A stretch of DNA of 64,000 nucleotides from Escherichia phage vB_EcoM_HZ_ZJUN4. The translations under genes were made by a program, and so were the position numbers. The stretch is taken from the sequence record PP216085; one strand, 5' to 3'. Below, in pieces: positions 1 through 64,000 of this stretch. Numbering within the stretch: position 1 is the stretch's first letter; the number at the start of each line of letters is the position of its first letter. The notes beneath the pieces are model-generated. The model was given only the letters and a program-made list of their open reading frames with translations, ran no database searches and was not told the origin of the DNA.

Positions 1-56
1 TGATATGTTGTTTATGTGTAGTAGTTGCATACGGTTATTACGCAATTAATGATTAT

Positions 57-374
57 ATGCATTATAAAGATTATGATGTTACTGTAGTTAATACCATTAC
101 AGGAACACAAGGAAAAGGGTCTAGTTTATCGTTTATTGCCGTATATGAACTCAAAGACGGTTATAGATTTAGTGAATATATTTCCCCAGAGATGTATTCT
201 TCAATAGAAAAGGGTGATAATATTACTGTAAGTTTACGTCCTTTCGACGTAAAACAGACACTGTTTGATAATATTGTTTGGTTCTTTGGGATGGTATTAG
301 TTCAATCCGTGTGTGGCGCTTATGTAGTCTGTTCAATCATATTCTGTGTATTTAGTAAAATTGAAATTGAGTGA
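57..374 (+). CDS. hypothetical protein
   Basis: Track ORF; hydrophobic C-terminus; no clear RBS; overlaps next gene. Confidence 0.25.
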   Translation: MHYKDYDVTVVNTITGTQGKGSSLSFIAVYELKDGYRFSEYISPEMYSSIEKGDNITVSLRPFDVKQTLFDNIVWFFGMVLVQSVCGAYVVCSIIFCVFSKIEIE

Positions 375-381
375 GGAAAAT

Positions 382-1272
382 ATGTCAGTAGTAATTAATA
401 ATGTCAATGCAGTAATTAAATCATTAGTTAATAAAAAAATGATGAATGAATGGACTGTACTTCGCCGTGGAGAGCCAGATAAATTTTTTCATAGATTTAA
501 CCCAACTTTGGATTTGAATGTTATCGACAAAGATGTTCATGCAGAAATTTTAGATAAGTTTAAAGTTGATATTGGATTTGGATTAGAAAAACATTTGCAG
601 CGAACAACCGGGTCTGGAATGAGTTTATCTAATCGCATTATGAAAGCCCTTAATAAAATTGGAGCGTTGTCTCGTATTAATGCGAGCGAAATCCTTCGTA
701 ATTATAATAAAGGATATGACCTTTACGGTCGACTAATGCCAAAATTATCATTCGATCAAATGATTGCGGATTTGTGGGAAAATCAACGACGATTATTAGC
801 ATTAGGCGCTCGATTAGCTAAAGGTCTAGATAAACAAATGATTTTTAAGACCAATAATACAGAAGACCTTAAATGCTTTAAATTTAGTATTCGCGGAGAT
901 GATTATTACATCAGAGCTCGCTCTACAGATTATGTTAATATGGGACATCATCTCTGTTTAGCTTTTGAAGTTTTAAAAGAAGCTGGAACACTAGAATATT
1001 CATCTGGTGCTAAATGCCCTATTGGTTCAAGTTGTATTTTAATTTATCGCCCGGATGAATCCAGTTCAACTAAATTGCCTACGAAACCTGTGCCAGTTCG
1101 TAGTAACGAAAAACATTCTGAACAAATTGATTATTTTAATAAGCAGATTGAAGAGCTGAATATTTCTATTCAACAATATGACGATGAAATTTTCAGACTA
1201 TCTGGATTGAGTAGTAAAGCTAAATCTGAGCGTGAAAAGTTAATTAAAATTGTTGATTTACTTAAATCTTAA
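382..1272 (+). CDS. hypothetical protein, tandem paralog 1 (K/E-rich coiled-coil-like C-terminal tail)
   Basis: Track ORF 346..1272 trimmed to ATG (MSVVINN) preceded by GAGGAAAAT RBS; motif RRLLALGARLAKG resembles motifs in next three ORFs. Confidence 0.6.
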   Translation: MSVVINNVNAVIKSLVNKKMMNEWTVLRRGEPDKFFHRFNPTLDLNVIDKDVHAEILDKFKVDIGFGLEKHLQRTTGSGMSLSNRIMKALNKIGALSRINASEILRNYNKGYDLYGRLMPKLSFDQMIADLWENQRRLLALGARLAKGLDKQMIFKTNNTEDLKCFKFSIRGDDYYIRARSTDYVNMGHHLCLAFEVLKEAGTLEYSSGAKCPIGSSCILIYRPDESSSTKLPTKPVPVRSNEKHSEQIDYFNKQIEELNISIQQYDDEIFRLSGLSSKAKSEREKLIKIVDLLKS

Positions 1273-1280
1273 GGAACACT

Positions 1281-2309
1281 ATGAAAACTCGTTCTCAAAT
1301 TGAAGATATGGTTCGTAATGCTAGCTATACTCGTGATGTTATGACATTTTTGTGTGAAAATAATTTAGACCCTGATAAAGTTAATCGTGTTATTCATCAC
1401 TTTAAGTATACGAATAGCAGTGAATGGGTGCGTAATTTTAGTAAAGCGGGGTATATTACACAAATGACGGCTCGTGAGCAGCTCACCGATTTCTGTAAAA
1501 CTATTGATTATAAAAATCCTCTATTTGTTCAAGGCGTTGGTCAAAGTAAGGTCGATTTATCATCTGGATTTTTCAATCCAAATCATTATCGTATTGAATG
1601 GAGATTTATTGCTCTGTTCCGTAGACAATTAAAGCAAATTTTATCAACTGCGAGTCGATTAAAAGGTTCTGATATTAACTTAAAGAATCTGAAATTTGAT
1701 GGTTATACTCTTCAGATGGAAGTAAGACCATTAAAAGAAAATAATAGAACTGCACGAATTAGCTTTAAACCTAATACAAAAAATTCTCTTTCAATTTGCG
1801 AATGCCTTAAATTGCAGTTGACAGAAGCATTTAAGTATATGGATGTTGTTGCCGCTGTTCAGTCTAAGATTTTACCTCGTTTTGAGCGAAATTGGGAACA
1901 TACAACAACGTATGAACTTGATATGATCGTTTCATTTAAATACGATTTTTTGAGAAAGGACGAAGTCCCGCAAGAGAAAAAGCAGGAAGTACAAGATAAC
2001 TTAAATTTAAATTTATCCAATTACTCATCAAACGATCCTAAATTTTGGATGTATAGTTCAGGTAATAAAGATGCATGGAAATTCAATAAAGTGAATTTTC
2101 TTCCTGTTGAAAATCCGAGTCTTAAACCTGTTGAAAAATGGCACGCGGATGCGATTGAGAAGTCTATCAAGGCAGTAGATGATGAACTCGTTAAAGCAAC
2201 TAATGAAGTGCTAGAAGCTGAAAAGATGCTAGAAAAAGCTCAAGAAAAAGTCAAAAATCTCACGAAGCAACGTTCTAAACTGAACAATGCACTAAATGCA
2301 CTAAACTAG
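1281..2309 (+). CDS. hypothetical protein, tandem paralog 2 (coiled-coil-like C-terminus)
   Basis: ATG preceded by AAGGA; N-term MKTRSQIEDM; motif RRQLKQILSTASRLKGSD; tail LEAEKMLEKAQEKVKNLTKQRSKLNNALNALN. Confidence 0.65.
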   Translation: MKTRSQIEDMVRNASYTRDVMTFLCENNLDPDKVNRVIHHFKYTNSSEWVRNFSKAGYITQMTAREQLTDFCKTIDYKNPLFVQGVGQSKVDLSSGFFNPNHYRIEWRFIALFRRQLKQILSTASRLKGSDINLKNLKFDGYTLQMEVRPLKENNRTARISFKPNTKNSLSICECLKLQLTEAFKYMDVVAAVQSKILPRFERNWEHTTTYELDMIVSFKYDFLRKDEVPQEKKQEVQDNLNLNLSNYSSNDPKFWMYSSGNKDAWKFNKVNFLPVENPSLKPVEKWHADAIEKSIKAVDDELVKATNEVLEAEKMLEKAQEKVKNLTKQRSKLNNALNALN

Positions 2310-2338
2310 TTTACTTTGCCACAAGGATGTGGTATAAT
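2310..2338 (+). promoter_or_regulatory. T4-type early promoter
   Basis: GTTTAC -35-like element then TGGTATAAT extended -10 with about 17 nt spacing, upstream of CDS 2367. Confidence 0.6.
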
Positions 2339-2366
2339 GTTCTTACTTTCTACTGAGGAGATTAAT

Positions 2367-3368
2367 ATGACTCGTAACGAATATATCAAATCATTCAATA
2401 GTGTTATTGATGATAAAGCTATACCGGTGTTTGGCCAAAATAGCGTTATTTCTATTATCAATCAATGGCTCAATAGCGTTGACGCGAGTATTGTTTCTTC
2501 TGCTAAATTTATTCATGAAATTCGTAAAATTTCTAGCCGTGTAGATAAAGATGTTATCAAGAAAACCTTTAAAGAGTCTCGTCTTCTTTCATATTTGGTT
2601 AATCGGGATATTCTTGGTAATTTTGGGAAAGAAATTAAACGAACCAAAGATGTAGTAGGATATAATTGGTTCGGTGATGTTAATTCTTATCATCTTAATG
2701 TCAAAGAAGACCCTGAGAATATTTTTACTCGTCGTTGGATTAGTAATTTCAGACTTTTCAAAGGACAGATTCTAAAATCAGCTTCTAAATTATGTTATGG
2801 CGATTATCGTCAAATTCATCCTTTGGCTTCTGATATGATTATCATAAAAGAATATGAACTTGATAAAAATAAAGTATCTATTTTTGTGAATTATGGATTT
2901 TTTACACCAGAAACTAACCAAAAGAATATTAATAAATTTTTCTCAATTGCTAGCACTATAACTCGTCAATTAGAAACCGCATTACTTTGTATGGAAACGG
3001 TAGAAAATATTCATACTTATCCTTTTAAGAATATGTGTGGTTGGGAAGGATATAAAATTATAATTAGCCTTCGTGAAGTGAAATGCGCTTATTCACCGAC
3101 TGATAAAGAAATTTACCAACAAAAATGTGATGAAATTGTGAATACTCCTAAAGAAGAAACTACCCTTGAAGAACTAATGGATAATCTTGACGATTCGCCT
3201 GAACCGATAGAAATTCGTCCAGAAGTTATTGCACTAGAAAAAGCTTATAAAGAAGTTCTAGAAATTTCTAATAAAGCGCAGAAAGAATATGAGAAGGCTA
3301 AAAGGATTTGGGAAGAATCTGTTAATCGCCTGGATCGTCTTGAACAAGCTTTACAGCTAATTAAGTAA
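2367..3368 (+). CDS. hypothetical protein, tandem paralog 3 (coiled-coil-like C-terminus)
   Basis: Track ORF 2316..3368 trimmed to ATG (MTRNEYIKS) preceded by GAGGAG RBS; motif FKGQILKSASKLCYGD; K/E-rich tail. Confidence 0.65.
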   Translation: MTRNEYIKSFNSVIDDKAIPVFGQNSVISIINQWLNSVDASIVSSAKFIHEIRKISSRVDKDVIKKTFKESRLLSYLVNRDILGNFGKEIKRTKDVVGYNWFGDVNSYHLNVKEDPENIFTRRWISNFRLFKGQILKSASKLCYGDYRQIHPLASDMIIIKEYELDKNKVSIFVNYGFFTPETNQKNINKFFSIASTITRQLETALLCMETVENIHTYPFKNMCGWEGYKIIISLREVKCAYSPTDKEIYQQKCDEIVNTPKEETTLEELMDNLDDSPEPIEIRPEVIALEKAYKEVLEISNKAQKEYEKAKRIWEESVNRLDRLEQALQLIK

Positions 3369-3420
3369 TTTAAAGCCAAGGATGGCTCGGAGTATAAATC
3401 ATTAACCAAGTGAGAAGAAC

Positions 3421-4350
3421 ATGAAAACTCGTAAACATTATATTGATTATTTTGACAGTCTTATTACTAAACATCGTAATTATCAGATAGGACATAGAGC
3501 AGTAATCAATAATATTCTTCGTGATTTCCTTCAATATGTTGGCCAGGAAAATCATATCTGTAAAGATACACAGAACGCTTATTCTCATTCGTTGGGCAAT
3601 TTGCTTCAATGGTTTAAACGTTCTCGTATGTTATCTTCTACTGTAGCTCGTGATAACATTAAAAACTTTATGAAGCCGAGCTTTATTAAATCTGAGACAT
3701 CTATAACTGATTTGGTTGAATTTACTATTGTTAACGATGTTAAAAAGACCCATTTGGCTGATTGGTTATCTACCATTCCTGAAACTAAATTTGCTGATAA
3801 ATTCGCTTGTCAATTCAATGACCAAGTGAATATGCTTTTTAAGCATGCTCGTAAACTATTTACCGCAGGCGATGACCGTACAAATACAGTTCATGTTAAG
3901 GACTGGGTTATTGCTGATGAAGTAACGCACAAGCCAGGTGGTTCATCAGTATTAATTAATATCCAGGTTCCTTATTATTACTCACGTAATCTCGGCACCA
4001 TGACAGCTAGAGAAATTAATAAGCATAACAAAACTATTCGTTCGTTGTCTTATAAACTCTGCACGATGGTGGAGATGATGGACGTAGTGGAAATGTATGA
4101 TGAAACCGAAGATAATAGTTCAATGTTATACAGTTCACGCATTTTAATTAAACTGAAGAATCCTAATACATATAAGCCAGTTGTAAAAGAACCTAAAGTA
4201 GAAAAGGTTGATAACTTGAGCGAAGAACGTGAATACCTCAAATCTCGACTAGTTGAAGTTGAAGCCCAGATTGCCGAACACACCAAATTGTTAAAAGCTC
4301 TTAATGCAAAAGCAAATGGTTTACGCAATGCTATTGAGGTATTGAAATGA
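3421..4350 (+). CDS. hypothetical protein, tandem paralog 4 (coiled-coil-like C-terminus)
   Basis: N-term MKTRKHYIDYF similar to paralog 2; motif MLFKHARKLFTAGDD; tail [33 protein letters not shown]. Confidence 0.65.
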   Translation: MKTRKHYIDYFDSLITKHRNYQIGHRAVINNILRDFLQYVGQENHICKDTQNAYSHSLGNLLQWFKRSRMLSSTVARDNIKNFMKPSFIKSETSITDLVEFTIVNDVKKTHLADWLSTIPETKFADKFACQFNDQVNMLFKHARKLFTAGDDRTNTVHVKDWVIADEVTHKPGGSSVLINIQVPYYYSRNLGTMTAREINKHNKTIRSLSYKLCTMVEMMDVVEMYDETEDNSSMLYSSRILIKLKNPNTYKPVVKEPKVEKVDNLSEEREYLKSRLVEVEAQIAEHTKLLKALNAKANGLRNAIEVLK

Positions 4351-4664
4351 AAAAGCGTCTATTAGAAGATATTGCAGCTTCAAGTAATTCCAGTCTAATT
4401 AAAATTATTATGGCTGGTGAAGAAGACGATCTGGAAATGCGCGGAAAGATTCATGGTTGTGACGATCTAGACTTTAAACCTCCTGCTTGGGATGCCATTA
4501 TGGCTATGGTTGAACGTCGCGAAAGGGCTTCTAAGAGTGTTCCGAACTGCCCAAAATGTGGTACCGAACAGGTACAATTAGTTCATTGGCAGACTAGTAT
4601 TCTTCGTTATAAATGTCGTCATTGCAAACACCGATTTAACCGAGAAGAAAATGACAAAGCGTAA
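4347..4664 (+). CDS. small zinc-ribbon protein
   Basis: C-terminal CPKCG...CRHCKH (CxxC-x17-CxxC); start overlaps previous stop (ATGA). Confidence 0.5.
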
Positions 4665-4893
4665 AGAATATATGGAGATTGCTGAAAAAGCAGTCCGTGA
4701 ATTAGCAATAGCTTATTATAATGAACATGGTAAATTTCCTGATAGATACAGCGTGCTTAAATCTGCTTTAACTCGTTCATATAAAAATATGCTATCAGAA
4801 GTAAGTGATATTATATACAAACATAAAGAACAAACTGGCCAAAGTCTTGATTATGACGAGACTTTTAAACAAGTACTAGGAATTAAGGAATAA
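4651..4893 (+). CDS. hypothetical protein
   Basis: Track ORF, 80 aa, tightly packed between neighbours. Confidence 0.45.
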
Positions 4894-4894
4894 T

Positions 4895-5158
4895 ATGTTT
4901 AAAGTATATGGTTATGATAGCAACATCCATAAATGTGTGTATTGTGATAATGCAAAACGTCTCTTGACTGTGAAGAAACAGCCGTTTGAATTTATCAACA
5001 TTATGCCGGAAAAAGGTGTTTTTGATGATGAGAAAATCGCTGAGCTTCTGACTAAACTAGGTCGTGATACTCAAATCGGATTGACGATGCCTCAGGTATT
5101 TGCTCCTGATGGAAGTCATATTGGTGGATTTGACCAATTGCGGGAATACTTTAAATGA
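4895..5158 (+). CDS. nrdC: phage thioredoxin/glutaredoxin NrdC
   Basis: 87 aa with CVYC redox motif near N-terminus; matches recalled T4 NrdC. Confidence 0.85.
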   Translation: MFKVYGYDSNIHKCVYCDNAKRLLTVKKQPFEFINIMPEKGVFDDEKIAELLTKLGRDTQIGLTMPQVFAPDGSHIGGFDQLREYFK

Positions 5159-5370
5159 TGCTTGAAGGAACTGATTATATCCATGACTACCGCGGAAGCG
5201 CGGTATATGTGGGTGATGAGGTTGCAGTTTATTATGGGTATGGAACTTTGATGACAGCAAAGGTTATTCAAATTAAAAATGGCCGTGCTAAACTCGAAGT
5301 TTATTATTCTAATGGTGAAAAGTCTATTTCTAAATGGAAATATGGCGATTGCATGGTTAAACTGGGGTAA
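5155..5370 (+). CDS. hypothetical protein
   Basis: Track ORF, 71 aa; ATGA overlap with nrdC stop. Confidence 0.4.
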   Translation: MMLEGTDYIHDYRGSAVYVGDEVAVYYGYGTLMTAKVIQIKNGRAKLEVYYSNGEKSISKWKYGDCMVKLG

Positions 5371-5372
5371 AT

Positions 5373-5681
5373 ATGATTTACGATGTTGATGCAGTTTTGA
5401 GCGAAATCATCGAAGACCATGATGCATTTTCTGAAAATTATGATTTCGATTTTTCGGATTATCTTAAACCTATCGAAATAGAAGACTGGGTACAAGATGG
5501 CAAATGCCAATATCGGCAGTGTGTTTATTTTAGCCCAAAACATAATGTACATGTTTCCGTAAATGAATGCCGTTCAGGTTCTTATCATTCTGACTGGTAT
5601 TATGCAGTTCCAACTGTTGAGTTAGTTGAACTACGAGAACGTGTAGTAACTCAGACAATACGAGAATGGATTACGCTATAA
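5373..5681 (+). CDS. hypothetical protein
   Basis: Track ORF, 102 aa. Confidence 0.45.
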   Translation: MIYDVDAVLSEIIEDHDAFSENYDFDFSDYLKPIEIEDWVQDGKCQYRQCVYFSPKHNVHVSVNECRSGSYHSDWYYAVPTVELVELRERVVTQTIREWITL

Positions 5682-5786
5682 AACCCTGGTGGGCGGCTAG
5701 ATGGGAAACTGTAGAGCCAGAGCCGGAAGAACCGGTTTACACTGATGAAGAAACAGTATATAATGAACCAACGATAAATGACTTAA

Positions 5787-6251
5787 TTGATATGGAGATG
5801 GGATATGATTGCAGTAGATAAGTGGTTTAGAATTAATCGTGCTGATAAAGGGCTGTGTAATTACTGGCCGGAACTTAGTGCAGGTACTGTCTTTAAAGTT
5901 CGTGAACTTGCAAAAGAATGTGAAGACGATATAGAACCTGATACTGGAATTATTGAAATTGAACTTTCTGGCGGAAAGATTATTAACATCTATGATAAGC
6001 CTATTACATATTGGTGCTTGTGGAATACTGAATCAGTAGAAAATGGCGAAATTGAAGAAGTTGTAGAACGAGTTGATCAAGCTATTCATAAACCTAAAGC
6101 CGCTTTTCAAGGTGAACGTATTTCATATGCATTAGCTAAATTAGCTGCACAAGAAAATAACGATGGTTATGAAGGAAATTTGATGCAAGCTGCGGCAGAA
6201 TATATTGAATGGCTTGAAACTCAAATTTCTTTTTCTGACCGAGCGTTTTAA
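5787..6251 (+). CDS. hypothetical protein; candidate Pin (Lon protease inhibitor) by position between nrdC and gene 49
   Basis: Track start is TTG; in-frame ATG at 5805 preceded by GGAGATGGG is the more likely start; identity by synteny and size only. Confidence 0.4.
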   Translation: MIWRWDMIAVDKWFRINRADKGLCNYWPELSAGTVFKVRELAKECEDDIEPDTGIIEIELSGGKIINIYDKPITYWCLWNTESVENGEIEEVVERVDQAIHKPKAAFQGERISYALAKLAAQENNDGYEGNLMQAAAEYIEWLETQISFSDRAF

Positions 6252-6270
6252 TACTTGAAAATAATAAATA

Positions 6271-6299
6271 CCCTTATCTATTCAAGGTAAGGGTTTTAT
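6271..6299 (+). terminator. stem-loop CCCTTA...TAAGGG followed by TTTTATT immediately upstream of gene 49
   Basis: Inverted repeat plus T-tract; could terminate the upstream transcript and/or sequester the gene 49 initiation region. Confidence 0.4.
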
Positions 6300-6300
6300 T

Positions 6301-6774
6301 ATGTTATTGACTGGCAAATTGTACAAAGAAGAAAAACAAAAATTTTATGATGCACAAAACGGTAAATGCTTAATTTGCCAACGAGAATTAAATCCTGATG
6401 TTCAAGCTAATCACCTTGACCATGACCATGAATTAAATGGACCGAAAGCTGGAAAGGTACGTGGGTTGCTTTGTAATCTCTGTAATGCGGCAGAAGGTCA
6501 AATGAAACATAAATTTAATCGTTCTGGCTTAAAAGGACAAGGCGTTGATTATCTTGAATGGTTAGAAAATTTACTTACTTATTTAAAATCCGATTACACC
6601 CAAAATAATATTCACCCTAACTTTGTTGGAGATAAATCAAAGGAATTTTCTCGTTTAGGAAAAGAGGAAATGATGGCTGAGATGCTTCAAAGAGGATTTG
6701 AATATAATGAATCTGACACTAAAACACAATTAATAGCTTCATTTAAGAAGCAGCTTAGAAAGAGTTTAAAATGA
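6301..6774 (+). CDS. 49: endonuclease VII, Holliday junction resolvase
   Basis: 157 aa; Cys cluster CLICQ...CNLCN; matches recalled T4 gp49. Confidence 0.85.
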   Translation: MLLTGKLYKEEKQKFYDAQNGKCLICQRELNPDVQANHLDHDHELNGPKAGKVRGLLCNLCNAAEGQMKHKFNRSGLKGQGVDYLEWLENLLTYLKSDYTQNNIHPNFVGDKSKEFSRLGKEEMMAEMLQRGFEYNESDTKTQLIASFKKQLRKSLK

Positions 6775-8588
6775 CAATTGAAAAAGAAATTGAAGGATTA
6801 ATTCATAAAACTAATAAAGACCTTTTGAACGAGAATGCTAATAAAGATTCTCGTGTTTTTCCAACTCAACGGGACCTTATGGCTGGTATTGTGTCTAAAC
6901 ACATTGCCAAAAATATGGTCCCGTCTTTTATTATGAAAGCGCATGAAAGCGGAATTATTCATTTCCATGATATTGATTATTCCCCTGCTCTTCCATTTAC
7001 TAATTGCTGTTTAGTAGATTTAAAAGGAATGCTTGAGAACGGGTTTAAGCTTGGTAATGCACAGATTGAAACCCCTAAATCAATCGGCGTTGCTACTGCA
7101 ATTATGGCACAAATTACTGCACAGGTTGCTTCCCATCAATACGGTGGAACGACTTTTGCGAATGTAGATAAAGTCCTTTCTCCTTATGTTAAACGCACCT
7201 ATGCAAAACATATTGAAGACGCGGAAAAATGGCAAATCACTGATGCGTTGAATTATGCCCAATCTAAAACAGAAAAAGATGTATACGATGCGTTCCAAGC
7301 TTATGAATATGAAGTAAATACTCTCTTTAGTTCAAACGGACAAACGCCTTTTGTAACAATTACATTTGGTACGGGAACTGACTGGACTGAACGAATGATT
7401 CAGAAAGCAATTCTGAAAAATCGTATTAAAGGTCTTGGTCGTGACGGGATAACTCCTATTTTCCCTAAACTTGTTATGTTCGTTGAAGAAGGTGTTAATC
7501 TTTATAAAGACGATCCGAACTATGATATTAAGCAGCTTGCTCTAGAGTGTGCAAGCAAAAGAATGTATCCTGATATTATTTCAGCTAAGAACAATAAAGC
7601 TATCACCGGTTCATCTATTCCTGTTTCTCCAATGGGTTGCCGTAGTTTCTTGAGCGTATGGAAAGATTCGACTGGTAATGAAATTCTTGATGGACGTAAT
7701 AATCTTGGTGTTGTAACACTGAATCTTCCTCGCATTGCACTAGATTCTTATATTGGAACACAGTTCAATGAACAGAAATTTGCCGAATTGTTCAATGAGA
7801 GAATGGATTTATGTTTTGAAGCATTGATGTGTAGAATTAGTTCCTTAAAAGGAGTTAAAGCTACTGTTGCTCCTATTCTTTACCAAGAAGGTGCATTCGG
7901 GGTTCGTCTTAAACCTGATGACGATATAATTGAGTTATTTAAAAACGGTAGAAGTTCAGTGTCCCTAGGATACATTGGTATTCACGAATTGAATATTCTT
8001 GTCGGTCGTGATATTGGACAAGAAATTTTAACTAAAATGAATACTCATCTTAAGCAGTGGACTGAAAGAACCGGTTTTGCTTTTAGCTTGTATTCTACTC
8101 CTGCTGAAAACCTGTGCTATCGCTTCTGTAAACTTGATACTGAGAAATATGGAAGTGTAAAAGATGTTACTGATAAAGGATGGTACACTAATAGTTTCCA
8201 TGTTTCAGTAGAAGAAAATATCACTCCGTTTGAAAAGATTTCTCGTGAAGCACCATATCATTTCATTGCGACAGGTGGTCACATTTCTTATGTTGAACTT
8301 CCTGATATGAAAAATAACTTAAAAGGTCTTGAGGCTGTATGGGATTATGCTGCGCAACATTTAGATTATTTTGGCGTTAACATGCCAGTAGATAAATGTT
8401 TTACGTGTGGAAGTACCCATGAAATGACTCCTACTGAAAACGGATTTGTTTGTTCTATTTGTGGAGAAACTGATCCTAAAAAGATGAACACAATAAGAAG
8501 AACTTGTGGTTATTTGGGAAATCCGAATGAACGCGGATTTAATCTTGGCAAAAATAAAGAAATCATGCATAGGGTTAAACACCAATGA
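6771..8588 (+). CDS. nrdD: anaerobic ribonucleoside-triphosphate reductase NrdD (uninterrupted, no intron)
   Basis: 605 aa; C-terminal Cys cluster CFTCGS...CSICGE and glycyl-radical region RRTCGYLGNPNERGFNLGK; matches recalled T4 NrdD. Confidence 0.95.
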   Translation: MTIEKEIEGLIHKTNKDLLNENANKDSRVFPTQRDLMAGIVSKHIAKNMVPSFIMKAHESGIIHFHDIDYSPALPFTNCCLVDLKGMLENGFKLGNAQIETPKSIGVATAIMAQITAQVASHQYGGTTFANVDKVLSPYVKRTYAKHIEDAEKWQITDALNYAQSKTEKDVYDAFQAYEYEVNTLFSSNGQTPFVTITFGTGTDWTERMIQKAILKNRIKGLGRDGITPIFPKLVMFVEEGVNLYKDDPNYDIKQLALECASKRMYPDIISAKNNKAITGSSIPVSPMGCRSFLSVWKDSTGNEILDGRNNLGVVTLNLPRIALDSYIGTQFNEQKFAELFNERMDLCFEALMCRISSLKGVKATVAPILYQEGAFGVRLKPDDDIIELFKNGRSSVSLGYIGIHELNILVGRDIGQEILTKMNTHLKQWTERTGFAFSLYSTPAENLCYRFCKLDTEKYGSVKDVTDKGWYTNSFHVSVEENITPFEKISREAPYHFIATGGHISYVELPDMKNNLKGLEAVWDYAAQHLDYFGVNMPVDKCFTCGSTHEMTPTENGFVCSICGETDPKKMNTIRRTCGYLGNPNERGFNLGKNKEIMHRVKHQ

Positions 8589-9424
8589 ATTACGATAGAT
8601 TTTATCCCTGTGATTTTGTGAATGATAAATTATCTTTAATATTTGAAGAAAATAATGATTTACTATTGTCATATGTTGATTTGATAACAAAAAATTATAA
8701 TAATCCTAAAATAAAAGGAAAAACGGAAGCACATCACGTGCTTCCCAAATCTATATTTCCCGAATATAAAACAGATAAATGGAATATTGTTAATTTGTCA
8801 TATTATGACCACGCGTTAGCTCATTACTATTTAGCTAAAACAAGTAATAGTAAAATGTGTTATGCCTTTCATAGAATGATAAACTCGAATACCGATAGAT
8901 TTAATACAGATGAATTGGATGAAATTCTTAAATTGTATTCCAGTGAAAAGGAATTATTTCACCGCTCTATGTCAAAATTATCGAAAAATATATGGAAGGA
9001 TGACGATTTTAGAAAAAGACATAGAGAACTAACTAAGTTAGCAATGCAAAAACCTGAAGTTAGAAATAAAACTTTATTAAATTTGTCAAATGCAATGAAA
9101 ACTGACGAAGTTAGAAATAAAATTTCCAGGCTAACTAAGTTAGCAATGCAAAAACCTGAAGTAAAAGAAAAACATAGAAATTCATTGAGGTTGGCGTATG
9201 CAAATCCTGAGGTTATGAAAAGAAAACATCAACGTCTTCGAGAAAAATATACTCTTAATTTATTTGGCGCATATAAAGATGGTGTTCTTTTAAAAACATT
9301 TAATTATATACCAGACGCAGCAAAATATTTTAATATTTCTAGCAAAGGAAATATTTTAAAATGTTTAAATGGCGAACGTAAAAGTGTTGAAGGCTATAAT
9401 TGGAAATATATAAATGAATTATGA
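8585..9424 (+). CDS. free-standing HNH homing endonuclease (Mob-like) inserted between nrdD and nrdG
   Basis: HNH region EAHHVLPKS...NIVNLSYYDHALAH; tandem repeated modules LTKLAMQKPEV(R/K)(N/E)K; first 13 codons MNYDRFYPCDFVN nearly identical to nrdG start. Confidence 0.85.
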   Translation: MNYDRFYPCDFVNDKLSLIFEENNDLLLSYVDLITKNYNNPKIKGKTEAHHVLPKSIFPEYKTDKWNIVNLSYYDHALAHYYLAKTSNSKMCYAFHRMINSNTDRFNTDELDEILKLYSSEKELFHRSMSKLSKNIWKDDDFRKRHRELTKLAMQKPEVRNKTLLNLSNAMKTDEVRNKISRLTKLAMQKPEVKEKHRNSLRLAYANPEVMKRKHQRLREKYTLNLFGAYKDGVLLKTFNYIPDAAKYFNISSKGNILKCLNGERKSVEGYNWKYINEL

Positions 9425-9884
9425 CAGAATATACCCGTGCTGCTTTGTGAATGGCCCTGGATGCAGGACCGTTCTTTTCGTTACAGGTTGTTTGCATAAA
9501 TGTGAAGGGTGTTATAATAAATCAACATGGAATGCTAGAAATGGCGTTCCATTCACTGGTGAAACACTGGAACAATTAATTAAATGTTTGAATAATGATT
9601 ATATAGAAGGATTAACTATAACTGGAGGAGACCCTCTTTATCCTGATAACCGAGATGTTGTTCATTGCATTGTTCAAACAGTAAAAAATCTTTATCCAAA
9701 TAAAAGCATTTGGTTGTGGACAGGATATAAGTTTGAAGATATTAAACAACTAGAAATGCTTAAATATGTTGATGTTATTATTGATGGGAAGTATGAGAAA
9801 AATCTTCCGACCAAAAAGCTGTGGCGAGGTTCAGATAATCAGCGACTTTGGTCAAATACCGATGGGGTGTGGAAACATGATTAA
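9414..9884 (+). CDS. nrdG: anaerobic RNR activating enzyme NrdG (radical SAM)
   Basis: 156 aa; CLHKCEGC radical-SAM cysteine motif; N-terminus MNYDRIYPCCFVNGPGC. Confidence 0.9.
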   Translation: MNYDRIYPCCFVNGPGCRTVLFVTGCLHKCEGCYNKSTWNARNGVPFTGETLEQLIKCLNNDYIEGLTITGGDPLYPDNRDVVHCIVQTVKNLYPNKSIWLWTGYKFEDIKQLEMLKYVDVIIDGKYEKNLPTKKLWRGSDNQRLWSNTDGVWKHD

Positions 9885-9998
9885 ACTGAATTATATTATT
9901 GATACTATAAATGATATGATTTTTCATTTTGGTCCAGAATTTTATTCGCAGTATAGTTTAGTACTTATCAATGCTTGGTTAATCAATTAAGGGTAAAT

Positions 9999-10214
9999 AT
10001 GTATAAATTTCGTAAAGGTTTAGCTGATTTTCTTACAACTGTAACGTTCTTTTTGTTTATGGCAGTTGGTGCTATTTTTCTTATTCCTTTTATTGCTATA
10101 TTTTTCGTGATTAGTTTGATTTCTCCAGAAAAAGGACTGTCTTCTAGCGAGTTCAATGAACGCCTGGATAAAATTACTAATAAGCTGAATGCTGTTCTTG
10201 ATAAAAAGGATTAA
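9999..10214 (+). CDS. small membrane protein
   Basis: Track ORF 9975..10214 trimmed to ATG (MYKFRKG) after AAGGG; one long hydrophobic segment. Confidence 0.4.
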   Translation: MYKFRKGLADFLTTVTFFLFMAVGAIFLIPFIAIFFVISLISPEKGLSSSEFNERLDKITNKLNAVLDKKD

Positions 10215-10216
10215 TT

Positions 10217-10528
10217 ATGATTAGTTTTGAGCGGTATGTGGTAGAGAGTTGGAAAGGTTTTGATATGTTCGGTAATGACTATTATTTTTACGAATGTAAT
10301 CTAAATCCTAGTTTTTGGGCTGGACGTGAACGAGATCTCGAAGAAATTAATGCTCGTGCCGAATTGTTAGGTGAACTACCTACGGTTTATTTTACCTTTG
10401 ATGCATCTGGATTTGTTATCCAGGTTTATTTTCCTGAAGAAAACTCTGGTGAGGATTCTGTTAACCCGCCATACTGGGCTTATCAAGGAATTATTTCTCG
10501 TGGAACAAAACTCGAACTTAAAGAATAA
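10217..10528 (+). CDS. hypothetical protein
   Basis: Track ORF, 103 aa, ATG 2 nt after previous stop. Confidence 0.45.
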   Translation: MISFERYVVESWKGFDMFGNDYYFYECNLNPSFWAGRERDLEEINARAELLGELPTVYFTFDASGFVIQVYFPEENSGEDSVNPPYWAYQGIISRGTKLELKE

Positions 10529-10823
10529 GATTGAAGTCTATGGAATTCCAGATGAAGTAGGTCGTTGTCCTGGATGTCAATCAGTTACAAAACTTCTAAA
10601 GGAGCTCAATGCTCCTTTTACTTTCTATAAAGTTCTTACAAATAATGGTAAGATCGAGTATGATCGTCCATTGATTGTATCTCTTGCTAAACGCGCTGGA
10701 TTCACATCTCTTAACATTCGTTATCCAGTCATTTTCATCAATGATTCTAGACAAAAGAACATTAAACACTTCAAAGAAACTCTCATTTCACTTGGATATG
10801 ATAGAGATATCATAGAAGACTAA
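10500..10823 (+). CDS. glutaredoxin-like protein (NrdH-like), start uncertain
   Basis: KIEVYGIPDEVGRCPGCQ thioredoxin-fold motif; no in-frame ATG ahead of the domain, GTG at 10500 preceded by AAGGA is the best candidate; overlaps upstream ORF by 29 nt. Confidence 0.55.
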   Translation: MEQNSNLKNKIEVYGIPDEVGRCPGCQSVTKLLKELNAPFTFYKVLTNNGKIEYDRPLIVSLAKRAGFTSLNIRYPVIFINDSRQKNIKHFKETLISLGYDRDIIED

Positions 10824-10826
10824 GAC

Positions 10827-10849
10827 GGGCCCTCTGGGCCTTTCTTTCT
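10827..10849 (+). terminator. intrinsic terminator
   Basis: GGGCCC-TCT-GGGCC hairpin followed by TTTCTTTCT. Confidence 0.5.
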
Positions 10850-10920
10850 CGCATTCTGTATATTACCATTCTAAGCTATCGTTCCCTTCTTATCATTCCC
10901 TAAAATAATTTCACAAAGTT

Positions 10921-10950
10921 GTTTACAAGAAGTTCAAACTGTGGTATTAT
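10921..10950 (+). promoter_or_regulatory. T4-type early promoter
   Basis: GTTTACAAG...GTGGTATTAT. Confidence 0.6.
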
Positions 10951-10980
10951 TAACATATGAATTGCCTTTGAGGATTTGAT

Positions 10981-11163
10981 ATGGTTGTGGTTGATAAAGA
11001 AATTAAAAAGGGACAATATTATTTTATTAATGGTAATGTTGTTCGTGTTACTTATGTAAACGGTTTTGAAGTTTATTATCTTATACTCAAGTTACATAAA
11101 CAGATGATTTGTGATCGTGCTGTATTTAGTTCAGTTGCTAAGGAAATTAAACTCCATGGGTAA
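10981..11163 (+). CDS. hypothetical protein
   Basis: Track ORF, 60 aa, downstream of early promoter. Confidence 0.4.
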   Translation: MVVVDKEIKKGQYYFINGNVVRVTYVNGFEVYYLILKLHKQMICDRAVFSSVAKEIKLHG

Positions 11164-11588
11164 AACGTATCGTCGTAAAGATTTAAAAGTACGTGATTAT
11201 GACTATTTCGGAAAGCGTAAAGCTCCTGATGGTGTAAGTCATAAAGATATGGTTGAAAACATTTTTCACTCAGATAAATGACGTAGAATGAAAGGCATTG
11301 ATTCAGAAGTTAAAGATGAGTTAAATCGTCAATTACGTGGTGAAGTAAGAAAGTTGAAAAAATCAGTTTACATTGACGATGATTTTGATTACAATACTTC
11401 TCAACGAGTTGCTAAGCGTAAATCAAACGAGTGCTATCGTTACAGCTGAGGAAAATATGAATATCAAACGCATGCTTTTTAAACAGGGATTATATACTTT
11501 AAATGTTGCTCCAAAAGGCGATACGACCAAGTGGTCAGTAAATGACTGGATTAAATTTATTGATGAAAACGGTAACTGGAAAATTTAA

Positions 11589-11789
11589 ATGAATCCTGAA
11601 TCTAAATTATCGCAACGAATTGCTGAAGCTCGTCGTCAGTTCTTTGAAAATATGATAGCCCAAGGTATTGATGACGAAGTTTTTCTGAACTGGTTTTGGA
11701 ATCACAAATATTCAAAATGCGCAGGAGCAATATTAATATCAGCCGCAATGATGTACGAAGGCTGGAAGGGTGCCAAACAGTTTAGCTAA
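11589..11789 (+). CDS. hypothetical protein
   Basis: Track ORF, 66 aa. Confidence 0.45.
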   Translation: MNPESKLSQRIAEARRQFFENMIAQGIDDEVFLNWFWNHKYSKCAGAILISAAMMYEGWKGAKQFS

Positions 11790-11806
11790 GGGCTTCGGCC
11801 CTTTTT
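11790..11806 (+). terminator. GGGCTTCGGCCC hairpin (UUCG loop) + U-tract
   Basis: Perfect GC stem with UUCG tetraloop followed by TTTTT. Confidence 0.55.
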
Positions 11807-11841
11807 GGATAATAAAATTTTAATGCAATTGAGGATAATGT

Positions 11842-12168
11842 ATGACTATTCAAATTAAAAACGCCATCAATTCTTACGCATATGATAAAGTAGTTTCTTT
11901 GCTAGAAAAAGGCGATATTGTAACTCCTCAAATTTTGGATAAATGGGAAAAAGAGCTTCATCAGACGATGAAACAGAATGATCAGAAAATTGGACGAAAT
12001 ACTATCCGTGAATTGTTGGTTCAATATATCTTGTCAGAATTTGATGTTAAAGCTTTTGGCGTAGAATCTAAAGCTTATCAAAAGCATGAAATTTCTGATA
12101 AAACTATTCGTCGTATGAAAAATCAACGCAAGAAAAAATTTGCTGACCTGAAAATTGCTAAGGTATGA
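11842..12168 (+). CDS. hypothetical protein
   Basis: Track ORF, 108 aa, RBS GAGGATAATG. Confidence 0.5.
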   Translation: MTIQIKNAINSYAYDKVVSLLEKGDIVTPQILDKWEKELHQTMKQNDQKIGRNTIRELLVQYILSEFDVKAFGVESKAYQKHEISDKTIRRMKNQRKKKFADLKIAKV

Positions 12169-12386
12169 ATATGAACGAAGCTCTTATTAACGATTTGCGT
12201 CTTGCCGGATATGAAGTAAATACAAACGGCATTGGTTTAACTCAAATTGAAGGAAATGGATTCATCCTTGAGTATGAATTTAGCCAATGGTGGTTATACG
12301 CTAATTACGGCGAATTGATTGAATACGTTGACCAGTTTGATTCACTAGATGCAGCTCTCGAAGCGGCTAAGTTGATGAATGTATGA
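12165..12386 (+). CDS. hypothetical protein
   Basis: Track ORF, 73 aa, ATGA overlap. Confidence 0.45.
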   Translation: MNMNEALINDLRLAGYEVNTNGIGLTQIEGNGFILEYEFSQWWLYANYGELIEYVDQFDSLDAALEAAKLMNV

Positions 12387-12652
12387 AATTTATTAATATT
12401 TCTATTACTATTGAAAATTATGGAATTTTCTATGTTGACCAATACATGAAAATTTCATTTTTCCCAAATAAGACTGGTGTTGGATATTGGGAAAGCCATG
12501 TTTCTGAATTAAATGAAAGTGAATATGCTAGCACACATGAAAAGTTTTTAGACTTTTTATATCATGCTGATTTAACTAGTCATTACATAGATATTCATGA
12601 ATTTAAAAAGATGATGGAGAAAGTGTTCCAAGCATACTGTTTACTTAGATAA
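12383..12652 (+). CDS. hypothetical protein
   Basis: Track ORF, 89 aa, ATGA overlap. Confidence 0.4.
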   Translation: MKFINISITIENYGIFYVDQYMKISFFPNKTGVGYWESHVSELNESEYASTHEKFLDFLYHADLTSHYIDIHEFKKMMEKVFQAYCLLR

Positions 12653-12730
12653 CTGATATCCTCTATGCTTTAAGATAGATCTTCAAATATTATGATATAA
12701 TAGATCTATGAATTGAGCTAAGAGGTGAAA

Positions 12731-13288
12731 ATGTCAGAAACTAAGCCTAAATATAATTACGTAAACAATAAAGAGCTTTTACAGGCTATTATTGATTGGA
12801 AAACAGAATTAGCAAATAATAAAGACCCAAATAAAGTAGTTCGTCAGAATGATACTATCGGATTAGCCATTATGCTTATCGCAGAAGGCTTATCTAAACG
12901 TTTCAACTTTTCAGGATACACCCAATCTTGGAAACAAGAAATGATTGCAGATGGTATAGAAGCTTCTATTAAGGGGCTTCATAATTTTGATGAAACGAAA
13001 TATAAAAACCCACATGCATATATAACTCAAGCTTGTTTTAATGCATTCGTCCAACGTATTAAAAAAGAACGTAAGGAAGTTGCAAAGAAATATAGTTACT
13101 TCGTTCACAATGTCTATGACAGTCGTGACGACGATATGGTTGCGTTAGTAGATGAAACTTTTATTCAAGACATCTACGATAAAATGACGCATTACGAAGA
13201 ATCAACCTATAGAACACCAGGGGCTGAAAAGAAAAGTGTTGTAGACGATTCTCCTAGTTTGGATTTTTTATATGAGGCTAACGATTAA
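12731..13288 (+). CDS. 55: late-transcription sigma factor gp55
   Basis: Track ORF 12725 (GTG) trimmed to ATG with AGAGGTGAAA RBS giving 185 aa [24 protein letters not shown]; matches recalled T4 gp55. Confidence 0.9.
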
Positions 13289-13490
13289 CCTCTCCGGATT
13301 CTTGGAAGAAATACCTGAAGTTGAAGCTATTCCCTATTTACTTAAAATGTATCTCAGGGAAGTTTTAGCTCTTGACATTGATATTGATCCAGAAAATCCG
13401 TATGATACCGCTTTTAAATCTAATGGTGTAGAATTAAACTATCGGTATCATTTAACAGATGATGATTTTTATTTTATATTAGAGAAATAA
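13272..13490 (+). CDS. hypothetical protein
   Basis: Track ORF, 72 aa. Confidence 0.4.
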
Positions 13491-13491
13491 T

Positions 13492-13809
13492 ATGACTGAT
13501 AAACCCGAAATTAATGATGAAGTGGAAAAGCTTATTTCTTCTATTGAAGAAAAGAACCGTCTTGAAGCAGAAAGAAAAGCAAATAAGTTATTGTCTAAAA
13601 ATAAACGCGAACTGAACCGTCTTTATAAACACGCTCAGATTGCAGCTGAAAACAATAATTTTGCTCAATACGAATATGCTATCAAGAAAAGTCGGGATAT
13701 TCTAAAACAGCCATATAATGATGAACTCATTAGTATTCTTTGGAAGACTACTAGATCGCAGATTGAGGATATGATTGATGCTTACACACGTAAAATTCAA
13801 GCGTCTTAA
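13492..13809 (+). CDS. hypothetical protein
   Basis: Track ORF, 105 aa, K/E-rich. Confidence 0.5.
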   Translation: MTDKPEINDEVEKLISSIEEKNRLEAERKANKLLSKNKRELNRLYKHAQIAAENNNFAQYEYAIKKSRDILKQPYNDELISILWKTTRSQIEDMIDAYTRKIQAS

Positions 13810-13981
13810 AATTAATGCAGGATTTACTGAATCTTTGAACGGTCATCTTTGTGTGAAAATTTCTGAAAAAGAATACCATGATAGTTCAATTAAAGAAGTT
13901 AATCCTCCTATTGTAAGAGCAGACCCTAATATGAAAGTGTGGGTTGATTCTTATCAAGTCAAAAAATGGTGGCAACTGTGA
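13775..13981 (+). CDS. hypothetical protein
   Basis: Track ORF, 68 aa; overlaps previous gene end. Confidence 0.3.
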   Translation: MMLTHVKFKRLKINAGFTESLNGHLCVKISEKEYHDSSIKEVNPPIVRADPNMKVWVDSYQVKKWWQL

Positions 13982-14224
13982 AAGATGAACACCCAGACTT
14001 CTGAAATAGATTATAACAAAATTCGTTCCTCTAAAGTAGAAATGATGAGACGCTTTAAAGAGGCTCATGATAAAGCTAAAGCAGAAGGAACTATAACATA
14101 TAAACGCATAAAATTTAGAAGCTCTAATGAGCCTCTGTATGGTGTATTATGTGGATAGGAGCTTCGGCTCCTATATTGCTTTATAAATTTTTGGTAAAAT
14201 AAACCAAAACAATGAGGATATTAA

Positions 14225-15427
14225 ATGAAAGTATGTATTTTTATGGCTCGAGGTCTTGAAGGTTGCGGTGTAACTAAATTTTCTCTTGAGCAGCGTGATT
14301 GGTTTATTAAAAATGGTCATGAAGTAACTTTGGTTTATGCTAAAGATAAATCATTTACTCGTAATTGCGCGCATGATTATAAATCATTTTCAATTCCGGT
14401 TTTATTGGCAAAAGAATACGATAAAACACTTAAGTTGGTAAATGATTGTGATATTCTAATTATCAATTCAGTTCCTGCTACTTCAGTTGAAGAAGACACG
14501 ATTAATAACTATAAAAAAATTATTGATAACATTAAACCTTCGGTTCGTGTTGTAGTTTATCAGCATGACCATTCTTCTCTTTCTTTACGCCGAAATTTGG
14601 GATTAGAAGAAACTGTTCGTCGAGCTGATGTTATTTTTAGCCATTCTGATAATGGCGATTTTAATAAAGTTTTAATGAAAGAATGGTATCCAGAAACTGT
14701 TTCACTGTTTGATGATATTGAAGAAGCACCGACTGTATATAACTTTCAGCCTCCTATGGATATTGCGAAGGTTCGATCAACTTACTGGAAAGATGTTTCT
14801 GAAATTAACATGAATATCAACCGTTGGATTGGTCGTACTACTACATGGAAAGGCTTTTATCAGATGTTTGATTTTCACGAAAAACATCTTAAACCTGCAG
14901 GACTAAGTACTATTATGGAAGGTCTGGAACGTTCTCCAGCGTTCATTCCTATTAAAGAAAAAGGAATTCCATACGAGTATTATCGTCTTCATCAAGTAGA
15001 CCAAATTAAAATTGCTCCTAATTTGCCAACGCAAATTCTCGACCGTTATGTAAATAGCGAAATGCTTGAACGTATGAGTAAATCCGGATTTGGTTATCAG
15101 CTGAGTAAATTAGATAAAAAATATCTACAACGTTCTTTAGAATACACTCATCTCGAGCTTGGTGCATGCGGAACAATTCCAGTATTTTGGAAATCTACTG
15201 GTGAAAATTTAAAATTCCGTGTTGATAATACTCCGTTAATTTCTCATGATAGCGGTATCGTTTGGTTTGATGAAAATGACATGAAATCAACATTTGAGCG
15301 TATTAAAGAACTGTCATCTGACCGAGCTCTTTATGACCGTGAACGTGAAAAAGCTTATGAATTTTTGTATCAGCATCAAGATTCAAGCTTCTGCTTTAAA
15401 GAGCAGTTTGACATTATTACAAAATAA
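14225..15427 (+). CDS. agt: DNA alpha-glucosyltransferase
   Basis: 400 aa, N-terminus M-x-CIFMARGLEGCGVTKFSLEQRDWFIKNGHEVTLVYAKDKSF matches recalled T4 Agt. Confidence 0.9.
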   Translation: MKVCIFMARGLEGCGVTKFSLEQRDWFIKNGHEVTLVYAKDKSFTRNCAHDYKSFSIPVLLAKEYDKTLKLVNDCDILIINSVPATSVEEDTINNYKKIIDNIKPSVRVVVYQHDHSSLSLRRNLGLEETVRRADVIFSHSDNGDFNKVLMKEWYPETVSLFDDIEEAPTVYNFQPPMDIAKVRSTYWKDVSEINMNINRWIGRTTTWKGFYQMFDFHEKHLKPAGLSTIMEGLERSPAFIPIKEKGIPYEYYRLHQVDQIKIAPNLPTQILDRYVNSEMLERMSKSGFGYQLSKLDKKYLQRSLEYTHLELGACGTIPVFWKSTGENLKFRVDNTPLISHDSGIVWFDENDMKSTFERIKELSSDRALYDREREKAYEFLYQHQDSSFCFKEQFDIITK

Positions 15428-15428
15428 A

Positions 15429-15443
15429 GGGCTTCGGCCCTTT
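15429..15443 (+). terminator. GGGCTTCGGCCC hairpin + short U-tract
   Basis: UUCG-loop GC hairpin directly after agt stop. Confidence 0.5.
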
Positions 15444-15466
15444 AGCTTTATACGGAGTTTGATATA

Positions 15467-15607
15467 ATGATATTTCTTGGATATGTGATACTTTTTCTTG
15501 CATTTTATCTATTTGCTAGAGCATGTTGGATTGGGTTCTTTAGCACTCCAGATGGATTTATTTCAATAATTTTATTTTGCATTTCAATGACGGTTCTTGA
15601 TATATGA
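15467..15607 (+). CDS. small hydrophobic peptide (46 aa)
   Basis: Not in ORF track; ATG after GGAG; MIFLGYVILFLAFYLFARACWIGFF...; stop overlaps gene 47 start (ATATGA). Confidence 0.3.
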   Translation: MIFLGYVILFLAFYLFARACWIGFFSTPDGFISIILFCISMTVLDI

Positions 15608-16623
15608 AAATTTTAAATTTAGGTGATTGGCATTTAGGCGTTAAAGCTGATGATGAGTGGATTCAATCAATCCAGTTGGATGGAATTAAGCAAGCGATAG
15701 AATATTCTAAGAAAAACGGAATTACTACATGGATTCAATACGGCGATATTTTTGATGTGCGAAAAGCAATCACACATAAAACTATGGAGTTCGCCCGTGA
15801 AATAGTTCAAATGCTTGATGATGCTGGTATTACCCTGCATACTGTTGTAGGAAACCATGATATGCACTTTAAAAATACTTTAACTCCAAATGCTTCTACT
15901 GAGCTTTTGGCTAAATATCCTAATGTTAAAGTATATGATAAGCCTACTACAGTAGATTTTGACGGATGTTTGATTGATTTAATTCCTTGGATGTGTGAAG
16001 AAAATACCGGTGAAATTCTTGAACACATCAAAACTTCATCTGCTTCTTTTTGTGTTGGTCACTGGGAACTGAATGGATTTTATTTTTATAAAGGAATGAA
16101 ATCTCACGGTCTTGAACCTGATTTCCTTAAGACTTATAAAGAGGTGTGGTCTGGTCACTTCCATACTATCTCTGAGGCTGCTAACGTCAAATATATTGGG
16201 ACACCATGGACACTAACTGCAGGTGACGAGAATGACCCTCGCGGGTTCTGGATGTTTGATACAGAAACAGAACGAATGGAATTTATTCCAAACAACACTA
16301 CCTGGCATCGTCGAATTCAATATCCATTTAAGGGAAAAATTGACTACAAAGATTTTACAAATCTATCAGTACGTGTTATAGTAACTGAAGTAGACAAAAA
16401 TCTAACGAAGTTCGAATCTGAACTAGAAAAAGTTGTGCATTCATTACGAGTTGTGTCAAAGATTGATAACTCTGTCGAGTCAGATGATAGCGAAGAAGTT
16501 GAAGTTCAATCTCTTCAGACGTTGATGGAAGAATACATTAATGCAATTCCAGACATCACTGATTCTGATCGCGAAGCACTTATTCAATATGCAAATCAGT
16601 TATATGTAGAGGCAACACAATGA
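15604..16623 (+). CDS. 47: recombination endonuclease subunit gp47 (Mre11/SbcD-like)
   Basis: 339 aa; phosphoesterase motifs GDWHLG, GDIFD, GNHD. Confidence 0.9.
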   Translation: MKILNLGDWHLGVKADDEWIQSIQLDGIKQAIEYSKKNGITTWIQYGDIFDVRKAITHKTMEFAREIVQMLDDAGITLHTVVGNHDMHFKNTLTPNASTELLAKYPNVKVYDKPTTVDFDGCLIDLIPWMCEENTGEILEHIKTSSASFCVGHWELNGFYFYKGMKSHGLEPDFLKTYKEVWSGHFHTISEAANVKYIGTPWTLTAGDENDPRGFWMFDTETERMEFIPNNTTWHRRIQYPFKGKIDYKDFTNLSVRVIVTEVDKNLTKFESELEKVVHSLRVVSKIDNSVESDDSEEVEVQSLQTLMEEYINAIPDITDSDREALIQYANQLYVEATQ

Positions 16624-16883
16624 CTTTTGATGAATTTAAAAATGTTATGATGTGTCAGCATTTTGAATGCGAAGTAAAAGATGATATTGGGCATAAAGAA
16701 ATTATTGAATATTGGTTTGAACCGCTAGAGGTTGAAGATAATTGTATTAAAAAGGTCACGGTCTGCACTGACTGGGCGGTATCTTTTAACTTCAACATTT
16801 TAGATAATGACACACCTAAATCATTACAAGATATGGCTGTATCTTGTATTAAGGATGCATACTGTGAAGTTTTCGACATTTGA
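16620..16883 (+). CDS. hypothetical protein
   Basis: Track ORF, 87 aa, ATGA overlap with gene 47. Confidence 0.5.
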   Translation: MTFDEFKNVMMCQHFECEVKDDIGHKEIIEYWFEPLEVEDNCIKKVTVCTDWAVSFNFNILDNDTPKSLQDMAVSCIKDAYCEVFDI

Positions 16884-17070
16884 CATTAACGATGAATTCA
16901 TAGCAAATATTGATTACACCGAAGAAGATTCTAGATATGTTGGAATAATTTATATCACATCAAAAGCAGCACAAGGTGTTGTTTGCATGGCTGAATTTGA
17001 TGAATACTTTTTAGATTATGATGATATGATAGAATGGTCTAAAAGATACATTAAAAGGAATCTTTTGTGA
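16855..17070 (+). CDS. hypothetical protein
   Basis: Track ORF 16807..17070 trimmed to ATG (MHTVKFSTFD) after AAGGATG. Confidence 0.35.
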   Translation: MHTVKFSTFDINDEFIANIDYTEEDSRYVGIIYITSKAAQGVVCMAEFDEYFLDYDDMIEWSKRYIKRNLL

Positions 17071-18749
17071 AGAATTTTAAACTAAACCGAGTTAGGTATC
17101 AAAATATAATGTCAGTAGGTGGAAATCCTATTGACATTCAACTAGATAAGGTTCAAAAAACTCTTATTACTGGACGAAATGGCGGTGGTAAGTCTACTAT
17201 GTTAGAAGCCATCACATTTGGGCTTTTTGGCAAGCCATTCCGTGATGTAAAGAAAGGTCAATTAATAAACAGCACAAATAAGAAAGAACTTTTAGTTGAA
17301 CTGTGGATGGAATATGATGAGAAAAAGTACTATATCAAAAGAGGACAAAAACCAAACGTTTTCGAAATCACCGTTAACGGTACACGTCTTAATGAATCTG
17401 CCAGCAGTAAAGATTTCCAAGCAGAATTTGAACAGCTTATCGGAATGTCATATGCCAGTTTCAAGCAGATCGTCGTACTCGGCACGGCTGGATATACCCC
17501 TTTCATGGGCCTATCCACTCCTGCAAGAAGAAAACTCGTCGAAGACCTGCTCGAGGTAGGAACATTAGCTGAAATGGATAAGCTTAATAAAGCACTAATA
17601 CGTGAATTAAATTCACAAAACCAAGTGCTTGATGTTAAAAAAGATAGTATTATCCAACAAATTAAAATATATAATGATAACGTTGAACGCCAGAAAAAAT
17701 TAACCGGTGATAACCTTACTCGTCTGCAGAATATGTATGATGATTTGGCAAAAGAAGCTAGAACGTTAAAATCGGAAATAGAAGAAGCTAATGAAAGATT
17801 AGTTAATATTGTTTTGGATGAAGACCCGACTGATGCATTTAATAAAATCGGTCAAGAAGCATTTTTAATTAAATCAAAAATTGACTCGTATAATAAAGTC
17901 ATTAATATGTATCACGAAGGTGGATTATGTCCAACCTGTTTGTCACAATTAAGTTCCGGTGATAAAGTTGTTTCTAAAATTAAAGATAAAGTTTCTGAAT
18001 GCACGCATTCGTTTGAACAGCTTTCAACGCATCGTGATAATTTAAAAGTTCTTGTTGATGAATACCGAGATAATATTAAAACCCAGCAGACGTTGGCGAA
18101 TGATATTCGCAATAAAAAGCAATCCTTAATCACGACGGTAGATAAAGCTAAAAAGGTTAAAGCGGCTATAGAAAAAGCATCATCTGAGTTTATTGACCAT
18201 GCTGATGAAATAGCACTGCTTCAAGAAGAACTTGATAAAATTGTTAAGACAAAAACTAATTTGGTAATGGAAAAATACCACAGAGGAATTTTGACTGACA
18301 TGCTCAAAGATTCTGGTATTAAAGGTGCTATTATTAAAAAGTACATTCCATTATTTAATAAGCAGATTAACCATTATCTTAAAATAATGGAAGCGGATTA
18401 TGTGTTTACATTAGATGAAGAATTTAATGAGACAATTAAATCACGTGGTCGTGAAGATTTTAGTTATGCTTCATTTAGTGAAGGTGAAAAAGCACGAATC
18501 GATATTGCTCTTTTATTTACTTGGCGTGATATTGCTTCTATCGTATCTGGTGTTAGTATTAGTACATTAATTCTTGATGAAGTGTTTGATGGGTCATTTG
18601 ATGCCGAAGGTATTAAAGGCGTAGCTAATATTATAAATTCAATGAAAAATACTAATGTTTTTATAATTTCGCATAAAGACCATGACCCGCAAGAATATGG
18701 TCAGCATCTTCAAATGAAGAAAGTTGGTCGGTTTACTGTAATGGTTTAA
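17067..18749 (+). CDS. 46: recombination endonuclease subunit gp46 (Rad50/SbcC-like ATPase)
   Basis: 560 aa, GTG start after AAAAGGAA; Walker A GRNGGGKST; coiled-coil middle; CxxC zinc hook CPTC. Confidence 0.9.
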   Translation: MKNFKLNRVRYQNIMSVGGNPIDIQLDKVQKTLITGRNGGGKSTMLEAITFGLFGKPFRDVKKGQLINSTNKKELLVELWMEYDEKKYYIKRGQKPNVFEITVNGTRLNESASSKDFQAEFEQLIGMSYASFKQIVVLGTAGYTPFMGLSTPARRKLVEDLLEVGTLAEMDKLNKALIRELNSQNQVLDVKKDSIIQQIKIYNDNVERQKKLTGDNLTRLQNMYDDLAKEARTLKSEIEEANERLVNIVLDEDPTDAFNKIGQEAFLIKSKIDSYNKVINMYHEGGLCPTCLSQLSSGDKVVSKIKDKVSECTHSFEQLSTHRDNLKVLVDEYRDNIKTQQTLANDIRNKKQSLITTVDKAKKVKAAIEKASSEFIDHADEIALLQEELDKIVKTKTNLVMEKYHRGILTDMLKDSGIKGAIIKKYIPLFNKQINHYLKIMEADYVFTLDEEFNETIKSRGREDFSYASFSEGEKARIDIALLFTWRDIASIVSGVSISTLILDEVFDGSFDAEGIKGVANIINSMKNTNVFIISHKDHDPQEYGQHLQMKKVGRFTVMV

Positions 18750-18763
18750 TTTATAAGAGATTA

Positions 18764-18787
18764 TGCTTTAATTTATTAGAGTATAAT
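18764..18787 (+). promoter_or_regulatory. candidate MotA-dependent middle promoter
   Basis: MotA-box-like TATGCTTTA about 11 nt upstream of TATAAT. Confidence 0.35.
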
Positions 18788-18804
18788 CTCTATGGAGGAA
18801 AAAC

Positions 18805-18993
18805 ATGGAATATTCAACTGGACAGCATCTATTAACTATTCCCGAAATAAAACGATATATTCTGAGAAATAATTTTTCTAATGAAGAGCATATAGTTACT
18901 GAATCTATGCTTAAGAATGCATTTAAATCAGAATATACGAAAATAATGTCCAACAGAAATGAAGCTTGGACTGTTACTGATTATTATGACTAA
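18805..18993 (+). CDS. hypothetical protein
   Basis: 62 aa, RBS GGAGGAAAAAC. Confidence 0.5.
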   Translation: MEYSTGQHLLTIPEIKRYILRNNFSNEEHIVTESMLKNAFKSEYTKIMSNRNEAWTVTDYYD

Positions 18994-19002
18994 AGGTGTA
19001 TT

Positions 19003-19392
19003 ATGACTAAAATTACTGTGAATTATAGTGTTGATGTAAAAGATATTCAGCCAAAACACGTGCGTTCTGAATCAAATCCACAAAACCAAAATAAAATTCG
19101 TCGAGCATGGGTTTTGTCTCTTTCTGATAACGCGATGGAAGTTATTCAGAGCAAAATTAAATCTGCACCTGCTCGTCATGCGTATTATGAAGCTATCGAT
19201 CGTGAAGTGAGTGATAAATGGATTGAACTGATGCGCAAACATACGGCAGAATCTCTAAACGCTGGTGCCAAATTTATTATGACTTCATGTGGTGAACGCC
19301 TTGAAGATGATTATTGCGGTAATGCAGATGAACGTCTAATTGTTGCTGCTCAAATTGTTGCGGAAATAATTGCTGCTGATTTTAATCGTTAA
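19003..19392 (+). CDS. rpbA: probable RNA polymerase-binding protein RpbA
   Basis: 129 aa ORF between genes 46 and 45; assignment by synteny and length, not sequence recall. Confidence 0.5.
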
Positions 19393-19447
19393 TTGCTTTA
19401 TTAAATTAGTTATAAAATTAAATCTCATTTGAATTGAAGGAAATTAC

Positions 19448-20134
19448 ATGAAACTGTCTAAAGATACTACTGCTCTGCTTAAAAATTTCGCTACTATTAA
19501 CTCTGGTATTATGCTTAAATCCGGTCAATTTATTATGACTCGCGCGGTTAATGGTACTACTTATGCGGAAGCAAATATTTCTGACACTATTGATTTTGAT
19601 GTAGCAATTTACGATTTGAACGGTTTTCTCGGTATTCTGTCTCTAGTTAATGACGATGCAGAAATTTCCCAGTCAGAAGATGGTAATATTAAAATTGCTG
19701 ATGCCCGTTCAACAATTTTTTGGCCAGCAGCCGATCCGAGTACAGTAGTTGCTCCTAATAAACCAATTCCATTCCCGGTAGCATCTGTTGTTACTGAAAT
19801 TAAAGCTGAAGACCTTCAACAGCTGTTGCGTGTATCTCGTGGTCTGCAGATTGATACAATTGCTATCACAGTAAAAGAAGGTAAAATCGTAATTAATGGT
19901 TTTAATAAAGTGGAAGATTCTGCTTTGACTCGTGTTAAATATTCTTTGACTCTTGGTGATTATGATGGTGAAAATACATTTAATTTCATTATCAATATGG
20001 CAAATATGAAAATGCAACCAGGAAATTATAAACTTCTGCTCTGGGCAAAAGGTAAACAAGGTGCTGCTAAATTTGAAGGTGAACACGCGAATTATGTAGT
20101 AGCTCTTGAAGCTGATTCTACCCACGATTTTTAA
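19448..20134 (+). CDS. 45: sliding clamp gp45
   Basis: 228 aa; MKLSKDTTALLKNFATINSGIMLKSGQFIMTRAVNGTTYAEANISDTIDFDVAIYDLNGFLGILSL matches recalled T4 gp45. Confidence 0.92.
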   Translation: MKLSKDTTALLKNFATINSGIMLKSGQFIMTRAVNGTTYAEANISDTIDFDVAIYDLNGFLGILSLVNDDAEISQSEDGNIKIADARSTIFWPAADPSTVVAPNKPIPFPVASVVTEIKAEDLQQLLRVSRGLQIDTIAITVKEGKIVINGFNKVEDSALTRVKYSLTLGDYDGENTFNFIINMANMKMQPGNYKLLLWAKGKQGAAKFEGEHANYVVALEADSTHDF

Positions 20135-20138
20135 TAGA

Positions 20139-20153
20139 GGGCTTCGGCCCTTT
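20139..20153 (+). terminator. GGGCTTCGGCCC hairpin + short U-tract
   Basis: UUCG-loop hairpin after gene 45 stop. Confidence 0.5.
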
Positions 20154-20185
20154 ATAATTTACATTAAAACTTGAATGAGGAAATT

Positions 20186-21145
20186 ATGATTACTGTAAAT
20201 GAAAAAGAACACATTCTTGAACAGAAATATCGTCCATCTACTATCGATGAATGTATTCTTCCCGCCTTTGATAAAGAAACCTTTAAATCTATTACAAGTA
20301 AAGGTAAAATTCCACATATTATTCTTCATTCTCCTTCTCCAGGAACAGGTAAAACAACCGTAGCAAAAGCATTATGTCATGATGTAAATGCTGATATGAT
20401 GTTTGTGAATGGGTCAGATTGTAAAATTGATTTCGTTCGCGGTCCTTTGACTAATTTTGCTAGTGCAGCTTCATTTGATGGTCGTCAAAAAGTAATTGTT
20501 ATTGATGAATTTGACCGTTCAGGGTTAGCAGAGTCTCAGCGACATCTTCGTTCCTTTATGGAAGCTTATAGTTCAAACTGTAGTATTATTATTACTGCTA
20601 ACAATATTGATGGTATTATTAAACCGCTTCAGTCACGCTGCCGAGTTATTACATTCGGTCAACCAACCGATGAAGATAAAATTGAAATGATGAAGCAGAT
20701 GATTCGTCGATTGACTGAAATCTGTAAGCATGAAGGAATTGCTATAGCTGATATGAAAGTTGTAGCAGCTTTGGTTAAAAAGAATTTTCCTGATTTTCGT
20801 AAAACTATTGGCGAGCTCGATAGTTATTCGTCTAAAGGTGTTTTGGATGCTGGTATTTTATCACTGGTTACTAACGATCGTGGTGCTATTGATGATGTTC
20901 TTGAATCTCTCAAAAATAAAGATGTTAAACAGCTCAGAGCTTTAGCACCAAAATATGCAGCTGATTATTCGTGGTTCGTAGGTAAACTTGCCGAAGAAAT
21001 TTATACACGCGTAACTCCGCAAAGTATTATTCGTATGTATGAAATTGTTGGTGAAAATAACCAGTATCATGGAATTGCGGCTAATACTGAATTACATTTA
21101 GCATATCTTTTCATTCAATTGGCATGTGAAATGCAGTGGAAGTGA
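20186..21145 (+). CDS. 44: clamp loader large subunit gp44 (AAA+)
   Basis: Track ORF trimmed to ATG after GAGGAAATT giving 319 aa MITVNEKEH...; Walker A SPGTGKTT. Confidence 0.92.
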
Positions 21146-21146
21146 T

Positions 21147-21710
21147 ATGAGCTTATTTGAAGATGATATTCAATTAAACGAGCATCAAGTTGCTTGGTAT
21201 TCAAAAGATTGGACAGCTGTCCAATCTGCTGCTGATTCTTTTAAAGAAAAAGCTGAAAATGAGTTTTTTGAAATAATTGGGGCTATCAATAATAAAACTA
21301 AATGCTCTATTGCTCAAAAAGATTATTCAAAATACATGGTTGAAAATGCATTATCACAATTTCCGGAGTGCATGCCAGCTGTATATGCTATGAATTTAAT
21401 TGGATCAGGTTTAAGCGATGAAGCCCATTTTAATTATCTGATGGCTGCTGTTCCTCGGGGTAAAAGATACGGTAAATGGGCAAAACTGGTTGAAGATTCT
21501 ACCGAAGTATTGATTATTAAGTTACTTGCTAAGAGGTATCAAGTTAATACAAATGATGCAATTAACTATAAATCAATTCTTACTAAAAATGGAAAACTTC
21601 CTTTAGTATTAAAAGAACTAAAAGGTTTAGTCACGGATGATTTTTTGAAAGAAGTGACTAAGAATGTAAAAGAACAGAAACAACTTAAAAAACTAGCATT
21701 GGAATGGTAA
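21147..21710 (+). CDS. 62: clamp loader small subunit gp62
   Basis: 187 aa from [22 protein letters not shown]; start 2 nt after gene 44 stop. Confidence 0.9.
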
Positions 21711-21711
21711 A

Positions 21712-22080
21712 ATGATTGAAATTACTCTTAAAAAACCTGAAGATTTTCTGAAAGTAAAAGAAACTTTGACTCGCATGGGAATTGCTAATAATAAAGATAA
21801 AGTTCTGTATCAGTCCTGTCATATTCTTCAGAAAAAAGGACTATACTATATCGTTCATTTTAAAGAAATGCTTCGTATGGATGGTCGTCAAGTTGAAATG
21901 ACAGAAGAAGATGAAGTTCGTCGTGATTCGATTGCATGGCTGTTAGAAGATTGGGGACTGATTGAAATCGCTCCAGGTCAAAGAACTTTTATGAAAGATT
22001 TAACTAATAACTTCCGAGTTATTTCTTTTAAGCAAAAACATGAATGGAAACTCGTTCCTAAATATACGATTGGAAATTAA
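21712..22080 (+). CDS. regA: translational repressor RegA
   Basis: 122 aa MIEITLKKPEDFLKVKETLTRMGIANNKDKVLYQSCHILQKKGLYYIVHFKEMLRMDGRQ matches recalled T4 RegA. Confidence 0.9.
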   Translation: MIEITLKKPEDFLKVKETLTRMGIANNKDKVLYQSCHILQKKGLYYIVHFKEMLRMDGRQVEMTEEDEVRRDSIAWLLEDWGLIEIAPGQRTFMKDLTNNFRVISFKQKHEWKLVPKYTIGN

Positions 22081-22084
22081 GCAA

Positions 22085-22104
22085 GGGGCTTCGGCCCCTT
22101 ATTT
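22085..22104 (+). terminator. GGGGCTTCGGCCCC hairpin + U-tract
   Basis: UUCG-loop hairpin after regA. Confidence 0.5.
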
Positions 22105-22158
22105 GGAGTATAATATATCAAGAGCCTAATAACTCGGGCTATAAACTAAGGAATATCT

Positions 22159-24855
22159 ATGAAAGAATTTTATATCTCTATTGAAACAGTCGGAAATAAC
22201 ATTGTTGAACGTTATATTGATGAAAATGGAAAGGAACGTACTCGTGAAGTAGAATATCTTCCGACTATGTTTAGGCATTGTAAGGAAGAGTCAAAATACA
22301 AAGACATTTATGGTAAAAATTGTGCTCCTCAAAAATTTCCATCAATGAAAGATGCCCGAGACTGGATGAAACGAATGGAAGACATCGGTCTCGAAGCTCT
22401 CGGTATGAACGATTTTAAACTCGCTTATATCAGTGATACATATGGTTCAGAAATTGTTTATGACCGAAAATTTGTTCGTGTAGCTAACTGTGACATTGAG
22501 GTTACTGGTGATAAATTTCCTGACCCAATGAAAGCAGAATATGAAATTGATGCTATCACTCATTATGATTCAATTGACGACCGTTTTTACGTCTTTGATT
22601 TGTTGAATTCAATGTACGGTTCAGTATCAAAATGGGATGCAAAGTTAGCTGCTAAGCTTGACTGTGAAGGTGGTGATGAAGTTCCTCAAGAAATTCTTGA
22701 CCGAGTAATTTATATGCCATTTGATAATGAGCGTGATATGCTCATGGAATATATTAATCTCTGGGAACAGAAACGACCTGCTATTTTTACTGGTTGGAAT
22801 ATTGAGGGATTTGACGTTCCGTATATCATGAATCGTGTTAAAATGGTTCTCGGCGAACGCAGTATGAAACGCTTCTCTCCAATCGGTCGAGTAAAATCTA
22901 AACTAATTCAAAATATGTACGGTAGCAAAGAAATTTATTCTATTGATGGCGTATCTATTCTTGATTATTTAGATTTGTACAAGAAATTCGCATTTACTAA
23001 TTTGCCATCATTCTCTTTGGAATCAGTTGCTCAGCACGAAACCAAAAAAGGTAAATTACCATACGACGGTCCTATTAATAAACTTCGTGAGACTAATCAT
23101 CAACGATACATTAGTTATAACATCATTGACGTAGAATCAGTTCAAGCAATTGATAAAATTCGCGGGTTTATTGATCTAGTTTTAAGTATGTCTTATTACG
23201 CTAAAATGCCTTTTTCTGGTGTAATGAGTCCTATTAAAACTTGGGATGCTATTATTTTTAACTCATTGAAAGGTGAACATAAGGTTATTCCTCAACAAGG
23301 TTCGCACGTTAAACAAAGTTTTCCAGGTGCATTTGTATTTGAACCTAAAGCGATTGCTCGTCGATACATTATGAGTTTTGACTTGACGTCTCTGTATCCG
23401 AGTATTATTCGTCAGGTTAACATTAGTCCTGAAACTATTCGTGGTCAGTTTAAAGTTCATCCAATTCATGAATATATCGCAGGAACAGCTCCTAAACCGA
23501 GTGATGAATATTCTTGTTCTCCGAATGGATGGATGTATGATAAGCATCAAGAAGGTATCATTCCAAAGGAAATCGCTAAAGTATTTTTCCAGCGTAAAGA
23601 TTGGAAAAAGAAAATGTTCGCCGAAGAAATGAATGCCGAAGCTATTAAAAAGATTATTATGAAAGGTGCAGGGTCTTGTTCAACTAAACCAGAAGTTGAA
23701 CGATATGTTAAGTTCAATGATGATTTCTTAAATGAATTATCGAATTACACCGAATCTGTTCTTAATAGTCTGATCGAAGAATGTGAAAAAGCAGCTACAC
23801 TTGCTAACACAAATCAGCTGAACCGTAAAATTCTTATTAACAGTCTTTATGGTGCTCTTGGTAACATTCATTTCCGCTATTATGATTTGCGAAATGCTAC
23901 TGCTATCACAATTTTTGGTCAAGTCGGTATTCAGTGGATTGCTCGTAAAATTAATGAATACCTGAATAAAGTGTGTGGAACTGATGGTGAAGATTTCATT
24001 GCAGCGGGTGACACTGATTCTGTATATGTTTGTGTAGATAAAGTAATTGAAAAAGTAGGTCTTGACCGCTTTAAAGAACAAAATGATTTAGTTGAATTCA
24101 TGAATCAGTTCGGTAAGAAAAAGATGGAACCTATGATTGATGTTGCATATCGTGAGTTATGTGATTATATGAATAACCGCGAGCATCTGATGCATATGGA
24201 CCGTGAAGCTATTTCTTGTCCTCCGCTTGGTTCAAAGGGTGTCGGTGGATTTTGGAAAGCGAAAAAACGTTATGCTCTAAACGTTTATGATATGGAAGAT
24301 AAGCGATTTGCTGAACCACATCTAAAAATCATGGGTATGGAAACTCAGCAGAGTTCAACACCAAAAGCAGTACAAGAAGCTCTCGAAGAAAGTATTCGTC
24401 GTATTCTTCAGGAAGGCGAAGAGTCTGTCCAAGAATACTACAAGAACTTTGAGAAAGAATATCGTCAACTTGACTATAAAGTTATTGCTGAAGTAAAAAC
24501 TGCGAATGATATAGCGAAATATGATGATAAAGGTTGGCCAGGATTTAAATGCCCGTTCCACATTCGCGGGGTGCTAACTTATCGTCGAGCTGTTAGTGGT
24601 TTAGGTGTAGCTCCAATTTTGGATGGAAATAAGGTAATGGTTCTTCCATTACGTGAGGGAAATCCATTTGGTGACAAGTGCATTGCTTGGCCATCAGGTA
24701 CGGAACTTCCAAAAGAAATTCGTTCTGATGTACTGTCTTGGATTGACTACTCAACTTTGTTCCAAAAATCGTTTGTTAAACCGCTTGCGGGCATGTGTGA
24801 ATCGGCAGGTATGGACTATGAGGAAAAAGCTTCGTTAGACTTCCTGTTTGGCTGA
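22159..24855 (+). CDS. 43: DNA polymerase gp43 (family B, with 3'-5' exonuclease)
   Basis: 898 aa; exo motif ANCDIEV, polymerase motifs SLYPSII, KILINSLYGALG, YGDTDS. Confidence 0.95.
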   Translation: MKEFYISIETVGNNIVERYIDENGKERTREVEYLPTMFRHCKEESKYKDIYGKNCAPQKFPSMKDARDWMKRMEDIGLEALGMNDFKLAYISDTYGSEIVYDRKFVRVANCDIEVTGDKFPDPMKAEYEIDAITHYDSIDDRFYVFDLLNSMYGSVSKWDAKLAAKLDCEGGDEVPQEILDRVIYMPFDNERDMLMEYINLWEQKRPAIFTGWNIEGFDVPYIMNRVKMVLGERSMKRFSPIGRVKSKLIQNMYGSKEIYSIDGVSILDYLDLYKKFAFTNLPSFSLESVAQHETKKGKLPYDGPINKLRETNHQRYISYNIIDVESVQAIDKIRGFIDLVLSMSYYAKMPFSGVMSPIKTWDAIIFNSLKGEHKVIPQQGSHVKQSFPGAFVFEPKAIARRYIMSFDLTSLYPSIIRQVNISPETIRGQFKVHPIHEYIAGTAPKPSDEYSCSPNGWMYDKHQEGIIPKEIAKVFFQRKDWKKKMFAEEMNAEAIKKIIMKGAGSCSTKPEVERYVKFNDDFLNELSNYTESVLNSLIEECEKAATLANTNQLNRKILINSLYGALGNIHFRYYDLRNATAITIFGQVGIQWIARKINEYLNKVCGTDGEDFIAAGDTDSVYVCVDKVIEKVGLDRFKEQNDLVEFMNQFGKKKMEPMIDVAYRELCDYMNNREHLMHMDREAISCPPLGSKGVGGFWKAKKRYALNVYDMEDKRFAEPHLKIMGMETQQSSTPKAVQEALEESIRRILQEGEESVQEYYKNFEKEYRQLDYKVIAEVKTANDIAKYDDKGWPGFKCPFHIRGVLTYRRAVSGLGVAPILDGNKVMVLPLREGNPFGDKCIAWPSGTELPKEIRSDVLSWIDYSTLFQKSFVKPLAGMCESAGMDYEEKASLDFLFG

Positions 24856-24868
24856 TAGAATAAATCTA

Positions 24869-24889
24869 GGGACCTCCGGGTCCCTTTTT
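24869..24889 (+). terminator. intrinsic terminator
   Basis: GGGACC-TCCG-GGTCCC hairpin followed by TTTTT. Confidence 0.55.
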
Positions 24890-24972
24890 CATACAAGTAA
24901 TATAAATCTATACTTAGGAAAAATAGATGATTCTGGGCCCTTTGAATTCATTAAAAATTTTTTCACAAAATG

Positions 24973-25002
24973 GTTTACATCTCTGTTCTTCCGTGGTACT
25001 AT
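24973..25002 (+). promoter_or_regulatory. T4-type early promoter (copy A of repeated promoter-leader cassette)
   Basis: GTTTACATC...CGTGGTACTAT; leader ATACAACTATCAACTGATGCGGATTTGGAGAAT shared with cassette at 53744. Confidence 0.6.
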
Positions 25003-25036
25003 ACAACTATCAACTGATGCGGATTTGGAGAATGAA

Positions 25037-25417
25037 ATGAAAATCGCTATTTTGGTTATTGCATTGGGTCTTACTGGTTGTGTAGCTCAAGGACCGGTAG
25101 TAAATCAATCTGATGTAGGAAAAATTGTAAACTGTTCAAGCAAATTTTATAATCCTAATGTTAAGTGTTATAAAGAAGCTCCAAAACAGACATTAGAACA
25201 AATGCAGGCGAATTTTGATGAAGCTATTCGTCCAGATGAATCTGCACAAGCATATCGTAATTCAGATGTAATTACACGCGAAGAAAAAATTGAAAACTAC
25301 TGCGCTGTGCTTTGGGCAAATTGGGCTAATAATTACCAATGGCGCACAGGTAAAAATGCTCCAATGGAGTATGTAGTGAATTCTTATAATTCATGTGTAA
25401 AAAATTTGACTAAGTGA
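25037..25417 (+). CDS. predicted lipoprotein
   Basis: Track ORF 24848..25417 trimmed to ATG after GGAGAATGAA; signal peptide MKIAILVIALGLTGC with lipobox LTGC. Confidence 0.55.
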   Translation: MKIAILVIALGLTGCVAQGPVVNQSDVGKIVNCSSKFYNPNVKCYKEAPKQTLEQMQANFDEAIRPDESAQAYRNSDVITREEKIENYCAVLWANWANNYQWRTGKNAPMEYVVNSYNSCVKNLTK

Positions 25418-25424
25418 GGAAAAC

Positions 25425-25676
25425 ATGGAAACTTTAGTAGCAGGTTCAATTTTTATGGTTTTAGTTTCAGGCGTGTTGGCTATTATTATATACATGCTTC
25501 CATGGTTCATCGCCTTGATGCGCGGGTCAAAATCGACAGTAGGAATCTTTTTCACATCTTTACTGTTTAACTGGTCAATTATTGGTTGGTTTATTACATT
25601 TATTTGGTCAATTGCTGGTGAAACTAAAAAATCTGCGCAGCCAAATCAGGTAATTATCATCAGAGAGAAGGAATGA
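25425..25676 (+). CDS. imm: probable superinfection immunity membrane protein Imm
   Basis: 83 aa, two hydrophobic helices, directly upstream of gene 42; assignment by synteny and length. Confidence 0.65.
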   Translation: METLVAGSIFMVLVSGVLAIIIYMLPWFIALMRGSKSTVGIFFTSLLFNWSIIGWFITFIWSIAGETKKSAQPNQVIIIREKE

Positions 25677-25822
25677 AAAGCAAAATTTTAGCAGTATTGC
25701 TTTTAATATTGATGATTATAATAAGTATATACTATAGCGTAACAGTTCCTTGTATGATTCCGCCACTTATTATAGGTTGGGGTTTATTACTGTTACAAGT
25801 TAAATATGAATGTATCAATTGA
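25673..25822 (+). CDS. small membrane peptide (49 aa)
   Basis: Not in ORF track; ATGA overlap with imm stop; MKSKILAVLLLILMIIISIYY... Confidence 0.3.
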   Translation: MKSKILAVLLLILMIIISIYYSVTVPCMIPPLIIGWGLLLLQVKYECIN

Positions 25823-25829
25823 GGTTTAA

Positions 25830-26570
25830 ATGATTAATGACTCTATGACAGTTGAAGAAATTCGTCTTCATTTGGGAATTGCATTAAAGGAAAAAGATTT
25901 TGTAATTGACAAAACCGGGGTTAAAACTATTGAAATTATTGGTGCATCATTTGTAGCAGATGAACCTTTTATTTTTGGCGCTCTTAATGATGAATACATT
26001 CAGCGTGAACTTGAATGGTATAAGTCTCAAAGTTTGTTTGTTAAAGATATTCCAGGTGAAACACCAAAGATTTGGCAGCAGGTAGCATCTTCTAAAGGCG
26101 AAATTAACTCGAATTATGGTTGGGCTATTTGGTCAGAAGATAACTATGCTCAGTATGATATGTGTTTAGCTGAACTTGGTCAAAATCCTGATTCTCGGCG
26201 TGGTATCATGATTTATACTCGTCCATCCATGCAGTTTGACTACAATAAAGATGGTATGTCAGATTTCATGTGTACGAATACAGTACAGTACCTGATTCGT
26301 GATAAGAAAGTCAATGCAGTAGTAAGCATGAGAAGCAATGATTGCTGGGCAGGCTATCGTAATGATTATGCTTGGCAAAAATACGTACTAGATAAATTAG
26401 TATCTGACTTGAATGCAGGCGACCCATCGCGGCAATATAAAGCAGGTTCTATTATATGGAACGTTGGAAGTCTTCATGTGTACGAAAATCAGTTTTATTT
26501 AGTTGACCATTGGTGGAACACCGGTGAGACTCATATTGCTAAAAAGGATTATACTGGAAAATGGAAGTAA
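25830..26570 (+). CDS. 42: dCMP hydroxymethylase gp42
   Basis: 246 aa thymidylate-synthase-like; catalytic Cys context FMCTNTVQY. Confidence 0.92.
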   Translation: MINDSMTVEEIRLHLGIALKEKDFVIDKTGVKTIEIIGASFVADEPFIFGALNDEYIQRELEWYKSQSLFVKDIPGETPKIWQQVASSKGEINSNYGWAIWSEDNYAQYDMCLAELGQNPDSRRGIMIYTRPSMQFDYNKDGMSDFMCTNTVQYLIRDKKVNAVVSMRSNDCWAGYRNDYAWQKYVLDKLVSDLNAGDPSRQYKAGSIIWNVGSLHVYENQFYLVDHWWNTGETHIAKKDYTGKWK

Positions 26571-27202
26571 ATGTGCCACATGTTTATAAGTATAAACATC
26601 CTAAAACTAAAAAGTGGTATATAGGAAGTCATGATGGTCACAACCCGAATTATGATGGTTCGGGTGTAGTTTGGCAACATGCTAAAAAGAAATATGGAAT
26701 AAAATCCTTTAATAAAGAAATATTATATGAAGGACCAATGTTTAGACAGGTTGAAGAAATTATTTTAACTTGTTTAGATGCTGCTAATTGTCCGGATTCA
26801 TATAATTTAAAGAATGAAGCATGGGGAGGAAGTTTTCCAGGCAAATTAAATGGAATGTACGGTAAAAAACTATCTCCAGAAGAAAGATATAAGTGCGGAA
26901 ATGCCTTTCGTGGAATCAAGCGTCCTGATCATTCTAAAAGAATGAAAGGCGAAGGTAATCCAATGTATGGTAAAAATGAGCAGGCATATGGAATTATAAA
27001 TCGAGCCAAGGAAAATTCTGGTAAAACTTATGAAGAAATTTTTGGCGTAGAAAAAGCTAAAATAATTAAAGAAACGATGTCTAAAAATCGTAAAGGAAAA
27101 CCTCATAATTTGATAGAAAAAATATGTCCGCATTGCGGACTAAAAGGACGTGGGCCAAATATGACAAGATACCATTTTGACAAATGTAAGGCACTTAAAT
27201 GA
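26561..27202 (+). CDS. GIY-YIG homing endonuclease (Seg-like)
   Basis: N-terminal KWYIGSHDG...YDGSG GIY-YIG-like motif; repeated modules (GKKLSPEERYK / GIKRPDHSKRMKGEGNPMYGK); C-terminal CPHCG; overlaps gene 42 end. Confidence 0.75.
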   Translation: MEVNVPHVYKYKHPKTKKWYIGSHDGHNPNYDGSGVVWQHAKKKYGIKSFNKEILYEGPMFRQVEEIILTCLDAANCPDSYNLKNEAWGGSFPGKLNGMYGKKLSPEERYKCGNAFRGIKRPDHSKRMKGEGNPMYGKNEQAYGIINRAKENSGKTYEEIFGVEKAKIIKETMSKNRKGKPHNLIEKICPHCGLKGRGPNMTRYHFDKCKALK

Positions 27203-28041
27203 TTCAATTCGTAATTCCAAGTTATCAACGCGTAGGGGCAGTTTCTGCCCTTGATATGTTTCCGACTGATTATGAACCTCATATTGTAGTACGTGAACAC
27301 GAAGAAAAAGCTTATTATGACGCTTACGGGTCTAGAGCTAAAATTATAACTATTCCTGATGATGTTAATGGAATTGCTGGAACTCGTAAAGCAATTACTG
27401 ATATGTATGCAGGTCAACGAATCTGGATGATTGACGATGATACTACTATTCGTATGAGTTCAATGCGAAAGAAAGATGATCGTCGCTGCGTAGATAAAAT
27501 TAACCAGTTAACTCGTGAACAGTTCTATGAATTGATTCAATACGTTGAAGATGCCATGGATTGCGGGTATTATCATGGTCATGCTCGTTTACCTATTTTT
27601 AAAATTACTTCATCTTGGGGTAATTATCGTGAAAATTCATATGGATTCACGAATACTTGGTATGACCTCGGAAAACTTGCAACAGAACAAATTGGGTATG
27701 GAAAAATTGATTTATGCGAAGATATGTATGCATTTCTCAATTTAATTAATCAAGGTTATCCGCATTTGGCCTTGTTCAAATATCTAGTTGTATCTGGAAA
27801 AGCACAGGCTCCCGGTGGATGCAGCTCAATTCGTAGTAATTCAAAACATAATAGAGCGCTTGAGCAAATCAATAGAGAGTTTCCAGAGCAAGCTCGTTGG
27901 AAAACTTCTAATATTGAAAAACGAAAATCATTGGGTGAAGAAGACGAGCCATTAAAGGTTCTTCGCATGTGTGTTTCACGCAAAGAAAAGTCAGAAGCAT
28001 TTCATAAGTTTAATGCTATTCATCCAATAGCAGTTGATTAA
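27199..28041 (+). CDS. putative DNA-modifying glycosyltransferase at the beta-gt locus (possibly beta-glucosyl-HMC-alpha-glucosyltransferase type)
   Basis: 280 aa between gene 42 and uvsX; N-terminus MIQFVIPSYQRVG and acidic MIDDDTT; not the recalled T4 Bgt sequence. Confidence 0.45.
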   Translation: MIQFVIPSYQRVGAVSALDMFPTDYEPHIVVREHEEKAYYDAYGSRAKIITIPDDVNGIAGTRKAITDMYAGQRIWMIDDDTTIRMSSMRKKDDRRCVDKINQLTREQFYELIQYVEDAMDCGYYHGHARLPIFKITSSWGNYRENSYGFTNTWYDLGKLATEQIGYGKIDLCEDMYAFLNLINQGYPHLALFKYLVVSGKAQAPGGCSSIRSNSKHNRALEQINREFPEQARWKTSNIEKRKSLGEEDEPLKVLRMCVSRKEKSEAFHKFNAIHPIAVD

Positions 28042-28065
28042 TGCCTAAATTTATTGTGTTATAAT
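28042..28065 (+). promoter_or_regulatory. candidate middle promoter upstream of uvsX
   Basis: MotA-box-like ATGCCTAAA about 11 nt upstream of TATAAT. Confidence 0.3.
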
Positions 28066-28118
28066 TACTTTATCTTTAACCAGTGAGGAAAATATAATGA
28101 TGCCTATGGAAAAAATGA

Positions 28119-29300
28119 ATGTCTATTGCAGATTTAAAATCCCGTTTGATTAAAGCTTCCACTTCTAAAATGACTGCTGAACTGACTACATCTAAATTCT
28201 TTAATGAAAAGGATGTAATCCGTACAAAAATCCCAATGCTTAATATCGCTATTTCAGGTGCGATTGACGGTGGTATGCAGTCTGGTTTAACCATTTTTGC
28301 AGGTCCTTCTAAACACTTTAAATCAAATATGTCTTTGACTATGGTTGCGGCGTATTTGAACAAATATCCTGACGCGGTATGTCTATTTTATGATAGCGAA
28401 TTTGGTATTACTCCAGCTTATTTGCGATCCATGGGAGTTGACCCGGAACGAGTAATTCATACACCAATCCAGTCAGTTGAACAACTGAAAATTGATATGG
28501 TGAATCAGCTTGAAGCTATTGAGCGCGGTGAAAAAGTTATTGTATTCATCGACTCAATCGGTAATATGGCTTCTAAGAAAGAAACGGAAGATGCCTTGAA
28601 TGAAAAATCTGTGGCAGATATGACTCGTGCTAAATCACTGAAGTCATTATTCCGTATTGTTACTCCTTATTTTAGCATTAAAAATATTCCATGCGTTGCG
28701 GTTAACCATACAATTGAAACAATTGAAATGTTTAGTAAAACCGTGATGACAGGTGGTACAGGCGTAATGTATTCGGCTGATACTGTATTCATTATCGGTA
28801 AGCGTCAGATTAAAGATGGTTCTGATCTTCAGGGGTATCAATTTGTTCTAAATGTAGAAAAATCTCGTACCGTTAAAGAAAAAAGTAAATTCTTTATTGA
28901 TGTTAAATTTGACGGTGGTATCGATCCTTATTCTGGATTGTTAGATATGGCTCTTGAATTAGGATTTGTGGTAAAACCTAAAAATGGCTGGTATGCTCGT
29001 GAATTTCTTGATGAAGAAACCGGCGAGATGATTCGTGAAGAAAAATCTTGGCGTGCAAAAGATACCAATTGCACTACATTCTGGGGTCCTTTATTTAAGC
29101 ATCAACCATTCCGAGATGCTATTAAACGTGCTTATCAGTTAGGTGCTATTGATAGTAATGAAATTGTTGAAGCTGAAGTTGATGAATTGATTAACTCAAA
29201 GGTTGAAAAATTTAAATCTCCAGAAAGTAAAAGTAAATCAGCAGCTGATTTAGAAACTGACCTAGAACAGTTAAGTGATATGGAAGAATTTAATGAATAA
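28119..29300 (+). CDS. uvsX: recombinase UvsX (RecA-like)
   Basis: 393 aa; Walker A GPSKHFKS; C-terminal sequence matches recalled T4 UvsX closely. Confidence 0.95.
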   Translation: MSIADLKSRLIKASTSKMTAELTTSKFFNEKDVIRTKIPMLNIAISGAIDGGMQSGLTIFAGPSKHFKSNMSLTMVAAYLNKYPDAVCLFYDSEFGITPAYLRSMGVDPERVIHTPIQSVEQLKIDMVNQLEAIERGEKVIVFIDSIGNMASKKETEDALNEKSVADMTRAKSLKSLFRIVTPYFSIKNIPCVAVNHTIETIEMFSKTVMTGGTGVMYSADTVFIIGKRQIKDGSDLQGYQFVLNVEKSRTVKEKSKFFIDVKFDGGIDPYSGLLDMALELGFVVKPKNGWYAREFLDEETGEMIREEKSWRAKDTNCTTFWGPLFKHQPFRDAIKRAYQLGAIDSNEIVEAEVDELINSKVEKFKSPESKSKSAADLETDLEQLSDMEEFNE

Positions 29301-29637
29301 AGATGATTTAGATTTAGATCTAGAAATTATCGACGAATCCCCCTCTTCGGAGGGGGAAGAAGAAAGAAAAGAACGTCTTTTTAATGAATCTCTTAAGATA
29401 ATTAAATCTGCCATGGAAAATGTTATCCAGGAGATTGTCATTAAACTAGAAGATGGTTCTACACACATTGTGTATGTGACAAAATTAGATTGGGTTGATG
29501 GAAAAGTCGTAATGGACTTTGCTGTTCTTGACCAAGAAAGAAAAGCTGAGTTAGCTCCTCATGTAGAAAAATGTATTACAATGCAACTACAAGATGCATT
29601 TAATAAAAGGTCAAAGAAAAAATTTAAATTCTTTTAA
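29293..29637 (+). CDS. 40: gp40 (head assembly-associated protein)
   Basis: Track ORF 29275 (GTG) trimmed to ATG giving 114 aa MNKDDLDLDLEII; position between uvsX and 41. Confidence 0.65.
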   Translation: MNKDDLDLDLEIIDESPSSEGEEERKERLFNESLKIIKSAMENVIQEIVIKLEDGSTHIVYVTKLDWVDGKVVMDFAVLDQERKAELAPHVEKCITMQLQDAFNKRSKKKFKFF

Positions 29638-29646
29638 GGAGTAAGT

Positions 29647-31074
29647 GTGGTAGAAATTATTCTTTCTCATCTCATATTTGATCAAGCTTATTTTTCAAAA
29701 GTTTGGCCATATATGGATTCAGAATATTTTGAAAGTGGTCCAGCTAAAAATACATTCAAATTAATTAAATCACATGTTAATGAGTATCATAGCGTTCCAT
29801 CTATTAATGCGTTAAATGTTGCATTAGAAAATAGTTCATTTACTGAAACAGAATATTCTGGTGTAAAAACACTTATTTCAAAACTAACCGATTCTCCGGA
29901 AGACCACAGCTGGTTAGTAAAAGAAACAGAAAAATATGTTCAGCAAAGGGCGATGTTTAACGCCACATCTAAAATAATTGAAATTCAAACCAATGCTGAG
30001 CTTCCTCCAGAAAAACGAAATAAGAAAATGCCGGATGTAGGTGCTATTCCTGACATCATGCGCCAAGCATTATCAATTTCATTTGATAGTTACGTTGGTC
30101 ATGATTGGATGGATGACTATGAAGCACGTTGGCTATCTTATATGAATAAAGCTCGTAAGGTTCCATTTAAACTCAAAATTCTAAATAAAATTACTAAAGG
30201 CGGAGCTGAGACTGGAACACTGAACGTTTTAATGGCTGGTGTTAACGTTGGTAAGTCATTAGGTCTATGTTCATTGGCAGCAGATTATTTGCAGCTCGGT
30301 CATAATGTTCTTTACATTTCAATGGAAATGGCAGAAGAAGTCTGTGCTAAACGTATTGACGCTAATATGCTTGACGTTTCTCTTGATGACATTGATGATG
30401 GGCATATTTCTTACGCTGAATATAAAGGAAAAATGGAAAAATGGCGTGAGAAATCTACTCTCGGTCGTTTAATCGTTAAACAGTATCCTACTGGTGGTGC
30501 AGACGCTAATACATTTCGTTCTCTTTTGAACGAATTGAAGCTCAAGAAGAATTTTGTTCCAACAATCATTATTGTTGACTATCTAGGTATTTGTAAATCT
30601 TGTCGCATCAGAGTTTACTCAGAAAATAGTTACACAACTGTTAAAGCTATCGCAGAGGAATTGCGTGCTCTGGCTGTTGAAACCGAAACTGTTCTTTGGA
30701 CTGCAGCACAGGTTGGTAAGCAGGCTTGGGATTCTTCTGATGTTAACATGAGCGATATTGCAGAATCCGCCGGTCTTCCAGCAACAGCCGATTTTATGCT
30801 TGCGGTCATTGAAACCGAGGAGTTAGCAGCTGCTGAACAACAACTCATTAAGCAAATCAAATCACGATATGGTGATAAGAATAAATGGAATAAGTTTTTG
30901 ATGGGTGTTCAAAAAGGAAATCAAAAATGGGTAGAAATTGAGCAAGATTCTACTCCAACCGAAGTGAACGAAGTAGCAGGTTCACAGCAGATTCAGGCTG
31001 AGCAGAATCGCTATCAAAGAAACGAATCTACTCGAGCCCAGTTAGATGCTTTGGCAAATGAATTAAAATTTTAG
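29647..31074 (+). CDS. 41: replicative DNA helicase gp41 (DnaB-like)
   Basis: 475 aa, GTG start; Walker A GVNVGKS; matches recalled T4 gp41. Confidence 0.95.
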   Translation: MVEIILSHLIFDQAYFSKVWPYMDSEYFESGPAKNTFKLIKSHVNEYHSVPSINALNVALENSSFTETEYSGVKTLISKLTDSPEDHSWLVKETEKYVQQRAMFNATSKIIEIQTNAELPPEKRNKKMPDVGAIPDIMRQALSISFDSYVGHDWMDDYEARWLSYMNKARKVPFKLKILNKITKGGAETGTLNVLMAGVNVGKSLGLCSLAADYLQLGHNVLYISMEMAEEVCAKRIDANMLDVSLDDIDDGHISYAEYKGKMEKWREKSTLGRLIVKQYPTGGADANTFRSLLNELKLKKNFVPTIIIVDYLGICKSCRIRVYSENSYTTVKAIAEELRALAVETETVLWTAAQVGKQAWDSSDVNMSDIAESAGLPATADFMLAVIETEELAAAEQQLIKQIKSRYGDKNKWNKFLMGVQKGNQKWVEIEQDSTPTEVNEVAGSQQIQAEQNRYQRNESTRAQLDALANELKF

Positions 31075-31103
31075 TTTACAAGCTGACAGGACTATGGTAT
31101 AGT
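31074..31103 (+). promoter_or_regulatory. T4-type early promoter
   Basis: GTTTACAAG...TATGGTATAGT. Confidence 0.6.
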
Positions 31104-31132
31104 AGTCTTGTTGGTTAAATGAGGAGATTGTT

Positions 31133-31315
31133 ATGGAATTGGTAAAGGTAGTTTTTATGGGGTGGTTTAAGAATGAAAGCATGTTTACTAAAGAAATCAC
31201 AATGATGAAAGACGACGTTCAATGGGCTACTACTCAATATGCTGAAGTTAATAAAGCATTAGTTAAAGCTTTCATTGATGACAAGAAAGTATGCGAAGTG
31301 GATTGCCGAGGATAA
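31133..31315 (+). CDS. dmd: Dmd, antitoxin against host RnlA/LsoA toxins
   Basis: 60 aa MELVKVVFMGWFKNESMFTKEITMMKDDVQW... between 41 and 61; matches recalled T4 Dmd. Confidence 0.7.
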   Translation: MELVKVVFMGWFKNESMFTKEITMMKDDVQWATTQYAEVNKALVKAFIDDKKVCEVDCRG

Positions 31316-31316
31316 T

Positions 31317-31571
31317 ATGCACATTGTTTTATTTAAACCTACTCCATACAGTGAATCATACTGTGTTAGGAAAAATACAAAATTTAAATTACCTATTTCA
31401 TCCGCATGGGAATTGGTATTAGATATTCCAGCAGAAGAAAGCCCTCCATTCGGTCGAGTGGAATTTATTGAGTTTGTTGTACGTCCTACGAAGCGACAGA
31501 TTCGCCAATGCAAAAGATACTTTCGTAAAATAGTCAAGTTAGAGAAACAGTTACTGATGCTAGTAAAATAG
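31317..31571 (+). CDS. hypothetical protein
   Basis: Track ORF 31275..31571 trimmed to ATG after GAGGATAAT; 84 aa. Confidence 0.5.
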   Translation: MHIVLFKPTPYSESYCVRKNTKFKLPISSAWELVLDIPAEESPPFGRVEFIEFVVRPTKRQIRQCKRYFRKIVKLEKQLLMLVK

Positions 31572-31573
31572 TA

Positions 31574-31603
31574 GTTTACAAGCTGATAGAGTTGTGTTAT
31601 AGT
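31574..31603 (+). promoter_or_regulatory. T4-type early promoter
   Basis: GTTTACAAG...TGTTATAGT. Confidence 0.55.
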
Positions 31604-31634
31604 AATTCTATCAGCTAATCGCGGAGAAAAGAAA

Positions 31635-31889
31635 ATGATGCTAGTTAATAGAGAATATCAGTTTAAATCAGAAGAAGATTTGGAAAAATTCGCAAGTGGT
31701 TGTGAACTGAATAGACGCACAGCTAAAGTCATAGGATTAAAACCCTTTACAGTTCTAGATTGTGAAGTTTCTAAATTCCGCAGAGGGTGTTCTATTAGCG
31801 GTCATGCTCTGGTTGATGGGAACACATTTTTCTTTGTTTTTAGCGTCAGAGAACTTTTATTGATTAACGAACTTGAGGAAATAAAATAG
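31635..31889 (+). CDS. hypothetical protein
   Basis: 84 aa, RBS GGAGAAAAGAAA. Confidence 0.5.
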   Translation: MMLVNREYQFKSEEDLEKFASGCELNRRTAKVIGLKPFTVLDCEVSKFRRGCSISGHALVDGNTFFFVFSVRELLLINELEEIK

Positions 31890-31919
31890 TTTACTTTTGT
31901 TGGAAATTGAGATACTATA
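31887..31919 (+). promoter_or_regulatory. T4-type early promoter
   Basis: GTTTACTTT...GATACTATAT. Confidence 0.45.
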
Positions 31920-31946
31920 TAAACATAAACTACTGAGGAGATTATC

Positions 31947-32240
31947 ATGAAAAAATTTGTTTTTGCTGCAATTTTTGCTTTGACTTCTTGTGCTGCTCAG
32001 CCTGCTATGGCGGGTTATGATAAAGATTTGTGCGAATGGTCTATGACTGCAGATCAGACTGAGGTTGAAACTCAAATTGAAGCGGATATTATGAATATCG
32101 TTGAGCGTGATCGTCCTGAAATGAAAGCTGAAGTACAAAAACAGCTTAAATCTGGTGGTGTAATGCAGTATAATTATGTTCTGTATTGCGATAAAAACTT
32201 CAATAATAAAAATATCATCGCTGAAGTGGTAGGTGAATAA
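31947..32240 (+). CDS. sp: probable Spackle (periplasmic lysozyme inhibitor / superinfection exclusion)
   Basis: 97 aa with signal peptide MKKFVFAAIFALTSCAAQPAMA; between 41 and 61; RBS GAGGAGATT. Confidence 0.65.
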   Translation: MKKFVFAAIFALTSCAAQPAMAGYDKDLCEWSMTADQTEVETQIEADIMNIVERDRPEMKAEVQKQLKSGGVMQYNYVLYCDKNFNNKNIIAEVVGE

Positions 32241-32851
32241 TGCTTTATCAAATGCACAAGTGCAAAGACACGTACAAATATAAAGGTGCCCAGTGTTATA
32301 TCATTAATCGTGAAAACGCAGGTCCAGGTCATTCGCATCAATCGCGGTTTGTATTCGTTAAAAACAACGAAATTATAGCAGTTGCTAATTACATGCTTGC
32401 GACTAGTGATGTTAATCCGGTGCCTTTCACATATTATAATCTAATGGACTTGGCGTACGATTATAATTGGTTTAATCATGATACTTTGGCTCATATTGAA
32501 GGTGTAGGATTTGATATCTCTTATTCTAGTTACTCGTTGTGTCCTATGAGCCGAGCTCATAAAGAGCCTGAATATTTTTCATTTCGTCGGCGTGTAGACT
32601 TTAAACGCAGCACAGAGTATGTCGGTGGAATCTTTGTTAAAGATAATCGAATTACTCGCATTATTTATCCTTTGGGCTGTGGTCAAAAAGATATTGATGT
32701 TGATTTAGACTTTACTGAAAACATCATTAATCATATTGCTTCTGTGTATTTTGATATTGATCACAAAATTGTAATATGTGGATATGAATTACCATCAGAA
32801 AAACAGTCTATTGATGACCAAATTTTTAATGCTTTTATGAATAGAGGTTAA
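32240..32851 (+). CDS. hypothetical protein
   Basis: 203 aa; start overlaps sp stop. Confidence 0.55.
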   Translation: MLYQMHKCKDTYKYKGAQCYIINRENAGPGHSHQSRFVFVKNNEIIAVANYMLATSDVNPVPFTYYNLMDLAYDYNWFNHDTLAHIEGVGFDISYSSYSLCPMSRAHKEPEYFSFRRRVDFKRSTEYVGGIFVKDNRITRIIYPLGCGQKDIDVDLDFTENIINHIASVYFDIDHKIVICGYELPSEKQSIDDQIFNAFMNRG

Positions 32852-32852
32852 T

Positions 32853-33017
32853 ATGAAAACGTTTAAAGAATTTATCAAAGAAGATATGGTCGCTGGAGAT
32901 TCAGGTGGTAATCCTGAAAATATCTCTACTGGAACAACGTCAGGCGCTGCAGTAAATAAAGGTCCTGAACAGATTCCTAAAAAGAAAAAAGAGGAATCTA
33001 AAGAAAAAGAAGAGTAA
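32853..33017 (+). CDS. small acidic/lysine-rich protein (54 aa)
   Basis: Not in ORF track; ATG after GAGGTTAAT; fills the gap before gene 61. Confidence 0.35.
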   Translation: MKTFKEFIKEDMVAGDSGGNPENISTGTTSGAAVNKGPEQIPKKKKEESKEKEE

Positions 33018-33020
33018 AAA

Positions 33021-34049
33021 ATGTCATCAATACCTTGGATTGATAATGAGTTTGCATATCGTGCGCTAGCTCATTTACCTAAATTCACACAAGTAAATAA
33101 TAGTTCAACTTTTAAATTGCGGTTTAGATGCCCTGTTTGTGGAGATTCAAAAACCGACCAAAATAAAGCCCGTGGATGGTATTACGGCGATAATAATGAA
33201 GGAAATATTCATTGTTATAACTGTAACTATCATGCACCAATCGGAATATATTTAAAGGAGTTTGAACCTGATTTATATCGTGAGTATATCTTTGAAATAA
33301 GAAAAGAAAAAGGTAAAAGTCGTCTAGTAGAAAAACCTAAAGAACTTCCTAAACAACCCGAGAAGAAAATAATTAAATCTCTTCCGTCATGCATTAGATT
33401 AGATAAACTGGCGGAAGACCATCCAATTATAAAATACGTAAAAGCTCGCTGTATTCCAAAGGATAAATGGAAATATCTTTGGTTTACAACCGAATGGCCT
33501 AAATTAGTTAATAGTATAGCACCAGGAACATATAAAAAGGAAATACCTGAGCCTCGTCTTGTTATTCCAATTTATAATGCTAATGGAAAAGCTGAGTCTT
33601 TTCAAGGACGTGCATTAAAGAAAGATGCTCCTCAAAAATATATCACCATCAAAGCTTATCCTGAGGCAACAAAAATCTATGGAGTTGAACGAGTTAAAGA
33701 TGGTGATGTATATGTTCTAGAAGGACCTATAGATTCACTTTTTATTGAAAATGGTATAGCTATTACGGGTGGTCAATTAGACCTAGAAATTGTTCCATTT
33801 AAAGATAGACGTGTATGGGTTTTAGATAATGAACCTCGTCACCCTGACACTATTAAACGAATGACTAAATTAGTTGATGCAGGAGAAAGGGTTATGTTTT
33901 GGGATAAATCTCCCTGGAAATCAAAAGATGTTAATGATATGATTAGAAAGGAAGGTGCAACCCCTGAACAAATTATGGAATATATGAAAAATAATATTGC
34001 CCAAGGGTTGATGGCTAAAATGCGGCTATCTAAATATGCTAAGATTTAA
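33021..34049 (+). CDS. 61: DNA primase gp61
   Basis: 342 aa; zinc ribbon CPVCGDS...CYNC; TOPRIM acidic residues. Confidence 0.92.
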   Translation: MSSIPWIDNEFAYRALAHLPKFTQVNNSSTFKLRFRCPVCGDSKTDQNKARGWYYGDNNEGNIHCYNCNYHAPIGIYLKEFEPDLYREYIFEIRKEKGKSRLVEKPKELPKQPEKKIIKSLPSCIRLDKLAEDHPIIKYVKARCIPKDKWKYLWFTTEWPKLVNSIAPGTYKKEIPEPRLVIPIYNANGKAESFQGRALKKDAPQKYITIKAYPEATKIYGVERVKDGDVYVLEGPIDSLFIENGIAITGGQLDLEIVPFKDRRVWVLDNEPRHPDTIKRMTKLVDAGERVMFWDKSPWKSKDVNDMIRKEGATPEQIMEYMKNNIAQGLMAKMRLSKYAKI

Positions 34050-34246
34050 ATTAACCCAACCAAAGCAAATGCTAAATCTACGAATGTATCAAGAGTAATT
34101 ACTGGAATACTAACGCCATGAGCAATAGCAACTGGCGATAAAACAAAATTCCAAAGTAAAATTCCTATCATAGCAGAAATAGTAAAAGCTATACGTTTTT
34201 TATTACCTTTGATGGCATTAACAAGTGCCATTAATTTTTGTACCAT
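34046..34246 (-). CDS. small membrane protein, antisense to flanking early genes
   Basis: 66 aa hydrophobic; strong RBS AAAGGAGG 7 nt upstream of ATG on - strand; convergent with gene 61. Confidence 0.45.
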   Translation of the reverse strand: MVQKLMALVNAIKGNKKRIAFTISAMIGILLWNFVLSPVAIAHGVSIPVITLDTFVDLAFALVGLI

Positions 34247-34295
34247 GCGTCGTCCTCCTTTAAATTAAATATTTATCGCAAATTTTACAAAATTT

Positions 34296-34325
34296 GTTTA
34301 CTTTCTCAGCTTGTTGTGGTATTAT
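34296..34325 (+). promoter_or_regulatory. T4-type early promoter
   Basis: GTTTACTTT...TGTGGTATTAT. Confidence 0.6.
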
Positions 34326-34350
34326 AAAATAAACTGCTGAGGATAATATA

Positions 34351-35690
<1,340 letters not shown>

Positions 35691-35753
35691 CTGCTTATAT
35701 ATTCAAATGATATAATTATTTAACTTATTAATGAATTGAAAGGAAAACTAATG

Positions 35754-36269
35754 GCTCACTTTAATGAATGTGCTCATTTGATCGAAGGTGTTGATAAAGC
35801 AAATCGTGCATATGCTGAGAATATTATGCACAATATTGACCCACTGCAGGTTATGCTTGATATGCAGAAATCTTTACAGATTCGCTTGGCTAATGATAAG
35901 CCAGAAACAAATCGTCATCCTGATTCGCTTGAAACTGCAGGAGAAGTTCTTGCTTGGTTGCGAAACCAAGACGATTATATCGCAGACGAAACTCGCGAGC
36001 TATATACTTCTCTTGGCGGTATGAGTAATGGCGAAAAAGAAGCTTCTGCTGTATGGAAACCTTGGAAGAAACGTTATTCTGAAATGCAATCCAAGAAAAT
36101 TCAAGATTTATCTCCTGAAGATCAACTTGAAATTAAATTTGAACTAATTGACCAATTTCACTTTTTCATGAATAAATTCATTGCTCTTGGAATGTCAGCT
36201 GAAGAAATCTTTAAACTTTATTATCTGAAAAATGCCGAAAACTTCGCTCGTCAAGACCGAGGCTATTAA
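35754..36269 (+). CDS. 56: dCTPase-dUTPase gp56 (MazG-like)
   Basis: Track ORF trimmed to 171 aa MAHFNECAHLIEGVDKA... Confidence 0.85.
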   Translation, partial: AHFNECAHLIEGVDKANRAYAENIMHNIDPLQVMLDMQKSLQIRLANDKPETNRHPDSLETAGEVLAWLRNQDDYIADETRELYTSLGGMSNGEKEASAVWKPWKKRYSEMQSKKIQDLSPEDQLEIKFELIDQFHFFMNKFIALGMSAEEIFKLYYLKNAENFARQDRGY

Positions 36270-36436
36270 TGGCTCGTTTAAATAAACGTCAGCTTAAGAA
36301 AGCCCATAAGAAACGTATTGACCAGCTATTTAAAGATTATAACAAAGAGCTCGTGTGTGAGCTCTTAACTAATCAACTTCGTATGGTTGAAATTATAGAA
36401 GGTCCTGACGAAATTTTGTCAGTGAAGAAGCTTTAA
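36269..36436 (+). CDS. small basic protein (55 aa)
   Basis: Not in ORF track; TAATG overlap with gene 56 stop. Confidence 0.3.
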   Translation: MARLNKRQLKKAHKKRIDQLFKDYNKELVCELLTNQLRMVEIIEGPDEILSVKKL

Positions 36437-36465
36437 AATTAATTATAGAGCATTCAAAATGAAAT

Positions 36466-36669
36466 TTGATTTTTTATGCATGGCAAAAAGCCGGGAGACC
36501 GGCTAGTCGAGCATTTGGTTCCGATGGATATAATATTAGAGCCCATTGGAAATTTAATGCTCCAGAAGATTATTCTCCGGTAATTATTAACGGCGATGTT
36601 GTTATATTAACTAAAATCGGGTATTTTAACGTTCCGCGAGAATTTATTATAAATAATCATGTAATTTAA
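36466..36669 (+). CDS. hypothetical protein
   Basis: Track ORF, 67 aa; contains soc late promoter near its 3' end. Confidence 0.3.
   Translation: MIFYAWQKAGRPASRAFGSDGYNIRAHWKFNAPEDYSPVIINGDVVILTKIGYFNVPREFIINNHVI
36648..36655 (+). promoter_or_regulatory. late promoter core TATAAATA upstream of soc
   Basis: Exact TATAAATA about 30 nt upstream of soc ATG. Confidence 0.5.
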
Positions 36670-36685
36670 ATAAAAGGAGAATTAC

Positions 36686-36943
36686 ATGGCTAGTACTCGC
36701 GGTTATGTTAATATCAAAACATTTGACCAAGCAGTTGATGGTGGTACAATTCAGGGTAAAGAAATTTCTGTAGCTTTCCCTCTTTATTCTGATGTTCACA
36801 AAATTTCTGGTGCTCATTATCAGACATTCCCTTCTGAAAAAGCAGCATATTCTACAGTATATGAAGAAAATCAGCGTACTGAATGGATCACTGCAAATGA
36901 AGGTCTTTGGACTGTTACACCTACACCTGGTGTAGGTGGTTAA
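36686..36943 (+). CDS. soc: small outer capsid protein Soc
   Basis: MASTRGYVNIKTF...EISVAFPLYSDVHKISGAHYQTFPSEKAAYSTVYEENQRTEW matches recalled T4 Soc. Confidence 0.9.
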   Translation: MASTRGYVNIKTFDQAVDGGTIQGKEISVAFPLYSDVHKISGAHYQTFPSEKAAYSTVYEENQRTEWITANEGLWTVTPTPGVGG

Positions 36944-36952
36944 ATAATTTAA

Positions 36953-36976
36953 GGAATCCTTCGGGGTTCCTTTTTT
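36953..36976 (+). terminator. intrinsic terminator
   Basis: GGAATCC-UUCG-GGGTTCC hairpin followed by TTTTTT. Confidence 0.6.
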
Positions 36977-36986
36977 CGTTTTTGCA

Positions 36987-37016
36987 GTTTACTTTCCAAA
37001 ACAAGTATGGTATAAT
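36987..37016 (+). promoter_or_regulatory. T4-type early promoter
   Basis: GTTTACTTT...TATGGTATAAT. Confidence 0.6.
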
Positions 37017-37042
37017 AGAATTATCTTATAGAGGAGAGCACT

Positions 37043-37255
37043 ATGTTAAATCGCTGGATTAAACCAAATGAAGACCTCCAGAAGGTTCTTGATAAAGCTA
37101 TCGCTGATAAATGGGGTATGAAAAGCTGGGATTGTGATGTCGTCACGCATTCATTCATGATGCATGCAGATGGTTCAGTCGAGTTCAATGCTGAAATGCG
37201 ATATACTGACTGGGGTGGATTTCAAAGAGTCGAATTTCAAAGAGGCTTTTTGTAA
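37043..37255 (+). CDS. hypothetical protein
   Basis: 70 aa, RBS AGAGGAGAG. Confidence 0.5.
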   Translation: MLNRWIKPNEDLQKVLDKAIADKWGMKSWDCDVVTHSFMMHADGSVEFNAEMRYTDWGGFQRVEFQRGFL

Positions 37256-37596
37256 TGTTTATCTTTAATTGGTTTAAAAATTTCTTTATGGATTTTTTCT
37301 TTACAGCTCCTGGAGAAGGTGTAGTTCCTATTTCAAATGACTACCTTCCTTTAACTGTAGTTGAATATGTTTATATGGGAGATGGAACAGTAGAAGCAGT
37401 TACTATGACTTATGAAGAAGCCCAGGAATATTATAAAAATCCTTGGCGCTGGTCAACACCTACTACATCATCTAATACACAGAATACACAGTCTAATTCT
37501 GATTCATATGACACTAATGTTCCTGTTCATGTATGGACGGGCGATTCGTGTGGAAGTTCTTGCGATTCTAGTTGTTCATCTACATCTTGCGATTGA
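37255..37596 (+). CDS. hypothetical protein with Cys/Ser-rich C-terminal tail
   Basis: 113 aa; ends [17 protein letters not shown]. Confidence 0.5.
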
Positions 37597-37604
37597 GGAA
37601 AATT

Positions 37605-38090
37605 ATGGAAGCGATTTTGTTTGAAATGTATATTAGCAGTGATAGCATGTCGTTTGCTAAAGACGTTCCAATTACTGTAGCAGTAATGATTGATAAGGGT
37701 TATTGTGACCCAATGTATCTCGTAGAAAATTTCGTTTCAATGCCAGTTCCAGAAGATGCTGAAATAAAACTTAAAAAGATTGGTATTATTGAAACTGTAC
37801 CAAATATTCCATTTAGAGCAATTGAAGCATTTACTAAATCCGAATACATTAATGTTAGCGCAGAACAATATAATGATAAACCTTTATCTTTCTATTCGTA
37901 TGATTCATTATATAGTTGGAAAATAGATAAAGGAAATAAATTTATAATTGCAAGTGAAGATGCTTTATCATACTTTATTTCTTCTATATGGAATAGTTTA
38001 CATCCAAATTTGCTAAAAATTCATAAATTCGATGATGCTCCTACTGTTGTTTTAGGTAAAATAAATGAAAGTTCTGAAGAAAATGTTTGA
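37605..38090 (+). CDS. hypothetical protein (possible Mrh by position)
   Basis: Track ORF 37572..38090 trimmed to ATG after GAGGAAAATT; 161 aa. Confidence 0.45.
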
Positions 38091-38268
38091 ATGGTTCAAT
38101 AGACCAAACTCAATGTACATTGACGATGGTTGGGTTGAACAAGCAAATAAAGAAATGCAGAACGAATCAGAAGAATGGATGAAATCAATGATTAGTGCTG
38201 AGAAAGAAAAGAAATTAGAACGCTCAGCGCTTAAATTGATGAGAGACATCTATGGGGATAAATCGTGA
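38065..38268 (+). CDS. hypothetical protein
   Basis: Track ORF, 67 aa, overlaps previous gene end. Confidence 0.35.
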
Positions 38269-38421
38269 ACAGAGATATGACGTTAGAAGAGGCCAAGGCT
38301 AAAGCAAATGAAGCATTGGATTTGCTTCTTAAAATTGGCAGTAAAATGATGGAAGAAAATGAGAAATATATCCAGGAAAACAAAATTCCTGACGGCCCGT
38401 TAGTAGGCAAGAGGAAATCAC

Positions 38422-38892
38422 ATGATTGAAGTAGCAAAACATTATTCAATAGAATTTATGTCTAAAGAAGGTAAATCAGTAAATACGCTTGACAAAGATT
38501 GCTCATTAATTATTCCTTTAGCAGAAAATCCGGACCTTTTAATTAAAGATATAAAAGAAAGAAAATATCCAGAAAATGTTATTCTAATTATAAAGCATAC
38601 TGAAGATATTTTGCAGCATACTGATTCACCATTTTCTTCTTCTGAGGCTTTAACTATTAAAGGCTATAAAAGAGCTCATGAATATGGTCTTTTTGACCTG
38701 TTTGAAGACGATAAAGTTAAATTAGCGAGTCAACCTTCTAAAAGTAAAACATTCATTATTGAAGATATTAAAGATATAAATGCATTTGTTAAGATGGTCT
38801 GGGCTCATTTTGATGTTGGACTACGCTGGAGAATGTCCGAAGAAGAAAGAAAGATTATTGAAGCTAATCGTTATTTTGGTTTTTATCGCTAG
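38422..38892 (+). CDS. hypothetical protein
   Basis: Track ORF, 156 aa. Confidence 0.5.
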
Positions 38893-38900
38893 GAATTAAT

Positions 38901-39083
38901 ATGGATTTATTTGAGATGTTAGAAGATAATCATTCTACGAATATCCAGAATGATTCTAGTGATTATAAGAAAGAATACCGTATAGTATTACAGAATTATG
39001 GAATTGAAGCTCCAGATGCTCTTCTAGAAGAACTAGCTTCATACCATCTTGACCCTCCGCCCTGGGCTCCCTGGGCAAAATAA
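38901..39083 (+). CDS. hypothetical protein
   Basis: Track ORF, 60 aa, acidic. Confidence 0.4.
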   Translation: MDLFEMLEDNHSTNIQNDSSDYKKEYRIVLQNYGIEAPDALLEELASYHLDPPPWAPWAK

Positions 39084-39094
39084 TTCAAAAAGTT

Positions 39095-39124
39095 GTTTAC
39101 TTTCCTTCCTAACAATGATATGAT
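39095..39124 (+). promoter_or_regulatory. T4-type early promoter
   Basis: GTTTACTTT...GATATGATAG. Confidence 0.5.
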
Positions 39125-39150
39125 AGCTTCTGAAGTATATGGAGGCTATC

Positions 39151-39774
39151 ATGATTATTAATCTTGCAGATGTTGAACAGTTATCTATAAAAGCTGAAAG
39201 CGTTGATTTTCAATATGATATGTATAAAAAGGTCTGTGAAAAATTTACTGACTTTGAACAGTCAGTTCTTTGGCAATGTATGGAAGCCAAAAAGAATGAA
39301 GCTCTTCATCGGCAGTTGAATAAAATCGTTAAAAAGCATTTAACTAAATCACCTTATCAGCTATATCGTGGTATATCAAAATCGACAAAAGAACTCATTA
39401 AAGATTTACAAGTCGGAGAAGTGTTTTCAACGAACAGAGTAGATTCATTTACTACTAGTTTGCATACAGCGTGTTCTTTTTCTTATGCTGAATATTTCAC
39501 TGAAATAGTACTTCGCTTAAAAACTGATAAAGCTTTTAATTATTCTGACCATATCAGTGATATCATACTTTCTTCTCCTAATACTGAGTTTAAGTATACA
39601 TATGAAGATACTGATGGATTAGATTCAGAACGTACTGATAACTTAATGATGATTGTGCGTGAACAAGAATGGATGATTCCAATTGGAAAGTATAAAATAA
39701 CTTCTATTTCAAAAGAAAAATTACACGATTCATTTGGAACATTTAAAGTGTATGATATTGAGGTAGTTGAATGA
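39151..39774 (+). CDS. modB: ADP-ribosyltransferase ModB
   Basis: Track ORF trimmed to ATG after GGAGGCTATC (207 aa); R-S-E motifs YRGIS, FTTSL, EQEWMIP. Confidence 0.65.
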   Translation: MIINLADVEQLSIKAESVDFQYDMYKKVCEKFTDFEQSVLWQCMEAKKNEALHRQLNKIVKKHLTKSPYQLYRGISKSTKELIKDLQVGEVFSTNRVDSFTTSLHTACSFSYAEYFTEIVLRLKTDKAFNYSDHISDIILSSPNTEFKYTYEDTDGLDSERTDNLMMIVREQEWMIPIGKYKITSISKEKLHDSFGTFKVYDIEVVE

Positions 39775-40373
39775 AATATTCAGCAATGCAATTAAAAGAT
39801 TTTAAAATCAAATCAATGGATGCATCGGTGCGTGCTTCTATTCGTGAAGAATTACTTTCTGAAGGATTTAATTTATCCGAAATTGAACTTTTAATTCATT
39901 GTATTACTAATAAGCCAGACGACCACTCTTGGTTAAATGAAATAATCAAATCTCGTTTGGTTCCAAACGATAAACCTCTTTGGAGAGGTGTTCCAGTTGA
40001 AACTAAGCAGGTGTTAAATCAAGGAATTGATATTATTACATTTGATAAAGTAGTATCAGCTTCATATGATAAAAATATAGCTCTACATTTTGCTTCTGGA
40101 TTAGAATACAACACACAAGTTATTTTTGAATTCAAAGCTCCTATGGTATTTAATTTTCAGGAGTATGCTATAAAAGCTCTACGTTGTAAAGAATATAGTC
40201 CGAGTTTTAAGTTTCCGGATAGCCATCGTTATCGTAATATGGAATTAGTTTCAGATGAACAAGAAGTAATGATACCAGCTGGAAGTGTATTTAGAATTGC
40301 GGATAGATATGAGTATAAAAAGCATTCAACATACACTATCTATACTCTTGACTTTGAAGGATTTAATCTATAA
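39771..40373 (+). CDS. modA: ADP-ribosyltransferase ModA
   Basis: 200 aa; R-S-E motifs LWRGV, SASYD, EQEVMIP; ATGA overlap with modB. Confidence 0.7.
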   Translation: MKYSAMQLKDFKIKSMDASVRASIREELLSEGFNLSEIELLIHCITNKPDDHSWLNEIIKSRLVPNDKPLWRGVPVETKQVLNQGIDIITFDKVVSASYDKNIALHFASGLEYNTQVIFEFKAPMVFNFQEYAIKALRCKEYSPSFKFPDSHRYRNMELVSDEQEVMIPAGSVFRIADRYEYKKHSTYTIYTLDFEGFNL

Positions 40374-40428
40374 TGGAAGGACTTAGATTCATTATACCAT
40401 GAAAGTTTTAAAGCATTTTTCATAAAGT

Positions 40429-40460
40429 TGTTTACAAGCTGAAGTAAAAATGTTATAGTA
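40429..40460 (+). promoter_or_regulatory. T4-type early promoter
   Basis: GTTTACAAG...TGTTATAGT. Confidence 0.55.
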
Positions 40461-40488
40461 TAAGTAGTTAACCGTCCGTGAGAAAAAT

Positions 40489-41235
40489 ATGAAACTGTCT
40501 AAAAATCAAATTCGTAAAATTACACGTCGTCTAGAGCATACTCAGGCATCTGCTAAAAGACGTTCTAAAGATTTTAACTTAGACTTCAATTACATTAAGA
40601 ACATTTTAGATCAGAAAGTTTGCGCTTACTCGGGAGAACCTTTTGATAATCGTATTGAAGGAGAGAAATTATCGTTAGAACGTTTTGATAATAACGTTGG
40701 ATATATTAAAGGGAATGTTATTGCAGTAAAGAAAAAGTATAATACATTTCGTTCTGATTATACTTTAGAAGAGTTGATTGAAAAGCGTGATTTATTTGCT
40801 TTGCGAATTTGTCGTTCATCTGCGAAAAAAGTTCATAAACTAAATTTAGATGAAAAGAAATGGGCTAAAATCAAAAAGACTTATAATCAAATTAAAGCTA
40901 TACAGAAAAAACGTGAAAACCGAATTGAGCACATTTCTCAGCTTTCTAAATCAAAACAAACCTCTGACATTAAGCTAACGATTATAGCACTTAAAGCTCG
41001 TATTGATGGTTCTCGTATAGCAGAAGGCGCTGAAGTTGTTAAATTGAACGTTCTTCTTAAAGGCTCGGATTGGAAAACTGTGAAAAAGTTGTCAGAAGCA
41101 GAAATGCAATATGATATGTGTGATAAAATTATTCAAGGTGTAGAGCGGTATCAAAACTTGTCTTTTATTGATAAACTTAAACTGAAAAGAGGATACCCGC
41201 TAAATTGTTCAATTTTTAAACTTATCCGAGGATAA
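40489..41235 (+). CDS. hypothetical protein (Srd-like by position between modA and dda)
   Basis: 248 aa basic protein; assignment by synteny only. Confidence 0.45.
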   Translation: MKLSKNQIRKITRRLEHTQASAKRRSKDFNLDFNYIKNILDQKVCAYSGEPFDNRIEGEKLSLERFDNNVGYIKGNVIAVKKKYNTFRSDYTLEELIEKRDLFALRICRSSAKKVHKLNLDEKKWAKIKKTYNQIKAIQKKRENRIEHISQLSKSKQTSDIKLTIIALKARIDGSRIAEGAEVVKLNVLLKGSDWKTVKKLSEAEMQYDMCDKIIQGVERYQNLSFIDKLKLKRGYPLNCSIFKLIRG

Positions 41236-41236
41236 T

Positions 41237-41548
41237 ATGTTTTATGTATATGCGATAGTGTATAGAGATAAAGATGGATTTGCGGTGCCTGTTCCTCTTG
41301 ATGAACATCGTCCTGCTGTATTTTTTGAAAGGGAGATTGCTGATAAAGTATTTACTACTCTTAAAGAGCAGTATCGACTAGCTTTAAGTATGGGAATTCC
41401 GAGATTAGTTGAGACTCCACGCAAGTTTTGGTTTAATAAAATAGAAGTTAAACATGTTAAGCCTGATGTAGACACACAAAGATTATATCGGCGAATTTTA
41501 GATACTGGGCGTATTGTTAGTATACCAATTGCAGGGAATTTACGATGA
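41237..41548 (+). CDS. hypothetical protein
   Basis: Track ORF, 103 aa. Confidence 0.5.
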   Translation: MFYVYAIVYRDKDGFAVPVPLDEHRPAVFFEREIADKVFTTLKEQYRLALSMGIPRLVETPRKFWFNKIEVKHVKPDVDTQRLYRRILDTGRIVSIPIAGNLR

Positions 41549-42864
41549 CATTTGATGATTTGACTGAAGGCCAGAAAAATGCCTTTAACATCGTTATGAG
41601 GGCTATTAAAGAAAAGAAACATCATGTAACTATTAATGGACCTGCTGGTACTGGTAAGACTACTCTTACTAAGTTCATCATTGAAGCCTTAATATCTACG
41701 GGCGAAACTGGCATTATTTTAGCAGCTCCTACTCATGCAGCTAAAAAGATTCTTTCAAAACTGTCAGGGAAAGAAGCGAGTACTATTCACAGTATTCTCA
41801 AAATTAACCCAGTAACATATGAAGAAAACGTTCTTTTTGAGCAAAAAGAAGTACCGGATTTAGCCAAATGCAGAGTATTAATCTGCGACGAAGTGTCAAT
41901 GTATGATAGAAAGCTATTTAAAATTCTGCTTTCAACTATTCCACCGTGGTGTACTATAATTGGAATAGGCGATAATAAGCAAATTAGACCTGTTGACCCA
42001 GGAGAAAACACTGCTTATATCAGTCCATTCTTTACACACAAAGATTTTTATCAATGTGAACTCACTGAAGTTAAACGCAGTAATGCTCCTATTATTGATG
42101 TAGCTACTGATGTTCGTAACGGTAAGTGGATTTATGATAAAATTGTTGACGGACATGGAGTACGTGGATTTACTGGTGATACTGCTTTACGCGATTTTAT
42201 GGTAAATTATTTTTCAATCGTCAAATCGTTAGATGATTTGTTTGAAAATCGCGTAATGGCATTTACGAATAAATCTGTTGATAAGTTAAATAGCATTATT
42301 CGTAAAAAGATTTTTGAAACTGATAAAGATTTTATTGTCGGTGAAATTATTGTAATGCAGGAACCATTAATTAAAACATATAAAATTGATGGAAAGCCTG
42401 TGTCAGAAATTATTTTTAATAACGGACAATTAGTTCGTATTATAGAAGCAGAGTATACATCAACATTTGTTAAAGCTCGTGGTGTTCCTGGAGAATATCT
42501 AATTCGTCATTGGGATTTAACAGTAGAAACTTACGGCGATGATGAATATTATCGTGAAAAGATTAAAATAATTTCATCTGATGAAGAGCTGTATAAGTTT
42601 AACTTATTTTTAGGTAAAACTGCAGAAACTTACAAAAATTGGAATAAAGGCGGAAAGGCTCCATGGAGTGATTTTTGGGATGCTAAATCACAATTTAGTA
42701 AAGTGAAAGCACTTCCTGCATCAACATTCCACAAAGCTCAGGGCATGTCTGTAGACCGTGCTTTCATCTATACGCCTTGTATTCATTATGCAGACGCTGA
42801 ATTGGCTCAGCAGCTTCTTTATGTTGGTGTCACTCGTGGTCGTTATGATGTGTTTTACGTATGA
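41545..42864 (+). CDS. dda: DNA helicase Dda (SF1B)
   Basis: 439 aa; Walker A GPAGTGKTT; Walker B LICDEVSM. Confidence 0.92.
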   Translation: MTFDDLTEGQKNAFNIVMRAIKEKKHHVTINGPAGTGKTTLTKFIIEALISTGETGIILAAPTHAAKKILSKLSGKEASTIHSILKINPVTYEENVLFEQKEVPDLAKCRVLICDEVSMYDRKLFKILLSTIPPWCTIIGIGDNKQIRPVDPGENTAYISPFFTHKDFYQCELTEVKRSNAPIIDVATDVRNGKWIYDKIVDGHGVRGFTGDTALRDFMVNYFSIVKSLDDLFENRVMAFTNKSVDKLNSIIRKKIFETDKDFIVGEIIVMQEPLIKTYKIDGKPVSEIIFNNGQLVRIIEAEYTSTFVKARGVPGEYLIRHWDLTVETYGDDEYYREKIKIISSDEELYKFNLFLGKTAETYKNWNKGGKAPWSDFWDAKSQFSKVKALPASTFHKAQGMSVDRAFIYTPCIHYADAELAQQLLYVGVTRGRYDVFYV

Positions 42865-42885
42865 TTAAATTTGAGGAAGCTATTC

Positions 42886-43131
42886 GTGGAAATAACTAAA
42901 GACCAGTTTTATCTGCTTCAAGATAAAGTAAGCGAAATTTATGAAATATCTTATAGTAAAAATTATGAAACTGTGAAAATTGAGTCTAGTAAGTTAATGC
43001 TTCAATTGGAAGAAATTGAACGAGATTTGACTGCGTTAGAATTCTTTTGTGGTAGAGTGAAAACTGTTACAATCAGTGATTATATTTTAGGTGAAATTAG
43101 TCATCTTTATAAGGCGATTATTAATGTTTGA
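42886..43131 (+). CDS. hypothetical protein
   Basis: Track ORF 42871 (TTG) trimmed to GTG after GAGGAAG; 81 aa. Confidence 0.4.
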   Translation: MEITKDQFYLLQDKVSEIYEISYSKNYETVKIESSKLMLQLEEIERDLTALEFFCGRVKTVTISDYILGEISHLYKAIINV

Positions 43132-43807
43132 TTTTATTATAGATTTTGAAACAATGGGAAGCGGTGAAAAAGCAGCTGTTATTGATTTGGCTGTTATTGC
43201 CTTTGACCCTAATCCAGAAGTAGTTGAATCATTTGATGAATTAGTTTCACGTGGCATTAAAATCAAGTTTGATTTAAAAAGCCAAAAAGGACATCGTCTT
43301 TTTACTAAAAGCACTATCGAATGGTGGAAAAATCAGTCTCCTGAAGCTCGAAAAAATATTGCACCATCAGATGAAGATGTAAGCACTATCGATGGTATTG
43401 TAAAATTTAATGATTACATCAATGCGCATAACATCGATCCTTGGAAATCTCAAGGCTGGTGCCGTGGAATGTCGTTTGATTTTCCAATTTTAGTCGATCT
43501 CATTCGCGATATTCAACGTCTTAATGGCGTTTCTGAGAATGAACTTGACACATTTAAGTTAGAACCATGTAAATTCTGGAATCAGCGTGATATTCGTACA
43601 AGAATTGAAGCACTTCTGCTTGTTCGTGATATGACCACGTGTCCTCTTCCAAAGGGAACTTTAGATGGATTCGTTGCACATGATTCTATTCATGACTGTG
43701 CGAAAGACATCCTGATGATGAAGTATGCTTTGCGATATGCTATGGGTCTTGAAGATGCTCCGTCAGAAGAAGAGTGCGATCCTCTATCTCTTCCAACAAA
43801 ACGATAA
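43124..43807 (+). CDS. dexA: exonuclease A DexA (DEDD family)
   Basis: Track ORF trimmed to 227 aa MFDFIIDFETMGS; exo motif I DFET. Confidence 0.85.
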   Translation: MFDFIIDFETMGSGEKAAVIDLAVIAFDPNPEVVESFDELVSRGIKIKFDLKSQKGHRLFTKSTIEWWKNQSPEARKNIAPSDEDVSTIDGIVKFNDYINAHNIDPWKSQGWCRGMSFDFPILVDLIRDIQRLNGVSENELDTFKLEPCKFWNQRDIRTRIEALLLVRDMTTCPLPKGTLDGFVAHDSIHDCAKDILMMKYALRYAMGLEDAPSEEECDPLSLPTKR

Positions 43808-43813
43808 AAAGTT

Positions 43814-43843
43814 GTTTACTTCCTCGGTTAGTTGTGGTATTAT
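43814..43843 (+). promoter_or_regulatory. T4-type early promoter
   Basis: GTTTACTTC...TGTGGTATTAT. Confidence 0.6.
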
Positions 43844-43870
43844 AACACCATAGCTACTGAGGATAATAAA

Positions 43871-43915
43871 ATGAAAATTTATCGTGTTGAATCATCGTTT
43901 AGTGAATTAAATTAA
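43871..43915 (+). CDS. 14-codon mini-ORF (possible leader peptide)
   Basis: ATG after GAGGATAATAAA between two early promoters; MKIYRVESSFSELN. Confidence 0.2.
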   Translation: MKIYRVESSFSELN

Positions 43916-43945
43916 GTTTACAAACTCTTGGGACCAGAGTATAAT
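43916..43945 (+). promoter_or_regulatory. T4-type early promoter with dyad around -10
   Basis: GTTTACAAA...GAGTATAAT; -10 flanked by inverted repeat GGGACC...GGTCCC. Confidence 0.5.
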
Positions 43946-43989
43946 GGTCCCGCGGAGTATAAAATCTTTTTAACAAGTGAGAGATAACT

Positions 43990-44487
43990 ATGATTATTAA
44001 TATTGGTGAAATTGCTCGTGTATCTGATAAATCCCGTTCTAAAGCAGCAGGAAAATTGGTCGAAATTGTAAGCATTCAGCTTAAACACGGCGTTAAAGAT
44101 GAAGATTCTGAAGTAAAAGTGCGTATCATTCCTAAAGATGGAAAGTCTAAACCCCAGTTTGGCTATGTTCGTGCGAAATTTCTTGAATCTGCGTTTTTGA
44201 AAGCTGTTCCTGCTAAAGAAATTGAAACGATTGATACTTCGCATGTAGGTGTAGACTTTAAGTGGAAACTCGGTCAGGCTATTAAGTTCATTGCTCCTTA
44301 TGAATTCGAATTTACCGAAGATGAGGAAGGGGTTGTTCAAAAACATCGTACTCGTGCTATGTGTGCATACATTACTGATCAATGGGTAGAAGATGGCGTT
44401 AAGCTGTACAACGCGGTATTTTTAGGAACATACAAAGTCATTCCTGAAAGTTGGATTAAACACTATAGCAAAGCTCGCTGTGCATAA
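43990..44487 (+). CDS. hypothetical protein (MotB-like by position and size)
   Basis: 165 aa basic protein, RBS GAGAGATAACT. Confidence 0.45.
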   Translation: MIINIGEIARVSDKSRSKAAGKLVEIVSIQLKHGVKDEDSEVKVRIIPKDGKSKPQFGYVRAKFLESAFLKAVPAKEIETIDTSHVGVDFKWKLGQAIKFIAPYEFEFTEDEEGVVQKHRTRAMCAYITDQWVEDGVKLYNAVFLGTYKVIPESWIKHYSKARCA

Positions 44488-44585
44488 AGTTTAAAATTTT
44501 TTCATAAAACTATATACATCAGTAGTTGATTATGGTACTATATCAATATCAACTACTGATACAGAAAAACAACTTGGAGAATAAA

Positions 44586-44855
44586 ATGGAAAACTTAATT
44601 ATCATCGAGCAATCTTTCAACGATTATGGTATGGCTTACGGTTATCGTGCGATAATGGAAGATTCTCGTGGATGTGTTATCGATATTGCTGAATGTAAAG
44701 ATTTACTGCAGCTTTTGAAGATTGTTCGCAAAAATTGGGATTGTGAAAACATTAAAGTTCGTGTTGTAACGGAAGAAGAAACTGTTTTTCATGATGTAAA
44801 ATTTGCCAAAGGTGCTGCTACTCTTCTGAAACGCATCGCTCCACTGTTCAATTAA
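44586..44855 (+). CDS. hypothetical protein
   Basis: Track ORF 44526 trimmed to ATG after TGGAGAATAAA; 89 aa. Confidence 0.5.
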   Translation: MENLIIIEQSFNDYGMAYGYRAIMEDSRGCVIDIAECKDLLQLLKIVRKNWDCENIKVRVVTEEETVFHDVKFAKGAATLLKRIAPLFN

Positions 44856-44868
44856 TGAGGAAATTGTA

Positions 44869-45084
44869 ATGAAACGTAAAACTGTTCAGAATTGCACTAA
44901 TGACGAATTTGAAGATGTATTATTCGATCCAGATTTGGTAGTAGTTCAAAAAGAACATACCGTTAAGTTTACTCACTTGACTTCGGTTTATGTGTATGAA
45001 AAGGTTGGTGATAAACAGCCAATTTACGGTGTATTTCGTGAAATTACTGAAGATGGCACAACTTACTGGAAGGAAATTTATTAA
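44869..45084 (+). CDS. hypothetical protein
   Basis: 71 aa, RBS GAGGAAATTG. Confidence 0.5.
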
Positions 45085-45503
45085 TGGCTATTAAATTTGA
45101 AGTTAATAAATGGTATCAATTTAAAAATAAACAAGCTCAAGAAAATTTTATTAAAGACCATACTGATAACGGAATCTATGCACGACGTTTAGGTATGGAA
45201 CCTTTTAAAATTTTAGATGCTGATTATCTTGGGCGTCCTACTAAAATTGTGACATCCACAGGTGTACTCAAACGTTGTGCCGGCGCTGATATCCTTGACG
45301 AAAACTTTATCTGGCTCTCTACTAACGAAGCTGGGTTCTTTGATGAAGTGGAAAATCCATATCAGGCAGCTGGAGAGCAAGAGCAGGAAGAGCAAGAACA
45401 AATAGAAGATTTCACAGAATTCCCGGTAATGAAAGTTACTATTGAAAATAATGAGCAGGCATGGTCCTTGTATCAGATGTTGAAAGCACACTTTAAGGAA
45501 TAA
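45084..45503 (+). CDS. hypothetical protein (GoF-like by position)
   Basis: 139 aa with acidic stretch EQEQEEQEQ. Confidence 0.45.
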
Positions 45504-45505
45504 TT

Positions 45506-45682
45506 ATGCCAATGTATGATTATAAATGCCAATCTGAAGATTGCGGGCATGAATATGAAAAAATTAAAAAGATTTCTGAACGAGAAAATGATGTTTGCCC
45601 TAAATGTCATCGTTTGTCTACTCGTCGGCCTTCTGCTCCTAAGCATGTGAATGGTGGTTTTTACGACTTACTTAAAGGGTAA
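45506..45682 (+). CDS. small zinc-ribbon protein (FmdB-like)
   Basis: Not in ORF track; MPMYDYKCQSEDCGHEYE...CPKCH (CxxC-x17-CxxC). Confidence 0.45.
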   Translation: MPMYDYKCQSEDCGHEYEKIKKISERENDVCPKCHRLSTRRPSAPKHVNGGFYDLLKG

Positions 45683-45684
45683 TT

Positions 45685-46056
45685 ATGTTTAAAATTGGTA
45701 AGAAATATCGCATTCGTGAAGGTGAAGAACAGAAATATCTACTTTCTGCTAGTAATAGGAATAGTTCTATTAATGCTGTAATATTGACTAGTGAATTTAT
45801 CGTTGAAGATATGAAAGGTCATAATGTTACAATGATTAGTACAGCATCTAGAAATGACGGAAAAATTCTTCATAGTTGTCAGAGTAGTGTTCTAATTTAT
45901 GATGAAGAATTTGACTTCTTCAAAGAAGTTTCCGAAGATTTTGATTTTGAATGCACTATCACTATGAAATCTGGCGACCCTCTTTCTTTTACAGTTAAAG
46001 ATGAAAGAAGCCGCTTGAGAATTATTAGTCTCCTTCAAGCCATTAAATTTGAGTGA
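45685..46056 (+). CDS. hypothetical protein
   Basis: Track ORF, 123 aa. Confidence 0.5.
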   Translation: MFKIGKKYRIREGEEQKYLLSASNRNSSINAVILTSEFIVEDMKGHNVTMISTASRNDGKILHSCQSSVLIYDEEFDFFKEVSEDFDFECTITMKSGDPLSFTVKDERSRLRIISLLQAIKFE

Positions 46057-46060
46057 AATT

Positions 46061-46321
46061 ATGAAATATGTTAATCGTTCTATCGCAGCATTAGTATTAG
46101 CAGTATCTTTAGTAGGATGTACTGATGCTGATAATGCAACCAAAGTTTTGTCTTCAAGCGGTTTTACTAATATTGAAATCACTGGATATAATTGGTTCGG
46201 TTGCTCTGAAAATGATTTCCAACACACTGGATTTCGTGCTATTGGACCTACCGGGCAGAAAGTAGAAGGAACAGTATGTTCTGGTCTATTCTTCAAGGAT
46301 TCGACTATCCGTTTTAAATAA
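46061..46321 (+). CDS. predicted lipoprotein
   Basis: Track ORF trimmed to MKYVNRSIAALVLAVSLVGC (lipobox LVGC). Confidence 0.5.
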   Translation: MKYVNRSIAALVLAVSLVGCTDADNATKVLSSSGFTNIEITGYNWFGCSENDFQHTGFRAIGPTGQKVEGTVCSGLFFKDSTIRFK

Positions 46322-46338
46322 AAGGCCTTCGGGCCTTT
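46322..46338 (+). terminator. GGCCTTCGGGCC hairpin + short U-tract
   Basis: UUCG-loop hairpin after lipoprotein gene. Confidence 0.5.
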
Positions 46339-46390
46339 AGCTTTATGATTACCGGAGTATAATATTCCCGAAACCAAACGAGGATAAGTG

Positions 46391-47941
46391 ATGATTAAGA
46401 ATGAAATTAAAATTCTAAGCGATATTGAACATATCAAAAAGCGTAGCGGCATGTATATTGGCTCTTCTGCTAATGAAATGCATGAGCGCTTTCTGTTTGG
46501 TAAATGGGAAAGTGTTCAGTATGTACCTGGTCTTGTTAAGCTTATTGATGAAATTATCGATAACTCAGTAGATGAAGGTATTCGTACTAAGTTTAAATTC
46601 GCAAATAAAATTAATGTTACTATTAAAAACAATCAAGTAACAGTTGAAGATAACGGTCGTGGTATTCCACAAGCGATGGTTAAAACACCTACCGGTGAAG
46701 AAATTCCTGGTCCTGTTGCTGCATGGACTATTCCAAAAGCAGGCGGTAACTTTGGTGATGATAAAGAACGCGTCACTGGCGGTATGAACGGTGTTGGTTC
46801 TAGTTTAACTAACATTTTTTCTGTGATGTTTGTCGGTGAAACTGGCGACGGTCAAAATAATATTGTAGTTCGTTGTTCAAATGGCATGGAAAATAAATCA
46901 TGGGAAACTATTCCTGGAAAATGGAAAGGAACTCGCGTTACTTTCATTCCTGATTTTATGTCATTTGAAACTAATGAGCTATCTCAAGTTTATCTTGACA
47001 TTACACTAGATCGTCTCCAGACACTTGCAGTAGTTTATCCTGATATTCAATTTACCTTTAATGGTAAAAAGGTTCAGGGTAATTTTAAGAAATATGCACG
47101 CCAATATGATGAACACGCTATCGTTCAAGAACAAGAAAATTGTTCTATTGCGGTTGGTCGTTCACCCGATGGTTTTCGTCAATTAACATACGTCAATAAC
47201 ATTCATACTAAGAATGGTGGCCATCACATTGACTGCGTTATGGATGATATTTGTGAAGACCTTATTCCACAAATCAAACGTAAGTTCAAAATTGACGTAA
47301 CTAAAGCACGTGTTAAAGAATGTTTGACTATCGTTATGTTTGTTCGTGATATGAAAAACATGCGATTTGATTCTCAAACTAAAGAGCGTCTGACTTCTCC
47401 ATTTGGTGAAATCCGTAGTCATATTCAGCTTGATGCTAAAAAGATTTCACGTGCTATTTTGAATAATGAAGCAATTTTAATGCCAATCATTGAAGCTGCC
47501 TTGGCTCGTAAATTGGCGGCAGAAAAAGCAGCAGAAACTAAAGCAGCTAAAAAGGCTTCTAAAGCTAAGGTTCATAAACATATTAAAGCGAATCTTTGCG
47601 GTAAAGATGCTGATACTACTCTTTTCTTGACTGAGGGTGATTCTGCTATCGGATATCTTATTGATGTTCGTGATAAAGAACTTCATGGTGGTTATCCATT
47701 GCGTGGTAAAGTTCTTAACAGTTGGGGTATGTCATATGCTGATATGCTTAAAAATAAAGAACTGTTTGATATTTGCGCAATCACTGGATTAGTTCTTGGT
47801 GAAAAGGCGTTTGAAGAAAAAGAAGATGGCGAGTGGTTTACTTTCGAACTAAATGGCGATACAATTATCGTAAATGAAAATGATGAAGTACAGATTAATG
47901 GTAAATGGATAACAGTAGGTGAATTACGAAAAAATCTATAA
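46391..47941 (+). CDS. 39: DNA topoisomerase II large subunit gp39 (GyrB-like ATPase)
   Basis: ATG after CGAGGATAA; GHKL ATPase motifs (IDNSVDEG, DNGRGIP); 516 aa. Confidence 0.92.
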   Translation: MIKNEIKILSDIEHIKKRSGMYIGSSANEMHERFLFGKWESVQYVPGLVKLIDEIIDNSVDEGIRTKFKFANKINVTIKNNQVTVEDNGRGIPQAMVKTPTGEEIPGPVAAWTIPKAGGNFGDDKERVTGGMNGVGSSLTNIFSVMFVGETGDGQNNIVVRCSNGMENKSWETIPGKWKGTRVTFIPDFMSFETNELSQVYLDITLDRLQTLAVVYPDIQFTFNGKKVQGNFKKYARQYDEHAIVQEQENCSIAVGRSPDGFRQLTYVNNIHTKNGGHHIDCVMDDICEDLIPQIKRKFKIDVTKARVKECLTIVMFVRDMKNMRFDSQTKERLTSPFGEIRSHIQLDAKKISRAILNNEAILMPIIEAALARKLAAEKAAETKAAKKASKAKVHKHIKANLCGKDADTTLFLTEGDSAIGYLIDVRDKELHGGYPLRGKVLNSWGMSYADMLKNKELFDICAITGLVLGEKAFEEKEDGEWFTFELNGDTIIVNENDEVQINGKWITVGELRKNL

Positions 47942-48737
47942 TGACTTAATAGTGCGGGGTAAAACCCGCGTTTCTAAATTTAAGGGTGAAATTCATCATA
48001 TCCTTCCAAGATCAATGGGAGGTTCTGATGATAAAGAAAATTTGGTGAAACTGACTTTTCGTGAACATTTTTTAGCACATTTTCTACTATATAAAATTCA
48101 TCGTAATCGTGAAATGGCATATGCGATGAATAGAATGTTAAACACTGAAAAATATTTACGTTCTAGTAAATTATATGAAATTACTAGAATTTACCATCAA
48201 AGAGCAGTATCTGAATGGTCAAAAAACTTTATGAAAGATAAAGTTTTAATGAGAAGTATTAAATCGGGTAAATGCGCCTTATTAATTAAAGGATCATTTA
48301 ACCCAAAGGAATGGTGCGGTGTTAATAAAGGTGTTAAGCTTCCTGGAATTAAAGGCATGACATGCTTTAAAAATGAAAAAGGCGAAGTTTTTCGTCTTCA
48401 TGTTAATGATCCACGCATTAAAGCTGAAAAATTAGTTGGTATTGGAAATACTGTTGCTGCTACTGCAAAAGCAGCTGAACTTGAAAAAGCGAAACCATGG
48501 TATAATAAATCAGCGACAAATCCAGAGGCTGTAAAATTAATACCAAATTTATATGAATGGTACGTCACGAAATATGACCCCGATCATTATAAACGAACGG
48601 GAGTTGCTAAATGGAAATCAGTTAATAATATAACTGTGAATTCAAAATTATTCGGCCGAGCATTTAATGAATTTAAACGCGGTTGGATTCCTGATGAAAA
48701 GTTCTATGAGGTGTATAATGAAATTTGTAAAAATTGA
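47919..48737 (+). CDS. mobA: HNH homing endonuclease MobA between genes 39 and 60
   Basis: 272 aa; HNH region EIHHILPRSMGGSDDKENLVKLTFREHFLAH; overlaps gene 39 end (23 nt) and gene 60 start (20 nt). Confidence 0.85.
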   Translation: MNYEKIYNDLIVRGKTRVSKFKGEIHHILPRSMGGSDDKENLVKLTFREHFLAHFLLYKIHRNREMAYAMNRMLNTEKYLRSSKLYEITRIYHQRAVSEWSKNFMKDKVLMRSIKSGKCALLIKGSFNPKEWCGVNKGVKLPGIKGMTCFKNEKGEVFRLHVNDPRIKAEKLVGIGNTVAATAKAAELEKAKPWYNKSATNPEAVKLIPNLYEWYVTKYDPDHYKRTGVAKWKSVNNITVNSKLFGRAFNEFKRGWIPDEKFYEVYNEICKN

Positions 48738-49250
48738 TTCTTCTAGCGTTGATATGAAAAAATATAAATTGCAGAACAATGTTCGTCGTTCTATTAAATC
48801 CTCTTCAATGAACTATGCGAATGTCGCTATTATGACAGACGCAGATCACGATGGATAGCCTTCGGGCTATCTATAGAAATACCTCATAATTAAGAGATTA
48901 TTGGATTAGGTTCTATTTATCCTTCTCTGCTCGGATTTTTTAGTAATTGGCCAGAATTGTTTGAACAAGGAAGAATTCGCTTTGTCAAAACTCCTGTAAT
49001 CATCGCTCAGGTCGGTAAAAAACAAGAATGGTTTTATACAGTCGCTGAATATGAGAGTGCCAAAGATGCTCTACCTAAACATAGCATCCGTTATATTAAA
49101 GGACTTGGCTCTTTGGAAAAATCTGAATATCGTGAGATGATTCAAAACCCAGTATATGATGTTGTTAAACTTCCTGAGAACTGGAAAGAGCTTTTTGAAA
49201 TGCTCATGGGAGATAATGCTGACCTTCGTAAAGAATGGATGAGCCAGTAG
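48718..49250 (+). CDS. 60: DNA topoisomerase II small subunit gp60, translated by ribosomal bypass of a 50-nt gap (segment 1 48718..48855, segment 2 48906..49250)
   Basis: Segment 1 ends ...DADHDG at GGA then TAG; matching GGA lies 47 nt downstream and the continuing frame encodes LGSIYPSLLGFFSNWPELFEQGRIRF...; matches recalled T4 gp60. Confidence 0.9.
48853..48908 (+). other. gene 60 translational bypass (hop) element: take-off GGA, UAG stop, CCUUCGGG hairpin, landing GGA
   Basis: GGATAGCCTTCGGGCTATCTATAGAAATACCTCATAATTAAGAGATTATTGGATTA read directly. Confidence 0.9.
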
Positions 49251-49279
49251 TTTACTTTACCACAAGGACGTGGTATAAT
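49249..49279 (+). promoter_or_regulatory. T4-type early promoter
   Basis: GTTTACTTT...CGTGGTATAAT. Confidence 0.6.
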
Positions 49280-49304
49280 TAATTGGGCAAATGAGGATAT
49301 TGAA

Positions 49305-49508
49305 ATGAAATCATATAAAGTAAATTTAGAACTTTTTGATAAAGCAGTTCATCGAGAATATAGAATCATTCAACGCTTTTTCGATATGGGAGAAGCCGAA
49401 GAGTTTAAAAACCGCTTTAAGAATATTAGAGATAAAATTCAATCCGACACCGCAACTAAAGATGAACTACTAGAAGTTGCTGAAGTTATTAAACGCAATA
49501 TGAATTAA
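49305..49508 (+). CDS. hypothetical protein upstream of rIIA
   Basis: 67 aa, RBS GAGGATATTGAA. Confidence 0.5.
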
Positions 49509-49518
49509 TGAGGAAATT

Positions 49519-51696
49519 ATGATTATCACCACTGAAAAAGAAACTATTCTTGGTAATGGTTCTAAATCAAAAGCATTTAGCATCACAGCATCTCCTAAAG
49601 TATTTAAAATTCTGTCATCTGATTTGTATACAAACAAGATTCGCGCAGTAGTACGTGAATTGATTACTAATATGATTGATGCCCATGCTCTTAATGGAAA
49701 TCCTGAAAAATTTATCATACAAGTTCCAGGACGATTAGACCCACGATTTGTTTGCCGAGATTTTGGTCCGGGTATGAGCGATTTTGATATTCAGGGTGAT
49801 GATAATTCTCCTGGGTTGTATAATTCATACTTTAGTTCATCTAAGGCTGAATCTAACGATTTCATTGGCGGATTTGGTTTAGGTTCTAAATCTCCGTTTA
49901 GTTATACTGATACATTTAGTATTACTTCATATCATAAAGGTGAAATTCGTGGTTATGTAGCTTACATGGATGGTGACGGTCCGCAGATTAAACCTACATT
50001 CGTAAAAGAAATGGGTCCAAATGATAAAACTGGTATTGAAATCGTAGTTCCAGTTGAAGAAAAAGACTTTAGAAACTTTGCTTATGAAGTTTCTTATATC
50101 ATGCGACCATTCAAAGATTTGGCTATTATTAATGGTCTTGACCGTGAAATTGATTATTTTCCGGATTTTGATGACTATTACGGCGTAAATCCAGAAAGAT
50201 ATTGGCCAGATCGTGGTGGATTGTATGCTATCTATGGCGGTATTGTTTATCCTATTGATGGTGTTATTAGAGACCGTAACTGGTTAAGCATCCGCAATGA
50301 AGTGAATTATATTAAGTTTCCAATGGGTTCACTTGATATTGCTCCATCGCGTGAGGCTCTTTCACTAGATGATCGTACTCGTAAAAATATTATTGAGCGT
50401 GTTAAAGAGCTCAGTGAGAAGGCATTTAATGAAGATGTAAAACGATTTAAAGAATCTACATCTCCTCGTCATACATACCGTGAATTGATGAAGATGGGGT
50501 ATTCTGCTCGAGATTATATGATTAGTAATTCAGTCAAATTCACGACTAAAAATCTGTCATATAAGAAGATGCAGAGCATGTTTGAACCTGACAGTAAGTT
50601 ATGCAATGCAGGGGTTGTGTATGAAGTAAATCTTGACCCTCGACTGAAACGCATTAAGCAAAGTCATGAAACTTCAGCCGTTGCATCAAGCTATCGTCTG
50701 TTTGGTATTAATACGACAAAAATTAATATTGTTATTGATAATACTAAAAATCGTGTTAATATTGTCCGTGGATTAGCACGCGCGTTAGATGATAGTGAAT
50801 TTAATAACACCTTAAATATTCATCACAATGAGCGGCTTCTGTTTATTAATCCGGAAGTAGAATCGCAGATTGATTTGCTTCCTGATATTATGGCAATGTT
50901 TGAAAGTGATGAAGTTAACATTCATTATTTATCAGAAATTGAAGCTTTAGTTAAAAGTTATATTCCAAAGGCAGTAAAAAGTACAGCTCCTCGTCCTAAA
51001 GCTGCTACTGCATTTAAGTTTGAAATTAAAGACGGGCGCTGGGAAAAAGAGGAATTGTTTACGCTCACATCAGAAGCAGATGAAATTACTGGTTATGTAG
51101 CATACATGCATCGTTCTGATATTTTCTCTATGGATGGTACTACATCGCTTTGTCATCCATCTACGAGTATTTTGACTCGTATGGCTAATCTTATTGGCAT
51201 TAATGAATTTTATGTTATTCGTCCGCTTTTGCAGAAAAAGGTAAAAGAACTTGGTCAATGCCAATGTATTTTTGAAACTTTGCGTGATTTATATGTAGAT
51301 GCTTTTGATGATGTAGATTATGATAAGTATGTAGGTTATTCAAGTTCAGCTAAACGATATATTGATAAAATTATCAAGTATCCTGAGTTAGATTTTATGA
51401 TGAAGTACTTCAGTGTAGATGAAGTTTCTGAAGAATATACACGACTCGCTAATATGGTTAGTTCATTACAGGGTGTATATTTCAACGGTGGAAAAGATAC
51501 CATCGGTCATGACATCTGGACAGTAACTAATCTTTTTGATGTATTATCAAATAATGCTTCAAAAAACAGTGATAAAATGGTTGCTGAGTTTACCAAGAAA
51601 TTCCGTATTGTTTCCGACTTCATCGGTTATCGCAACTCTTTAAGTGATGATGAAGTTTCCCAAATCGCTAAAACTATGAAGGCCCTTGCGGCCTAA
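49519..51696 (+). CDS. rIIA: rIIA protein
   Basis: 725 aa; N-terminal GHKL-like ATPase motifs ([25 protein letters not shown]); followed by rIIB. Confidence 0.9.
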
Positions 51697-51707
51697 TAAG
51701 GAAAATT

Positions 51708-52646
51708 ATGTACAATATTAAATGCCTGACCAAAAACGAACAAGCTGAAATTGTTAAACTGTATTCAAGCGGTAATTATACCCAACAGGAATTGGCTTAT
51801 TGGAAAGATGTATCGGTTGACACCATCCGTCGTGTTTTGAAAAATGCTGAAGAAGCTGAACGCTCCAAAGTTACTATTAGCGGTGACATTACAGTTGAAG
51901 TTAAGAGTGATGTAGCTATTGCTCCAGTTGCTAAATCTGACATTATTTGGAATGCATCTAAAAAATTCATTTCAATTACTGTTGACGGCGTAACTTATAA
52001 CGCAACTCCTAATACTCATTCAAACTTCCAGGAAATTCTTAACCTGCTTGTTGCAGATAAATTGGAAGAAGCAGCACAAAAAATTAACGTTCGTCGCGCT
52101 GTTGAAAAATATATTTCCGGTGATGTTCGAATTGAAGGTGGAAGCTTGTTCTATCAAAACATTGAATTGCGGTCTGGTTTAGTTGATCGTATTCTCGATT
52201 CGATGGAAAAAGGCGAAAACTTTGAATTTTATTTTCCGTTCTTGGAAAATCTGCTGGAAAACCCAAGCCAAAAAGCGGTATCTCGACTCTTTGATTTCTT
52301 GGTAGCAAACGATATTGAAATTACAGAAGACGGTTACTTCTATGCTTGGAAAGTAGTTCGCAGTAATTACTTTGACTGCCATTCAAATACTTTTGATAAC
52401 AGTCCTGGTAAAGTAGTTAAAATGCCACGTACTCGTGTGAATGACGATGATACACAAACTTGTTCTCGTGGTCTGCATGTGTGTTCTAAATCTTATATTC
52501 GTCACTTTGGCAGTTCAACCAGCCGAGTTGTAAAAGTTAAAGTACATCCTCGCGATGTAGTATCAATTCCGATTGATTACAACGATGCTAAAATGCGTAC
52601 CTGCCAATACGAAGTAGTTGAAGACGTTACTGAACAATTTAAATAA
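51708..52646 (+). CDS. rIIB: rIIB protein
   Basis: 312 aa; MYNIKCLTKNEQAEIVKLY...; immediately downstream of rIIA. Confidence 0.9.
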   Translation: MYNIKCLTKNEQAEIVKLYSSGNYTQQELAYWKDVSVDTIRRVLKNAEEAERSKVTISGDITVEVKSDVAIAPVAKSDIIWNASKKFISITVDGVTYNATPNTHSNFQEILNLLVADKLEEAAQKINVRRAVEKYISGDVRIEGGSLFYQNIELRSGLVDRILDSMEKGENFEFYFPFLENLLENPSQKAVSRLFDFLVANDIEITEDGYFYAWKVVRSNYFDCHSNTFDNSPGKVVKMPRTRVNDDDTQTCSRGLHVCSKSYIRHFGSSTSRVVKVKVHPRDVVSIPIDYNDAKMRTCQYEVVEDVTEQFK

Positions 52647-52658
52647 GGGCTTCGGCCC
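52647..52658 (+). other. GGGCTTCGGCCC hairpin after rIIB (no strong U-tract)
   Basis: UUCG-loop GC hairpin; likely RNA structure or weak terminator. Confidence 0.4.
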
Positions 52659-52674
52659 CTTACTGAGGAAAATT

Positions 52675-52869
52675 ATGTTAGGTTATCAAGCACGAGTAAA
52701 AGAAGAATACGATCAATTAATGCTCAAAATTAATGCGCTGAGCAAATTTTTAGAAAGCACAAAGTTTCTAACGATTAATGAAGTTGAACAAGAATTACTG
52801 CTTTCACAGTTCATCTCAATGAAATCTTACGCAGATTGTTTAGAAAAAAGAATTGCACAATTCAAATAA
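52675..52869 (+). CDS. hypothetical protein
   Basis: Track ORF 52618 trimmed to ATG after TGAGGAAAATT; 64 aa. Confidence 0.45.
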   Translation: MLGYQARVKEEYDQLMLKINALSKFLESTKFLTINEVEQELLLSQFISMKSYADCLEKRIAQFK

Positions 52870-52874
52870 AATAA

Positions 52875-52896
52875 GGGGCTTCGGCCCTTTTGTTTT
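52875..52896 (+). terminator. GGGGCTTCGGCCC hairpin + U-tract
   Basis: UUCG-loop hairpin followed by TTTTGTTTT. Confidence 0.55.
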
Positions 52897-52907
52897 AAGG
52901 AAAAATT

Positions 52908-53237
52908 ATGATTTATTGTATGAATATCGGTGATTCCGACATAAAAGAGATTAAACTGCACGGAAATCATCACGCTAATATTGTGTACTGCAATAAATTT
53001 GAGTTTGGTCACGAAAAACTTGGGTTTCTTTACTGTAATGATGTTATAGTCATGGATAAAAAGGAACTCGATGATCTCGACCATGAGTCTTTAGATGAAA
53101 ATGATCGAATTTATTATGGCACTCTTAAAGTATATAACGCTTATCTCAGCGGTAAAAAGGAAAGTCTAAATGCAGAAAACGAATCCGGGTTTACAGAGAC
53201 TATTTCAGATTCCGACATTTACCCTATCGAACAATGA
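52908..53237 (+). CDS. hypothetical protein
   Basis: 109 aa, RBS AAGGAAAAATT; overlaps next ORF. Confidence 0.4.
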   Translation: MIYCMNIGDSDIKEIKLHGNHHANIVYCNKFEFGHEKLGFLYCNDVIVMDKKELDDLDHESLDENDRIYYGTLKVYNAYLSGKKESLNAENESGFTETISDSDIYPIEQ

Positions 53238-53727
53238 TTTGACTAGTGAAATGAAGGTCAAAATTGCTGATACAGCAAGATACTCTTTAAAACAAAATCC
53301 AAATCAGGATAAAGCAGAAGTCATCGAAAGATGCCGTATCGCTGTGTATGCAGAGTTTTTTGTAGCAGATTGGTTAAGCGGGTATGTTAACAAAGGCCAA
53401 GAGGATGTTAATGACCCGTATACATACGCATGGGATGTATTGGCGCATCCAAGATACTGCGGGCTTCGTGTAGAAGTTAAGACACATCAAACTGACTCAC
53501 GTTGGATTTCTGTAACAACAGGATGCAGCGGAGAGTATCCATACGGTTCTGGAATAAATCTAGGGCCCATTCTGAATCATCAGGTCGCTGACTGTATAAT
53601 TATATTCAACACTAAAGAAATTCACCCAGGTGTCATCCAGTACACTCCGAAGTTCATCGGTGATAGAGAAGACCTTCGTAAAGTTGTAAGAAAAAGCAAC
53701 TACAACGGATGGTATCTTTCCATTTAA
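53170..53727 (+). CDS. denB: probable endonuclease IV DenB
   Basis: 185 aa ORF between rIIB and ndd; assignment mainly by synteny and length. Confidence 0.55.
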   Translation: MQKTNPGLQRLFQIPTFTLSNNDLTSEMKVKIADTARYSLKQNPNQDKAEVIERCRIAVYAEFFVADWLSGYVNKGQEDVNDPYTYAWDVLAHPRYCGLRVEVKTHQTDSRWISVTTGCSGEYPYGSGINLGPILNHQVADCIIIFNTKEIHPGVIQYTPKFIGDREDLRKVVRKSNYNGWYLSI

Positions 53728-53743
53728 AAAATTTCACAAAACG

Positions 53744-53773
53744 GTTTACATACCACAAGGACTGTGGTACTAT
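53744..53773 (+). promoter_or_regulatory. T4-type early promoter (copy B of repeated promoter-leader cassette)
   Basis: GTTTACATA...CTGTGGTACTAT followed by leader identical to copy A. Confidence 0.6.
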
Positions 53774-53807
53774 ACAACTATCAACTGATGCGGATTTGGA
53801 GAATAAA

Positions 53808-54014
53808 ATGTTTACTACAGCTGAATTAAAACGAGCAAAAGCTAAGAAAGGGCAAGGAAAATATAAAGCTGAATTAGTTAAAGAACTTCAGTTTGCTGAG
53901 GCTGAATTGAATTCAATGATTATTCAAAATGCTCCAGAAACTGAAATTGCTCTTAAACGTATTGCGAATAAGTGTCTTCGTGATGCAATTGTCGATCTTT
54001 TAGCGGATTATTGA
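53808..54014 (+). CDS. hypothetical protein
   Basis: Track ORF 53709 trimmed to ATG after GGAGAATAAA; 68 aa. Confidence 0.45.
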   Translation: MFTTAELKRAKAKKGQGKYKAELVKELQFAEAELNSMIIQNAPETEIALKRIANKCLRDAIVDLLADY

Positions 54015-54283
54015 ATAAAATGAAATTTAAATTTTATTACGCTAAACATAAAATAACTGATGAGTTTGTGTCAGTTGAATATTCTAGCGATGATGAAGGT
54101 ATGATTTATACTCGCTTGGGACTATCGCACTGGGAGTCTGATACGCCTTATTTTTCAACTCCCGAAGAAATTACACGCTTAGTTAATGGTCATATGAATG
54201 ACCACTGGAATGTAATTCTTTCAGATAGTCTTAAAGCGGCTATTAATAGTAATGAAATGAAAATCGCTGAGATTGAACTATGA
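54011..54283 (+). CDS. hypothetical protein
   Basis: Track ORF, 90 aa, ATGA overlap. Confidence 0.45.
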   Translation: MNKMKFKFYYAKHKITDEFVSVEYSSDDEGMIYTRLGLSHWESDTPYFSTPEEITRLVNGHMNDHWNVILSDSLKAAINSNEMKIAEIEL

Positions 54284-54468
54284 GTTCATTATGGTGGTGT
54301 TTTGTTTGGTTAATTAGTATTCCATTGATTTGTTTAGTATTTACTTTTGTGATGAGGTTATTATGAAAATTTTGAATTCTGTACTTATTGCTTGTGCATG
54401 GTGGGTTGCGCAAGTTTCAGCAGTAGTAGTTGGTATTCACATTTATTACGAATATTTTTAAAAAAGTT

Positions 54469-54498
54469 ATTTACAAGACTGTTCCTCTGTGGTATTAT
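54469..54498 (+). promoter_or_regulatory. T4-type early promoter
   Basis: ATTTACAAG...TGTGGTATTAT. Confidence 0.55.
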
Positions 54499-54526
54499 TA
54501 CCCTATCAACTACGGAGGAACAGAAA

Positions 54527-54640
54527 ATGAAAAAGATTGTTAAAGCTATATGGAATGTAGTTATAATACTAATAGTTTTGAGTATATTCCCAATCGTTTT
54601 AATGATTGATGTATTAAACGCTTACTTTGGATTTATGTGA
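54527..54640 (+). CDS. small hydrophobic peptide (37 aa)
   Basis: ATG after CGGAGGAACAGAAA; MKKIVKAIWNVVIILIVLSIFPIVLMIDVLNAYFGFM. Confidence 0.4.
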   Translation: MKKIVKAIWNVVIILIVLSIFPIVLMIDVLNAYFGFM

Positions 54641-54647
54641 GGAAAAT

Positions 54648-54845
54648 ATGAAGCGTAAACGTAGTGCTTTTACATTTATGGAATGGTTTTTCGATAATAT
54701 TTTTCCAGCTTTATTCATTTTCATGCTGATTTTTGCCTTAGGTTCAGTTGTAGTTGGAATCTATTTGATGGCAGTTGTCGGAATGGACATTCATCAAAAT
54801 GGCTTAAAATCTGTAGTTGAAACAATTTGGAATGGTGTAAAATAA
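54648..54845 (+). CDS. small membrane protein (65 aa)
   Basis: Track ORF 54627 trimmed to ATG after GAGGAAAAT. Confidence 0.45.
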   Translation: MKRKRSAFTFMEWFFDNIFPALFIFMLIFALGSVVVGIYLMAVVGMDIHQNGLKSVVETIWNGVK

Positions 54846-54960
54846 TGAATTTACTAAGCATTTGGTTTTATATTCTTATGTTTTACATTGGTGCAAATTT
54901 CCCATACTGGATGGGATGGTCAACAACTGCATTTGGATTTTATACTCCCTGAGGTGAATT

Positions 54961-55176
54961 ATGAAAATTTTTAAAGATGTAAAGGTCGGTGAAATTTTTT
55001 GCTTAGATAATGGTGATCAGTTAATTCGTATTTCACCTCTTAAGAGCACTAGCGAGAAAATGACAGTTAACGCTACTTTAGCAAATAACAGTAATGAACG
55101 TTTCTGTATTGAAAATGATACTGAAACTTATACTGTAGAAGAATTCTGGGAATTAAGTGTCGACTGCGACGATTAA
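54961..55176 (+). CDS. hypothetical protein
   Basis: 71 aa, RBS TGAGGTGAATT. Confidence 0.5.
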   Translation: MKIFKDVKVGEIFCLDNGDQLIRISPLKSTSEKMTVNATLANNSNERFCIENDTETYTVEEFWELSVDCDD

Positions 55177-55236
55177 TTTATCGGCCGTGTGTATTCATGC
55201 GGCCTTGGAGTAGAAAATAATTTAGAGGAAATTAAT

Positions 55237-55692
55237 ATGAAATACATGACTGTTACTGATCTGAATAATGCAGGCGCAACTGTTATTGGTACAATTAAGG
55301 GCGGTGAATGGGTTTTTGGAACTCCGCATAAAGACATTTTGTCTAACCCTGGATTTTACTTTTTAGTAAGCAAATTTGGTGGTCCATTTGATAGTCCATG
55401 TGTATCTGCACGATTTTATGTAGGTAATCAGCGTTCTAAACAAGGATTTAGCGCAGTTCTAAGTCATATTCGCCAGCGTCGGTCTCAGCTTGCGCGTACT
55501 ATTGCAAATAACAATGTTCCATACACGGTATTTTATCTACCTGCTTCTAAGATGAAACCTCTGACGACGGGATTTGGAAAAGGTCAGTTAGCTTTAGCGT
55601 TTACTCGTAATCATCATTCTGAGTATCAAACACTTGAAGAAATGAACCGTATGTTGGCTGATAACTTTAAATTTGTTTTGCAGGCATATTAA
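55237..55692 (+). CDS. ndd: nucleoid disruption protein Ndd
   Basis: Track ORF trimmed to 151 aa [25 protein letters not shown]...; matches recalled T4 Ndd. Confidence 0.8.
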
Positions 55693-55772
55693 TGAGTAAT
55701 TTCCATAACGAACATGTAATGCAGTTCTATCGTAACAATCTTAAAACTAAAGGCGTCTTCGGACGCCAGTGA
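55692..55772 (+). CDS. stp: Stp peptide (activator of host PrrC anticodon nuclease)
   Basis: Not in ORF track; 26 aa [26 protein letters not shown]; start overlaps ndd stop (TAATG); matches recalled T4 Stp. Confidence 0.75.
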
Positions 55773-55779
55773 GGAAAAT

Positions 55780-55935
55780 ATGAATATTGCAAAACTATTA
55801 GGAGTTATTTCATTTATTTGTTGGATAGTAGCATGTGTTTTAACTATCTGTATCGATGCTAGCAGTGTGTTTTCGCAAGCTTTAGCTCAGGGTATGTGTG
55901 CATATTTAACATTTGCGTTGTTATCTAATGATTAA
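55780..55935 (+). CDS. ac: probable Ac (acriflavine sensitivity) membrane protein
   Basis: Not in ORF track; 51 aa hydrophobic peptide between stp and 52, RBS GTGAGGAAAAT. Confidence 0.55.
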   Translation: MNIAKLLGVISFICWIVACVLTICIDASSVFSQALAQGMCAYLTFALLSND

Positions 55936-56068
55936 GAAAATCTTGGGCTACTCGGTAGCCCTTGCTGCTTTATTGGTAGCACTATATTATGGAGTAATGT
56001 TCGGATTAATTCAAGTCGTGCTTTTCATTTCTGATGTTATTATGGCACTACATTCACTAGTATGGTAA
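55928..56068 (+). CDS. small membrane peptide (46 aa)
   Basis: Not in ORF track; ATG overlaps the preceding stop. Confidence 0.3.
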   Translation: MIKKILGYSVALAALLVALYYGVMFGLIQVVLFISDVIMALHSLVW

Positions 56069-56072
56069 ATTT

Positions 56073-57401
56073 ATGCAACTGAATAATCGCGATTTAAAAA
56101 GTATCATTGATAATGAAGCATTGGCTTATGCTATGTACACGGTTGAAAATCGTGCTATTCCAAATATGATTGATGGATTTAAGCCAGTTCAACGATTTGT
56201 TATTGCTCGAGCTCTTGATTTGGCACGGGGAAATAAAGATAAGTTTCACAAACTTGCTTCTATTGCAGGTGGTGTAGCAGACCTTGGATATCATCATGGT
56301 GAAAACTCTGCGCAAGACGCGGGGGCTTTGATGGCTAATACTTGGAATAATAACTTTCCTTTGTTAGATGGTCAAGGAAACTTTGGTTCTCGTACCGTCC
56401 AAAAAGCAGCAGCAAGTCGTTATATTTTTGCTCGTGTAAGTAAAAATTTCTATAACGTATATAAAGATACTGAATATGCTCCGGTACATCAAGATAAAGA
56501 ACACATTCCTCCTGCTTTCTATCTGCCTATTATTCCTACTGTTCTTCTTAATGGTGTTTCCGGTATTGCAACTGGTTATGCAACTTACATTCTTCCTCAT
56601 AGTGTTTCTTCTGTCAAGAAAGCTGTACTACAAGCTCTTCAAGGAAAGAAAGTAACTAAACCAAAGGTAGAATTCCCAGAATTTCGCGGTGAAGTCGTTG
56701 AAATTGAAGGTCAATATGAAATTCGTGGAACGTACAAGTTTACTTCACGAACTCAAATGAATATCACTGAGATTCCGTATAAGTATGATCGCGAAACTTA
56801 TGTGAGTAAAATCTTAGACCCGCTTGAAGATAAAGGCTTCATTACGTGGGATGATGCTTGTGGTGAGCATGGTTTTGGCTTTAAAATTAAATTCCGCAAA
56901 GAATACTCTTTGAGCGATAACGAAGAAGAACGCCATGCAAAAATTATGAAAGACTTCGGGTTGATTGAGCGTCGTTCCCAGAATATTACAGTCATCAACG
57001 AGAAAGGAAAACTACAAGTTTACGATAACGTAGTTGATTTAATTAAAGACTTCGTTGAAGTTCGTAAAACTTATGTCCAAAAACGAATTGATAACAAAAT
57101 CAAAGAAACTGAATCAGCATTTCGTTTAGCCTTTGCCAAGGCACATTTCATTAAGAAAGTGATTTCAGGTGAAATTGTTGTACAAGGTAAAACTCGCAAA
57201 GAACTGACTGAAGAACTTTCTAAAATTGATATGTATTCTTCTTATGTTGATAAACTAGTTGGAATGAACATTTTTCATATGACTTCCGACGAAGCAAAGA
57301 AACTTGCTGAAGAAGCTAAAGCTAAGAAAGAAGAAAACGAATATTGGAAAACTACTGATGTAGTTACAGAATACACCAAAGATTTAGAGGAAATCAAATG
57401 A
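56073..57401 (+). CDS. 52: DNA topoisomerase II medium subunit gp52 (GyrA-like)
   Basis: 442 aa; N-terminal MQLNNRDLKSIIDNEALAYAMYTVENRAIPNMIDGFKPVQRF breakage-reunion domain. Confidence 0.92.
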   Translation: MQLNNRDLKSIIDNEALAYAMYTVENRAIPNMIDGFKPVQRFVIARALDLARGNKDKFHKLASIAGGVADLGYHHGENSAQDAGALMANTWNNNFPLLDGQGNFGSRTVQKAAASRYIFARVSKNFYNVYKDTEYAPVHQDKEHIPPAFYLPIIPTVLLNGVSGIATGYATYILPHSVSSVKKAVLQALQGKKVTKPKVEFPEFRGEVVEIEGQYEIRGTYKFTSRTQMNITEIPYKYDRETYVSKILDPLEDKGFITWDDACGEHGFGFKIKFRKEYSLSDNEEERHAKIMKDFGLIERRSQNITVINEKGKLQVYDNVVDLIKDFVEVRKTYVQKRIDNKIKETESAFRLAFAKAHFIKKVISGEIVVQGKTRKELTEELSKIDMYSSYVDKLVGMNIFHMTSDEAKKLAEEAKAKKEENEYWKTTDVVTEYTKDLEEIK

Positions 57402-57547
57402 GTCCATTCATAGGTATTACAAGCGCTGCATTAGTATCCGGTGGCATTTTACTGGCGGGTTTAGGTGTTGTTCCAGCTGTAGCAGGAGGTCTTCTTGCGT
57501 TCGGCATTCAACGTGTTATCATGACAGTTATCACAGTCATGCAGTAA
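57398..57547 (+). CDS. small glycine-rich membrane peptide (49 aa)
   Basis: Not in ORF track; ATGA overlap with gene 52 stop. Confidence 0.35.
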   Translation: MSPFIGITSAALVSGGILLAGLGVVPAVAGGLLAFGIQRVIMTVITVMQ

Positions 57548-57552
57548 TTTTA

Positions 57553-57578
57553 GGGAGAGCCTCGGCTCTCCCTTTTTT
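57553..57578 (+). terminator. intrinsic terminator
   Basis: GGGAGAGC-CTCG-GCTCTCCC hairpin followed by TTTTTT. Confidence 0.65.
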
Positions 57579-57603
57579 ATTTCAAAATTTTTTTCACAAA
57601 ACG

Positions 57604-57633
57604 GTTTACAACCAAAGCATACTGTGGTACTAT
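57604..57633 (+). promoter_or_regulatory. T4-type early promoter (copy C of repeated promoter-leader cassette) upstream of motA
   Basis: GTTTACAAC...CTGTGGTACTAT; shares 23-nt GTGGTACTATACAACTATCAACT with copies A and B. Confidence 0.6.
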
Positions 57634-57674
57634 ACAACTATCAACTACTGATACAGAATTACGGAGATTAGAAA

Positions 57675-58310
57675 ATGTCTAAAGTAACTTACATCATCAA
57701 AGCTTCTAACGATGTTCTGAATGAAAAAACTGCTGCGATTTTAATTACCATTGCTAAGAAAGATTTCATTACAGCTGCAGAAGTTCGTGAGGTGCATCTA
57801 GATTTAGGTAACGCAGTAGTTAATAGTAATATTGGGGTATTGATTAAAAAAGGCCTGGTGGAGAAATCTGGTGATGGATTAATCATTACAGGTGAAGCTC
57901 AGGATATTATTTCAAATGCAGCAACTTTATACGCACAGGAAAATGCTCCTGAACTGTTGAAAAAACGAGCAACACGTAAAGCTCGCGAGATTACTTCCGA
58001 TATGGAAGAAGATAAAGACTTCATGTTAAAACTTTTAGATGAAAATGGATTTGTTCTTAAAAAAGTTGAAACTTATCGTAGTAACTATCTCGCTATTTTA
58101 GAAAAACGCACTCACGGAATTCGCAATTTTGAAATTAACAACAATGGAAATATGCGAATTTTTGGATACAAAATGATGGAACATCATATTCAGAAATTTA
58201 CTGATATTGGAATGTCATGTAAAATCGCTAAAAACGGTAATGTGTATCTTGACATTAAACGCTCGGCAGAAAACATTGAAGCTGTAATCACCGTAGCATC
58301 TGAACTGTGA
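57675..58310 (+). CDS. motA: middle-transcription activator MotA
   Basis: 211 aa MSKVTYIIKASNDVLNEKTAAILITIAKKDFITAAEVREVH...; matches recalled T4 MotA. Confidence 0.85.
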   Translation: MSKVTYIIKASNDVLNEKTAAILITIAKKDFITAAEVREVHLDLGNAVVNSNIGVLIKKGLVEKSGDGLIITGEAQDIISNAATLYAQENAPELLKKRATRKAREITSDMEEDKDFMLKLLDENGFVLKKVETYRSNYLAILEKRTHGIRNFEINNNGNMRIFGYKMMEHHIQKFTDIGMSCKIAKNGNVYLDIKRSAENIEAVITVASEL

Positions 58311-58320
58311 GGAATAAATA

Positions 58321-58650
58321 ATGAACAAGTTAGAAATTATCAATGAACTTCGTCGCTGTGCAGAACCCACTCAAGAGGGGTGGGACATCTGGTACCATGG
58401 AGCTTATCTTGGAACCATCGTAAAGATTAAGACTGGCAAATACATGATTATTCGTGAAAGTAAAGATGCTCCAGTAGGTATTCGCAATAATTTCATGGCA
58501 GCGATAAGTTCCTTTACGGATTCAGCTTACGAAATTTACCTTGCTGATTATAAAGAATTCCAGGAATCTCAATCAGTTATTCGCTCAATTGGTGTTAACA
58601 AAGCTCAACAGAAAACCTTGTGGCAACGTATTAAAGGATGGTTTAAATGA
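58321..58650 (+). CDS. hypothetical protein
   Basis: Track ORF, 109 aa. Confidence 0.5.
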
Positions 58651-59108
58651 ACCCATTTATTAATCGTTTAAAAATGCTGAATGTTCCTTTATCTCGTGAA
58701 ACTCCAGAAAGTCTTGTTGAAAAATTTAAAGCGCATGGTTATAAATGCACAGAAGAAGATATTCTTGCAGAAGTTCCTGAAATCTGTTGGCAGTCTGCAT
58801 ACTGGGATGAAAACCAAAAGTATCAACGACGAATTGTTTGCGCAGCCAACCGTTTTAAATTAAAAGATGGACGAACTCTTGTTATTCCAGGTGCTCGTCA
58901 TTATTCTAAAGACATGGCAGCAGTTTTAGATGTAGTTAAACCTCAATTAGTTACTCAGCAAGTTTGTGATGATGACCAAGGGTTTATTGACCAATATAGT
59001 AATTATTGGACACGTGAAGAAGCAATGATTATTGCAACTTACGCTGGACAAGTACGCATTGAACGTGGTGGTAGTGAAAAAGAACTTTACTCTGAGGACC
59101 TTTACTAA
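58647..59108 (+). CDS. hypothetical protein
   Basis: Track ORF, 153 aa, ATGA overlap. Confidence 0.5.
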
Positions 59109-59404
59109 TGAATATTAAAAAGTTTCAAATTGACGGAATTATGAATCAAATCCAGGCATTGGAATATGCCAATAAAATGATGTCAACCAAATGGGGAATT
59201 TATGCCAATGAACCGGCATTTCAGTTCTGTAATATGGAATTCACTAAAAAGCTCGTAGGAAAAGATTATGTATGTCCATTTAGTTCTCCAGTAAATGGAA
59301 TGTTAAAGCCTGCTTTACGCGATCTTTATATCGCGATGAACGAAGAGATGATAAAAGAACTAAAACGTCAACTGAAGGTGATTCAATTTGGCCAGGGAAA
59401 TTAA
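59108..59404 (+). CDS. hypothetical protein
   Basis: Track ORF, 98 aa. Confidence 0.5.
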   Translation: MNIKKFQIDGIMNQIQALEYANKMMSTKWGIYANEPAFQFCNMEFTKKLVGKDYVCPFSSPVNGMLKPALRDLYIAMNEEMIKELKRQLKVIQFGQGN

Positions 59405-59606
59405 TTCAAAATCCGATTATTTTAATTCTCTTAATGATAAAGATAAAAATCTAATACGGCATTTTATCGTTGAGATGGGATATACTGATACACGTGATTT
59501 AAGAGAACATATATTTGAATGTGGTGTAGCTAAAAAGTTTTCATTCACATGCAAATGTTTAAGAGAGGTAATTCAGCACTATGAACAATTTAGTCGCAAA
59601 ACATAA
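59388..59606 (+). CDS. hypothetical protein
   Basis: Track ORF with TTG start; 72 aa. Confidence 0.3.
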   Translation: MAREINSKSDYFNSLNDKDKNLIRHFIVEMGYTDTRDLREHIFECGVAKKFSFTCKCLREVIQHYEQFSRKT

Positions 59607-59689
59607 TTTTAATAAAGCTTCTGTCCATAAGGATAAGAAGAAAGCGTTTAAAGAATCTAATCGCAAACAGAAACATAAGGGGAAGGTCT

Positions 59690-59968
59690 ATGATTATTGA
59701 TTCTCAATCTGTGGTTCAATACATAATCAAAATTGACATTCTAGAAAAGCTATATAAGTTTCTACCAAATTTATACCACTCAATTGTCGATGAATTAGTT
59801 GAAGAACTACATCTTGAGAATAATGATTTCTTGGTTGGAACTTATAAAGATAACTCAAAGGCGGGATATTTTTACGTAATTCCAGCTCCAGGAAAAAGTA
59901 TTGATGATGTATTAAAAACTATAATGATTTATGTCCATGATTACGAAATTGAAGATTATTTCGAATGA
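59690..59968 (+). CDS. hypothetical acidic protein (possible Arn anti-restriction protein by position and size)
   Basis: 92 aa acidic ORF just upstream of asiA; assignment by synteny and length only. Confidence 0.45.
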   Translation: MIIDSQSVVQYIIKIDILEKLYKFLPNLYHSIVDELVEELHLENNDFLVGTYKDNSKAGYFYVIPAPGKSIDDVLKTIMIYVHDYEIEDYFE

Positions 59969-60120
59969 GTCATAATCTTGAAATGGTAATCGAGCATAAT
60001 GTAGCTCAGGAACGTGAGTCGTTCAAAGAATTCGTAGAAAAAATTTTTGAAGAAAATAACACAGACCAGTTTACAAATCAAGCGTCTGATGATATTATAA
60101 TAAAGTCAACTAATTGAGTG
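59965..60120 (+). CDS. small acidic protein (51 aa)
   Basis: Not in ORF track; ATGA overlap with preceding ORF. Confidence 0.3.
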
Positions 60121-60129
60121 GTGTAGTTA

Positions 60130-60402
60130 ATGAATAAAAGCATTGATACAGTTCGTGAAATTATTACTGTTGCATCTATTTTGATTAAATTTTCCAGAGA
60201 AGATATTGTTGAGAATCGTGCTAATTTTATTGCATTTCTGAATGAGATTGGAGTAACGCATGAAGGTAGAAAGTTAAATCAGAATTCATTCCGTAAAATT
60301 GTTGCTGAATTAACTCAAGAAGATAAGAAAACCCTCATCGACGAATTCAACGAGGGTTTTGAAGGTGTATATCGATATCTAGAGATGTATACAAACAAAT
60401 AA
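60130..60402 (+). CDS. asiA: anti-sigma-70 factor AsiA
   Basis: 90 aa MNKSIDTVREIITVASILIKFSREDIVENRANFIAFLNEIGVTHEGRKLNQNSFRKIV; matches recalled T4 AsiA. Confidence 0.9.
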   Translation: MNKSIDTVREIITVASILIKFSREDIVENRANFIAFLNEIGVTHEGRKLNQNSFRKIVAELTQEDKKTLIDEFNEGFEGVYRYLEMYTNK

Positions 60403-61059
60403 TTATTTAGCCCTTCCTAATATTCTGGCCGCCTGAGAACATATTGATTCAAGGCGGTCATTACTTATATGATCATTTCTATACCAGTACATGGTTATTG
60501 TTCCAGCATAGATATTATCCAAATTGAAATATGGACAACTGTACATGTAATTTATTTCAGGAGTAGGCTTTTTAGTTGGTAAAAAAGCAAATTTTGAGTC
60601 GGAATAATAATGACGTCCATTTAAATGAACTGTATATTCATCCATAGTTTTATCAACAGGATATCCTCCAAGTGATTTTTCACTTATTGTTGAAGGTAAT
60701 TTTCCTTCATATGCTATAATATCAACAAAATAGTTTAAGTTTTTAGGGCGGAAAGAATACACCGCACTAAAGTCTGCCTCAGATGATATGTGAACTATCT
60801 GGAGTTGTTCCAGGGCGACAGATTCAAAGCGTGCATTTCTTTCCTTTTCAATAATTTCACTGTATGTTTCATACTTTGATTGCTTATAGTACTCAAAGAA
60901 ACTATCTCCCCTATACCAAACAATCGCCATTATAAACAAAAGAATTACGACAGCTACTCGGGAAGCAAGAACCTTCCCGGTAGCGTTATCTTTGAACAAG
61001 CGATCTAGAACACCCAACAGAATATCAGAGGGCGAAAATGATATTCTAGGTGCTGCCAT
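60403..61059 (-). CDS. t: holin T
   Basis: 218 aa MAAPRISFSPSDILLGVLDRLFKDNATGKVLASRVAVVILLFIMAIVWYRGD; single TMD plus large periplasmic domain; matches recalled T4 gpt. Confidence 0.95.
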   Translation of the reverse strand: MAAPRISFSPSDILLGVLDRLFKDNATGKVLASRVAVVILLFIMAIVWYRGDSFFEYYKQSKYETYSEIIEKERNARFESVALEQLQIVHISSEADFSAVYSFRPKNLNYFVDIIAYEGKLPSTISEKSLGGYPVDKTMDEYTVHLNGRHYYSDSKFAFLPTKKPTPEINYMYSCPYFNLDNIYAGTITMYWYRNDHISNDRLESICSQAARILGRAK

Positions 61060-61089
61060 AGACCCTCCTTTTAAGGGTATTTATTCAAA

Positions 61090-61866
61090 TTATACTCTTG
61101 GACCATATATTGCTCCAACGTTTTGCCATGTCGGTGTAGACCCTATGACGGCATAACCGGCAGCTCCGCCATCGTATTCATATCCTTGACCACGAATATT
61201 ACATCTACCTCCCGCTGAACCTACTTCACCGCCGTTTCCACCATTATAGATACCATTCACGGATCCTGAGCCAGGTGCAGAAATAGTACCGCCAGTCGCG
61301 CCTGATTGCATATCAATAGATCCGCCTGGCGCACCAAAAGGACGACCGCCACCGCCGCCAAAGGTCAATCTCATTTGTGAAAAAGGAGAATAATATCCGC
61401 CGCCACCGCCGCCGCCGCCGCCTGCAATAGCTCCGCCATTATTAATTCTTAGTCTCCCACCAATATCGTTTTGAATACAATGACCTCCAGCTGAGCCAGG
61501 ACTATTGCTACCGCCATTACCTCCACGACCATACATCGTTACGCCATGTATATTTAACTGAACATATTCATTTGGTGTATCTCCGTACATGAAGAATAAA
61601 GGAACATCTTTAGAATATGATACTAAATCTCCAGTGATATTAAACACTATAGGTGCACTACCTGCCTCAAAACATCTATCTCGGAACCATTGGCCATTGA
61701 AGTTATGGTCTGCTCCAAGCGTGTGAATTATTTCAACAGACCGCCCGTTCATATTACTCATCCAAAACGGAATACCCATTCTCAATCGTTGGGCGGCGCC
61801 GCCCATCCAATTTTGTCCTGTATTAACTACTGCAGACGATCCTACCCACGGTCCTGTTACTGCCAT
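61090..61866 (-). CDS. 38: long tail fiber adhesin gp38, T2-type with glycine-rich motifs
   Basis: Track ORF 61090..61878 (TTG) trimmed to ATG after GGAGG; polyglycine runs [11 protein letters not shown] and [13 protein letters not shown] separating variable segments. Confidence 0.85.
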
Positions 61867-61878
61867 ATAAACCTCCAA

Positions 61879-61892
61879 GGGGCCGAAGCCCC
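61879..61892 (-). other. GGGGCUUCGGCCCC hairpin in the 37-38 intergenic region
   Basis: UUCG-loop hairpin between gp37 stop and gp38 RBS; no U-tract. Confidence 0.4.
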
Positions 61893-61897
61893 TCTTA

Positions 61898-64000
61898 TTA
61901 TTTTAACAATGATTTAACTAATGCTTTAAGTTCTTCAATTTCTGATTTAAGTTCCGCAATTTCTGCAGTATGCTCATTGATTGCAGCTGTATTTAAACCA
62001 ATTACGCCGTTATAGTTCAAACGAAGTAAAGCTTCACCATCAGGGTCACCTTCAACTAATTCTGGTAAAATAGCTTGAACTTCTTGAGCTATCAAACCGG
62101 CGTTAGGTTCCCATTTCTGATTGCCTTCTTCATCTAGGCCTCGCTTCTGCATATAAGTGTAACCGTTAATTTTAGAAAGCTTCTCAGAAGCATTTTCAAA
62201 TTTAACAAGGTCTTTTTTAACACGAATATCAGAGCGGACATAAACGTCACGAACAAATGTTGAATAGTTGTCATTCGCCTGAATCAAATGACCATGTGAA
62301 ATAATAGCTTTGTCAACTTCAGTCCATAAAGCAGCACCAACAGACCACAATCCTGGGTGTTCTTGATGGAAAACCCCCCATGACGCAATATGTTGTCCGT
62401 TAGCAAACATGTTAATACGACCATCACCGCCATGGACTAAACCAGTATCATTATCACCGATGGCGATAGATGCTCCGCCCCATACCGGAATTGTACCGAC
62501 ACCCAAGTTAACACCAGCGCGAAGACCAGCCGGAGCTTTAAAATCGCCATTAGCTTGAAACACAAATATTGCATTAGGATGACTGCTATCTCCACTTTCC
62601 GCAGAACCAACACGAATTACTGCATTTCCCCAAGTAGCATCTCCGCCCAATCTAATAATACCAAAATCTGCCTTTGTTGCATATCCTTCGTTAATGATTT
62701 GGCTTCTTCCTTTAATTATAGGCATATAACTATCTTTCGGAACAGATTCACCAAAGTCAACGAAGAATGGGGCTTCTGTTTGCCATTGATTACTATATCC
62801 GTGGCCTTGGGTAGCTGTCCATTGTCTTCCGTTTAAATATAAACGATAAAAATTTAATGAAGCTGCAGTAGCTTGATTTTTAACATTAAAGTCAATATCG
62901 CCTACACTATTAAGAGTAATTCCTGCCGTAGTCTTAAAATTATAAAATGAAGCAGTGTCATCTGCCCCGCCTTTACCGATGTACCATGAATTCGCTCCAC
63001 CTGATGTTCCAAGTAAATAACCAGAATCATTTTCATCGGCAGCAATGTTAATAGCGTCAGAGCCTCTTTTAACGATTAATTTGCCGGTCATCGTATCGCC
63101 TTCTTTAGCAACACGGGAGGCAATAGCATCATGAAGGTTGGTTATATCACCAGCAGAGCTAAATAATTTCCAAATATCAGAGAAGATATTACCATTTCGA
63201 GCAATAGTAGCTTCGCCGCCACCGACCTGTACGTTATCCGGGAAGTTAACTGTACCGTCCTGATTAAAACGAGACGTATGGCCTTGTGAACCATCTTCTT
63301 TCAGATGATGAATAACGAATGTACCCGAATTAATTTCAGTACCTAAAGACCAAACAGCTTTGCCGTTTAAAAACTTCTGTTTAACAATAGGATAATATTT
63401 GCTTATAGCATCATCATCAATTTCCTGGAAAATAGGAGCTGCTTGAACATACTGAATGTCATAACCACCAGCGCCTGCGCCATGACCAGTAAATTTAATA
63501 TAGCCGTTTGCTGCGAACGTATTGTAACTTGATTGTAAATCTGGAATAGTAACTTTACCAGTATCTAAAGCCATACTAAACGGGCGAAGTGGACCGATAT
63601 CACCATATTTACCTTCACCGTAAGCAGTTGGAATAATATGAAGACTTCCTTCTGAACGTCTAAAAATGGCTCCATAATCTGCGTTCCAAATACGAAGAGC
63701 ATTCACTGCTCCAGATGAAATTTCGCCTGTTGTGTGAACTCCTCTATTTCCAGCAGTAACACCGGATGATTCAAATGAACCATTGACGTTCATTTCTACT
63801 TCGCCGGTAGTAAGTCTTTGAATATAGCTCATCCAACTAGTTGCGTCAGAAATTTCCATGACATTTTTACGATTACCTACGCTAGGATTAGTAAACGTAT
63901 TACCCCATACAGAAATTGTCATATTATCAACTGAACTGCTACCAGTTGTGTTACCTCTAAACATCAGCGTAGAAGCATTATTACGACCATCAATATTAAC
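61898..64000 (-). CDS. 37: long tail fiber distal subunit gp37 (C-terminal part; 5' end beyond window)
   Basis: ORF open to the window edge; C-terminal segment SDIRVKKD...[14 protein letters not shown] resembles an intramolecular-chaperone/auto-cleavage domain. Confidence 0.9.

Follow-up and report, generated by a model that had tools for sequence, protein, structure and literature searches.

A T4-like phage region between genes 41 and 61 that resembles the T4 anti-toxin–antitoxin island and carries an additional GoF-like cassette

Do the small genes that accompany a known antitoxin gene in a phage genome share its role in countering host defence? The question is raised by positions 31133-32851 of the 64,000-nucleotide stretch of DNA analysed here (the window), where the original prediction recognized the antitoxin Dmd and proposed its neighbours, the ORFs at 31317, 31635, 32240 and 32853, as candidates for further anti-defence functions. 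The window is a Tequatrovirus (T4-like) genome: its DNA is 93-96.5% identical to that of many Tequatrovirus genomes, one of which is annotated with antitoxin Dmd, protein spackle and anti-DarT factor A. With high confidence, we regard 31133-32851 as the orthologue of the early accessory region between genes 41 and 61 of T4, which has been described as an anti-toxin–antitoxin island. The predicted ORFs are all present at their positions between the helicase and primase genes, and the features of the locus are as follows.

29647-31074, plus strand: gene 41, replicative helicase, left border of the island (473/475 identical to T4 gp41)
31133-31315, plus strand: dmd, putative antitoxin-like inhibitor of the RnlA/LsoA RNase toxins (60/60 identical to T4 Dmd)
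31317-31571, plus strand: tifA (T4 gene 61.4), predicted inhibitor of the ToxN endoribonuclease (65/80 identical to T4 TifA)
31635-31889, plus strand: mini-GoF, 84 aa, homologue of the GoF N-terminal domain (phrog_2980; HHalign to GoF)
31947-32240, plus strand: sp (Spackle), 97 aa, probable secreted inhibitor of the gp5 tail lysozyme (93/97 identical to T4 Sp)
32240-32851, plus strand: adfA (T4 gene 61.2), putative anti-DarT factor A (196/208 identical to T4 gp61.2)
32853-33017, plus strand: 61.1, 54 aa (52/54 identical to T4 gp61.1)
33021-34049, plus strand: gene 61, primase, right border of the island (336/342 identical to T4 gp61)

The flanking genes, the gene order and the early promoters upstream of dmd and sp are the same as in the T4 'anti-TA island' (Srikant, Guegler and Laub 2022, PMC9391042), and the encoded proteins are 81-100% identical. 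The window differs from T4 in a rare tifA allele with a divergent N-terminal patch, in a deletion of 5 codons near the 3′ end of adfA (close to the C-terminus of the protein) and in an extra cassette of approximately 340 bp (about 31549-31888), absent from T4, which lies between tifA and the sp promoter and comprises a promoter, a hairpin and an 84-aa ORF. Matches to the Dmd, DUF7279, T4_Spackle and AdfA Pfam families all exceeded their cut-offs. PADLOC and NCBIfam gave no match for TifA, mini-GoF, AdfA or 61.1, and an Rfam scan of 30800-34600 at E values up to 1 found no RNA family. Two minus-strand ORFs, of 92 aa (31259-31537) and 93 aa (31857-2138), were taken as spurious because they are antisense to well-supported genes.

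The identification of the 60-aa ORF as Dmd is borne out by Pfam family PF17587 (E 1.6e-46; 156.9 bits against a cut-off of 27) and PDB chain 5hy3_B (E 1.8e-37). Dmd neutralizes the toxins RnlA and LsoA (PMC9391042), and by orthology the protein encoded here would bind and block both of these RNases. The ORF at 31317, originally listed as uncharacterized, is TifA (gp61.4), with a match to DUF7279 at 73.3 bits against a cut-off of 24.5. It is co-operonic with dmd, as the dmd stop codon ends at 31315, the tifA start codon follows after a 1-nt spacer and no promoter lies between them. T4 61.4 has been identified as the ToxN inhibitor TifA (PMC9391042, PMC10853763); its orthologue in the window would be expected to bind ToxN together with RNA, trapping the toxin in an inactive ribonucleoprotein.

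The tifA allele itself is rare, being 100% identical only in phage W143, while approximately 470 records stand at 80-90%. It carries a 4-residue insertion, divergent residues 12-30 and an alternative C-terminus, LLMLVK. The allele is also mosaic: a patch at 31350-31409 (71% identity, with a 12-nt indel) is bordered on both sides by sequence that matches phage G4498 at 99.7-100%. The central basic cluster RPTKRQIRQCKRYFRK is conserved, and K59, R60 and R63 correspond to the RNA-binding residues K55, R56 and R59 of RB69 TifA. F45 corresponds to T4 F41, the weaker variant at T4 position 41, and residues 12-30 differ from the alleles tested in published work. A single copy of T4 tifA fails to overcome plasmid-borne toxIN (PMC9391042).

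Downstream of the cassette, the secreted 97-aa Spackle-like protein of the original prediction was also confirmed, by Pfam family PF25676 (E 7.7e-45; 151.9 bits) and by a PDB match to 6x6o; the crystallized mature chain, 7cn6, begins at residue 23, as expected if a signal peptide is removed. In superinfection exclusion, Spackle inhibits the gp5 tail lysozyme of superinfecting T-even phages (PMC7677548), and by orthology the protein encoded here would be exported to the periplasm and inhibit the tail lysozyme of later-arriving T-even phages. The target of Spackle is competing phages, not host defence.

The 203-aa protein encoded next is not, as had been proposed, uncharacterized: it is AdfA, matching PF23813 over residues 1-203 (E 2.1e-129; 429.6 bits against a cut-off of 27), and its start codon overlaps the sp stop codon. 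The 61.2 protein of T4 and RB69 is AdfA, which neutralizes DarT1 (PMC11257639), a finding that the same paper cites as also due to LeRoux 2022, and the orthologue may likewise bind the DNA ADP-ribosyltransferase DarT1. His165 aligns with R164 of RB69, a position at which histidine marks the DarT1-neutralizing allele (PMC11257639). However, deletion of adfA from T4 produced no DarTG1 phenotype (PMC11257639), so an AdfA with His165 is no guarantee of activity. The adfA sequence is at least 99% identical in only 2 of 486 records.

Among the four ORFs named as anti-defence candidates, two, 31317 (TifA) and 32240 (AdfA), would be such genes, going by published experiments on their orthologues. The hypothesis of counter-defence genes around dmd is sound but already published: Srikant et al. 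(2022, eLife, PMC9391042) called the region the "anti-TA island" and put forward the rest of its genes as candidate anti-toxins, so the interpretation given by the original prediction is not new. The sole unstudied addition to the island is the cassette encoding the 84-residue GoF-like protein.

How is such a cassette accommodated among genes expressed early? A pattern scan for GTTTAC-N17-TAxxxT identified three early-type promoters in the island.

31064-31127, plus strand: dmd-tifA promoter region, copy 1 of a 64-nt repeat (promoter scan, 10/12)
31564-31627, plus strand: left end of the inserted cassette, copy 2 of the repeat (promoter scan and repeat search)
31890-31918, plus strand: early-type promoter TTTACT-N17-TACTAT of sp-adfA-61.1-61 (pattern scan)

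The proposal that the small early genes have promoters of their own thus applies to three units, dmd-tifA, ORF 31635 and sp-adfA-61.1-61, but not to tifA, adfA or 61.1, each of which begins 0-3 nt from the preceding gene. These three promoters would drive synthesis of the small proteins soon after infection. A terminator scan within the island found no intrinsic terminator above chance.

The first two promoters have the same form. At 31075-31103, TTTACA-N17-TATAGT, with TG preceding the −10 element, serves dmd-tifA, and is accompanied by a hairpin (arms 31081-31095 and 31102-31116; dG −18.6 kcal/mol, z −4.35) that begins 6 nt past the gene 41 stop codon. At 31575-31603, TTTACA-N17-TATAGT serves ORF 31635, and the accompanying hairpin (arms 31581-31594 and 31603-31616; dG −18.0 kcal/mol, z −4.47) begins 9 nt past the tifA stop codon. 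Both belong to a 64-nt direct repeat (D1), the copies of which are 72% identical at a spacing of 500 nt and share the exact 15-nt sequence TAGTTTACAAGCTGA at 31072 and 31572, as read directly. We considered whether the repeat is merely the early-promoter consensus. This was partly rejected, as identity between the two promoters is 70% and early-promoter pairs in the window average 45% (sd 9%), yet they rank only 4th of 190 pairs and three pairs equal or exceed them. The sp promoter has no hairpin (fold z −0.04) and forms the right border of the cassette, where homology to T4 resumes in the alignment; a promoter downstream of tifA has been reported in T4 (PMC9391042).

This arrangement resembles the promoter-early stem-loop (PeSL) elements, mobile regulatory cassettes of T4-type phages (Arbiol 2010, PMC2839356; Comeau 2014, PMC4122927). 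As in those elements, an early promoter (TTTACA-N17-TATAGT) and a strong stem-loop precede an accessory ORF, and the insertion lies at a promoter boundary in a hyperplastic region, with a similar composite 500 nt upstream. The likeness is not complete. TATAGT departs at one position from the PeSL −10 consensus TAYWAT (PST/T4), and the stem differs in sequence from the published AGNA-loop-TCNT and encloses the −10 element.

Comparison with other phages demonstrates that the region is a hyperplastic slot system: the neighbours stay fixed, while cassettes that carry promoters are gained and lost between them. T4 has nothing in the slot between tifA and sp; Shfl2, like this phage, has mini-GoF there, GEP001 has mini-GoF and a 59-aa ORF, and RB69 has imm.1 and imm. 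Phage W143 lacks adfA. Spackle and the RB69 imm gene act in phage-versus-phage conflict, so the island is not purely an anti-defence locus. This mixture of functions within one slot system favours a broader view, that the interval from gene 41 to gene 61 is just one of the generic hyperplastic regions of T4-type genomes, which tolerate insertions and for that reason collect early genes that are non-essential and functionally unrelated. The description of PeSL-type promoter cassettes as a shuffling mechanism common to the hyperplastic regions of T4-type phages (PMC4122927) favours the same view. On that view, which we consider doubtful though deserving of attention, co-localization with dmd would be uninformative and, with the same doubt, neither mini-GoF nor 61.1 would have a role in counter-defence.

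The evidence from 61.1 leans the same way. As well as matching phrog_1823, the protein matches the C-terminal end of phrog_2086, and in alignments its core is the C-terminal module of longer proteins, of 92 aa in RB69 and 155 aa in a metagenomic sequence, so that it resembles a truncated module. In both phages compared (RB69 and one metagenomic contig), the longer protein is encoded just upstream of the primase gene, which points to primase as much as to defence. Set against the generic account are dmd, tifA and adfA, three independent anti-toxin genes within 1.7 kb, a concentration that would probably exceed what a random sample of early genes gives. A second argument against it is the distribution of mini-GoF, which lies inside the 41-61 island in all four other contexts examined, with shifting positions, and was retained there across three further lineages while its slot changed. 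In phage SP18, for example, the gene directly follows gene 41.

Is ORF 31635 a gene at all? It has no Pfam match, accounts for only about six clusters of proteins even in very large databases and yields a low-confidence structure model, all of which would suit a chance ORF or a decaying remnant. We consider this extremely improbable, as the selection analysis effectively refutes it: mini-GoF is under purifying selection, with dN/dS of 0.05-0.17 and synonymous sites saturated between lineages. Alignment of the orthologues, which are 56-81% identical, needs only one single-residue indel and shows 37 invariant positions; the ORF is preceded by an early promoter of its own and by a GGAG ribosome-binding site. 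Lastly, its profile homology to GoF is significant.

That homology was seen at several levels. Mini-GoF matches phrog_2980 (E 3.2e-20), the entire profile of which is also matched by residues 11-91 of the GoF encoded in the window. BLASTP aligned the two proteins at 37% identity over 41 aa (E 2e-8), and HHalign paired mini-GoF residues 3-42 with GoF residues 6-45 (97% probability, E 8.4e-11). Nothing in mini-GoF aligns with GoF residues 92-139; mini-GoF ends at residue 84 and has no counterpart of that segment, and is therefore a single-domain relative rather than a GoF orthologue. The true goF gene lies at 45084-45503. Within the GoF/MotB.1/Frd.2 family of the Tevenvirinae (Kim et al. 2025, PMC12152347), GoF and mini-GoF are alike in being early genes, but GoF has 139-141 aa against 84 and includes an acidic linker and a C-terminal domain that mini-GoF lacks, and its gene lies in the motB-39 region rather than in the 41-61 island. 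Nothing in the 41-61 region of T4 aligns to the mini-GoF ORF. A 123-aa ORF at 45685 is a GoF paralogue by PHROG, although HHalign detected no relationship between it and mini-GoF (probability 0.2%).

A relative of GoF located 0.5 kb downstream of gene 41 (or immediately after it, as in SP18) might act on the expression of its own phage. The mutant GoF(D25Y) stabilizes gene 41 mRNA (PMC12152347), mini-GoF is homologous to the GoF N-terminal domain, and the stop codons of gene 41 and tifA each have a strong hairpin downstream, so that mini-GoF could stabilize or process the gene 41 or dmd-tifA transcripts via these hairpins. It would then be a GoF paralogue rather than a counter-defence factor. 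We think it unlikely, though not negligibly so, that mini-GoF is such a regulator. The mRNA reporter assay showed little effect of wild-type GoF (PMC12152347). Mini-GoF is dispensable for the lineage, being present in 83 phage records compared with 699 for tifA and 733 for goF, a pattern more in keeping with an accessory gene than with a core regulator. Furthermore, C23, C43, C52 and H57 are invariant in mini-GoF, and this Cys3-His set is missing from GoF.

GoF belongs to a family with a predicted LSm-like fold (PMC12152347), and we defined an LSm/SH3-like fold by a five-stranded bent antiparallel beta-sheet. The AlphaFold2 model of mini-GoF, built from a six-sequence alignment, has two helices, three strands and a C-terminal helix, and at a pLDDT of 61.4 gives no fold assignment. 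A Foldseek search of viral models returned only its own homologue, and a search of the PDB returned nothing under E 0.25, the best partial matches (above that value) being the small beta-barrel domains of EF-P and eIF5A. At the sequence level, a word-index search found 5 clusters, and an exhaustive HMMER profile search of 1.84 billion representatives yielded one true homologue. The eight other HMMER matches were long proteins with multiple matching stretches; the three inspected were eukaryotic C2H2 zinc fingers that match 'KPF.C..C', and were attributed to chance. Against PDB sequences, the profile matched nothing but a zinc finger (E 0.91).

What mini-GoF does can be put forward only tentatively. 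With low confidence, we propose a small factor that binds RNA and influences the fate of mRNA, possibly protecting phage transcripts against a host RNase; the two grounds for this guess are family membership and constant residence beside two anti-RNase genes. The more specific reading, that mini-GoF is a fourth anti-toxin gene, most plausibly for a protein that binds RNA and either protects the phage's transcripts from a host RNase toxin or titrates that toxin, is in our estimation improbable. If mini-GoF did prove to be an anti-defence gene, it would provide the first function for a GoF-type LSm-like domain and would support residence in the island as a search rule for new anti-toxin genes.

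The main value of our analysis lies in correct annotation. In most deposited Tequatrovirus records tifA and adfA are still 'hypothetical', and the island gene labelled 'goF mRNA metabolism modulator' is a single-domain paralogue, not goF. The variation of the island among close relatives, in its cassette slots, in whether adfA is present and in a tifA allele that is mosaic, could aid genome-based prediction of host range for therapeutic T4-like phages. Anti-CRISPR and anti-restriction islands are likewise clusters of small early genes directed against different host systems, with content that varies among relatives; the targets here are the toxins of toxin-antitoxin systems, and a superinfection-exclusion gene is included. 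Across the three genera or lineages examined, mini-GoF adjoined the anti-RNase genes dmd and tifA.

The sequence features of the early region between helicase gene 41 and primase gene 61, dubbed the ‘anti-TA island’ in T4, are real, and their interpretation as counter-defence functions is sound and has been published before. Over the 2.1 kb around the island, identity to many Tequatrovirus (T4-like) genomes is 93–96.5 %, with matches in 641 phage records, and the gene order uvsX, 40, 41, island, primase 61, dam, 56 is the T4 map reversed. Composition is uniform, and GC skew is positive on the + strand, which bears every supported gene. All of the ORFs in the original prediction were recovered in place, as follows.

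31133-31315, + strand: Dmd, 60/60 residues identical to T4 Dmd (Pfam PF17587, E 1.6e-46; PDB 5hy3_B)
31317-31571, + strand: TifA (gp61.4), 65/80 identical to T4 gp61.4 (Pfam DUF7279, above cut-off)
31635-31889, + strand: mini-GoF, 84 aa, without counterpart in the T4 41-61 region
31947-32240, + strand: Sp (Spackle), 93/97 identical to T4 Sp (Pfam T4_Spackle; PDB 6x6o and 7cn6, the mature chain of the latter beginning at residue 23)
32240-32851, + strand: AdfA (gp61.2), 196/208 identical to T4 gp61.2 (Pfam ‘AdfA, anti-DarT factor A’, E 2.1e-129)
32853-33017, + strand: gp61.1, 52/54 identical to T4 gp61.1 (phrog_1823)

For Dmd, TifA, AdfA and Sp, we infer the function in this phage by orthology. 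[quoted passage not shown] 2022, PMC9391042). TifA binds both ToxN and RNA, trapping the toxin in a ribonucleoprotein (Guegler et al. 2023, PMC10853763), AdfA with His at RB69 position 164 neutralizes DarT1 (PMC11257639), and Spackle targets the gp5 lysozyme domain of superinfecting phages (PMC7677548). The proposal that the neighbours of dmd are anti-defence candidates is thus borne out by published orthologues for two of the four ORFs named, TifA against ToxN and AdfA against DarT1, and had already been published as a concept; ORF 31317 and the 203-aa ORF 32240 were wrongly called uncharacterized, as their orthologues TifA and AdfA have been studied. The sole unstudied element of the island is the mini-GoF cassette.

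The small genes had also been credited with promoters of their own. Three early-type promoters do exist: TTTACA-N17-TATAGT with an upstream TG at 31075-31103 and 31575-31603, the two top promoter-scan matches of the region, and TTTACT-N17-TACTAT at 31890-31918, from a pattern scan. The early-type pattern has 20 matches in the 64-kb window, every one on the + strand. Because tifA, adfA and 61.1 lie 0–3 nt from the preceding gene, and the scan of the region for early-type promoters gave none of their own, the arrangement is one of three transcription units rather than one per gene.

The tifA allele is unusual: an identical protein occurs in phage W143 only, and about 470 records are 80–90 % identical. 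Compared with phage G4498, the dmd flank is 100 % and the downstream cassette flank 99.7 % identical in DNA, versus 93 % for tifA itself. A 60-nt patch (31350-31409) has 71 % identity and a 12-nt insertion; outside it the alleles differ at eleven nucleotides but in just two amino acids. This looks like the recombinational import of a diverged allele at an arms-race gene. In TifA, K55/R56/R59 (RB69 numbering) are required and position 41 tunes potency; AlphaFold models place the N-terminal β-sheet region, where the patch falls, toward ToxN (PMC10853763). Here the basic RNA-binding cluster is kept (K59/R60/R63) and Phe, the weaker variant, is retained at T4 position 41; the patch could possibly alter toxin specificity. 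AdfA has His165 aligned with RB69 R164 and a five-residue deletion (PKVNV) near its C-terminus, and only 2 of 486 records hold a protein at least 99 % identical.

The 84-aa protein of the extra cassette carries the PHROG label ‘goF mRNA metabolism modulator’ (phrog_2980, E 3.2e-20), but it is not goF itself, the true gene lying at 45084-45503. BLASTP aligns it with T4 GoF (37 % identity over 41 residues, E 2e-8), profile–profile comparison matches residues 3-42 to the GoF family (97 % probability, E 8.4e-11), and all 72 positions of the phrog_2980 profile are covered by GoF residues 11-91; together these matches identify mini-GoF as the N-terminal domain of GoF in stand-alone form. That domain has a predicted LSm-like fold, and its D25Y substitution stabilizes gene 41 mRNA (Kim et al. 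2025, PMC12152347). Neither the linker nor the C-terminal domain of GoF is present in mini-GoF. Its invariant C23, C43, C52 and H57 are absent from GoF and suggest a possible zinc site. Another GoF paralogue (phrog_622, E 8.6e-30) is encoded by a 123-aa ORF on the + strand (45685-46056) that lies between 39.2 and gene 39, which brings the GoF-family genes in the window to three; in this interval T4 has the 65-aa gene 39.1.

Judged by its sequence conservation mini-GoF is a real gene, with dN/dS of 0.05–0.17 against metagenomic orthologues at saturated synonymous sites. It is accessory, occurring in 83 phage records versus 699 for tifA and 733 for goF. Its AlphaFold model is of low confidence (pLDDT 61.4) and gave no significant Foldseek match; from exhaustive sequence searches came very few homologues, along with zinc-finger matches that were rejected as spurious. 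As a best guess, this small protein binds RNA and acts on the fate of mRNA; that it is a new counter-defence factor seems rather unlikely.

Similarity to T4 breaks off at about 31548, past GAGAAACAGTT in the final codons of tifA, and homology restarts exactly at GTTTAC of the sp promoter (31889); between these two points lie ~340 nt here versus ~36 nt in T4. With the insert, TifA gains an alternative C-terminus (LLMLVK), and the phage an early promoter and the 84-aa ORF with a GGAG ribosome-binding site. The promoter region of the insert (31564-31627) repeats that of dmd (31064-31127), exactly 500 nt upstream, in direct orientation and with 72 % identity, and this promoter pair ranks fourth of the 190 early-type pairs in the window (70 % identity versus a mean of 45 %, sd 9 %). 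Each copy folds into a strong hairpin, the two being in the same register and beginning 6 nt past the gene 41 stop (dG -18.6 kcal/mol, z -4.35) and 9 nt past the tifA stop (-18.0 kcal/mol, z -4.47); the sp promoter has no comparable hairpin (fold z -0.04). In T4-type hyperplastic regions, promoter-early stem-loop (PeSL) cassettes are proposed to shuffle accessory genes (PMC4122927). Both promoter–hairpin composites resemble these and may belong to them, but depart from the published consensus in stem and -10 sequence. The two copies have in common an exact 15-nt direct repeat, TAGTTTACAAGCTGA (31072-31086 and 31572-31586), which brackets dmd-tifA as a 500-nt unit. Since T4 defeats toxIN through dmd-tifA amplifications that formed between 6–10 bp microhomologies (PMC9391042), this phage may be pre-disposed to such amplification, perhaps more readily than T4.

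Mini-GoF is again an island gene in each of the other contexts examined, though its slot differs: Gaprivervirus SP18 has it immediately behind gene 41, and two metagenomic contig types have it immediately upstream of tifA. The tifA-sp slot is empty in T4, and holds mini-GoF here and in Shfl2, mini-GoF plus a 59-aa ORF in GEP001, and imm.1 plus imm in RB69. Shfl2 and GEP001 carry a 118-aa ORF between adfA and 61.1, and W143 lacks adfA. In RB69 (92 aa) and on a metagenomic contig (155 aa), the protein encoded immediately upstream of the primase is longer and has the 61.1 core as its C-terminal module; 61.1 would not be among our stronger anti-defence candidates. Downstream of sp, the small SP18 protein gp034 (L005:4877-5095) has a TifA-like motif, RPTKRQIRK, by which the tifA homologue of that genus may occupy a different island slot. 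Two metagenomic T4-like contigs, which appear to lack dmd, hold another uncharacterized island resident between gene 41 and mini-GoF, a 253-aa ORF (L011:3179-3940 and L012:3179-3940) with no Pfam match.

Beyond primase 61, the stop codon of a 186-aa ORF (34351-34911, + strand) overlaps the start codon of dam (34911-35690). It has an invariant D72...E85-x-K87 nuclease motif and weak matches to DpnII (Pfam, E 0.002, below cut-off) and a PADLOC type II restriction enzyme model (E 3.6e-5); the best PDB matches of its AlphaFold model (pLDDT 79.7) are mostly PD-(D/E)xK nucleases, at low TM-scores (0.38–0.44). The ORF is present in T2 and 163 phage records, with no function annotated among those listed, and in T4 a 541-bp deletion (window 34283-34823) leaves only codons 159-186. 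This ORF possibly encodes a restriction-enzyme-like protein that partners the phage's Dam methylase. Antisense to its neighbours and overlapping the end of primase 61 is a 66-aa hydrophobic ORF (34046-34246, - strand; phrog_2024, E 1.9e-30). It has no annotation in T4; RB69 ORF029w, an opposite-strand CDS beside gene 61, is of similar size, and a CDS is annotated at its place in P8, G4498 and W143.

Follow-up and report, generated by a model that had tools for sequence, protein, structure and literature searches.

A conserved small gene opposite primase in T4-like phages, missing from the T4 annotation, very probably expressed late and predicted to encode a single-pass inner-membrane protein

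The small gene described here belongs to a family that is already catalogued: PHROG 2024, to which no function has been assigned, and RB69ORF029w of phage RB69 represent the same family, in the same slot, flanked by gene 61 on one side and by gene 56 or dam on the other, and on the same opposite strand. RB69ORF029w was counted by Nolan et al. (2006; PMC1524935) as a novel ORF without a T4 orthologue. The early and middle transcripts of T4 all run counterclockwise, whereas late transcripts run in either direction, and among 50 late promoters 32 carry a perfect TATAAATA, nine have A at position -13 and most of the others show single deviations (Geiduschek and Kassavetis, PMC2988020); position -13 is poorly conserved in relatives of T4 (Nolan et al., PMC1524935). 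Envelope proteins described in T-even phages include the small Imm and Sp, products of early genes, and the late inner-membrane proteins holin T and antiholin RI, both with a periplasm-facing C-terminus. What is added here is the annotation gap in T4, the spread of the gene across T4-like genera and a conserved late-promoter element.

We analysed a stretch of 64,000 nucleotides from Escherichia phage vB_EcoM_HZ_ZJUN4 (PP216085; the window), whose plus strand corresponds to the counterclockwise (early) strand of T4 and carries, in order, helicase 41, dmd, 61.4, sp, 61.2, 61.1, primase 61, dam, dCTPase 56 and soc; from 60.4 kb onwards, late genes (t, 38 and 37) occupy the minus strand. The gene order marks the phage as T4-like and as a Tequatrovirus. 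The locus is 98-99% identical to the nearest database genomes. A preliminary description of this DNA had picked out a 66-aa ORF on the minus strand, with a ribosome-binding site 7 nt before the ATG and a weak late-promoter-like motif upstream, convergent with primase and divergent from a nuclease-dam pair. The quoted residues were found at 34046-34246, the ribosome-binding site as AAAGGAGG at 34261-34254 and the motif as GATAAATA at 34277-34270, and the coordinates bear out the gene orientations:

33021-34049, plus strand: gene 61 (DNA primase), the conserved convergent neighbour of the small ORF
34046-34246, minus strand: the small ORF, 66 codons and a TAA stop, a PHROG 2024 member and the orthologue of RB69ORF029w
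34209-34234, plus strand: terminator-like hairpin followed by a U-run (dG -13.2 kcal/mol, z -3.1)
34254-34261, minus strand: Shine-Dalgarno site AAAGGAGG, then a 7-nt spacer (ACGACGC) and the ATG at 34246-34244
34270-34277, minus strand: candidate gp55-type late promoter GATAAATA, a match to TATAAATA at 7 of 8 positions
34351-34911, plus strand: 186-aa ORF, divergent from the small ORF
34911-35690, plus strand: dam, divergent from the small ORF

The stop codons of the small ORF and gene 61 overlap by 4 nt. The ORF had also been called the sole minus-strand gene in about 60 kb, and this held when the window was surveyed: before 60.4 kb the minus strand has eight ORFs, each at least 50 aa long and not largely overlain by plus-strand genes, and just one of these, the ORF at 34046-34246, has the combination of a Shine-Dalgarno site and a late-promoter-like motif, which is missing from the other seven.

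The small ORF is a genuine protein-coding gene of T4-type phages, under purifying selection and conserved in its position and its promoter-like motif. Presence in related phages, one of the points on which the earlier claim hung, was established by tblastn, in which the 66-aa protein matched 692 phage records (identity below 60% in 189 of them) and a divergent subfamily of the protein was found in a further 130 records. The PHROG 2024 HMM matched ORF residues 2-66 over profile positions 1-65 of 65 (E 1.9e-30), and the same family was matched by 12 of 12 diverse representatives. A codon alignment of orthologues from T4, Mosigvirus (RB69, JK42), Gaprivervirus (VR26) and two uncultured lineages gave 0.61-0.83 synonymous differences per site, which is saturated, and 0.23-0.39 non-synonymous differences, with a dN/dS of 0.13-0.34 (0.13 and 0.16 for the two close pairs). 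Given these codon-level data, the substitution pattern fits a translated hydrophobic protein, not a conserved regulatory spacer. W32, N33 and P38 are invariant in 32 diverse sequences, in which G44, P48 and G64 are nearly so, members of the T4/RB69 subfamily share a strongly conserved AIKGNKK motif at the N-terminus, and a Shine-Dalgarno core (GGAG or GGAGG) is present upstream of the gene in all lineages examined.

If the frame were not a gene, and were simply open within intergenic DNA kept for the terminator of gene 61 and the promoters of dam and gene 56, this would agree with the empty 309-bp stretch in the T4 records AF158101, NC_000866 and MT984581, and with the early-strand terminator-like hairpin inside the ORF. 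Against this, frame, length (61-69 codons) and motifs survive across genera at 18-55% amino-acid identity, while nucleotide identity falls to 52-60%; the hairpin was seen only in Tequatrovirus sequences; and changes are rarest at codon position 2 and commonest at position 3, so that this explanation is effectively refuted. The hairpin, which is not evident by eye in RB69 or VR26, falls within codons 1-13 of the small ORF; it has no part in what the protein does and may end the 41-61 early transcript. In T4_ev240 (L028 ~490-510) and ECCR664 (L005 ~1495-1510) a -1 frameshift in an A-run of Lys codons truncates the ORF, reflecting either a homopolymer sequencing error or a gene that is dispensable in culture.

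The gene was found in the same slot in Tequatrovirus, Mosigvirus, Gaprivervirus, Dhakavirus, Marfavirus, Kanagawavirus, Karamvirus and two uncultured lineages, and in all of them it is encoded opposite to gene 61 and convergent with it, the two stop codons overlapping in most cases. The neighbour on its other side varies (dam, gene 56 or an unrelated ORF), and the adjacency to primase looks like packing rather than function. VR26 (Gaprivervirus) has two tandem divergent copies (L003 1495-1692 and 1701-1901), the second being of the type found in Dhakavirus (JS98), Marfavirus, Kanagawavirus (CIP9, PEi26) and Karamvirus (CkP1). The other genera retain one copy type or the other, which suggests an old duplication followed by differential loss. 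In RB49 (Krischvirus; L026 491-2052), only 15 bp separate genes 56 and 61, the opposite strand has no ORF there, and soc and sp were not found in the 15-kb stretch inspected. A profile search of 1.84 billion representative proteins returned six clusters, every one of the same family, and a search with a wider profile against 5.8 billion proteins returned 114 proteins, all on T4-like contigs and none credibly named; a scan of IMG/VR added seven more loci of the same kind.

The gene is kept in phages with or without dam and the 186-aa ORF. A functional linkage of the small gene to the nuclease-dam pair was therefore dropped, since the gene persists where both are absent, and we treat it as independent of that pair. 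The 186-aa ORF itself, which is present in approximately 145 of 503 matching phage records, weakly matched two profiles of type II restriction enzymes over their C-terminal half (PADLOC REase_II at 3.6e-5, and Pfam DpnII at E 0.002, which misses the cut-off). DpnII cuts GATC, the site methylated by Dam, and because of this shared site the 186-aa ORF and dam may be the relic of a captured restriction-modification cassette. T4 is without the 186-aa ORF (L002 3130-3215; NC_000866 ~17630-17715); approximately 40 nt of its 3' end are left, this remnant reads VLVLLSNTYDEE on the other strand, and just a few bases separate the deletion junction from the small gene's GATAAATA, which follows it.

The T4 copy of the small gene was located at NC_000866 17738-17938 (+), is 92-94% identical to the window copy and shares both GATAAATA and AAAGGAGG with it. 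In AF158101.6, NC_000866.4 and MT984581 this position is a 309-bp gap with no annotated gene, and it is because the T4 copy is unannotated that RB69ORF029w was scored as lacking a T4 counterpart. The exact T4 protein sequence has matches in the protein collection only from raw-read assemblies. The ORF is likewise intact and unannotated in the records of JS98 (L021 1301-1501) and PEi26 (L024 1286-1471), and hundreds of T-even genomes carry the gene annotated as a hypothetical protein. The literature was searched for T4 Ribo-seq, for unannotated T4 genes, for RB69ORF029w and for stIII, and no pertinent report turned up.

Judged from its promoter region and its direction, the small gene is very probably switched on late in infection. 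It runs clockwise within a block in which the early and middle transcripts are all counterclockwise, and for this reason it could only be late. Late promoters of T4, which depend on gp55, gp33 and gp45, consist of a TATAAATA-type element at -13 to -6 with A+T-rich DNA beyond it and do without a -35 element. The candidate promoter GATAAATA is directly followed by an A+T-rich TTTAATTTAAA, and transcription would start at approximately 34261-34266. Counted on both strands of the window, ATAAATA occurs at 8 sites against 40 +/- 6 in shuffled sequence, an approximately five-fold depletion, and half of these NATAAATA sites (4 of 8) lie 26-38 nt upstream of a Shine-Dalgarno site and ATG, namely those of soc, gene 49, holin t and the small ORF. 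The other four ATAAATA sites (minus strand 32662-32668, 48914-48920 and 50926-50932; plus strand 58314-58320) are not followed by a Shine-Dalgarno site and ATG and might represent late starts in antisense. Soc and gene 49, which are T4 late genes within the early region, resemble the small gene in having a minimal (T/A/G)ATAAATA among early genes and in its spacing to the Shine-Dalgarno site and ATG; they differ in that their elements have T or A at -13 where the small gene has G, and in that they point in the early direction. Because the small gene points the opposite way to these two, early or middle transcription would not be an option for it.

Across phages, ATAAATA lies 14-23 nt upstream of the small-gene ATG in 9 of 11 sequence contexts whose flanks are unrelated; in T4 and the dam-less phages the DNA immediately upstream has been replaced and the motif retained. 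The elements found were:

window type: GATAAATA
T4, with a deletion ending a few bases upstream: GATAAATA
dam-less Tequatrovirus: AATAAATA
RB69 / JK42: AATAAATA
VR26: CATAAATA
uncultured lineage L016: AATAAATA
JS98: AATAAATA
Marfa: TATAAATA, canonical
CIP9: TATAAATA, canonical
PEi26: CATAAATA
lineage L014: TATTAATA, without the ATAAATA heptamer
CkP1: ATTAAATA, without the ATAAATA heptamer

The element is imperfect relative to TATAAATA in 9 of the 11 contexts (L014 and CkP1 included), and the late-promoter model of Nolan et al. called no site upstream of RB69ORF029w (PMC1524935). A variant at -13 is also seen in a well-established late gene of this phage, since holin t is preceded here by AATAAATA (61078-61085, minus strand) and in T4 by the canonical TATAAATA. 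The stretch 34309-34282 was considered as a sigma-70-type promoter (score 9/12) and dropped, being unconserved in T4.

A late clockwise transcript at this position could in principle matter as RNA, either as an antisense to gene 61 that helps to shut off primase late in infection, or as the message of a type-I-toxin-like peptide that the convergent early transcript represses. On the minus strand, a search of 33500-34046, past the ORF, showed no terminator-like site, and the convergent overlap with gene 61 is kept in all lineages. Type I toxins are small, hydrophobic, toxic peptides controlled by an antisense RNA encoded in cis; the 66-aa protein is small and hydrophobic, and the convergent early transcript could overlap the small gene if transcription of gene 61 reads through. 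However, the strong constraint on amino acids with saturated synonymous sites shows that selection acts on the protein and not on RNA complementarity, and the Shine-Dalgarno site is conserved everywhere, so we consider a role of the RNA itself very unlikely.

Prediction places the product in the inner membrane as a single-pass protein with its N-terminus in and its C-terminus out. AlphaFold2, run on a 32-sequence alignment, gave helices at residues 2-12, 16-42 and 52-63 with a mean pLDDT of 80, and the membrane location proposed in the preliminary description agrees with the one hydrophobic helix (AlphaFold2 helix 16-42) and its positive-inside charge pattern. The protein can be divided as follows:

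34193-34246, minus strand: residues 1-18, basic (net charge +5), predicted helix 2-12, presumably cytoplasmic
34121-34192, minus strand: residues 19-42, the single predicted transmembrane helix
34049-34120, minus strand: residues 43-66, predicted periplasmic, with G44, P48, V50, an acidic residue at 53, a helix at 52-63 and G64

In nearly all members the net charge is +2 to +6 on the N-terminal side and 0 to -2 on the C-terminal side, and the predicted topology follows from this pattern. The transmembrane segment is marginally hydrophobic (simple Hessa sum approximately 0 to +2.5 kcal/mol); its N-terminal half is variable and its C-terminal half contains the invariant W32, N33 and P38 and a near-invariant A40. 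Conservation is therefore maximal in the outer half of the helix and at the periplasmic boundary (W-N-x4-P-x-A-x3-G), followed by P48, V50 and the acidic residue at 53, which with G44 make up a conserved motif of the periplasmic tail, G-x3-P-x-V-x2-(D/E). The C-terminal 24 residues are hydrophobic, with a net charge of -2 and no basic residue, and the short hydrophobic helix 52-63 ends in G64. The late membrane effector suggested at the outset is thus supported as to late timing (by orientation, the conserved NATAAATA and the depletion of the heptamer) and as to membrane location, whereas the specific roles named for it gained no support but were not excluded either.

The sequence at the boundary, P-x-A-x-(A/S/T), resembles a signal-peptidase site, which makes a cleaved 24-residue peptide a minority alternative. 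Residues 1-42 would then be a long Sec signal peptide, cut by signal peptidase I between AIA and HG, and an active hydrophobic or amphipathic peptide would be freed to the periplasm or the outer leaflet. The basic n-region, the hydrophobic core, small residues at positions -3 and -1 and a helix-breaking Pro at -5 occur family-wide, conservation is centred on the boundary and the tail with the N-terminal half of the helix variable, and the hydrophobicity resembles that of the N-terminal domain of T4 RI. The hydrophobic stretch of the small protein is, however, 20-24 residues long, whereas cleaved signal peptides typically have 7-15 core residues and long cores normally remain as anchors. The strong conservation of AIKGNKK in the T4/RB69 subfamily would also be unusual for a disposable n-region. 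For RB69ORF029w, SignalP 3.0 gave no signal peptide and TMHMM a membrane helix at 21-41 (supplement of PMC1524935). We judge cleavage improbable and retain the anchored single-pass protein as the preferred form.

A small, predicted late, predicted membrane protein could also be a holin, pinholin or antiholin-like timer of lysis, which would oligomerise late and depolarise the membrane, or bind holin T. Polar residues in the helix (the invariant Asn and, in the JS98/Klebsiella subfamily, a conserved Asp) would suit such a protein; one UniRef entry is named 'Holin', probably an automatic label, and two members gave a non-significant match to the holin-like YwcE (E 0.014). Class II holins or pinholins such as S21 68 of phage 21 (68 aa) are similar in size and have a moderately hydrophobic Gly/Ala/Ser-rich helix, but they cross the membrane with two full segments, end in a charged cytoplasmic C-terminus and are encoded next to the endolysin gene, and none of these traits is seen in the small protein. 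Of the canonical holin features, at least one transmembrane domain is present (predicted helix 16-42), while a hydrophilic, highly charged domain at the C-terminus is absent, as are a family match and linkage to endolysin or spanin genes; the protein also has no second full transmembrane segment, the neighbours are primase, dam or dCTPase, and the gene lies approximately 26 kb from t in the window. No Pfam, NCBIfam or PHROG holin family was matched, and the family profile picked up no other ORF of the window, with t, imm and sp among those it passed over. The lysis set of T4 is, moreover, genetically complete with t, e, rI, rIII and the pseT.2/pseT.3 spanins. A holin-like function is thus doubtful.

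Similarity searches gave no name to the protein. The 66-aa protein had no match in Pfam, NCBIfam or PADLOC or among the PHROG holin families, and a Pfam scan of 12 relatives gave just sub-threshold hydrophobic matches, to YwcE in the two members mentioned and to Borrelia P13. Foldseek returned family members only from BFVD and no match from the PDB, and the family profile run against the ORFs of the window matched no other protein. A match to NqrE in a sequence profile search of the PDB (E 0.018) was attributed to composition. Homology to the RI signal domain was also rejected: the common pentapeptide FVLSP is limited to Tequatrovirus members and is most likely due to chance. No family of holins, antiholins, exclusion proteins or toxins was matched.

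Sp is encoded approximately 2 kb from the small gene, but sp and imm are early genes on the other strand than the small gene, and the family profile does not match their products; the small gene lies on the strand that in T4 gives no early or middle transcripts. Late expression, inner-membrane location and a periplasm-facing C-terminus, as in holin T and antiholin RI, are what is proposed for the small protein, and RI starts with a similar weakly hydrophobic N-terminal domain with a Pro-containing, AxA-like end. The likeness is limited, as holin T has no sequence relationship to the small protein, the gene is unlinked to the lysis genes, and the periplasmic part is approximately 24 residues and not a folded domain.

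The reading we favour, at a probability of roughly 0.7, is that of a late clockwise gene with a strong Shine-Dalgarno site whose single-pass product acts by helix-helix association in the inner membrane. The late transcript would be translated from this site, and the 66-residue product would insert in the inner membrane with its basic N-terminal helix facing the cytoplasm, a moderately hydrophobic helix bearing in its outer half the invariant Trp-Asn pair and, five residues further, the Pro, and a tail of approximately 24 residues in the periplasm. Helix-helix association would be the likeliest mode of action because the polar patch inside the membrane is the most conserved part of the protein, and the partner late in infection could be another copy of itself or a phage or host membrane protein. 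An envelope-level late process might be modulated in this way, lysis timing, lysis inhibition or superinfection protection being offered as guesses only. We infer late transcription, membrane insertion and topology; the process acted on is a guess. That the small protein is the missing part of a classic T4 envelope phenomenon, as a partner of T, RI or RIII that sets lysis timing or relays the lysis-inhibition signal or as a late superinfection barrier, appears unlikely to us; if it were true, its short length of 66 codons and its absence from the list of T4 genes would explain how it went unnoticed through sixty years of T4 genetics.

Gene catalogues, transcript maps and genome-wide screens take T4 as their reference phage, and a conserved gene that is unannotated there escapes every study that works from its gene list, whether a proteomics search, a CRISPRi library or a comparative set of core genes. 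In practice the gain is concrete, though small, namely the addition of this gene to the T4 annotation. The small gene is the sole clockwise late-type gene within the long counterclockwise early block of the window, and its fixed slot beside primase in the seven T4-like genera examined points to a real function, probably at the membrane.

Follow-up and report, generated by a model that had tools for sequence, protein, structure and literature searches.

In the 64,000-nucleotide stretch of DNA from Escherichia phage vB_EcoM_HZ_ZJUN4 (sequence record PP216085) analyzed here, referred to below as the window, one small open reading frame (ORF) ends in a run of residues consisting largely of Ser, Cys, and Asp. 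The question that this locus raises is whether such a C terminus is a functional part of a real protein or an accident of the sequence and, if it is functional, what it might do. An earlier note made from the sequence alone had described a 113-amino-acid protein with a Cys/Ser-rich end after a Thr/Ser-rich linker, a description confirmed both by the ORF listing and by direct reading of the DNA, which showed an ATG start codon and a TGA stop codon at positions 37594 to 37596. The note had also called the tail unusual, and a survey of the window bore this out: among 645 ORF variants (Met-started, at least 40 amino acids long, and drawn from all six frames), this ORF is the only one with at least 11 Ser, Cys, or Asp residues among its last 20, of which they make up 15. 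No paralogs or similar tails were found elsewhere in the window. The sole repeat in the tail DNA is a 10-nt direct repeat, TCTTGCGATT, at positions 37558 and 37585, which encodes both Ser-Cys-Asp motifs, and the linker holds a 9-nt tandem repeat encoding NTQNTQ. With only these two short repeats, an origin of the tail as a DNA microsatellite was rejected.

The source phage is T4-like and encodes Dam, the gp56 dCTPase, Soc, Mrh, Srh, ModB, and ModA around the ORF. The predicted protein matched Pfam family DUF7206 (PF23836) with 101.9 bits against a cutoff of 25.6 (E = 3.8e-29), residues 4 to 113 aligning with profile positions 2 to 107 of 107, and matched phrog_2031 with an E value of 1.2e-34. 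In a tblastn search it matched 501 phage records, nearly all of the Tequatrovirus type with Escherichia, Shigella, Yersinia, and Salmonella as hosts; these matches span only residues 17 to 94 because low-complexity filtering hides the two ends of the query. In T4 (MT984581) the matching gene is labeled "Mrh.1 hypothetical protein" and has Mrh.2 and Mrh on either side, so that the T4 and window genes share a locus position, with mrh.2 before and mrh after. T4 Mrh.1 (UniProt P20706) is of equal length, and the two proteins are identical from Gly96 to the C terminus, the sole difference in the tail being at residue 95 (Thr in the window protein, where T4 has Ala). The substitutions between them are few, lie in the N-terminal helix, in the linker, and at residue 95, and include nothing material; identity to T4-type relatives is ~94 to 96%. 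We are almost certain that the ORF is the ortholog of T4 mrh.1 (DUF7206) and that its tail is functionally conserved.

The DUF7206 family is confined to T4-like (Tevenvirinae) phages of Enterobacterales, and mrh.1/DUF7206 has already been catalogued as an uncharacterized entry; the copy in the window is an ordinary ortholog. Even in T4, the best studied of the lytic phages, about half of the early genes are without known function, mrh.1 among them. No paper found in our literature search names mrh.1, DUF7206, or Y01I_BPT4. An early-gene toxicity screen in Mosigvirus AV110, the subject of which is gp94, adjoining motA, does not name mrh.1, and no mrh entry was found in the CRISPRi-ART supplement that we searched.

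The gene order in the window is soc (starting at 36686), mrh.2, mrh.1, mrh, srh (38065), modB (39139), and modA (39771), and sequence signals suggest that mrh.2, mrh.1, and mrh form a unit (Table 1). This unit is defined by a hairpin after soc, by a promoter-like site, and by an overlap between its first two genes. The hairpin, at 36951 to 36972 with a T-run after it, is terminator-like and would mark the end of the upstream unit; the promoter-like site, which lies 27 nt upstream of mrh.2, is likely, from its match to the consensus, to be the early promoter of the mrh.2-mrh.1-mrh unit. The stop codon of mrh.2 and the ATG of mrh.1 overlap in a TAATG at positions 37252 to 37257, which suggests that the two genes are translationally coupled, and the ribosome-binding site of mrh (GAGG) sits at the mrh.1 stop codon. 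Homologs of mrh.2 carry PF26878 (Phage_T4_Y01J). A single record annotates a promoter beneath the mrh.1 homolog.

Table 1. Features of the mrh.1 locus and of the encoded protein (positions in the window)
Feature	Coordinates	Strand	Basis or remark
Terminator-like hairpin and T-run directly after soc	36951..36982	+	9-bp stem with 4 GC pairs, tail TTTTCGTTTT; consensus match only
Promoter-like site, sigma-70-type, TTTACT-17-TATAAT with upstream TG	36988..37016	+	10/12 matches; consensus only
mrh.2 ortholog, 70 aa	37043..37255	+	phrog_1873
mrh.1 ortholog, 113 aa plus stop	37255..37596	+	Pfam DUF7206 (PF23836), phrog_2031
N-terminal aromatic/amphipathic helix, residues 3-15	37261..37299	+	AlphaFold helix, pLDDT ~66; hydrophobic moments
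Beta-hairpin (residues 34-52) and short helix (53-67)	37354..37455	+	pLDDT of block 77-87
Variable Thr/Ser/Asn/Gln-rich linker, residues 68-93	37456..37533	+	pLDDT 41-47
C-terminal tail, residues 94-113, with Cys 99, 103, 107, and 112	37534..37593	+	Conservation; pLDDT <50
First Ser-Cys-Asp, S102-C103-D104	37558..37566	+	S-C-D-S context nearly invariant in family
Terminal Ser-Cys-Asp-COOH, S111-C112-D113	37585..37593	+	Penultimate Cys in 116/116
mrh ortholog, 161 aa	37605..38090	+	PF24070 T4_MRH; downstream of mrh.1

The early block soc-mrh.2-mrh.1-(mrh)-srh-modA.x-modB/modA is kept in phages of the Escherichia, Enterobacter, and Serratia types, and distant phages keep the order soc-mrh.2-mrh.1-...-mod-dda. 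Mosigvirus-like loci are without mrh, and one Serratia-type locus is without both mrh.2 and mrh; neither neighbor is thus a strict companion of DUF7206. The gene that lies 3′ of mrh.1 is mrh in T4-type phages, srh in Mosigvirus-type phages, and the gene for a Mod ADP-ribosyltransferase in Serratia-type phages. ModA and ModB are Arg-specific ADP-ribosylating enzymes, and since the tail contains no Arg, its ADP-ribosylation by these neighbors was set aside.

In T4, according to the entries in supplementary file 4 of PMC9697503, mrh.1 RNA belongs to the early class and the Mrh.1 protein is undetected in the time-resolved proteome, and Mrh.2, Mrh, and Srh are listed as detected in the same omics data set. 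The predicted tryptic peptides of Mrh.1 are 8, 53, 4, and 48 residues long, with the tail inside the 48-residue peptide, and the failure to detect the protein is for this reason uninformative as to its presence. It probably reflects a technical blind spot and is no sign of absence.

With an alignment of 116 family members as input, we predicted structures with AlphaFold2 for the window protein and, in a second run, for a member of the Mosigvirus type. Both models were of low confidence (mean pLDDT of 60), and both contained an N-terminal helix, a beta-hairpin, one or two helices, and a disordered tail, with no pocket in either. The beta-hairpin and the short helix that follows it are the only element of Mrh.1 folded with confidence in the prediction. 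The low-confidence model had no relative in the PDB by Foldseek (best E value, 2.4), and a profile search of PDB sequences with Mrh.1 gave nothing credible, its best match (E = 0.13) being a spurious one to a capsid protein.

The N terminus of Mrh.1 has the family motif M-x-x-[WF]-[LI]-K-x-[LF]-F, followed by P-G-E-G-V-V-P-I, with K8, F15, P19, and P25 nearly invariant across the family. By inspection (MINWLKNLFKTK in the Mosigvirus-type protein), it appears to be a short amphipathic helix with internal Lys and Asp residues and resembles neither a canonical signal peptide nor a 20-residue hydrophobic span, as might be expected of a secreted or membrane protein in which structural disulfides could form; homology between the N termini of Mrh.1 and Srh was not detectable by BLASTP. 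The hairpin is built around the core motif E-Y-V-Y-M-G-D-G-x-x-E, in which E37, Y40, G42, D43, G44, and E47 are invariant or nearly so. Over all 116 sequences, no variation is seen at G44 or C112, and conservation reaches at least 90% at E37, Y40, G42, D43, C103, D104, and D113. The window protein has both family hallmarks, the E-Y-x-Y-M-G-D-G hairpin motif and the ...S-C-D-S...S-C-D-COOH tail. The region between hairpin and tail is far from constant, a basic helical segment standing in other genera in place of the Thr/Ser/Asn/Gln-rich linker. Because of this basic middle segment, the acidity of the window protein (net charge, ~-11) is not a family trait, and DNA mimicry as a family-wide role was rejected in spite of that charge.

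The 116 full-length members on which these counts rest were close relatives from a 5.8-billion-protein collection and more distant ones from IMG/VR, from an exhaustive search of representatives, and from a profile search, and they represent phages of Escherichia, Salmonella, Serratia, Cronobacter, Edwardsiella, and Enterobacter as well as metagenomes. The earlier note had proposed conservation of the tail in homologs as a check, and all 116 members keep a tail ending in C-[D/E/N]. Cys is the penultimate residue in every one of them, and the last residue is Asp in 112, Glu in 2, and Asn in 2; an S-C-D terminus is found in 106. At least two Cys residues fall within the final 30 positions of every member, and in 108 members Cys is confined to this region. 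Ser stands before the second-last Cys in 106 members and Asp-Ser after it in 98; between this Cys and the last one lie 4 to 10 Ser or Gly residues, with modes at 6 (61 members) and 8 (30 members). Family-wide, Ser accounts for 46% of the last 20 residues, Asp for 17%, Gly for 14%, Cys for 10%, and Tyr for 8%, and the tail has as its consensus [W/Y]-x-G-[D/S]-S-(S-Y-D-S-G units)-S-C-D-S-(S/G)n-S-C-D-COOH, the S-Y-D-S-G units varying in copy number between members; a Mosigvirus-type tail, for example, reads SWTGDSSYSSYDSGSCDSSSSSCD. In one deposited phage (P0003), a Mosigvirus-type segment of ~50 amino acids has been inserted into a T4-type protein, and the tail is kept. One deposited genome (P0006) has a frameshifted variant of mrh.1.

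This comparison also changes how the Cys/Ser repeat singled out in the earlier note should be read. The repeat is real in the window and in T4, but its four-Cys form belongs to the T4 lineage only (4 of 116 clusters, all T4-type, leaving 112 without the extra Cys), and the family core has two Cys. The extra Cys residues of the T4 lineage stand where other genera have Tyr or Ser. With a core of only two Cys separated by a gap of 4 to 10 residues, a rigid single-chain Cys4 site is disfavored.

We calculated pN/pS from Nei-Gojobori-style counts in two groups of sequences. In Tequatrovirus, the ratio was 0.05 over the last 20 codons (pS, 0.21), compared with 0.13 over the first 60 codons and 0.09 in the middle; in the Mosigvirus/Dhakavirus-like group, it was 0.02 over the last 20 codons (pS, 0.46), compared with 0.30 and 0.29, respectively. 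In T4-type sequences, the last 17 codons (D97 to D113) vary synonymously only, and the T/A exchange at residue 95 is the one replacement in the tail. Furthermore, aligned Ser codons of the tail swap between TCN and AGY from one genus to another, and the sequence 3′ of the mrh.1 stop codon is not alike between genera. These codon-family switches, together with the differing sequence after the stop, place the constraint at the level of the protein. The tail is thus the most constrained and most strongly purified part of Mrh.1 and is a functional element.

Such data bear directly on the idea that the tail has no function as protein and is either a frameshift or annotation artifact or a run of DNA or RNA signals serving the downstream gene. 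There are observations from which this could be argued: the mrh ribosome-binding site abuts the stop codon, a promoter is annotated under the gene in one record, and the variant in P0006 is frameshifted. Against them stand the presence of the tail in all 116 full-length members across genera, a pN/pS of 0.02 to 0.05 at high synonymous divergence, and the persistence of the motif while Ser codon families, downstream genes, and spacers change. We consider this explanation already refuted by the codon switching, the conservation, and the pN/pS values, and the chance that it is right is negligible. The earlier note had reasoned that homologs without the tail would point to a recent frameshift artifact; instead, the tail is kept throughout the family and shows the lowest pN/pS of the gene, and both a frameshift or annotation artifact and, given the Ser codon-family switching and the different downstream genes, conservation imposed by overlapping nucleic acid signals were rejected.

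Any explanation of the tail has to accommodate two invariant Cys residues, each followed by Asp, a variable and flexible spacer between them, and the position of the second Cys beside the free C terminus, as well as the predicted disorder, an early protein that is cytoplasmic, and the exchange of Tyr or Ser for Cys in one lineage. A metal-binding tail or a substrate-like decoy, the two roles suggested in the earlier note, would be compatible with the two invariant Cys-Asp pairs, the flexible spacer, the predicted disorder, and the fixed C-terminal position. The reading that we tentatively prefer, and that we regard as possible but far from secure, is that the tail is a thiol/carboxylate hook which either chelates a metal or enters a site in a host protein that depends on a metal or a thiol. 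Mrh.1 would then be a small cytoplasmic host-takeover or accessory protein with the tail as its working end, a flexible pair of thiol-carboxylate dyads (Cys-Asp ... Cys-Asp-COOH) anchored at the C terminus. The tail might itself chelate a soft or borderline metal ion of the Zn, Fe, Cu, or Ni class, or, alternatively, it might insert into the metal- or thiol-dependent site of its host target. Localization or partner binding, possibly with Mrh.2, would fall to the hairpin core and the N-terminal helix, and the Tyr/Ser-to-Cys changes of the T4 lineage would raise the density of ligands or thiols. No known metal-binding domain was detected in Mrh.1 in the domain searches, Pfam and NCBIfam among them, and homology tied the tail to no metal and to no target. 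As far as can be judged from the residues themselves, two Cys per chain at a variable spacing (4 to 10) do not define a recognizable metal site, and oligomerization or a partner may be required to complete a Cys4 or Cys2Asp2 site.

An Asp next to a Cys is equally compatible with a C-terminal peptide motif that serves recognition only. According to this explanation, which we think rather unlikely though well short of implausible, the tail is a docking peptide or decoy whose ...S-C-D-COOH end and S-Y-D-S-G units are recognized by a host or phage protein. It could mimic a substrate of, or compete for, an enzyme whose targets are acidic tails rich in Ser, Tyr, and Cys, or it could do so for a reader of free C termini. 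The Cys residues would then be there for recognition and not for chemistry. Cys occupies position -2 in all 116 members and the last residue is acidic in 114, which makes the free C terminus appear to belong to the motif; the AlphaFold models show the tail as disordered, selection on it is very strong where no structure is predicted, and the S-Y-D-S-G copy number varies, as is typical of linear motifs. What weakens the case is that a candidate receptor is lacking, that a tail-only profile search returned no significant occurrence in a host protein that could be mimicked, and that the strict retention of Cys in a family in which 108 of 116 members have none elsewhere is more typical of a ligand, a redox center, or a nucleophile.

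The tail-only profile search covered 5.8 billion proteins and gave just two matches, both nonsignificant (E, ~0.7). In a weak and nonsignificant observation, a tail of the form S-Y-D-S-G-S-S-C-D-S-G recurs on unrelated zinc-ribbon miniproteins.

What is new here is that the tail is the family-defining and most strongly selected element of Mrh.1, with a precise motif. C103, C112, and D113 are the residues that the constraint singles out, and 20 disordered residues carry it across several genera. Going one step beyond the metal- or thiol-directed hook that we prefer, the tail could be a new kind of phage effector module, a disordered thiol hook that captures, covalently or coordinatively, a specific host factor conserved in Enterobacterales; we rate this stronger proposal as unlikely. 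Examples of such a factor would be a metal center, a protein with Fe-S or zinc, or a component of stress response or defense that depends on thiols. If true, it would add a new mechanism of T4 host takeover or counterdefense to a block that encodes the heat shock modulators Mrh and Srh and the ADP-ribosyltransferases ModA and ModB, and the recurrence on zinc-ribbon miniproteins would in that case mark the module as portable. If the tail is a metal- or thiol-directed effector, it would represent a new small-protein mechanism in phage host takeover, and if it is not, Mrh.1 is an ordinary conserved orphan.

Several known systems invite comparison with the tail. The lanthipeptide precursors of NCBIfam TIGR04363 (FxLD) share with Mrh.1 a Ser/Cys-rich C-terminal stretch, and the profile aligns weakly with residues 95 to 109 (E = 0.034). 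This resemblance, and a composition like that of lanthipeptide and thiopeptide cores, would fit a RiPP-like substrate for modification in which the tail is the core peptide, to be cross-linked or cyclized (lanthionine, thioether, or azoline) or modified in some other way by an enzyme of host or phage, and the rest of the protein is the leader. Mrh.1 differs from the TIGR04363 precursors in scoring below half of the cutoff (14.1 bits against 30), in having no leader motif, and in being mostly a two-Cys family; the match depends on the T4-specific extra Cys that is missing in 112 of 116 members. Moreover, a 95-residue "leader" with a conserved fold would be atypical, and all family members come from lytic T4-like phages, whose hosts are diverse. 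No maturase was found near mrh.1: the window neighbors scanned were Soc, T4_MRH, and Mrh.2 (the last without a Pfam match), and in related loci the Pfam matches were to the Soc, T4_MRH, Y01J, Y01E, Mod_ADP_RT, Y01A, and Dda helicase families, so that no dehydratase, cyclase, YcaO, or radical-SAM protein appeared among the Pfam-matched neighbors at any locus examined, the remaining small ORFs being unmatched. We consider a RiPP-like role very improbable.

A second likeness is to redox enzymes. The large subunit of class I ribonucleotide reductase has a resolving Cys pair, C-x4-C, on a flexible C-terminal tail (...C-E-S-G-A-C-K-I in E. coli NrdA), and methionine sulfoxide reductase likewise has a resolving Cys pair on a flexible C-terminal tail. 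Ribonucleotide reductase and Mrh.1 both place a Cys pair on a flexible tail at the extreme C terminus, and in the T4 lineage the last pair reads C-x4-C-x-COOH, with the spacing and near-terminal position seen in NrdA. The two Cys residues of Mrh.1 could accordingly be imagined to cycle between dithiol and disulfide, making the tail a substrate, sink, or decoy for a thioredoxin or glutaredoxin of host or phage, and this would suit two invariant Cys on a flexible tail with 4 to 10 small residues between them, as well as the interchange between lineages of Tyr and Cys, both of which are redox active. A conserved C-x4-C pair of the ribonucleotide reductase type is not a property of the family, though, being present in 5 of 116 members where the modes are 6 and 8, and Mrh.1 has no enzyme domain. 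Neither the PDB profile search nor the tail-only search found sequence similarity to any reductase tail. On balance, a redox-active tail appears distinctly unlikely to us.

The remaining comparison supplies established precedents for the metal- or thiol-directed role that we prefer. SlyD of E. coli has a flexible C-terminal tail rich in His, Cys, Asp, and Gly that binds metals, and in MerA a C-terminal Cys pair shuttles metals. The Mrh.1 tail departs from tails of this type in lacking His, in conserving just two Cys, and in showing no sequence similarity to them. What it shares with them is its overall design, a low-complexity, flexible C-terminal extension on a small folded unit, and the residues conserved in the Mrh.1 extension are Cys and Asp.

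By sequence comparison with the T4-type relatives L001-L007, window positions 37043-38090 form a fine-scale mosaic. Within this region, mrh.2 shares 97-99% identity with its counterparts in two IMG/VR relatives, as opposed to only 60% with T4 mrh.2, and mrh shares 97% identity with other relatives and 77% with T4 mrh. The intervening mrh.1 gene is about 94-96% identical in all comparisons and seems to be flanked by recombination breakpoints.

The 164-aa protein of Escherichia phage 235Ecol030PP (P0003) is a chimeric Mrh.1 in which the N-terminal part and the tail are of the T4 type and an inserted middle segment of roughly 50 aa (MEEIIRQPEKAGNVGAGALPLNSKKLKEHLD...) is of the Mosigvirus type. 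P0006 (141 aa, from one deposited genome) is the product of a frameshifted mrh.1 that runs into the frame of an overlapping 70-aa ORF; there is no sign that this ORF is a real gene.

In Mosigvirus-like phages, the Srh gene lies directly 3' of the Mrh.1 gene (L008, 1501-2034), and the start of Srh, MRITSWLKDWLVTPG, is similar to that of Mrh.1, MINWLKNLFKTKPG. The resemblance suggests that these neighboring early proteins may have an N-terminal amphipathic motif in common; BLASTP detected no similarity between the N termini of Mrh.1 and Srh.

Tails resembling that of DUF7206 (...SSYDSGSSCDSGSCGSSD and ...SYDSGSSSCDSGSSDSGGSCDSGGSF) were also seen at the C termini of two unrelated mini-proteins of 65-71 aa, P0125 and P0126, which carry an N-terminal CxxC...CxxC zinc ribbon. 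One of their genes is immediately 3' of a Band_7 gene, within a TerD-TerD-TelA-TerC cluster. Because the E values for these tails against the DUF7206 tail were about 0.7 and not significant, the likeness may reflect convergence or chance.

In a published time-course proteome of T4 (PMC9697503, supplementary file 4), mrh.1 is assigned an early RNA class and differs from its neighbors in having no protein class. Since its tryptic peptides are 8, 53, 4, and 48 residues long, Mrh.1 is probably invisible to standard shotgun proteomics.

Locations of features in the window and in related loci
Feature	Locus	Position	Strand
Pair of small ORFs, of 55 and 67 aa, replacing segF; match phrog_5782 and phrog_5773	Window	36269-36669	
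70-aa ORF overlapping mrh.1 in another frame	Window	37412-37624	+
srh	Window	38065-38268	
504-aa protein with Soc (small outer capsid) and GDSL lipase/esterase domains	L014 and L015	2224-3738	
P0125, mini-protein	L019	6001-6198	
P0126, mini-protein	L020	1235-1450	

In the two Enterobacter-phage loci, the gene for the Soc-GDSL protein, which may be a capsid-displayed esterase, adjoins an ordinary soc gene. The PHROGs labels of the two families matched by the small ORFs upstream of soc in the window are virion structural or head proteins. In T4, the interval between gene 56 and soc is occupied by the homing-endonuclease gene segF, whereas the window lacks segF and has these two ORFs there instead.

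Follow-up and report, generated by a model that had tools for sequence, protein, structure and literature searches.

Locus and gene content

A 64,000-nucleotide stretch of the genome of Escherichia phage vB_EcoM_HZ_ZJUN4 (sequence record PP216085), referred to here as the window, was analysed with a focus on positions 39,151 to 40,373, where two adjacent genes, modB and modA, are encoded on the + strand. The window is a Tequatrovirus (T4-like) segment that is reverse-complemented relative to the T4 record NC_000866, and the gene order modA.3, modA.2, modB, modA, srd, dda.1, dda is that of T4. A preliminary description of the DNA, made from the letters and a list of open reading frames, had placed adjacent proteins of 207 and 200 aa here, and both ORFs were recovered with exactly the coordinates listed in Table 1.

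Table 1. Features of the modB-modA locus in the window and corresponding sites in related loci
Feature	Position	Strand	Basis
modA.3 (mrh-like gene), neighbour	38422-38892		
modA.2, 60 aa, upstream neighbour	38901-39083	+	PHROG 1647; counterpart of T4 modA.2
Predicted T4 early-type sigma-70 promoter of modB	39095-39124	+	Consensus scan
Predicted hairpin over the modB ribosome-binding site	39119-39153	+	Single-sequence folds; RNAalifold
modB, 207 aa, predicted NAD:arginine ADP-ribosyltransferase / RNAylating enzyme	39151-39774	+	97% identical to T4 ModB
ModB R73-G74 codons, NAD-binding Arg on strand beta1	39367-39372	+	Conservation; T4 mutants
ModB S99-F100-T101, S-x-S/T motif on strand beta2	39445-39453	+	S99 invariant; predicted strand 98-101
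ModB E171-Q172-E173, ExE catalytic motif	39661-39669	+	E171 and E173 invariant
modA GAGG, 8 nt upstream of the start	39759-39762	+	Read from the sequence
ATGA overlap of modB stop and modA start	39771-39774	+	Read from the sequence; same overlap in T4
modA, 200 aa, predicted RNA polymerase alpha-subunit ADP-ribosyltransferase	39771-40373	+	98% identical to T4 ModA
ModA R72 codon	39984-39986	+	Aligns with ModB R73; predicted strand 70-73
ModA S96-A97-S98, S-x-S motif	40056-40064	+	S96 invariant; predicted strand 95-98
ModA E163-Q164-E165, ExE motif	40257-40265	+	E163 and E165 invariant
Predicted early-type promoter of srd	40431-40459	+	Consensus scan
srd, 248 aa, postulated anti-sigma factor, downstream neighbour	40489-41235	+	PHROG 1400, E=1e-107
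Sites corresponding to the modB upstream site in related loci	L006:818-865; L007:1466-1513; L008:1343-1390; L009:1325-1372; L017:1418-1465; L019:762-809; L020:785-832		

Megablast of positions 39000-40500 matched 502 phage records with identities of 90-99%. T4-like phages of Escherichia, Shigella and Yersinia make up nearly all of them, and the usual annotation in these records is modB/modA or NAD--protein ADP-ribosyltransferase. The pair is already known, and hundreds of sequenced phages carry identical or near-identical copies. The characterisation of ModA and ModB, two host-takeover enzymes, goes back to the 1990s. Apart from modB and modA, no third ADP-ribosyltransferase ORF (Alt) was found in the window.

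In related loci the counterpart of the upstream neighbour modA.2 carries the Pfam family PF26838 (Phage_T4_Y01E). Many phage records call this 60-aa protein a 'molybdenum ABC transporter periplasmic molybdenum-binding protein', a label that looks like a name collision with the bacterial ModA. Products that derive from gene names were also seen in the RefSeq T4 record, namely 'dextranase' for dexA.2, 'iduronate sulfatase' for imm.1 and 'ribonucleotide reductase' for 49.2. On the downstream side, the N-terminal ~100-160 residues of Srd also match HNH/endonuclease VII-type PHROGs (E=1e-18 to 1e-8), and the Srd homologue of Klebsiella phage Roth20 is annotated as an HNH endonuclease.

Several gene-sized blocks of the window differ from T4 (7306-7309, 8585-9424, 14209-14234, 26561-28041, 36232-36648 and 43903-43907). 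The T4 nrdD intron with I-TevII, mobB, segF and motB.1/motB.2 are absent, a beta-glucosyl-HMC-alpha-glucosyltransferase of T2/T6-like type (27199-28041) and a homing endonuclease (26561-27202) replace T4 beta-gt and segA, and the mobC position holds an HNH endonuclease (8585-9424) different from that of T4.

Assignment and start sites of modB and modA

The first protein was aligned by BLASTP to T4 ModB (UniProt P39423; T4 positions 12507-13130) without gaps, with 201 of 207 residues identical (E=1e-156), and the second to T4 ModA (T4 positions 11908-12510) with 195 of 200 residues identical (E=3e-152). ModB has the same length, genome position and orientation as its T4 counterpart and shares R73/G74, S99 and E171-x-E173; the six substitutions that separate the two (K54R, H55Q, E58K, I60V, T119I and I120V) are conservative, and none is catalytic. 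ModA likewise has the length of T4 ModA and shares the ATGA overlap, R72, S96 and E163-x-E165, with five substitutions (V5A, A76V, N143S, N145S and C185H) away from the catalytic residues, so that all 11 amino-acid differences from T4 fall outside the R, S and ExE motifs. Shigella phage sb3 encodes a ModB with 100% identity to the one found here.

Both proteins belong to PHROG 832 ('RNA polymerase ADP-ribosylase'; E=2e-41 for ModB and 2.3e-33 for ModA), and the ModB cluster P0001 carries the precomputed Pfam label PF26816 (Mod_ADP_RT). In common with the T4 ModB orthologue group (PF26816), the first protein aligns to T4 ModB, is encoded between modA.2 and modA, and has R73, G74 and E173. The second shares with the T4 ModA group its alignment, its position between modB and srd, and R72, E163 and E165. 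The preliminary description had named the genes ModB and ModA by length and order, an assignment that the identities and the T4 gene order bear out.

Over both genes, 39 codon differences from T4 are synonymous and 11 non-synonymous, a ratio that indicates purifying selection.

The start codon of modB was placed at ATG 39151, 5 nt after GGAGG (39141-45). A longer, 211-aa version starting at ATG 39139 in the mechanical ORF list was rejected, since this triplet reads ACG in T4 as well as in related metagenomic contigs, and no Shine-Dalgarno sequence accompanies it. The in-frame upstream ATG (39139-39141) results from a C-to-T difference from T4 (ACG to ATG), and it lies within the loop and 3' arm of the hairpin described below; several IMG/VR relatives (L011-L013) also have it.

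Relatives differ in how many mod genes they have at this locus (L006-L009, L017-L027). Two adjacent paralogues were found in Tequatrovirus, Mosigvirus and several IMG/VR Tevenvirinae contigs, with the ATGA overlap only in Tequatrovirus, and a single mod gene in Moonvirus, Karamvirus, Klebsiella phage Roth20 and one IMG/VR contig (L017). Because the number varies by lineage, the modB-modA tandem looks like a lineage-specific duplication.

Catalytic residues and predicted structure

The preliminary description had based its ADP-ribosyltransferase call on six short strings, and all of them are present: YRGIS (72-76), FTTSL (100-104) and EQEWMIP (171-177) in ModB, and LWRGV (70-74), SASYD (96-100) and EQEVMIP (163-169) in ModA. 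It had read them as a triad of Arg, Ser and Gln-x-Glu. The order of Arg, Ser and acidic motif holds, and the last motif needs correction, since EQE is Glu-x-Glu. The Ser of ModB also has to be moved: FTTSL is there as quoted, and the invariant residue is S99 in 'DSFTT', one residue earlier.

A profile search of 1.84 billion representative proteins yielded 146 relatives, and the family alignment comprised 51 sequences. Four residues of this alignment, G74, S99, E171 and E173 in ModB numbering, do not vary, and R73 is present in at least 90% of sequences; the ModA equivalents are G73, S96, E163, E165 and R72. ModB S99 aligns with S96 in the 'SASYD' of ModA. The 51-sequence profile aligns the R, S-T-S and E-x-E motifs with those of a solved arginine-specific transferase in the PDB, Vis (E=0.0018), and the S99 motif falls on the TSTS of this toxin. 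The Arg, Ser and acidic motifs are thus conserved in position, both across the family and with the active-site motifs of Vis.

Structures were predicted with AlphaFold2 at a pLDDT of 93.3 for ModB and 96.8 for ModA. In the ModB model the strand at residues 70-74 holds R73, the strand at 98-101 holds S99, and E171/E173 sit at the strand of 173-176. The ModA model is arranged likewise, with R72 on a strand, S96 on the next core strand and E163/E165 at the start of a later strand. Foldseek against the PDB at E<=1e-3 gave 96 matches for ModB and 57 for ModA, and the best 50 matches of each protein were all ADP-ribosyltransferases, with a probability of 1.00. The proteins matched include Certhrax, Plx2A, VIP2, CDTa, iota Ia, C3, Vis, HopU1 and XopAI. 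In BFVD the best matches were phage ModA/ModB, with TM-scores up to 0.87.

General family libraries were silent. No general Pfam ADP-ribosyltransferase model matched ModB or ModA at E<=1 in the local Pfam-A, and no family was found in NCBIfam; the sole Pfam match, BCDHK_Adom3 (E=0.048), was taken as noise. Single-sequence phmmer searches of the PDB with ModB and ModA returned nothing at E<=10, and the 51-sequence profile was needed to reach Vis. The tie to the wider ADP-ribosyltransferase superfamily thus rests on profile and fold comparison. The general Pfam models are too distant, and newer Pfam has a family of its own for these proteins, PF26816.

By the R / S-x-S/T / ExE order on strands and by fold similarity, both proteins are members of the R-S-E (cholera-toxin-like / C3-like) mono-ADP-ribosyltransferase superfamily, a membership to which the general Pfam models add no match. 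Both have the ExE variant (EQE) rather than QxE. In the R-S-E class the ExE form goes with arginine as acceptor. The class form itself has been named R-S-EXE (PMC10468400).

Upstream region of modB

A predicted early promoter of modB was found by consensus scan, with a -35 element GTTTAC (39095-39100), an extended TG (39116-17) and a -10 box TATGAT (39119-39124) at a spacing of 17 nt. All aligned lineages retain GTTTAC and the -10 box at a conserved spacing. The -10 box also forms the first 6 nt of the 5' arm (39119-39132) of a predicted hairpin, followed in this arm by a further 8 nt, and the 3' arm (39140-39153) takes in the Shine-Dalgarno sequence GGAGG (39141-45) and the AUG (39151-53). 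Both initiation elements are thus paired in one hairpin.

Judged on the window sequence by itself, the hairpin surpasses shuffled sequences only moderately (z = -1.8 to -2.2). Comparative support was obtained with RNAalifold on 12 distinct sequences of Tevenvirinae mod loci, in which 14 pairs were predicted, six of them with compensatory double changes. The share of hairpin cells that are paired is 95.8%, against 37-48% in slid registers, and the observed covariation was reached by none of 500 shuffles.

This arrangement recurs ahead of the first mod gene of Mosigvirus, Moonvirus, Karamvirus, Klebsiella phage Roth20 and several IMG/VR Tevenvirinae contigs, and the second mod gene has no such hairpin upstream. 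In nine loci the first mod gene has z-scores of -2.6 to -6.2, whereas the median over 37 genes nearby is +0.27 and none of them falls below -3 (Mann-Whitney p=2.5e-6, which is not an independent-sample probability, as the loci are related). The start region of srd, which also follows a predicted early-type promoter, has no hairpin and a fold z-score of +2.1.

A screen for structure in the initiation regions of 85 window genes ranked modB 9th, with two genes of known hairpins, soc (36686) and gene 49 (6301), recovered as positive controls in 2nd and 4th place. Unusually stable structures were also seen at other starts (18805, 31133, 20186, 55780 and 4078), three of which are by T4 coordinates 45.2 (z -4.6), dmd (z -3.4) and gene 44 (z -3.0).

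A search of Rfam gave no family in 38800-40600, and no promoter or structure is annotated at the modB locus in the GenBank T4 records. The list of hairpins that occlude ribosome-binding sites in the review of Uzan and Miller (PMC3014915) does not include modB; an earlier description in the older T4 literature is possible. As a candidate source of read-through transcription, an early-type promoter match was found at 36988, and no terminator-like site was predicted on the + strand between 36972 and 39119.

Alternative explanations

The two ORFs are almost certainly the orthologues of T4 modB and modA, paralogues of each other and arginine-specific mono-ADP-ribosyltransferases of the R-S-ExE form, and this is the best explanation of the locus with the predicted activities and the hairpin included. 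It is supported directly by identity, synteny, conservation of the catalytic residues and fold. A reversed assignment, or two copies of one type, might be suspected because the proteins are of one family (PHROG 832) and of similar length, and several GenBank records label both genes 'modA' or 'RNA polymerase ADP-ribosylase'. This is hardly credible, as the first ORF is 97% identical to T4 ModB and the second 98% to T4 ModA, against only 26% between the two, and order and lengths equal those of T4. It is also very improbable that one or both genes are decaying and catalytically dead, kept only by linkage. Such decay would fit the little effect of T4 modA deletions on the shut-off of early transcription (PMC2988021) and the single mod gene at this locus in several related genera, but the frames are intact, the catalytic residues are complete, and the 39:11 ratio of synonymous to non-synonymous differences from T4 fits selection on the proteins; moreover, burst size drops 4- to 12-fold in T4 with inactive ModB (PMC10468400).

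For the region ahead of modB, the inverted repeat at 39119-39153 may serve in another way than by pairing the ribosome-binding site: as a weak terminator or pause site for transcripts that come from upstream, as an RNase processing site (the GGAG of the Shine-Dalgarno sequence is the RegB motif), or as a by-product of near-complementarity between TATGAT and ATCATG. A scan does flag a terminator-like stem followed by ATTATTAATC, both arms are constrained on other grounds (by the -10 box, and by the Shine-Dalgarno sequence and AUG), and the fold of the window sequence has a z-score of only about -2. Against these readings, the six pairs that change on both sides and still pair include some outside the -10 hexamer and the Shine-Dalgarno core, the low z-scores of the first mod genes stand apart from those of their neighbours, and the known hairpins of soc and gene 49 were picked up by the same screen. 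The terminator reading is less likely, as coding sequence follows the stem, and in other genera this tail is not rich in U. Taken together we regard these explanations of the repeat as rather unlikely. It is possible that the promoter-embedded hairpin is a previously undescribed translational gate, with ModB made only from transcripts that start at its own early promoter.

Discussion

In T4, ModA and ModB are early proteins, and the two enzymes of this phage would likewise be made early in infection. T4 ModA ADP-ribosylates Arg265 on both alpha subunits of RNA polymerase and impairs UP-element and CRP contacts (PMC2988021); the E165A variant is catalytically dead in vivo (PMC11404850). The targets of T4 ModB are S1, EF-Tu and trigger factor (PMC3014915). 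It also uses NAD-capped RNA as a substrate, by which S1 and L2 are RNAylated, and the R73A/G74A exchange abolishes both ADP-ribosylation and RNAylation (PMC10468400). In a bioRxiv preprint (10.1101/2025.07.11.664405, citing Tiemann 2004), E173 is reported as essential and R73 as binding NAD. All residues mutated in T4 (ModB R73/G74 and E173, ModA E165) are present in the proteins of this phage.

Activities and targets are predicted here by orthology. NAD+ would be bound through the Arg of strand beta1 and the Ser motif of strand beta2, and the second Glu of ExE would stabilise the oxocarbenium transition state, with transfer of ADP-ribose to arginine side chains of host proteins. ModA would modify Arg265 of both alpha subunits and block UP-element and activator contacts. 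ModB would modify S1, EF-Tu and trigger factor, and would join whole NAD-capped RNA chains to S1 and L2. The host targets named in the preliminary description (RNA polymerase alpha for ModA and S1 for ModB) agree with the T4 literature.

Bacterial R-S-E toxins (Vis, Certhrax, VIP2, iota Ia, CDTa, C3, HopU1 and XopAI) share their core fold with the Mod proteins, with TM-scores of 0.4-0.56, and their Arg, S-x-S/T and ExE motifs follow one another in the same order, at only 9-18% identity. The Mod proteins are not secreted toxins, and at the N-terminus they have a four-helix region (~5-62) that is specific to the phage proteins. The third ADP-ribosyltransferase of T4, Alt, is packaged in the head and injected, is much larger and is encoded elsewhere. 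ModA and ModB map to ~1247-1438 of the 1480 positions of the long PHROG 832 alignment, which may also include Alt-like proteins. According to the literature, Alt resembles ModA in that it targets Arg265 of RNA polymerase alpha (PMC2988021).

The T4 hairpins of e, soc, 49 and I-TevI pair the Shine-Dalgarno sequence and AUG in long transcripts and have a promoter in or at the 5' arm, with the result that promoter-proximal transcripts are open (PMC3014915). The predicted modB hairpin is alike in pairing these elements, and its predicted promoter, with the -10 box as the first part of the 5' arm, may be placed to similar effect. The internal promoter of e, soc, 49 and I-TevI is late and delays expression, whereas that of modB is predicted to be of the early sigma-70 type and would restrict expression to the earliest phase. 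We infer that modB is transcribed from its own early promoter. With a start ~7 nt after the -10 box, such a transcript would lack the 5' arm, and read-through transcripts would carry it. The conserved hairpin may in this way occlude the modB ribosome-binding site only in the longer read-through transcripts, and such gating would confine the synthesis of toxic ModB to the earliest minutes of infection.

As a gene call the locus offers nothing new, and its value lies in a clean, verified annotation and in the correction of the acidic motif to ExE, the arginine-specific type. ModB is now used as a biotechnological tool for RNAylation. The arrangement of hairpin and promoter upstream of modB is the sole part that might repay work. 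If the gate is real, ModB synthesis would end once the early promoters are shut off, despite continued read-through transcription, a temporal mirror image of the classic late-gene hairpins of e, soc and 49. A functional hairpin would explain how the highly toxic ModB is confined to the first minutes of infection, and it would add an early-gene example to the translational controls by RNA structure in T4.
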